Positions 1-28,192 of a DNA stretch of 28,192 nt are shown piece after piece (positions within the stretch are counted from its first letter, which is position 1; every line of letters begins with the position of its first letter). Made by a program: the position numbers and the translations under genes. The stretch spans positions 1-28,192 of the forward strand of contig JAQTMD010000001.1 in assembly GCA_028714595.1 (NCBI GenBank), in the 5' to 3' direction. The DNA comes from Candidatus Omnitrophota bacterium (lineage in GTDB: Bacteria; Omnitrophota; Gorgyraeia; Gygaellales; Profunditerraquicolaceae). The notes under the pieces are model-generated. The model did no database searches. It saw nothing but the letters and a program-made list of their open reading frames with translations, and was not told where the DNA came from.

Positions 1-215
1 CCCTGGGCCTCGCGAATCTTTTGCAGGACTGACAACCCTGAGGCATCCGCCAGCACAAAGTCCAGGATGACCAGGTCGAACGGCTCCCGGAAGACAGCCG
101 CAAGCGCCTGAGCGGCGCTGGGCACTGAAACGGCCTCAAACCCCTCCGCGGCAAGGACCGTGCGCAATGACTCCCTGATCTGGAGTTCGTCGTCGACAAC
201 GAGGATCTTTACCAT
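1..215 (-). CDS. Response-regulator receiver (REC) domain protein; 3' part runs off the window
   Basis: Not in the ORF track; hand-translated from ATG at 215: MVKILVVDDELQIRESLRTVLAAEGFEAVSVPSAAQALAAVFREPFDLVILDFVLADASGLSVLQKIREAQ. It has the acidic pair (VVDDE) and the phospho-acceptor Asp52 (DLVILD). Confidence 0.92.
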   Translation of the reverse strand, partial: MVKILVVDDELQIRESLRTVLAAEGFEAVSVPSAAQALAAVFREPFDLVILDFVLADASGLSVLQKIREAQ

Positions 216-228
216 AGGCGCGGTTTTT

Positions 229-1308
229 TCAGTTCAAAAAATAGATGGAAATCTTGACGGGGTTGCTGCTCAGGACGCCGCTCGATGAGTTCAGACGTCC
301 GAATTCGGTCAGGACGGCTCCCGTAGCCTGCACGCGTTCCCGCAGCGTCCCGACGTCCGTCCTCGAAACAGAGATCACCATGAAACCTTCCTCTTCATGC
401 TCGACGCTGCCTCCCGTCTTTTTGATGACCGTCACGAAGAGTTGTTTTTGGTCCGCAGAAACAAAGCCGACGTGCCAGTGGAGCGCATCCGAATCAACCG
501 CTCCCGTTTTTCCGAGGTACACCAGGAGGCGGTTTGCGGTATTCTGGAAAAGGGGCGTGCCGGCGGTAAAATCCTGGCGCAAAAAACCCTCGCCCGACGC
601 AAGCACCATCCGCTCCACGACCTGCTCCATCGCTTCCTTGGATGAGGCAAAAGACAGAAGCTCCCCGTCAAGGTAATCCGTGCGGCTGCCCAGGGGCGCA
701 AGTATCTCCAGCAGTTTCGACTTCGCCGTCTCATCGGCATATTCGAAGTGCCAGTGCAGCGGATGGAGCACGATGGAGGATTTTTCGCTCTCAGCCGCAG
801 GCACAGCCGCCGGTTCTCCTGCTGCGGGCCCCGCTTCGCCCGGCTGCGCAGCACCCCGACCTTCTTCCTGCTCTGCAATGCCCGGCCCCGGTTCCCGGGC
901 GCCCTGGCCCGCATCCTCCCTTATCCTCTCCATAGTGACAATGGGTGCGTCAATATCCGGCGGCGGCCGGCGGCCGGTCTTAAAAACATGGAACACGACA
1001 TACAGCGCCGCCATGCCCGCGGCCGCTGCCGCCAGTGCAATCAGCGCCCTGCGGGAAATGACAAACCGCTGCTCGGGTCCGCGAGCTTCCGCTTCTTTAA
1101 GTTTGAACAATACGGTATCGGCGAGGTCGGCCGGGACCTTGACATTGCCCAGTTCCCAGAGCTGATTGGACAGCGACCCGATAGAGCCGACATACTCCCT
1201 GCACCGGCTACACCCTTCGAGGTGCGCGACGACCGCCTGATATTCGTCTTCCACAAGCAGGTCTTCAAGGAAACTCTTCAGCGCCTTATCTACCTCTGCG
1301 CAGGTCAT
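229..1308 (-). CDS. Membrane-anchored zinc-binding anti-sigma factor (ZAS/zf-HC2) with duplicated C-terminal domain
   Basis: N-terminal MTCAEV...HLEGCSRC (HxxxCxxC), one hydrophobic helix (ALIALAAAAAGMAALYVVFHVF), a Pro/Ala/Gly/Glu linker, then two LHWH-initiated repeats. Starts 6 nt after the stop of an ECF-sigma-like gene. Confidence 0.88.
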   Translation of the reverse strand: MTCAEVDKALKSFLEDLLVEDEYQAVVAHLEGCSRCREYVGSIGSLSNQLWELGNVKVPADLADTVLFKLKEAEARGPEQRFVISRRALIALAAAAAGMAALYVVFHVFKTGRRPPPDIDAPIVTMERIREDAGQGAREPGPGIAEQEEGRGAAQPGEAGPAAGEPAAVPAAESEKSSIVLHPLHWHFEYADETAKSKLLEILAPLGSRTDYLDGELLSFASSKEAMEQVVERMVLASGEGFLRQDFTAGTPLFQNTANRLLVYLGKTGAVDSDALHWHVGFVSADQKQLFVTVIKKTGGSVEHEEEGFMVISVSRTDVGTLRERVQATGAVLTEFGRLNSSSGVLSSNPVKISIYFLN

Positions 1309-1314
1309 AGCGGG

Positions 1315-1794
1315 TCACCTCTTTTTTCCCAGGAGCAGCGCGATCTGCTCTCTGAGCGCACCACGCGCCTGATTCATCTGCATCCGCGCATCTTTCTCGG
1401 TACTCTGCGTGACAAATGCTATCTGGCTGTAGGGAAGACGCATCTGGTCACGTAAAAGGAGCAAGAGCCGCACCTCAAAATCAAGCTGCGCAATGGCAGC
1501 CTTCATGAGGTCAAGCGGCGCCCTTTTCTCCGGCGGAACGTCTGAAAGCCCGTAGTCTTCCGCGGAAGGGATAGCCCGCATTCCCCGGCTTCGGGAGGCG
1601 ATAGCTGCGGCAAGCCTGGCAGGGAACATCGCGTCCGTCTCGGCAGACGCAGTGGCCCGGATCGCTTCTGCAAAACCCGATGCGACGATATCATAGGCGC
1701 GGTCCTGGTTGCCTCCGATAAGGTAAAGCGCCAGCGCAAAGGCCTTTTGTTGATACCGCGCAATAAGCGATGTCAGCTGCTTTTCGTTATACAT
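1315..1794 (-). CDS. ECF (sigma-70 group 4) sigma-factor-like protein, divergent
   Basis: Region 2-like LIARYQQKAFALALYLIGGNQDRAYDIV and region 4-like AAIAQLDFEVRLLLLLRDQMRLPYSQIA...QARGALR. Start moved to ATG 1794 because the longer ORF runs into tRNA-Gln. Adjacent to a ZAS anti-sigma gene. Confidence 0.8.
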   Translation of the reverse strand: MYNEKQLTSLIARYQQKAFALALYLIGGNQDRAYDIVASGFAEAIRATASAETDAMFPARLAAAIASRSRGMRAIPSAEDYGLSDVPPEKRAPLDLMKAAIAQLDFEVRLLLLLRDQMRLPYSQIAFVTQSTEKDARMQMNQARGALREQIALLLGKKR

Positions 1795-1806
1795 ACCCGT
1801 GAGTTT

Positions 1807-1826
1807 GCCATGGCCTGAACCATGGC
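1807..1826 (-). other. Hairpin/inverted repeat between tRNA-Gln 3' end and the ECF sigma start
   Basis: GCCATGG-N6-CCATGGC, a 7-bp perfect stem with no U-tract after it on the minus strand. Confidence 0.5.
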
Positions 1827-1834
1827 CGAAAATC

Positions 1835-1908
1835 TGGTTGCCCCCTGTGGATTCGAACCACAACTAACTGGTCCAGAGCCAGTCGTGCTACCATTGCACT
1901 AGAGGGCA
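1835..1908 (-). tRNA. tRNA-Gln (CUG)
   Basis: TGCCCTC...GGGGGCA acceptor stem, anticodon arm ACTGG-CT-CTG-GA-CCAGT, T-loop GTTCGAATC, encoded CCA. Confidence 0.97.
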
Positions 1909-1943
1909 AGTGAGCGTGCAGCAACAGACCCGTAATGAACTGC

Positions 1944-2120
1944 CTACCAGAGGTTTTTCTTCATCCACTCGTCAGCCTTCTTGGCGTCTTCGTAATCCTT
2001 CTGGGCCCCTGAGACCGCGCCTGCTGCGGCGCCCTTGGACGTCCGGTACACCGTGTGGCAGCCGGAAGCGGCAAGCCCGAATGCCGCGACAAGAAGAAAC
2101 ATAACGATCCTGGTGGTCAT
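1944..2120 (-). CDS. Small lipoprotein (58 aa), entericidin-like
   Basis: MTTRIVMFLLVAAFGLAASG-C-HTV: signal peptide with lipobox followed by a short amphipathic tail. The start ATG overlaps the gltX stop (ATGA at 2117-2120). Confidence 0.75.
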   Translation of the reverse strand: MTTRIVMFLLVAAFGLAASGCHTVYRTSKGAAAGAVSGAQKDYEDAKKADEWMKKNLW

Positions 2121-3484
2121 CCGTTCTCCTTTTTTATCCACTTCGATAGACGAAGCCTCGTCCGCTCTTTTCCCAACACGGCGATCACTTCGAACAAGCC
2201 CGGCCCGACGGTCTTTCCGGTCAGCGCCACGCGGATGGGGTGTATCAATTCTTTTGCCTGGATGTTGAGCTCGGCGACAAGCGCGCGGAATTCGGCTTCG
2301 ATTGCCGGGGGATCGAAATTGTTCAGGCGCGCCAGCCGCTCCAGGAAAAGACCGAATTCCTTCGACAGATCTTTACCCAGGAATTTCTCTTTATCCTTCG
2401 TTTCGACCGGGACATCCTGCAGAAAAAAGGTATCGGCCCGCTCGACGAAATCGCCCACGAAGGTCATCCGCGCCTGGAATAATTTTATCAGAGAAACGAC
2501 ATAATTTCTATCAAAATTATCTTTATCGATCAGCTGCTTCCCGGCCAAAAGCGGGACGATCTGATCGGCAAGCTTCTCGGGGTCGGCCGCTTTTAGATAT
2601 TCGTTATTGATCCAGTTGAGCTTTCCGATATCCAGGACCGCCGCGGTCTTATTGACCTTGCGGATATCGAACAGCTCGATCGCCTCGGTGATGCCGATGA
2701 TCTCGCGGTCGCCTCCCGGAGACCAGCCAAGCAAAAGCAGGAAATTCACCAGCGCCTCGGGCAGGTATCCCGCCTCGCGGAACTCCGAGATGGCCGTAGC
2801 GCCTTTTCTCTTGGAAAGCCTGCCTCCCTCTTTCGCCAGGATAAGCGGCAGGTGGGCGAACTGCGGCATGGCAAGCCCCAGCGCCTCATAGATCAGGATC
2901 TGCTTGGGGGTGTTCGAGATGTGGTCGTCGCCGCGGATGACATGGGTGATCTTCATCAGGGCGTCGTCGATGACGCAGGCGAAATTATAGGTCGGGGTGC
3001 CGTCGGACTTTATCAGGACCTGGTCTTTGATGACCGCGGTGTCGAACTCTATGGGGCCGCGGATGAGGTCGTCGAATGCAGCTTTCTGCTGCGGGACTTT
3101 CAGGATGACGGCCTGGCCCGTGCCGCGCGGCTGGGCTTTCGCGCCCGCCTCCGACGTCTGTAGATCCGGACTTTCTTCGGGAGCTAATTTTTCCGCACGG
3201 TATGCCTTGCCTGCGGCGACGAGTTTGTCCGCATACTCGCGGTAAAGAGCAAAGCGCTCGCTCTGGTGATATAACTCGTCCCAGCGGAATCCCAGCCACG
3301 TGAGACTGGTCAGGATCTCGTCCAGATATTCTTTTTTCGAGCGCAGGGCGTCGGTGTCCTCGATGCGCAGGATGAATTCCCCTTTTTGCGACCGGGCATA
3401 GAGCCAGTTAAACAGGGCGGTGCGCGAACCGCCGATATGCAGGAAGCCCGTCGGGCTGGGAGCAAATCTGACGCGCACCATCAT
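2117..3484 (-). CDS. gltX: Glutamate--tRNA ligase
   Basis: VRVRFAPSPTGFLHIGG, LRIEDTD, ITHVIRGDDH, RLSKR, anticodon-binding C-terminus with PIRVALTG. Confidence 0.97.
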   Translation of the reverse strand: MMVRVRFAPSPTGFLHIGGSRTALFNWLYARSQKGEFILRIEDTDALRSKKEYLDEILTSLTWLGFRWDELYHQSERFALYREYADKLVAAGKAYRAEKLAPEESPDLQTSEAGAKAQPRGTGQAVILKVPQQKAAFDDLIRGPIEFDTAVIKDQVLIKSDGTPTYNFACVIDDALMKITHVIRGDDHISNTPKQILIYEALGLAMPQFAHLPLILAKEGGRLSKRKGATAISEFREAGYLPEALVNFLLLLGWSPGGDREIIGITEAIELFDIRKVNKTAAVLDIGKLNWINNEYLKAADPEKLADQIVPLLAGKQLIDKDNFDRNYVVSLIKLFQARMTFVGDFVERADTFFLQDVPVETKDKEKFLGKDLSKEFGLFLERLARLNNFDPPAIEAEFRALVAELNIQAKELIHPIRVALTGKTVGPGLFEVIAVLGKERTRLRLSKWIKKENG

Positions 3485-4041
3485 CGCCCCCCCTTCGCAC
3501 GCGAGCCGCCTGCCAAACCGAATCCTTTCGACAGCGCCTTGAGGTTCAGCGTGATAATATCCGTGCTGACCTCGCCGGCCTTGCCTTTGATGACTCCTTC
3601 GACCGATCCTTTACCGACAATGCCGCCGGCCGCAACAAAACAGCCGAGGGCAACGATGTTCGCGACCTTGACCGTGCCCAGCTCCAAGGCGATTGCGGAG
3701 AAAGGACGGCTCTCGAGGTTCTTGATCTTTGCCGGAGGAGCGGACTGTGCCAGCGAAGAATTCAGGACCAGCAGGCCCCGGCTTTTGAGCCTGCCGCCAA
3801 AGCGCCGCAGCGACTCATCGTTGAGGACAATCATGCTGTCTGCGTACTGGACAAAGGGCGAGCCGATTTCCTCATCCGAGATGACCACCATGCAATTAGC
3901 TGTGCCGCCTCTGACCTCGGCGCCGTACGACGGGAGCCAGGTGACATGCCGTGCCTCGCGCATGGCGCTCTCAGCCAGGACTTTGCCTAAGAGCATCACT
4001 CCCTGGCCGCCTGACCCTGCGATGATTATCCGTTCTGTCAT
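3481..4041 (-). CDS. 2-oxoacid:ferredoxin oxidoreductase gamma subunit
   Basis: MTERIIIAGSGGQGVMLLG, PSYGAEVRGG, NIVALG. Start at ATG 4041, directly after the beta-subunit stop. Confidence 0.93.
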   Translation of the reverse strand: MTERIIIAGSGGQGVMLLGKVLAESAMREARHVTWLPSYGAEVRGGTANCMVVISDEEIGSPFVQYADSMIVLNDESLRRFGGRLKSRGLLVLNSSLAQSAPPAKIKNLESRPFSAIALELGTVKVANIVALGCFVAAGGIVGKGSVEGVIKGKAGEVSTDIITLNLKALSKGFGLAGGSRAKGGR

Positions 4042-4043
4042 AG

Positions 4044-4769
4044 CTATTTTATTCTTCCTAAAGGAAATTCCTTGATCATTACGTCGCGGATCCACTCGGC
4101 TGATTTCTGGGGAGACTTCCCCCAGTAGGTCGGGCACGGCGACAGGATCTCCACCAGGGAAAAACCGACGCCGTCGATCTGATTCTGGAATGCCTGCGTG
4201 AGCGCCCGCTTGGCTTTCAGGACCTCTGCCGGGGCATGCATTGATACCCGCTCCACATACTTGACCCCGCCCAGTCCCGCCAGGAGTTCGGAAATCTTAA
4301 GCGGCAGCCCCTCCTGCGCCACCCTGCCGCGGGGAGTCGTAGCGGTCTTCTGCCCCAAAAGCGTGGTCGGCGCCATCTGCCCTCCGGTCATGCCGTACAC
4401 TGCGTTATTGATGAATATCACGGTGAGGTTTTCTCCGCGGTTGGCGGCATGAATCGTTTCATTGGTCCCGATGGCAGCCAGATCGCCGTCGCCCTGATAG
4501 GTGAAGACGACATTTTCCGGACGGAGGCGCTTTATGGCGGTGGCGACCGCCAGCGCCCTTCCGTGCGCGGCTTCCGAACAGTCGAAATCCCAGTAGTCAT
4601 ACGCGATGACTGCGCAGCCGACCGGTGCAATGGCGATCACCTTTTCCCTGATGTCCAGTTCATCCACCACCTGCGCAACAAGCTTATGCGCGATACCGTG
4701 GCCGCAGCCGGGGCAGTAATGGGTGGGATTTTCGCGTAATGAACGGGGGCGGCTGTATATTTTTTCCAT
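4044..4769 (-). CDS. 2-oxoacid:ferredoxin oxidoreductase beta (TPP-binding) subunit
   Basis: YCPGCGHG, PVGC, HGRA, QGDGDLAAIG...NNAVYGMTGGQMAPTT, SPCPT. Start MEKIYS at 4769 (TAATG overlap with the alpha stop). Confidence 0.94.
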   Translation of the reverse strand: MEKIYSRPRSLRENPTHYCPGCGHGIAHKLVAQVVDELDIREKVIAIAPVGCAVIAYDYWDFDCSEAAHGRALAVATAIKRLRPENVVFTYQGDGDLAAIGTNETIHAANRGENLTVIFINNAVYGMTGGQMAPTTLLGQKTATTPRGRVAQEGLPLKISELLAGLGGVKYVERVSMHAPAEVLKAKRALTQAFQNQIDGVGFSLVEILSPCPTYWGKSPQKSAEWIRDVMIKEFPLGRIK

Positions 4770-5833
4770 TAGCTCATGGTGTGTAGTTTTTTGAGGATTT
4801 CTTCTTCCGTCGGGATCCCGCCGCCCGAGCGGCCGAAAAACTCGACGGGTGCCCTGCACTCCACGGCAAGCCTTACATCCTCGACCATCTGTCCGTACGA
4901 CATTTCCACAACGAGATATTTGACGCTTTTCTTACCGGGCCGCCTGAACGCCTTGACCGGGAAAGGCCACAGACTGATCGGCCGGATAAAACCTATTTTT
5001 TTGTGCCCGGCGCGCAAACCCCGCACTGCCTCTTTGACGATCCGCGCCATGCCGCCGTAGGCGACCAGGATGACCGAGGCATCCTCCACCAGAAGCTCTT
5101 CCCAGCGCTGTTCTTTCTGCTGTATGGCCTTATATTTTTTCTGCAACTGGAGATTCAATGCCTCAAGTACCCCCTCTTTTAAAAAGAGAGAGCGAACGAT
5201 ATTGGGTTTTCGTCCGCGGCAGCCGGTCAGGGCCCAGGTCTTTGCGTGCTGCCGCACCGGACCTTTTTCCAGGATGAGCGGCTCCATCATCTGTCCCAGC
5301 ATGCCGTCGCCCAAAACCATCACGGGCGTGCGATAGGTATCAGCGAGATCAAATGCATCAAACATCGTGCGATAGGCTTCCTCGACCGACGCAGGAGCCA
5401 GGACAATGGAATGATAATCCCCGTGGCCGCCGCCTTTGGTAGCCTGAAAATAATCGGCTTGCGAGGGGGCGATATTTCCCAGACCCGGCCCGCCGCGCAT
5501 GATATTGACGATCACCGCCGGCAGCCGGCACCCCGCCAGGTAGGAAATACCCTCCTGTTTCAAACTGATGCCCGGGCTTGAGGAAGAGGTCATCGCGCGC
5601 ACCCCTGTTGCGCTGGCTCCGAACACCATATTGACTGCGGCCAGTTCGGATTCCGCCTGGATGAAGACACGGCCCTCCTGCGGCATATGCCTGGCCATGT
5701 ATGCCGTCAATTCGTTCTGCGGGGTTATGGGGTAACCGGCATAAAAGCGGCAGCCGGCGCGGATCGCGCCTTCGGCGATCGCTTCATTTCCCGTCATCAA
5801 AATTTTTGCGTGCCCGTTCCCTCGTGCGCTCAT
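4769..5833 (-). CDS. 2-oxoacid:ferredoxin oxidoreductase alpha subunit (VorB/KorA-like)
   Basis: MTGNEAIAEGA, YAGYPITPQ, QAESE, TSSSSPGISL, RGGPGLG, VVEMSYGQM. Substrate specificity cannot be read reliably from the sequence. Confidence 0.93.
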   Translation of the reverse strand: MSARGNGHAKILMTGNEAIAEGAIRAGCRFYAGYPITPQNELTAYMARHMPQEGRVFIQAESELAAVNMVFGASATGVRAMTSSSSPGISLKQEGISYLAGCRLPAVIVNIMRGGPGLGNIAPSQADYFQATKGGGHGDYHSIVLAPASVEEAYRTMFDAFDLADTYRTPVMVLGDGMLGQMMEPLILEKGPVRQHAKTWALTGCRGRKPNIVRSLFLKEGVLEALNLQLQKKYKAIQQKEQRWEELLVEDASVILVAYGGMARIVKEAVRGLRAGHKKIGFIRPISLWPFPVKAFRRPGKKSVKYLVVEMSYGQMVEDVRLAVECRAPVEFFGRSGGGIPTEEEILKKLHTMS

Positions 5834-6042
5834 GTGTTCTCTTTGTACACCTCAATGCAGCAATCCGGACAGATGACCGCGCACAGGCAACAGCCGCTGC
5901 ACTGTGCGGCGTCAACGCATTTGACGGGATTGAACCCCTTTTTGTTCAATCGCTCGTCTTTCTTGATCAATCCCCGGGGACAGGCTGCCACACACAAAAG
6001 ACAGCCTTTGCAGTTTTGAGTATCAACGGTGATTTTTGCCAT
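5830..6042 (-). CDS. 2x[4Fe-4S] ferredoxin, OFOR delta subunit
   Basis: CKGCLLCVAACP and CSGCCLCAVICP motifs; ATGA-coupled to the alpha subunit. Confidence 0.94.
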   Translation of the reverse strand: MAKITVDTQNCKGCLLCVAACPRGLIKKDERLNKKGFNPVKCVDAAQCSGCCLCAVICPDCCIEVYKENT

Positions 6043-7897
6043 GCAAGAGCTCTTTCTTGACCCTGGATGCGATCCCGGCGGCAGTCAAACCGTATTTTTC
6101 CAATAAGATGTCCCTCCTGCCGTGCGCGATAAACTGGCACGGAAGGCCGATCTGCCGTACGGGTCTTTGCAGCGTCTCTTGTAGTGCGCTGCCAAAGCCG
6201 GCGTCGGAAATGCCTTCTTCGACGCTGAACACCATCTTAACATCATTCGTGACCTTGCGCAACAGTTCTTCGTCGAGCGGTTTGACAAAACGCGCGTTGA
6301 CTACCGCGGCGGATATTCTGTCTTTCTGTAACAGCTCTGCCGCTTCCACGGCGCAGCCAACCATGCTTCCCAGGGCAATGATGGCCGCGTCTTTTCCTTC
6401 ACGCAGTACCGCCGCCTTGCCTGCGGCAATCTCCGCCGCAGCCTGCGTACGGCTCGCAGGGACGGCCGCCTTCGGATACCTGATCGCCGACGGCTTATCC
6501 AGGGTCAGGGCAAGCCGCAGCATGGCGCGCAGCTCCTGCTCGTCTTTCGGCGCCATGACCACCAGGTTCGGAAGGCTGCGAAGGAAGCCGATATCAAAAA
6601 GACCCTGGTGGGTCACGCCGTCCTCTCCGACCAGGCCTGCGCGGTCGATGGCAAAGACCACCGGCACGTCCTGCAGGCACACTTCTTCGATGATCTGGTC
6701 AAAGGCGCGCTGCAGGAACGTTGAGTAAATCGCGACCACCGGGCGATACCCCTGAGAGGCAAGCGCTCCTGCGAAACAGACTGCGTGTTGCTCGGCGATG
6801 CCGACATCAAAGAACCGCTCGGGATAGGCGTCGCGGAACGCGTCAAGGCCGGTGCCCTCGGGCATGGCCGCGGTTATCGCGATAATCTTATCGTTTGCTT
6901 TGGCCAGCTCAACGAGCGCATCGCTAAAAACCTGGGTGTAAGTCCTGGACTGACCCGCGGCGCAGACGACGGGCGTTCCGTCGGCCACGTTGAATTTTCC
7001 CACGCTATGAAATCTAACGGGATCCCGCTCCGCCGGCGCATAGCCCTTGCCTTTTCTGGTGACCACGTGCACGATGCGCGGGCCCTTTATTTCGATGATA
7101 TTCTTTAACGCCGGGATAAGGGTGGCTAGGTTGTGGCCGTCAAACGGCCCGAAATAACGAAAACCCAGCTCTTCGAACAGGATGCCGGGGATAAAAAGCC
7201 CTTTCAGGCCTTCCTCAAATTTATTGGCAAGCTTCAGGAGCCGCCTGCCGCCGCGCACGCGCGAGCCCAGAAAATTCTCAAAGGAATCCCGGAAGCGGTT
7301 ATAGATCGGCAGCGAGATGATCTTGTTGAGGTACGTACTGATGGCCCCGACATTGGGCGCGATGCTGAGCTCATTGGTGTTCAACACGACCAGCAGGTCT
7401 TTTTTCAGGTGGCCGGCGTTGTTCAGGCCTTCAAAGCACAATCCGCCGCTCAAAGAGCCGTCTCCGATGACTGCCGCCACGCGGAAGCGTTTGCCGGCCG
7501 GCAGATAATCTCCCGCACAGACAAGCCCGAGCGCCGTTGAGACGGCGTCGGAGCTGTGACCCGAGGATACGGGGTCGAACGCCGATTCATCTTTCAGGGG
7601 AAAGCCGCTTAAACCGTTGAACTGACGCAGGGTGTCGAATGCAGCGTTCCTGCCGGTCAATATCTTGTGGGCATAGGCCTGATGGCCGACGTCGAAAACG
7701 ATCTTGTCCCGGGGGCAGTTGAGGCAGTAGTGCAGGGCGACGACCAACTCCACCGCCCCGAGGCTCGATGCCAGATGGCCGCCTGTCCTGGAAACAACGG
7801 CGATCATGCGTTCCCTGATCTCGGCGCAAAGCCGCGTCAATTCCTCGGGGGCCAGCTTCTTACAATCCTGCGGGCCGGTGATCTTTTCAAGTACCAT
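6023..7897 (-). CDS. dxs: 1-deoxy-D-xylulose-5-phosphate synthase
   Basis: GGHLASSLGAVEL, DVGHQAYAHKILTGR, GHSS, GDG..GG...EGLN, DVGIAEQHAV, YSTFLQRAFDQ, DRAGLVGEDGVTHQG. Confidence 0.97.
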   Translation of the reverse strand: MVLEKITGPQDCKKLAPEELTRLCAEIRERMIAVVSRTGGHLASSLGAVELVVALHYCLNCPRDKIVFDVGHQAYAHKILTGRNAAFDTLRQFNGLSGFPLKDESAFDPVSSGHSSDAVSTALGLVCAGDYLPAGKRFRVAAVIGDGSLSGGLCFEGLNNAGHLKKDLLVVLNTNELSIAPNVGAISTYLNKIISLPIYNRFRDSFENFLGSRVRGGRRLLKLANKFEEGLKGLFIPGILFEELGFRYFGPFDGHNLATLIPALKNIIEIKGPRIVHVVTRKGKGYAPAERDPVRFHSVGKFNVADGTPVVCAAGQSRTYTQVFSDALVELAKANDKIIAITAAMPEGTGLDAFRDAYPERFFDVGIAEQHAVCFAGALASQGYRPVVAIYSTFLQRAFDQIIEEVCLQDVPVVFAIDRAGLVGEDGVTHQGLFDIGFLRSLPNLVVMAPKDEQELRAMLRLALTLDKPSAIRYPKAAVPASRTQAAAEIAAGKAAVLREGKDAAIIALGSMVGCAVEAAELLQKDRISAAVVNARFVKPLDEELLRKVTNDVKMVFSVEEGISDAGFGSALQETLQRPVRQIGLPCQFIAHGRRDILLEKYGLTAAGIASRVKKELLHGKNHR

Positions 7898-7899
7898 GC

Positions 7900-8136
7900 T
7901 TATTCCTGGATCCTGGTTTCATCGAAGGGCTTGAGTTCGAATTCGCCTTTCTTGTTCTTGACCAGGACATCGATCTTCTTTTTCGCGCTCTCAAGCCGGG
8001 ATGCACAGACGCGCGAAAGCTCTATTCCCTCCTGGTATTTTTTCAAGGCCTCATCCAGCGACAGGTCGCCGCTTTCCAGCTCATCGACTATCTTTTCCAG
8101 TTTTTTCAATGCCTCTTCGAACTTAACTTCTGCCAT
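7900..8136 (-). CDS. xseB: Exodeoxyribonuclease VII small subunit
   Basis: FEEALKKLEKIVDELESGDLSLDEALKKYQEG; adjacent to xseA. Confidence 0.96.
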   Translation of the reverse strand: MAEVKFEEALKKLEKIVDELESGDLSLDEALKKYQEGIELSRVCASRLESAKKKIDVLVKNKKGEFELKPFDETRIQE

Positions 8137-9481
8137 TGTCTCTGACCTCCGTTACGCTACTGATGATTTCTCCTTTATGCAGCCGTGTGCGCAACAATTC
8201 GCCTGCCTTGACGGCCGCAGCGTCCTTGAGGATCGTACCGTCGGACGAGCGGAACGTAACGCTGTAACCGCGCGCCAGGATGTTCAAGGGGTTAAGGCTC
8301 GCCAATTTCTCAACCGTCCCTCGCAGCTGTGAATCTTTAAGGCTGACCAGATGGTTCATGCGCACATAGATCTGGCGCGCCCTGTCCGTGATCCTGGCGG
8401 CGTATTCGGGTATGACCGCTGCCGGGTTCAGGAGCTCAAGTTTCTTTACCGAGGCGCTCAAGCGGCCGGCATCCAGCTCCCAGCCATGCACGATGCTGGT
8501 ACGAAGCCTGTGTACCAAGTCCTGGAGATCGTTTGCCTGCGCCCGGACGATGTCGGAAAAATCCTGACCGAGTCGCGCGCAGAGGTCCCGGATCTTTTCC
8601 CGCAGGTCTTCTTTGCGGGGTATGACCAGTTCTGCGGCCACCGACGGCGTAGCCGCACGCACGTCGGCGACAAGGTCGGCGATGGTCACATCGCGTTCAT
8701 GGCCGACCGCTGAGACCACGGGGATGCGCGAATCATAGATCGCGCGCGCAACGATCTCCTCGTTGAAGGCCCAGAGGTCCTCGATGCTGCCGCCGCCCCT
8801 TCCCACGATGAGGACCTCGACGCGGTCTGACGGGCCGACCCCCTCGTTGAACCGGTTAAAATCATTAATCGCCGATGCTATGTCTTCACGCGCGCCATCG
8901 CCCTGCACGCGGACCGGACTGACGATGATATGCGTATCGCGGAACCTGCGGTCCAGGACCTTGAGGATGTCTTTTATGGCCGCTCCCGTCGCCGAGGTCA
9001 CCACCCCGATCCGCGCCGGCAGATACGGGATCGGCCGTTTATGTTCGGGGGCGAACAGCCCCTGCTTTTCCAGTTTCTTTTTGAGCTGCTCGAGGGCAAG
9101 CTGCAGGCTGCCGATGCCTTTGGGTTCGATCTTTTCTACGATAAGGCTGTATTTGCCGTGCGGGGGATAGACATTCAGGCTGCCGAAACAAATGACCTTC
9201 AGGCCGTTTTCGATCTTGAACTTGACATCCCTCGTAGCCCGGTTGAAGATGGCAGCGGAAAGTATTGCCTCCTGACCGTCGAGGCGGTCTTTCAGGGAAA
9301 AATACCAGTGACCTGCGCCCGACGTATTGAAATTCGAGACCTCTCCCTCGACCCAGACATTGGCAAACCCCGCCTCAAGGATCTCCTTGATCCCTGCCGT
9401 GATCTCGGTGACGGTATAGACATGGCGGCCTGCGGCGGGTCCGCCGGCGGATGCAAACAGGTCCGGTGTGCGTTCTGGCAT
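8123..9481 (-). CDS. xseA: Exodeoxyribonuclease VII large subunit
   Basis: VWVEGEVSNF...GHWYFSLKD, RIGVVTSATGAAIKD, VGRGGGSIEDLWAFN, SAVGHERD, AATPS, NPLNILARGYS. ATG 9481 preferred over TTG 9505, which overlaps the upstream gene. Confidence 0.96.
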   Translation of the reverse strand: MPERTPDLFASAGGPAAGRHVYTVTEITAGIKEILEAGFANVWVEGEVSNFNTSGAGHWYFSLKDRLDGQEAILSAAIFNRATRDVKFKIENGLKVICFGSLNVYPPHGKYSLIVEKIEPKGIGSLQLALEQLKKKLEKQGLFAPEHKRPIPYLPARIGVVTSATGAAIKDILKVLDRRFRDTHIIVSPVRVQGDGAREDIASAINDFNRFNEGVGPSDRVEVLIVGRGGGSIEDLWAFNEEIVARAIYDSRIPVVSAVGHERDVTIADLVADVRAATPSVAAELVIPRKEDLREKIRDLCARLGQDFSDIVRAQANDLQDLVHRLRTSIVHGWELDAGRLSASVKKLELLNPAAVIPEYAARITDRARQIYVRMNHLVSLKDSQLRGTVEKLASLNPLNILARGYSVTFRSSDGTILKDAAAVKAGELLRTRLHKGEIISSVTEVRDNGRS

Positions 9482-9494
9482 AGCAGGGTGTGCG

Positions 9495-11378
9495 TTATTG
9501 CGCAACAGCGGTGGAATTCGTCTCCGGCAACGGTTTCTCCGGCGCAGTTACAGCGGTATTTGCCGGCGCCTCGGTCCCGGCGCCGGGCGGAACCTGCGGC
9601 GCAGGCTCTTCCTGGCCGGGGGTCTCCCGCAGCTGCTGCTGCGGCTGCGGGGGCTTCGGCTTCAAGAGGATGAGATGCACCGAATACGGTTCGAGTGCCA
9701 GTTTTTCGGAATAAAGACTGTCGGTCGGGGTGACGACTTTTTCTTCCCGGGGATAAAATTCGCAGTTGGTGCCGCAGGAGGGATCGATGGTATAGCGGGT
9801 ATAGGTGTAATCCTGTTTTATGTTTTTTATTCCGAGTTTCAGCTGCCGCGGCGTCTGGGTAAAGCGCCGTGCGTTCTCGTGAAGCTCGAGCGCTTTTTTG
9901 AGCAGCCCTTTGACTTTTCCGGAAGCGCGAAGGCCGGCGATGTCGGACTCCCTGTTCTTGATCTTTTCAAAACCGCCTGACCGCGCCAGGGCAAGCAGTC
10001 CTTTGCGTTCTTTGTCGCCGAGGGTGGCGATCAAGCGCGAGATCGCACTCCTGAAGATATCCGGGTCGATGTAATTATAGATGAGCACTGCCACCGCGGC
10101 ATCCTGCCCCGCGGGTTCCTGCGGCGCGGCGGGCTGTCGCGTGGCGATCACGCCGACGAACTCATCGTTCACCTTTGAGGGCGAAATATAGAGGTTGCCG
10201 GACAGCATCTTGAGCATCTGAAAGAGGTTGTACACCGCCTTGATTCCCCCGGTGTAGCCGGTCTCTGCCTGCTGGTACCAGAAGGCGCCGACGTTGCGCT
10301 GCACGCCTTCGCGGTTGTCCTGGAAGTCTTCGAGACAGAAGAAGACCTGGCTGTTCAGGTCGGCCTCGTACATGTGCCGCAGCCGCGCGGGGAGGAAGCT
10401 GGCGGCCACGTACGACTTTTCCTTGCGCTCGGGGATGATGTTGGTGCCGCTGTCAAAATTCCATTCGTCGATGACAAGCGGCGTGTCTTTTGAGAAATTG
10501 AAGTATGAGAGCCAGTCCCGGATCAGGGCAATCGACGTCTTATTGTATCTGGTCATCTCTTTTTCGGCCTTCGGGTCGGTCGAGTAGGCGTGCCAGCTGA
10601 CAAAATCCAGGGGCAGGCGGTAGCGGTAGCAGAATTTGACCAGTTCGTAGATCAGGCTGCGCTCAGGTGAAGCGGCGGTGTTGCCGTCGATGTTCCTGAA
10701 CCACCACGTGGTGGCGGGGCCGCCGACAGGGATGTGGATTTTGGTCTCGGCTTCCAGCTCCCGGGCGCTTTCGGCAACCGCGCGATAGAGCTGCAGATAC
10801 TCCTGCTGCCTGCCCAGAAAGAACACATCGAGGTCCGGCGCGGTCCAGACCTCATACCAGATGTTGTATTTTTTCACGCAGCTGAGCTCCCGCATGTAAC
10901 TCTTGACCAGCGCCTTAAACGTCCTCATGTCGACGGGAGAGCTCTTCTTGTCCAGGACTTTACCCTGGCCCTGCGGGGTGCTGAAGATGTCCAGGATGAC
11001 CAGTCCCCCGCCGTCGTGTATCTTCCTGATCACGGCCTCGTAGTTCGCCAGCATCTTTTCCTGGAGCTGCCGGTTGGTATTGAGCGAGCTTATCTCCCAC
11101 AGGTTATACTGGATGCGGTAGGCGCCGCGAAAACCGATGTCCTTCTGCCAGCGGTTGACGACCTCGGACGCTGCCAGCGTCTGGGGCCAGGTCAGGTCTC
11201 CGTAAAAGCCGCGGCCGCTCAGGTCGATGTTGGGAGAGAATATCCTGGGCAGCGGGATGGTAGAAGAAGAGACATCCAGCGTGAACTCCATGTCGACATC
11301 TTGGGCGTCGCACCGGCAATAGATGCAACAGGCAGCGACCAGGACAACGATACCGACGATGCTGTTTCGAAAGCTCAT
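9495..11378 (-). CDS. Exported GH39-like (clan GH-A) TIM-barrel protein lacking the NEP acid/base motif; Pro/Ala/Thr-rich tail
   Basis: Signal peptide; WYEVWTAPD (expected WNEPD), VGGPA, LPLDFVSWHAY, PLVIDEWN, GIKAVYNLFQML, LEPYSVHLILL. These match the layout of GH39 beta-xylosidase/PslG-type proteins by eye. Confidence 0.75.
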   Translation of the reverse strand: MSFRNSIVGIVVLVAACCIYCRCDAQDVDMEFTLDVSSSTIPLPRIFSPNIDLSGRGFYGDLTWPQTLAASEVVNRWQKDIGFRGAYRIQYNLWEISSLNTNRQLQEKMLANYEAVIRKIHDGGGLVILDIFSTPQGQGKVLDKKSSPVDMRTFKALVKSYMRELSCVKKYNIWYEVWTAPDLDVFFLGRQQEYLQLYRAVAESARELEAETKIHIPVGGPATTWWFRNIDGNTAASPERSLIYELVKFCYRYRLPLDFVSWHAYSTDPKAEKEMTRYNKTSIALIRDWLSYFNFSKDTPLVIDEWNFDSGTNIIPERKEKSYVAASFLPARLRHMYEADLNSQVFFCLEDFQDNREGVQRNVGAFWYQQAETGYTGGIKAVYNLFQMLKMLSGNLYISPSKVNDEFVGVIATRQPAAPQEPAGQDAAVAVLIYNYIDPDIFRSAISRLIATLGDKERKGLLALARSGGFEKIKNRESDIAGLRASGKVKGLLKKALELHENARRFTQTPRQLKLGIKNIKQDYTYTRYTIDPSCGTNCEFYPREEKVVTPTDSLYSEKLALEPYSVHLILLKPKPPQPQQQLRETPGQEEPAPQVPPGAGTEAPANTAVTAPEKPLPETNSTAVAQ

Positions 11379-12163
11379 GGCGATTCGAGTTTTTTCTGGA
11401 TCCGGCGGATGGCAGTCGCCCTGCCGGTCTTTTCGTCGATGGTTACCACGCAGCCGCAGAGCTGCACATTGCCTTCAGCCACTTCAAAGCGCACGGGTAC
11501 GCAGGATAAAAAGCGCTCCAATACGTCTTCGACCCTGCGGCCGATCACTGAATCATAGGGGCCGGTCATGCCGACATCGGTGATATACGCCGTGCCGTCG
11601 GGCAGGATCCGCTCGTCTGCGGTCTGGATGTGCGTGTGGGTACCCATGACCGCGCTCGCCCTTCCCTGGAGATACCAGCCTAAGGCTACCTTTTCCGAGG
11701 TCGCTTCGGCGTGGATATCCACCAGGATCACCTTGGTCTCTTTGGAGAGCTGTTCCACGCAGGCCATCGTTGTCTTGAAAGGGCACTCCAGCGGATCCAG
11801 GAAGACCCTGCCCAGCACGCAAATCACGCCGACCTTTACCCCTCCGGGCGCCGTGAACACGGCACTCCCCATCCCCGGTGCGCCGCCGGGGAAATTAGCC
11901 GGGCGCAGGATGCGCGGCTCGGCGCTGATGAACTCAAAGATCTCTTTTTTCTTCCAGATGTGGTCGCCGGAAGTAATCACGTCGACCGATGCATCGAAGA
12001 GCTCCTGCGCCACCCGCTGGGTGATTCCTGAGCCGCCCGCAGCGTTCTCGGCGTTGGCGACCACAAAATCAAGGTCGTATTCCCTGCGCAACCCCCCCAG
12101 CAGGACCTTGACCGCATCCCTCCCCGGTTTTCCGACGATGTCCCCGATAAACAGTATATTCAT
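11375..12163 (-). CDS. ymdB: YmdB family metallophosphoesterase (TIGR00282)
   Basis: ILFIGDIVGKPGR, NAENAAGG, SGDHIW, LRPANF, DIHAEATSEK, GTHTHIQTADERIL, TDVGMTGP; directly downstream of rny. Confidence 0.96.
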   Translation of the reverse strand: MNILFIGDIVGKPGRDAVKVLLGGLRREYDLDFVVANAENAAGGSGITQRVAQELFDASVDVITSGDHIWKKKEIFEFISAEPRILRPANFPGGAPGMGSAVFTAPGGVKVGVICVLGRVFLDPLECPFKTTMACVEQLSKETKVILVDIHAEATSEKVALGWYLQGRASAVMGTHTHIQTADERILPDGTAYITDVGMTGPYDSVIGRRVEDVLERFLSCVPVRFEVAEGNVQLCGCVVTIDEKTGRATAIRRIQKKLESP

Positions 12164-12193
12164 ACTCTCCTTCGCGCACCTGCGGATACCGAC

Positions 12194-13747
12194 CTATTTG
12201 GCGTATTCTATGGCGCGCGTCTCCCGGATGACCGTGACCTTGATCTGGCCGGGATATTCCATGCCCTCTTCGATCTTCTTGCGGATGTCCCGCGCCATGG
12301 TCACCGCATCGCCGTCGTTAATCTTTTCGGGCTGCACGATGACGCGAATCTCCCTGCCTGCCTGTATGGCATAGGATTTATCCACTCCCTTGAAAACGTT
12401 GGCGATCGACTCCAGCTTCTCCAGGCGTTTGATATAGGTCTCCAGGGTCTCTCTACGTGCGCCGGGCCGGGCCGCGCTGATCGCGTCGGCGGCGACTGCC
12501 AGGACCGCGTAAAAGCTCTTTGCCTCGGTCTCCTCGTGATGCGCCTCAACGGCGTGGATGATCTCGGCTGATTCGTTGAACTTCTTGAGGATGTCCGCGC
12601 CGATCTTGGCGTGGGTACCCTCGATCTGATGGTCCAGCGCCTTTCCGATGTCGTGCAGGAGGCCGGCGCGCTTGGCAATCTTGAAATCAAGGCCCAGCTC
12701 CGACGCCATCACGCCGACCAGGTATGAGACCTCTTTCGAGTGCTGCAGGGCGTTCTGGCCGAAACTGGTCCGGTACTTCAGGCGGCCCAGGAGCTTGATC
12801 AGTTCCGGATGAAGGCTGTCCACGCCCGCGTCAAACGCCGCGCGCTCGCCTTCTTCCTTGATCTTCTCCTCCATCTCCTTCTTGGTCTTTTCCACCAATT
12901 CTTCGATGCGGCCGGGGTGAATCCTGCCGTCGGAAATAAGCTTCTCGAGGCTCAGGCGGGCCACCTCGCGCCGGACCGGGTCAAAGCAGGAAAGCGTGAC
13001 CGCCTCGGGCGTATCGTCGATGATGACGTCGACGCCCGTGGCCATCTCAAGGGCGCGGATGTTGCGCCCCTCGCGGCCGATGACCCTGCCCTTCATCTCG
13101 TCGCTGGGCAGCGTCACCACGCTGACCGTGGACTCGACGGTGTGCTCAACGGCGCAGCGCTGGATCGCCAGGCTGATGACCTCAGCCGCTTTTTTCTCCG
13201 CGTTAGAGCGCAAATCCTCCTCCTGCCGCTTGATCAACACCGCCTTCTCGCTGTTGAGCTCTTCGTTCAGGCGGTTGAGGAGGATATGACGCGCCTCTTC
13301 CAGGGAAAGGGACGCTATTTTCTGCAGCCGTTCTTTTTCCTCGACGATCAAGGCATGCAACTGATTTTCCTTTCCCTTCAGGGCCTCTTCCTGTTTCCGG
13401 ACCGTTTCAAGCTTGGCCTCAGAGTCTTTCTCTTTCTTCTCCAGCAGGTCAAGGCGGCGGTCGATGTTCTCCTCTTTCTGCGCCAGCCGCTTTTCCATGT
13501 TGAATATCTCCTGCCGGCGGTCCTTGGTCTGCTGCTCGAAATCCTGGCGCAGCTTGTACAACATGTCCTTTGATTCCAGTTCCCCTGCGCGCTTCCTGTC
13601 TTCCGCTTCCTTTTTCGCCTGATCAATGATAAACTTTGCCCTTGCCTCTGCATCCTGGGTTTTCTTCTCGGCGATATATTTACGCATGAAATATCCCAGC
13701 CCCAGGGAAACAAAGGTCAGGACAATAAACACAATAACGGTCATCAT
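12194..13747 (-). CDS. rny: Ribonuclease Y
   Basis: N-terminal TM helix, coiled coil, KH domain (EMKGRVIGREGRNIRA), HD domain (GLLHDIGKA), C-terminal YPGQIKVTVIRETRA; strong SD GGAGGAGGT. Confidence 0.98.
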   Translation of the reverse strand: MMTVIVFIVLTFVSLGLGYFMRKYIAEKKTQDAEARAKFIIDQAKKEAEDRKRAGELESKDMLYKLRQDFEQQTKDRRQEIFNMEKRLAQKEENIDRRLDLLEKKEKDSEAKLETVRKQEEALKGKENQLHALIVEEKERLQKIASLSLEEARHILLNRLNEELNSEKAVLIKRQEEDLRSNAEKKAAEVISLAIQRCAVEHTVESTVSVVTLPSDEMKGRVIGREGRNIRALEMATGVDVIIDDTPEAVTLSCFDPVRREVARLSLEKLISDGRIHPGRIEELVEKTKKEMEEKIKEEGERAAFDAGVDSLHPELIKLLGRLKYRTSFGQNALQHSKEVSYLVGVMASELGLDFKIAKRAGLLHDIGKALDHQIEGTHAKIGADILKKFNESAEIIHAVEAHHEETEAKSFYAVLAVAADAISAARPGARRETLETYIKRLEKLESIANVFKGVDKSYAIQAGREIRVIVQPEKINDGDAVTMARDIRKKIEEGMEYPGQIKVTVIRETRAIEYAK

Positions 13748-13778
13748 GGCTTCGTTACCTCCTCCCTACGACGGTGAT

Positions 13779-13849
13779 CATGGACAGGGGCGCCGCTCTC
13801 GAAAGGCGCGTGGAAAGCTGCGCGCCAGGCGCGGCACCTGTTGCTCATG
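13779..13849 (-). other. Structured RNA element in the ygfA-rny spacer (putative rny leader)
   Basis: Nested complementary pairs: CATG/CATG (13779-82/13846-49), ACAGG/CCTGT (13784-88/13837-41), GCCGC/GCGGC (13792-96/13831-35), GGCGCG/CGCGCC (13805-10/13821-26). Confidence 0.45.
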
Positions 13850-13877
13850 GTGCGTGTGAGATTATGCTGGCTGCTTT

Positions 13878-14417
13878 TTACGCAAAGAGTATGGCGTGGA
13901 CGTCTACGTCGTGTTCAGTGGTGGGGACGGTGGGTAAGACCTGGAAATCGTATGCCAACCCGATAGAGACGATGTCCGGGGGGACCTTCTGCAAGAAACG
14001 GTCATAGTAGCCTTTGCCTCTGCCTAAACGCCTTCCCTTCGCATCAAACGCGAGGCCAGGCACAATGATCAGGTCAAGGCTCCTTACGCTTAAGGCCTTC
14101 TTTTCTGCAGGCTCGCGTATCCCGTAAGGGCCCCGCAACAAGGCTCCCCTGTCTTTCAACAGGCAGGGTCGCATCATTCGATTCTTGTCACATACCGGTA
14201 CCACGACGGTCTTACCCAATTCCTGAGCTTCCTTAATCATATCAATCGTCTCGACTTCTCCACCAAACGACATATAGAACATCACGGTCTTTGCGTTCTT
14301 GAACATCCGGCTTCTGAAAAGCTTGTGCTTTATCTTTCTGCTTTTCGTTATCCGATTATCCTCCTTCTGAGTTTTAAGCTTATATAAGATTTTAGTACGA
14401 ATTCTCTTCTTTGTCAA
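13878..14417 (-). CDS. ygfA: 5-formyltetrahydrofolate cyclo-ligase
   Basis: KKRIR, FYMSFGGEVET, GPYGIREP, DLIIVPGLAFD..GRRLGRGKGYYDRFL, HDVDV. Probable TTG start at 14417 with AAGGA upstream; ATG 14456 or 14444 are alternatives. Confidence 0.93.
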   Translation of the reverse strand: MTKKRIRTKILYKLKTQKEDNRITKSRKIKHKLFRSRMFKNAKTVMFYMSFGGEVETIDMIKEAQELGKTVVVPVCDKNRMMRPCLLKDRGALLRGPYGIREPAEKKALSVRSLDLIIVPGLAFDAKGRRLGRGKGYYDRFLQKVPPDIVSIGLAYDFQVLPTVPTTEHDVDVHAILFA

Positions 14418-14461
14418 CGGTATGTCCTTCGGGTTCGTACGCATGGCCTTCGGCAACGCGT

Positions 14462-15118
14462 CTATTTCTGAGCAGCCGCCAGACGGTGCGGTTTGAGCGC
14501 TTTTTTGTGGTCGCGCGGAGGCTGATTGATGCGAAAACTCTCCAACTTGTTATTCTTTTCCAGCTCCCGCCAGATCAGCACCCAGGCGCAATCCCGTTCC
14601 TTGTCCAGCTCGCATTTGCCCTTATCCATGCCGCCGCAGGGGCCGTTCAGGATCCCCTTGGGGCAGAGGGTCACCGGGCAGATACCGCCGGTCTTGGCCA
14701 GGATGCATTCGCCGCAGAGCGAGCATTTTTCCAGGAAATTGCCCTGGCCGTCCATACAAGCGCCGAAAACAGTGTTGTTTGCCGGAAGCACAGCCAGGCC
14801 GAACCGGTCATTGTCTTTGACCGATTGTACGCCGAGCCCGCAGGCCAATACCAGGATCGCTTCAGCCTCACGGACTGCCTTCATGTTCTTGGCAAGTTCG
14901 GTCTTCAGTTTCGCGGCTGCGCACGTCGATTCAGGGATGCAAAAACCCGGCACGGCCTTTCCCTGCGCCTCCAGTTTCTCTTTCATGGCAAGGAGCTCGC
15001 CCTCGCCTCCGGATTTGCACAGCGTGGCGCAGTCTCCGCAGCCGACAAGGAAAATCCTGGTGAAGCCCTGTACGCTATCCAACACTTCCTGAAAAGGTTT
15101 TGCTTCTGAAATAATCAT
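14462..15118 (-). CDS. metV: MetV-like methylene-THF reductase accessory subunit (MTHFR C-terminal Cys-rich domain)
   Basis: GCGDCATLC N-terminal motif and C-terminal CSLCGECILAKTGGICPVTLCPKGILNGPCGG...KCE...RDCAW. Confidence 0.85.
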   Translation of the reverse strand: MIISEAKPFQEVLDSVQGFTRIFLVGCGDCATLCKSGGEGELLAMKEKLEAQGKAVPGFCIPESTCAAAKLKTELAKNMKAVREAEAILVLACGLGVQSVKDNDRFGLAVLPANNTVFGACMDGQGNFLEKCSLCGECILAKTGGICPVTLCPKGILNGPCGGMDKGKCELDKERDCAWVLIWRELEKNNKLESFRINQPPRDHKKALKPHRLAAAQK

Positions 15119-15142
15119 AGGGGTCTTTCGGAAATTTCAACT

Positions 15143-15171
15143 ATTGTAACATGATTTCGGGGGTGCGACAA
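15143..15171 (-). promoter_or_regulatory. Sigma-70-type promoter for metV-ygfA-rny
   Basis: TTGTCG (15171-15166), 17-nt spacer, TACAAT (15148-15143) with extended TGn; lies just downstream of two terminator-like hairpins. Confidence 0.65.
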
Positions 15172-15175
15172 GCGC

Positions 15176-15243
15176 AAAATGGGGGCTCTCCCCCGAAAAC
15201 ACGCAGCCCCGATTTCCGGTACGTGACGTGAAATCGGGGCTGC
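15176..15243 (-). terminator. Tandem hairpins terminating the 6S RNA
   Basis: Perfect 14-bp stem GCAGCCCCGATTTC/GAAATCGGGGCTGC (15203-16/15230-43) followed by GTGTTTT, then GGGGG-AGAG-CCCCC (15181-94) followed by ATTTT. Confidence 0.7.
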
Positions 15244-15246
15244 AAG

Positions 15247-15422
15247 ATATATCCCCGCGTGTGCCGTTGGCGTTCTTAATGGCTGAACCAGTTGATTCAG
15301 GGGGAAGTCTCTCGTGGCCGCCAAAGCGGTCACGAAGCTTGACTCCCTAATTGATGGTGTTGGTTCACCAATTATCAAGAACGTCTGACGAGCACGGCAG
15401 GGATTGATTTTCTCTTTCGTTC
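15247..15422 (-). ncRNA. ssrS: 6S RNA (ends approximate)
   Basis: Long rod with a central bubble: ATCCC/GGGAT, TGCCGT/ACGGCA, CGTTCTT/AAGAACG, TGAACCA/TGGTTCA flanking an ACACCATCAATTA / CCTGAATCAAC bubble, and a terminal arm GGGAGTC..CCGC-TTTG-GCGG..GACTTCCC. Has its own promoter and terminator and sits at the usual pheT...ygfA position. Confidence 0.82.
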
Positions 15423-15428
15423 AAGCGC

Positions 15429-15457
15429 AGTATATCACGCCCGATAAATTCAGTCAA
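15429..15457 (-). promoter_or_regulatory. Strong sigma-70-type promoter of the 6S RNA
   Basis: TTGACT (15457-15452), 17-nt spacer, TATACT (15434-15429) with extended TGn, immediately after the pheT stop. Confidence 0.8.
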
Positions 15458-15460
15458 GGT

Positions 15461-23281: not shown

Positions 23282-25000
23282 TCATTGCCGGCTGGCGACC
23301 TGCGCGTGTACGTTTTTGACGAATTCCTCTATTGATTCGGTTGTCTGTTCTTTGACATGGCGCCTGCGCACCGTGACGCTCGAACCTTGCGCTTCCTTCG
23401 CTCCGACGACCAGTATATACGGAATCTTGTCGAGCTCTGCCTGACGGATCCGTTTGTTCAGGGTCTCGTTGCGGCCGTCGGTGGATGCGCGGATCCCGGC
23501 ATCGCGCAATTTCTGTTCTACGCTGCGGGCGTATTCGGCGACGTCTTCCTTGATGGGGACGACGCGCGCCTGTTCCGGGGCCAGCCACAGGGGGAAATCG
23601 CCCATGTAATGCTCGGTCAGACAGGCGGTAAACCGCTCCACGCTTCCCAATAAAACCCGGTGGAGCATGATCGGCTGCTTTTCGCTGCCGTCGGCATCAA
23701 CGTAGGTCAGCGCGAACCTTTTTGGCAGGCTGAAATCGCACTGCACGGTCGCGCACTGCCAGGAACGCTTCAAGGCGTCCTTCAATTTAATGTCTATCTT
23801 CGGTCCGTAAAAAGCGCCGTCGCCCTCATTGATCTCGTAGGACAGGCCGAGGCTTTTTAAAGAATCCTCCAGGGCCTCCGTCGCCATCTTCCAGTCCTCG
23901 TCGGACCCGATGGACTTCGCAGGCCTGGTGCTCAGTTCGATCCCCCACGTGTCGAAACCAAAGACCTTCATCGTGGTAAACACAAATTCCACAACGCCTT
24001 TAATCTCTGCGACGACCTGCGAGGGCAGGCAGAAGATATGCGCGTCATCCTGGGTAAAACCGCGCACGCGCAGCAGCCCGTGCATCACCCCGGCCTTCTC
24101 ATGGCGGTAGACCGTGCCCAGCTCAAAGAGCCGCACGGGCAGGTCGCGGTAGCTGCGCATCTTGGATTTGTAGATGAGCATGTGGCCCGGGCAGTTCATC
24201 GGCTTCAAGACAAACTCTTTATCGTCTATCTTGAAGGTGTACATGTTCTCTTTGTAATAATCCAGGTGGCCCGAGGTCTTCCAGAGCTCGGCCTGCATGA
24301 TATGCGGGGTGATCACCAGCTGGTAGCCGCGCTTCAGATGCTCTTCCTTCTCGTAATCTTCGATCAACTTGCGCAGCAGCGCTCCTTTGGGATGGTAAAA
24401 GACCAGCCCGGGTCCGGCTATCTCCTGATAAATGTCAAAGAGTTCCAGTTGCGGACCGAGCTTGCGATGGTCGCGCAGCTTTCTTTCTTCCAGATCTTTT
24501 AAATACTCGTCTAATTCCTTCTGCGACTCGAAACAGGTGCCGTAGATCCTCTGAAGCATGGGATTGGTCTCGATCCCGTGCCAGTAGGAGCCGGCGACCG
24601 ACAATAATTTGAAGGCCTTGATCTGGCCGGTGGAAGCAATGTGCGGACCGCGGCAGAGGTCAGTGAAGCCTTCGCCGGTTTTATAGATCGAGACCTTCTC
24701 ATCGGGGATGTCCCTGATGAGCTCCAGCTTATAGGTTTCGTTCGATTTCTTAAAGAGCTCCTCGGCTTCCTTTTTGCCGAGCTCCTGGCGCACAAACGGC
24801 TCGTCCTTTTTGATGATCTCAGTCATTTTCTTCTCGATCGCGGCGAGATCATCGTCGGAAAACGGCTCTTCCTTGTCGAAATCATAATAGAACCCGTCCT
24901 CGATGGACGGGCCGATGGCAAGCTTCGTCCGGGGCCAGAGTTCCTTGACCGCCTGTGCCATGACGTGCGAGCATGAATGTCTGAGCGTATCCAGTTCCAT
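23282..25000 (-). CDS. thrS: Threonine--tRNA ligase, short form lacking the N1/TGS domain
   Basis: Starts at LRHSCSHVMAQAV (editing N2 domain), DLCRGPH, RDHRKLG, KPMNCPGH, LRVRGFTQDDAH, GDGAFYGPKID, anticodon-binding C-terminus. Confidence 0.97.
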   Translation of the reverse strand: MELDTLRHSCSHVMAQAVKELWPRTKLAIGPSIEDGFYYDFDKEEPFSDDDLAAIEKKMTEIIKKDEPFVRQELGKKEAEELFKKSNETYKLELIRDIPDEKVSIYKTGEGFTDLCRGPHIASTGQIKAFKLLSVAGSYWHGIETNPMLQRIYGTCFESQKELDEYLKDLEERKLRDHRKLGPQLELFDIYQEIAGPGLVFYHPKGALLRKLIEDYEKEEHLKRGYQLVITPHIMQAELWKTSGHLDYYKENMYTFKIDDKEFVLKPMNCPGHMLIYKSKMRSYRDLPVRLFELGTVYRHEKAGVMHGLLRVRGFTQDDAHIFCLPSQVVAEIKGVVEFVFTTMKVFGFDTWGIELSTRPAKSIGSDEDWKMATEALEDSLKSLGLSYEINEGDGAFYGPKIDIKLKDALKRSWQCATVQCDFSLPKRFALTYVDADGSEKQPIMLHRVLLGSVERFTACLTEHYMGDFPLWLAPEQARVVPIKEDVAEYARSVEQKLRDAGIRASTDGRNETLNKRIRQAELDKIPYILVVGAKEAQGSSVTVRRRHVKEQTTESIEEFVKNVHAQVASRQ

Positions 25001-25011
25001 AGTACGGCGAC

Positions 25012-25074
25012 GTTTGCAGCTCGTAGGTTGTAGCGCGTCAGTCGTGCAGCGCTACGAGCTGCATGCTACAAGCT
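25012..25074. repeat. Inverted pair of degenerate heptamer arrays forming a 12-bp hairpin between tRNA-Val and thrS
   Basis: gtttgca|gctcgta|ggttgta ... gctacga|gctgcat|gctacaa|gct; perfect TGCAGCTCGTAG/CTACGAGCTGCA (25015-26/25052-63). Confidence 0.7.
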
Positions 25075-25078
25075 AAAG

Positions 25079-25155
25079 TGGTGGGCCCATGAGGACTTGA
25101 ACCTCAGACCTTTGCGATGTCAACGCAACGCTCTAACCAACTGAGCTATGAGCCC
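25079..25155 (-). tRNA. tRNA-Val (GAC)
   Basis: GGGCTCA/TGGGCCC acceptor, TTGCG-TT-GAC-AT-CGCAA anticodon arm, GTTCAAGTC T-loop, encoded CCA. Confidence 0.97.
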
Positions 25156-25178
25156 CGGATTTATTGTGCCGTTTTGTT

Positions 25179-25265
25179 TGGTGCCGGGGAAGGGAGTTGA
25201 ACCCTTATAACCTTGCGGTCGCGAGATTTTAAATCTCGTGCGTCTGCCAGTTTCGCCACCCCGGC
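25179..25265 (-). tRNA. tRNA-Leu (UAA)
   Basis: GCCGGGG/CCCCGGC acceptor, CGAGA-TT-TAA-AA-TCTCG anticodon arm, long variable arm, encoded CCA. Confidence 0.97.
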
Positions 25266-25302
25266 AAAGCAAATCCCTGTTCCCTTCCCTGCTGTACTGT
25301 GA

Positions 25303-25377
25303 TGGAGGCGACGAGCGGATTCGAACCGCTGAATAACTGTTTTGCAGACAGTTGCCTTGCCACTTGGCTACGTCGCC
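25303..25377 (-). tRNA. tRNA-Cys (GCA)
   Basis: GGCGACG/CGTCGCC acceptor, ACTGT-CT-GCA-AA-ACAGT anticodon arm, GTTCGAATC, encoded CCA. Confidence 0.97.
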
Positions 25378-25382
25378 GGAAT

Positions 25383-25925
25383 CTACTTCAATAACCGCAG
25401 CGTCTCTTGGACGATTGCATCAACGCCTGCCAGACACCCCATGCCGGCCTTGCCGCAGGCAAGCTTTCCCCGTACCGGTCCGATGAACTTGGCGCCGGCT
25501 ATTTGGAGTTTCTTGATGTTGCCCTGCGTAATCGGATTCAGGTACATGTTCTCGTTCATCGCCGGGGCTATCACGACCTTTGCCCTGGTCGCCGAAACCA
25601 CGCACGTGAGCAGGTCGTCGCAGATGCCGGCGGCGAGCTTTGCGATGATGTTGGCGGTTGCCGGGGCTATCAACACAACCCCTGCCCGGTCTGCCAGCGA
25701 GACATGCTCGATATCCCATGCACCGGGATCGCTGAACATCCCGGTCAACACTTTATTACCGGAGAGATTGGCAAACAGCGCCGGCCGGATGAATTCCTCG
25801 GCCTCTTTGGTCATCACCACGCTGACCGCGCAGCCCTCCTCTTTAAGCCTCCTGGTGATATCGCAGGCTTTATAGATGGCGATGCTGGCAGTGACGCACA
25901 GGACGATTTCTTTCTGTCTGGCCAT
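25383..25925 (-). CDS. coaC: Phosphopantothenoylcysteine decarboxylase (stand-alone CoaC flavoprotein domain)
   Basis: CVTASIAIYKAC, IEHVSLAD, APATANIIAKLAAGICDDLL, PAMNENMY, LACG; stops at 180 aa with no CoaB domain; gmk-rpoZ-coa synteny. Confidence 0.88.
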   Translation of the reverse strand: MARQKEIVLCVTASIAIYKACDITRRLKEEGCAVSVVMTKEAEEFIRPALFANLSGNKVLTGMFSDPGAWDIEHVSLADRAGVVLIAPATANIIAKLAAGICDDLLTCVVSATRAKVVIAPAMNENMYLNPITQGNIKKLQIAGAKFIGPVRGKLACGKAGMGCLAGVDAIVQETLRLLK

Positions 25926-25931
25926 CGCCCG

Positions 25932-26129
25932 CTACTCCTTCATCCTGATCATGCCCACCTCGATCTCCCGTAAAGCGATCGTGGACGGCTTGGTTGCGGG
26001 ATCGACATCTCCGACGAGCCTGGTATGGCCTTCAGCCAGGTCCAGGGCCCGCTTCGAAGCCAGCACCACGAGTTTATACACCGATCCGCCTGTCTTATCC
26101 AGCATGTTCTCCAGTGCTGCATGGTACAT
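25932..26129 (-). CDS. rpoZ: RNA polymerase omega subunit
   Basis: SVYKLVVLASKRALDL...KPSTIALREI; located between gmk and coaC. Confidence 0.94.
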   Translation of the reverse strand: MYHAALENMLDKTGGSVYKLVVLASKRALDLAEGHTRLVGDVDPATKPSTIALREIEVGMIRMKE

Positions 26130-26148
26130 GATGTCTCCTTATGCTTAT

Positions 26149-26760
26149 CTAGTGCATGTTCTGGCGTATGATGGTCTTCAAACGCGTTATAGCTCGTCGC
26201 AAGTCGCTGTTGACCAGACAGTAGTCATAGCTTCCGCACGCCGCGATCTCCCGCTTGGCAACGGCAATCCGCTTGCGTATCTCGGCGCCTGTCTCGCGCC
26301 TGCGCCCCTGTATCCTGCGAAATAGTTCTTCCAGCGACGGCGGCATGACAAAGACAGTCACCGAATCCTTCGGGTACAGGGACTTGATCCGCTGCGCTCC
26401 TTTTAAGTCGAGACAGAGGATCAGGCCCTTTGACCGTTGCAGCGTCCGGTCCACGAAATCCCTCGCCGTCCCGTAATAATACCCTAAATACCGGGTCCAT
26501 TCAAGGATTTTTTGTCCGCGGAGATTGCGCCTGAACTCGTCGCTGGTCAGGAAAAAATAATCCTTCCCTTCCCGTTCCCCGCGCCGGCGGGGCCGCGTCG
26601 TAAAAGAGATTGAGCGCACCAGGCTCCTGCCGAGCGACTTGTCCGCCAGGACTGCCCGGGCAAGCGTGGTCTTGCCTGAGCCCGACGGACCGGAAAGGAC
26701 AAAGATCGTCCCCCGCGCCGGGCAACGCGCGCTGTCTGCAACCTGTGGCTTACTCGACAT
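26149..26760 (-). CDS. gmk: Guanylate kinase
   Basis: VLSGPSGSGKTT P-loop, SISFTTRPRRRGEREGKDYFF, YYGT, FVMPPSLEEL. Start taken at ATG 26760. Confidence 0.95.
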   Translation of the reverse strand: MSSKPQVADSARCPARGTIFVLSGPSGSGKTTLARAVLADKSLGRSLVRSISFTTRPRRRGEREGKDYFFLTSDEFRRNLRGQKILEWTRYLGYYYGTARDFVDRTLQRSKGLILCLDLKGAQRIKSLYPKDSVTVFVMPPSLEELFRRIQGRRRETGAEIRKRIAVAKREIAACGSYDYCLVNSDLRRAITRLKTIIRQNMH

Positions 26761-27577
26761 TCTGCACTTGTTCGCGCAGCTTCTCAATCTGGCTCTTTAT
26801 CTTGACCCCGGCCGCGGAGATTTCCACGTCGCAGGATTTGGCGCCGATGGTGTTTGCTTCACGCTGCATTTCCTGGCAGATAAAATCCAGCTCCTTGCCA
26901 ACCGGGCCGGCGACACCGAGCTTGAGCCGGAAACTCTTTGCGTGGAACGCCAGGCGCGACAGTTCTTCGGAGATATCCGCCTCTTTTAAGAATGCCGCCC
27001 GTTCCGTATCGGTGGCGAACTGCGCCGCGCGCTCCCTGATCGCCGTCTTAAAGCGCGTCTTGACAAACCCGATGCTCACCTCCAGCCGCGCGACTTCTTT
27101 TTTGAGGTACACTGCCAGCGCCCGACCCTCTTTCCTGCGCATGGCGATAAGGTCGTCGAGCGCCGTGCCCACTACTTTTTTGAGCGCCGGCCACAACTCC
27201 TGCGGCGTGCATTTCTTCTCCGAGACCGAGAGAACGCCCGGCAAATTGATCAGCGTATCGATCTTCACCGCGTCGGAGATATGGTAGCGCCTGCCGATCT
27301 CCTTGACGAGTCCCATGTAGCGGCCGAGCAGCGCCTTGTCCACGCAGACCTGGTGGGACTGCCGCGCCGACACCGTGACCACACAGGTAATGCGGCCGCG
27401 CTTGAGCCGCGACTCGATCTCTTTCTTGATCTTGTCTTCGAGGGCAAGCAACCCCTCGGGCAGATGCTGGACGATCTCCAGAAATTTATGGTTGGTGCTG
27501 CGGATCTCAACGCCCACCGCACCGACTGCTCCGACTACGCCATCCCTGCTGCCAAATCCTGTCATGCCCCGCATCAT
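26750..27577 (-). CDS. yicC: YicC/YloC-family endoribonuclease
   Basis: MRGMTGFG, EIRSTNHKFLE, DISEELSRL, GKELDFICQEMQREANTIGAK, EKLREQVQNVE. Confidence 0.95.
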   Translation of the reverse strand: MMRGMTGFGSRDGVVGAVGAVGVEIRSTNHKFLEIVQHLPEGLLALEDKIKKEIESRLKRGRITCVVTVSARQSHQVCVDKALLGRYMGLVKEIGRRYHISDAVKIDTLINLPGVLSVSEKKCTPQELWPALKKVVGTALDDLIAMRRKEGRALAVYLKKEVARLEVSIGFVKTRFKTAIRERAAQFATDTERAAFLKEADISEELSRLAFHAKSFRLKLGVAGPVGKELDFICQEMQREANTIGAKSCDVEISAAGVKIKSQIEKLREQVQNVE

Positions 27578-27596
27578 CGCCCCGTCCTTTCGCCTC

Positions 27597-28112
27597 TTAC
27601 GCCCACGTTTTTTGTTTGCATTCTTTATGCACGACCTCTTTGATCGGGTACAGATCGACGATTATCTCGTCGGGCGAGAACCACAGCTTGATCTCCCGCT
27701 GGGCCTCGGATTCATCGGAAGAAACATGGATCACGTTCTCGTACAGGCCGGTAGTCAGGATCCTGCCGTACGAGCCGCGGATCGACGTCGACTCTGCCTC
27801 TTCCGGGTTGGTCTTGCCGGCGATATCCCGGCACTTGGCGATCGCGTCGGGCCCCCAGTAGATGAGCGCCATGACCTTGCGCCGGTCGTGGAGCTCTCCC
27901 TGGAGGTACTTGATCAGTTCCGGGAAAAAAGGTTTGTCGCGCAAATGGGTATAGTGCTCCTCGGCCAGATCCTTGGAGACCCTGACCATCTTGGCGGCGA
28001 CGATCTCCAGCTTCGTCTCGGAGAGCCGCGTCAGGATATTGCCCGTCAACGACTTCTTCAGCCCGTCGGGCTTGATAAGGATCAGGACCGCGTTTGTCTG
28101 TCTGCCGCTCAT
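27597..28112 (-). CDS. ndk: Nucleoside diphosphate kinase
   Basis: LILIKPDG, AEEHY.HL.DKPFF, GKTNP..A..TSIRG.YG, NVIH (catalytic His), REIKLWF. Confidence 0.93.
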   Translation of the reverse strand: MSGRQTNAVLILIKPDGLKKSLTGNILTRLSETKLEIVAAKMVRVSKDLAEEHYTHLRDKPFFPELIKYLQGELHDRRKVMALIYWGPDAIAKCRDIAGKTNPEEAESTSIRGSYGRILTTGLYENVIHVSSDESEAQREIKLWFSPDEIIVDLYPIKEVVHKECKQKTWA

Positions 28113-28192
28113 ATCTTTGCTTCTCCTCTCATCCGGTGCACGATGCGCTCCAGGTCTTCCTGAGAATAGAATTCAATGTGGATGGTCCCCCG
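28109..28192 (-). CDS. parB: C-terminal end of a ParB/Spo0J partition protein (partial)
   Basis: Hand translation RGTIHIEFYSQEDLERIVHRMRGEAKI*, matching the ParB C-terminal G.I.IEFYS.EDLERI motif; ATGA overlap with ndk. Confidence 0.75.
   Translation of the reverse strand, partial: RGTIHIEFYSQEDLERIVHRMRGEAKI

What the first reader, a model, noticed from the sequence alone, without database searches (positions are those of the whole stretch)
1..1794. Degenerate ECF sigma + ZAS anti-sigma + receiver protein: possible sigma-mimic (split PhyR-like) switch
Seen: compared with the ECF consensus, region 2 DAEDLVQE reads RAYDIVAS, FxxWLxxIAxN reads FPARLAAAIAS (W and N lost), and region 4.2 SYxEIA...GTVKSRLxRAR reads PYSQIA...KDARMQMNQAR. 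The helical scaffold is kept but many core- and promoter-contacting residues are changed. The gene is followed by an intact ZAS anti-sigma and a receiver protein with Asp52. Established: in the alphaproteobacterial general stress response, PhyR uses a DNA-binding-deficient sigma-like domain plus a receiver to titrate the anti-sigma NepR. Inference: either an ECF with unusual promoter specificity or a stand-alone decoy sigma in a partner-switching system linked to phosphorelay. The latter would be a new architecture.
Basis: partly seen in the sequence, partly recalled or inferred. Interest (0 to 1): 0.65.

Follow-up and report, generated by a model that had tools for sequence, protein, structure and literature searches.

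The report
Pseudo-sigma, anti-sigma and double receiver cassette
A conserved three-gene set in uncultured Omnitrophota bacteria encodes a sigma-factor look-alike that seems unable to start transcription and instead appears to team up with its membrane anti-sigma partner to dock a phosphorylation-switch protein, a wiring I did not find described.

Summary
Observation confirmed and extended. The 159-aa ECF-like protein belongs to a distinct family (113 clusters at 50% identity; 16 of 401 genomes of its phylum, Omnitrophota) under purifying selection. Family-wide it keeps 0.8 of 8 ECF core- and promoter-contact residues (canonical sets 5.7-6.7; this copy 0) but keeps the two basic residues that bind a ZAS anti-sigma in SigW-RsiW. 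All 24 loci have a membrane ZAS anti-sigma at +1, and 23 have a 254-aa receiver-receiver protein with no output domain beside the pair. A complex prediction docks the second receiver's alpha4-beta5-alpha5 face on a surface built jointly by sigma-like protein and anti-sigma: score 0.66, best control 0.00 (mark reached by 58 of 80 solved and 2 of 110 mismatched pairs; run agreement at least 68%; partner pLDDT at least 82). No shared orphan ECF was found for a PhyR-type decoy to free. Best reading (0.45): a non-transcribing pseudo-sigma/anti-sigma dock that couples a membrane sensor to a phosphorelay. Rivals: atypical true sigma (0.28), split-PhyR decoy (0.15), no receiver binding (0.12). Nothing is tested experimentally.

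The parts
1315..1794 (-). ECF-fold sigma-like protein (159 aa): sigma2 and sigma4 helices kept, core- and promoter-contact residues degenerate; family signature LLLRDQ
229..1308 (-). ZAS anti-sigma-type single-pass membrane protein (359 aa)
1084..1308 (-). cytoplasmic zinc anti-sigma domain, ligands C3/H29/C33/C36 invariant in 18 of 18 orthologs; closest solved relative RsiW (E 5.7e-6)
991..1047 (-). predicted transmembrane helix (residues 88-106, mean hydropathy 2.3)
232..777 (-). presumed extracytoplasmic tandem of two small alpha/beta (ferredoxin-like) domains, each starting with an HWH motif; no Pfam family; weak fold matches only (best Z 5.6, rmsd 2.9 over 69 residues)
3..215 (-). first 71 aa of a receiver protein with Asp52, cut by the contig end; 59% identical to the 253-aa REC-REC protein at the same position in a same-genus genome
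1835..1908 (-). tRNA-Gln(CTG) ending 40 bp upstream of the sigma-like ATG; context, not conserved in other loci

Best explanation
The sigma-like protein no longer works as a sigma factor. It stays bound to the cytoplasmic zinc domain of its membrane anti-sigma partner, as SigW does to RsiW (inferred from kept contact residues and gene order). The two together form a membrane-anchored docking surface for the alpha4-beta5-alpha5 face of the second receiver of the REC-REC protein (predicted). That face changes with phosphorylation in receivers generally (established knowledge), so docking should depend on phosphorylation state (inferred). With no transcription output left, the most coherent flow is that the anti-sigma's outer domain or its proteolysis controls how much REC-REC is tethered or phosphorylated, feeding an envelope signal into the surrounding histidine-kinase network (inferred, untested).
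For: Eight ECF hallmark residues (Q, E/D of LxQE; sigmaE W73, N80, T169, S172, R173, R176): family mean 0.77 of 8, canonical sets 6.67 and 5.72, this copy 0; Q and W kept in 0%. They are variable rather than swapped for a new consensus; promoter roles of W73, N80, T169, S172 and R176 from PMC6648896 and PMC1540707. Net charge of the DAED region -1.1 vs -3.2 to -3.7; that acidity binds the beta' clamp (PMC8103513). The recognition-helix basics that are kept, R137 (R/K 93%) and R144 (R 88%), align with SigW K170 and R177, which contact the RsiW acidic motif around D16 (PMC5358783); the matching acids E15/D16 are kept in the ZAS. Purifying selection. Synteny in 23 of 24 loci; the 11 best REC-REC matches in 401 genomes all sit by the sigma-like gene. 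Complex prediction passed: 0.66 vs best control 0.00, including the control with the sigma-like chain replaced; mark reached by 58 of 80 solved and 2 of 110 mismatched pairs; runs agree in at least 68% of contacts; partner pLDDT at least 82. Interface includes invariant Y230, three residues before K233, and sigma R148 (93%). No shared orphan ECF.
Against: No experiment; the organism is uncultured. The prediction used my own alignments, a zinc ligand and the REC-REC of a sister genome, so the calibration holds only roughly, and PhyR-NepR is a solved receiver/sigma-like/anti-sigma assembly that could bias the model. Interface residues of the sigma-like protein and the ZAS are no more conserved than the rest of each protein (2.45 vs 2.38 and 1.51 vs 1.44 bits). 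The conserved receiver tail also occurs in REC-REC paralogs far from any sigma-like gene. R149, Y156 and R171 equivalents, which touch DNA in sigmaE, are kept. Single alanine changes at W73 or N80 only slow sigmaE. Three orthologous ZAS proteins lack the outer domain. The direction of signal flow is not shown by any result.
Confidence: 0.45

Rival explanations
1. It is a real but atypical sigma factor (or an RNAP- or DNA-binding regulator) under double control: the ZAS holds it, and REC-REC binds the complex as an anti-anti-sigma or co-inhibitor, so that a kinase signal gates release.
For: Complete sigma2+sigma4 fold, cognate ZAS always at +1, and R149, Y156, R171 and R178 equivalents kept. 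An output-less receiver needs a downstream effector, which a releasable sigma would supply. Degenerate ECFs can be activated by helpers (EcfP by phosphorylation, PMC8999054). A canonical Omnitrophota ECF clade also lacks the Q and alters T, S and R. The same predicted complex fits this reading.
Against: Loss on all three functional surfaces at once with no replacement consensus; that tolerant Omnitrophota clade still keeps W and N. Sigma2-sigma4 spacing is short and nearly fixed (median 82, IQR 81-82, against 85-108 and variable in canonical ECFs), unlike a flexible linker threading through RNAP (PMC6372665). No Ser/Thr kinase among the called genes of the loci annotated.
Confidence: 0.28
2. 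Split PhyR: sigma-like protein plus phosphorylated REC-REC capture the ZAS and thereby free a canonical ECF encoded elsewhere.
For: The predicted ternary receiver/sigma-like/anti-sigma assembly has the composition of PhyR~P-NepR. PhyR's sigma-like domain is likewise degenerate at promoter and core surfaces (PMC8103513). Every cassette genome checked has at least one canonical ECF.
Against: No true ECF in any cassette, whereas ecfG, nepR and phyR are generally at one locus. Of 26 canonical ECFs recovered from cassette genomes nearly all have their own +1 ZAS or membrane protein, they fall in several clades, and no orphan clade is shared. The cassette ZAS has a family-specific helix 3 unlike those of canonical ECFs. 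No fusion of this sigma-like domain to a receiver was found (weak).
Confidence: 0.15
3. The sigma-like/ZAS pair has some other, unknown partner; REC-REC is only a co-transcribed member of the local two-component cluster and the predicted contact is a false pass.
For: The cassette often lies among kinases and other receivers. One locus (G070) has no REC-REC nearby. REC-REC paralogs with the same tail exist without the pair. 2 of 110 mismatched pairs pass the tool's mark.
Against: The REC-REC stays adjacent through three different arrangements (downstream, upstream, divergent) while the other neighbours change. All three controls scored 0.00.
Confidence: 0.12

Closest known systems
PhyR-NepR-EcfG (ECF15), alphaproteobacterial general stress response
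   Same: Sigma-fold domain degenerate at promoter and core surfaces; works with a receiver domain and an anti-sigma; a receiver/sigma-like/anti-sigma assembly; NepR can modulate receiver phosphorylation (PMC4551977).
   Different: Sigma-like part is a separate protein; partner is a tandem REC-REC; anti-sigma is a membrane ZAS, not soluble NepR; no true ECF at the locus; 0 of 96 members hit the Pfam PhyR families.
Bacillus subtilis SigW-RsiW (PDB 5WUQ)
   Same: CHCC zinc anti-sigma domain, single membrane helix, outer domain; closest solved relative of the ZAS domain; K170/R177-to-D16 contact residues kept; model matches the closed SigW (Z 15.3, rmsd 3.6 over 141 residues).
   Different: SigW is a working sigma with W, N, Q/E and the recognition-helix residues; no receiver partner is described in the paper read.
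EcfP-PknT (ECF43), phosphorylation-activated ECFs
   Same: Reduced negative charge around the DAED motif.
   Different: EcfP replaces DAED by STTA next to a Ser/Thr kinase. Here the last acid is kept in 72%, W and N are lost, and the neighbours are a ZAS and Asp receivers.
ECF groups with two-component neighbours (ECF15, ECF32, ECF39, ECF234, ECF246)
   Same: ECF-like gene with a response regulator in its context; ECF246 also has an anti-sigma.
   Different: In ECF246 and ECF234 the regulator is fused to a transcriptional regulator (10.1101/2019.12.11.873521); here it has no output domain. That paper does not mention Omnitrophota.
CheY-type output-less receivers
   Same: Signal passed by protein contact through the alpha4-beta5-alpha5 face and the beta5 tyrosine (own knowledge).
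   Different: Tandem receiver; predicted target is a sigma-fold/anti-sigma composite.

Membership tests
ECF sigma factor (group 4) | sigma2 and sigma4 helical domains only | tested here: met
   Model pLDDT 93, seven helices; profile aligns end to end with AlgU and RpoE; best fold match 5UXX Z 15.8, rmsd 3.0 over 149 residues
ECF sigma factor (group 4) | Scores above curated sigma2 and sigma4 family cut-offs | tested here: not met
   Both below cut-off; 0 of 96 members hit Sigma70_r2 at E 0.01, 89 hit r4_2
ECF sigma factor (group 4) | Acidic DAED/LxQE core-binding patch | tested here: not met
   Q 0%, E/D 16%, net charge -1.1 vs -3.2 to -3.7; last D/E of DAED kept in 72%
ECF sigma factor (group 4) | -10 melting and reading residues (sigmaE F64, W73, N80) | tested here: not met
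   W 0%, N 3%, F64 position variable
ECF sigma factor (group 4) | -35 reading residues (sigmaE T169, S172, F175, R176, R171, R149) | tested here: not met
   T 3%, S/T 29%, R176 13%, F175 position variable; R171 (R/K 93%) and R149 (100%) kept
ECF sigma factor (group 4) | Linker long enough to thread through RNAP | tested here: inconclusive
   Spacing 82 vs 85-108; modelled coil 17 residues vs 20 in working sigmaL
ECF sigma factor (group 4) | Autoregulated bipartite promoter upstream | tested here: inconclusive
   Upstream regions of 11 loci inspected by eye only; most genes are inside operons; no motif search run
ECF sigma factor (group 4) | Binds core and starts transcription; assignment by ECF Hub group HMMs | not testable with these tools
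   Needs bench work; group HMMs not available
PhyR sigma mimic | Sigma-like domain fused to a receiver | tested here: not met
   Separate genes in all 24 loci; no long homolog (weak evidence)
PhyR sigma mimic | Promoter and core surfaces degenerate | tested here: met
PhyR sigma mimic | Soluble NepR anti-sigma and a true EcfG at the locus | tested here: not met
   Membrane ZAS instead; no second sigma gene in the loci
PhyR sigma mimic | Phosphorylation-dependent capture of the anti-sigma frees a sigma | not testable with these tools
   Only a static complex was predicted
ZAS anti-sigma (RsiW type) | C..H-x3-C-x2-C zinc motif, membrane helix, ECF-like gene at -1 | tested here: met
   C3/H29/C33/C36 invariant in 18 of 18; zf-HC2 above cut-off; hydrophobic 88-106
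Phosphorylatable receiver | DD, phospho-Asp, T/S and K | tested here: met
   REC2: D139/D140, D183, T211, K233-P234 in 16-17 of 17. REC1: D52 in 16 of 17 (E in G297), S80, K102 but no following proline. Only REC1 residues 1-71 are in the window.
ECF43-type kinase-activated ECF | S/T in place of DAED and an adjacent Ser/Thr kinase | tested here: not met
   Motif is K/R-A-Y-D/E; no such kinase among called genes of four annotated loci

The most novel reading that the evidence does not exclude
An ECF sigma/anti-sigma pair has been wholly repurposed away from transcription: the pseudo-sigma and its membrane ZAS form a composite dock that tethers or tunes an output-less double receiver, so an ECF-type membrane sensor feeds a two-component phosphorelay instead of RNA polymerase.
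Probability: 0.4. Interest if true: 0.87.

Novelty: new variant of a known kind. Interest (0 to 1): 0.72.

Why it matters
PhyR is the standard example of a sigma mimic, and it is fused to its receiver. This family shows a stand-alone sigma-fold protein kept under selection after losing its polymerase and promoter contacts, with a concrete, mutable interface predicted to a receiver protein. If the ternary complex is real, ECF/anti-sigma modules and Asp phosphorelays are wired together in a second, independent way, either as a new control layer on a sigma or as a sensor that bypasses transcription. All three proteins are small and soluble after trimming, so the question can be settled in E. coli and in vitro although the host is uncultured. 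It also flags that such proteins are missed or misnamed by sigma2+sigma4 pipelines.

Tried and rejected
Pseudogene or private decay: rejected (intact frames, 113-member family, dN/dS 0.11-0.21). The compact closed AlphaFold model (pTM 0.88, like anti-sigma-bound ECFs and PhyR-SL) as evidence for a decoy: rejected, because predicted models of ordinary ECFs take the same shape (TM 0.79). Short total length as evidence: weak, ordinary ECF clusters of 156-161 aa exist. Rest of the receiver gene elsewhere in this assembly or in Logan contigs: not found. Fused forms: none; the 758-aa hit is an unrelated canonical ECF-ZAS fusion and the 253-aa hit a chimera-like extension. Outer domain: no Pfam family and only weak fold matches, which does not show a new fold. 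Weak TAT-signal hit at residues 84-102 is below cut-off and coincides with the membrane helix. No GC anomaly suggesting recent transfer. Promoter scan gave nothing on the coding strand. Four primary PhyR papers were not held, so PhyR features are cited from reviews. Literature searches found no description of this cassette.

Full report
Observation. The window is the start of contig C1 of a 1.49-Mb, 79% complete assembly. A genome of the same class is the named Omnitrophota record L024 (same locus and contig length as G320), so the host is taken to be Omnitrophota. Three minus-strand genes run sigma-like (1794-1315, 159 aa), ZAS (1308-229, 359 aa) and a receiver cut by the contig end after 71 residues, with Asp52. 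Pfam and NCBIfam see only sub-threshold ECF similarity.

A family, not a decaying gene. A profile search of 1.84 billion representatives gave 64 proteins at E 1e-30 or better. In a quick tree of 134 full-length hits, 113 are separated from 21 canonical ECFs by a branch with SH-aLRT 100. Mean identity within the family is 31%, close to the 34% of the canonical set, so the two are comparable. dN/dS is 0.11-0.21 in the four pairs not saturated. The family was found in 16 of 401 genomes of the phylum, across several families, and is patchy even among close relatives (3 of 31).

What is lost and what is kept. I mapped positions to E. coli sigmaE and B. subtilis SigW through PDB alignments. Of eight hallmark residues (Q and E/D of LxQE; W73, N80, T169, S172, R173, R176) family members keep 0.77 on average, canonical hits 6.67, canonical Omnitrophota ECFs 5.72, and this protein none. 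W73 and N80 act in -10 melting (PMC6648896). S172, R176, R171 and F175 read the -35 bases (PMC1540707). The acidic DAED patch binds the beta' clamp (PMC8103513); its net charge falls from about -3.5 to -1.1. The lost positions are variable, with no new consensus, while new near-invariant residues appear elsewhere: Y34, F106, R115-D116-Q117. The two recognition-helix basics that are kept, R137 and R144, align with SigW K170 and R177, which contact the RsiW motif around D16 (PMC5358783), and the ZAS keeps the matching acids E15/D16. This pattern is what selection for anti-sigma binding without promoter reading would give (inference); R171 is also a DNA contact, so it is not proof. The sigma2-sigma4 spacing is short and nearly fixed (82, IQR 81-82, against 85-108), which is suggestive only, since sigmaL works with a 20-residue linker. 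The model is a confident closed seven-helix bundle matching RpoE-NepR, CnrH-CnrY, SigW-RsiW and PhyR-NepR, but ordinary ECF models look the same, so I give it no weight.

Synteny. In 24 distinct loci the ZAS gene is always at +1. A 253-259 aa REC-REC protein without output domain lies directly after the ZAS in 17 (two cut by contig ends, one of them this window), one gene further in 1, directly before the sigma-like gene in 4, divergent in 1, and is missing from the fetched region in 1. Three of the 24 were found from the receiver side; of the 21 found from the sigma side, 20 have it. In reverse, the 11 best REC-REC matches among 401 genomes all sit by a sigma-like gene, but weaker paralogs with a similar tail often do not. 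Other neighbours vary and are mostly histidine kinases and single receivers. The ZAS ligands are invariant; a membrane helix follows, then two small alpha/beta repeats with HWH motifs, absent in three orthologs. REC2 has a full canonical site; REC1 keeps Asp in 16 of 17 but lacks the Lys-Pro proline.

Predicted complex. I folded the window's sigma-like protein and ZAS(1-75) with zinc and the REC-REC of the same-genus genome G297 as the scored partner. The tool's verdict was support for binding: 0.66 against a best control of 0.00, a mark reached by 58 of 80 solved complexes and 2 of 110 mismatched pairs; runs agree in at least 68% of contacts and partner pLDDT is at least 82. Replacing the sigma-like chain abolished the score. 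The interface is REC2 residues 214-250 (alpha4-beta5-alpha5, with invariant Y230) on ZAS helix 3 (42-46, 49) plus the sigma C-terminal helix (148-159) and residues 89-96. Caveats: own alignments, a ligand and a hybrid pair lie outside the calibration. PhyR-NepR is a solved assembly of similar composition, though NepR is not a ZAS and no close solved relative of the REC-REC was found. The REC2 face is more conserved than the REC1 face (0.86 vs 1.40 bits), but the sigma and ZAS sides are not more conserved than average.

Is there a sigma to free? Cassette genomes hold one to six canonical ECFs. Of 26 recovered, nearly all have a +1 ZAS or membrane protein of their own, and no orphan clade is shared. 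This does not exclude cross-binding but removes the expected partner for a PhyR-type decoy.

Mechanism. Shown from sequence: family-wide degeneration, selection, synteny, intact zinc and phosphorylation motifs. Predicted: the ternary contact. Inferred: that the protein does not transcribe, that docking depends on phosphorylation, and the direction of flow. If the sigma-like protein is inert towards RNA polymerase and no other ECF is freed, the complex has an output only through REC-REC, so I favour a membrane dock that tethers or tunes the double receiver (0.45); NepR raising PhyR phosphorylation is a precedent for an anti-sigma acting on a receiver (PMC4551977). An atypical working sigma gated by ZAS and REC-REC remains possible (0.28), as do a split-PhyR decoy (0.15) and a false-pass prediction (0.12).

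Comparison and novelty. It works like PhyR-NepR in composition and like SigW-RsiW in its anti-sigma pair, but fails membership of both PhyR and canonical ECFs on tested features. The ECF classification lists ECF15, 32, 39, 234 and 246 with two-component neighbours, none described with an output-less tandem receiver. Searches of the held literature found no account of this cassette; that library is incomplete. I rate it a new variant of sigma mimicry, which would become a new kind of wiring if the flow from sensor to phosphorelay is confirmed. Interest 0.72.

Noticed in passing
L026:10284-10465 (G297, end of contig C32): Three 38-nt direct repeats at a 72-nt period, CRISPR-array-like, immediately upstream of the cassette in the same-genus genome.
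   Followed up: no
L160:2775-3536 (own genome C79); L224, L225, L229-L232, L234: A wider Omnitrophota family of output-less REC-REC proteins, many with a similar conserved C-terminal helix, often two in tandem and not next to any sigma-like gene. Their target is unknown.
   Followed up: partly
L037, L060, L064, L065, L067, L070, L072, L073: A common Omnitrophota ECF clade lacks the Q of LxQE and reads NVKVLIFRAR-like in region 4.2 while keeping W and N; possibly an unclassified ECF group.
   Followed up: no
L004:6476-7012, L022:3833-4378, L023:7493-7999; L001, L003, L028: Three ZAS orthologs end soon after the membrane helix and lack the HWH domains; several others (L001, L003, L028) carry a long coiled-coil insertion inside the first repeat.
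   Followed up: partly
L026:7796-8557: In the same-genus genome the first receiver has Glu in place of Asp52, the only such case in 17.
   Followed up: no
L004:4681-5997 and orthologs in L002, L022-L024, L027, L031: A conserved ~440-aa multi-pass membrane histidine kinase recurs just upstream of the cassette in many loci and is a candidate partner kinase; no close ortholog found in this assembly.
   Followed up: partly
window:1944-2141 (-): 65-aa ORF with a lipoprotein-like signal (hydrophobic stretch then Cys) between gltX and tRNA-Gln.
   Followed up: no
window:9498-11378 (-): 627-aa ORF between the TIGR00282 phosphoesterase and xseA genes with no NCBIfam match at E 1e-15.
   Followed up: no
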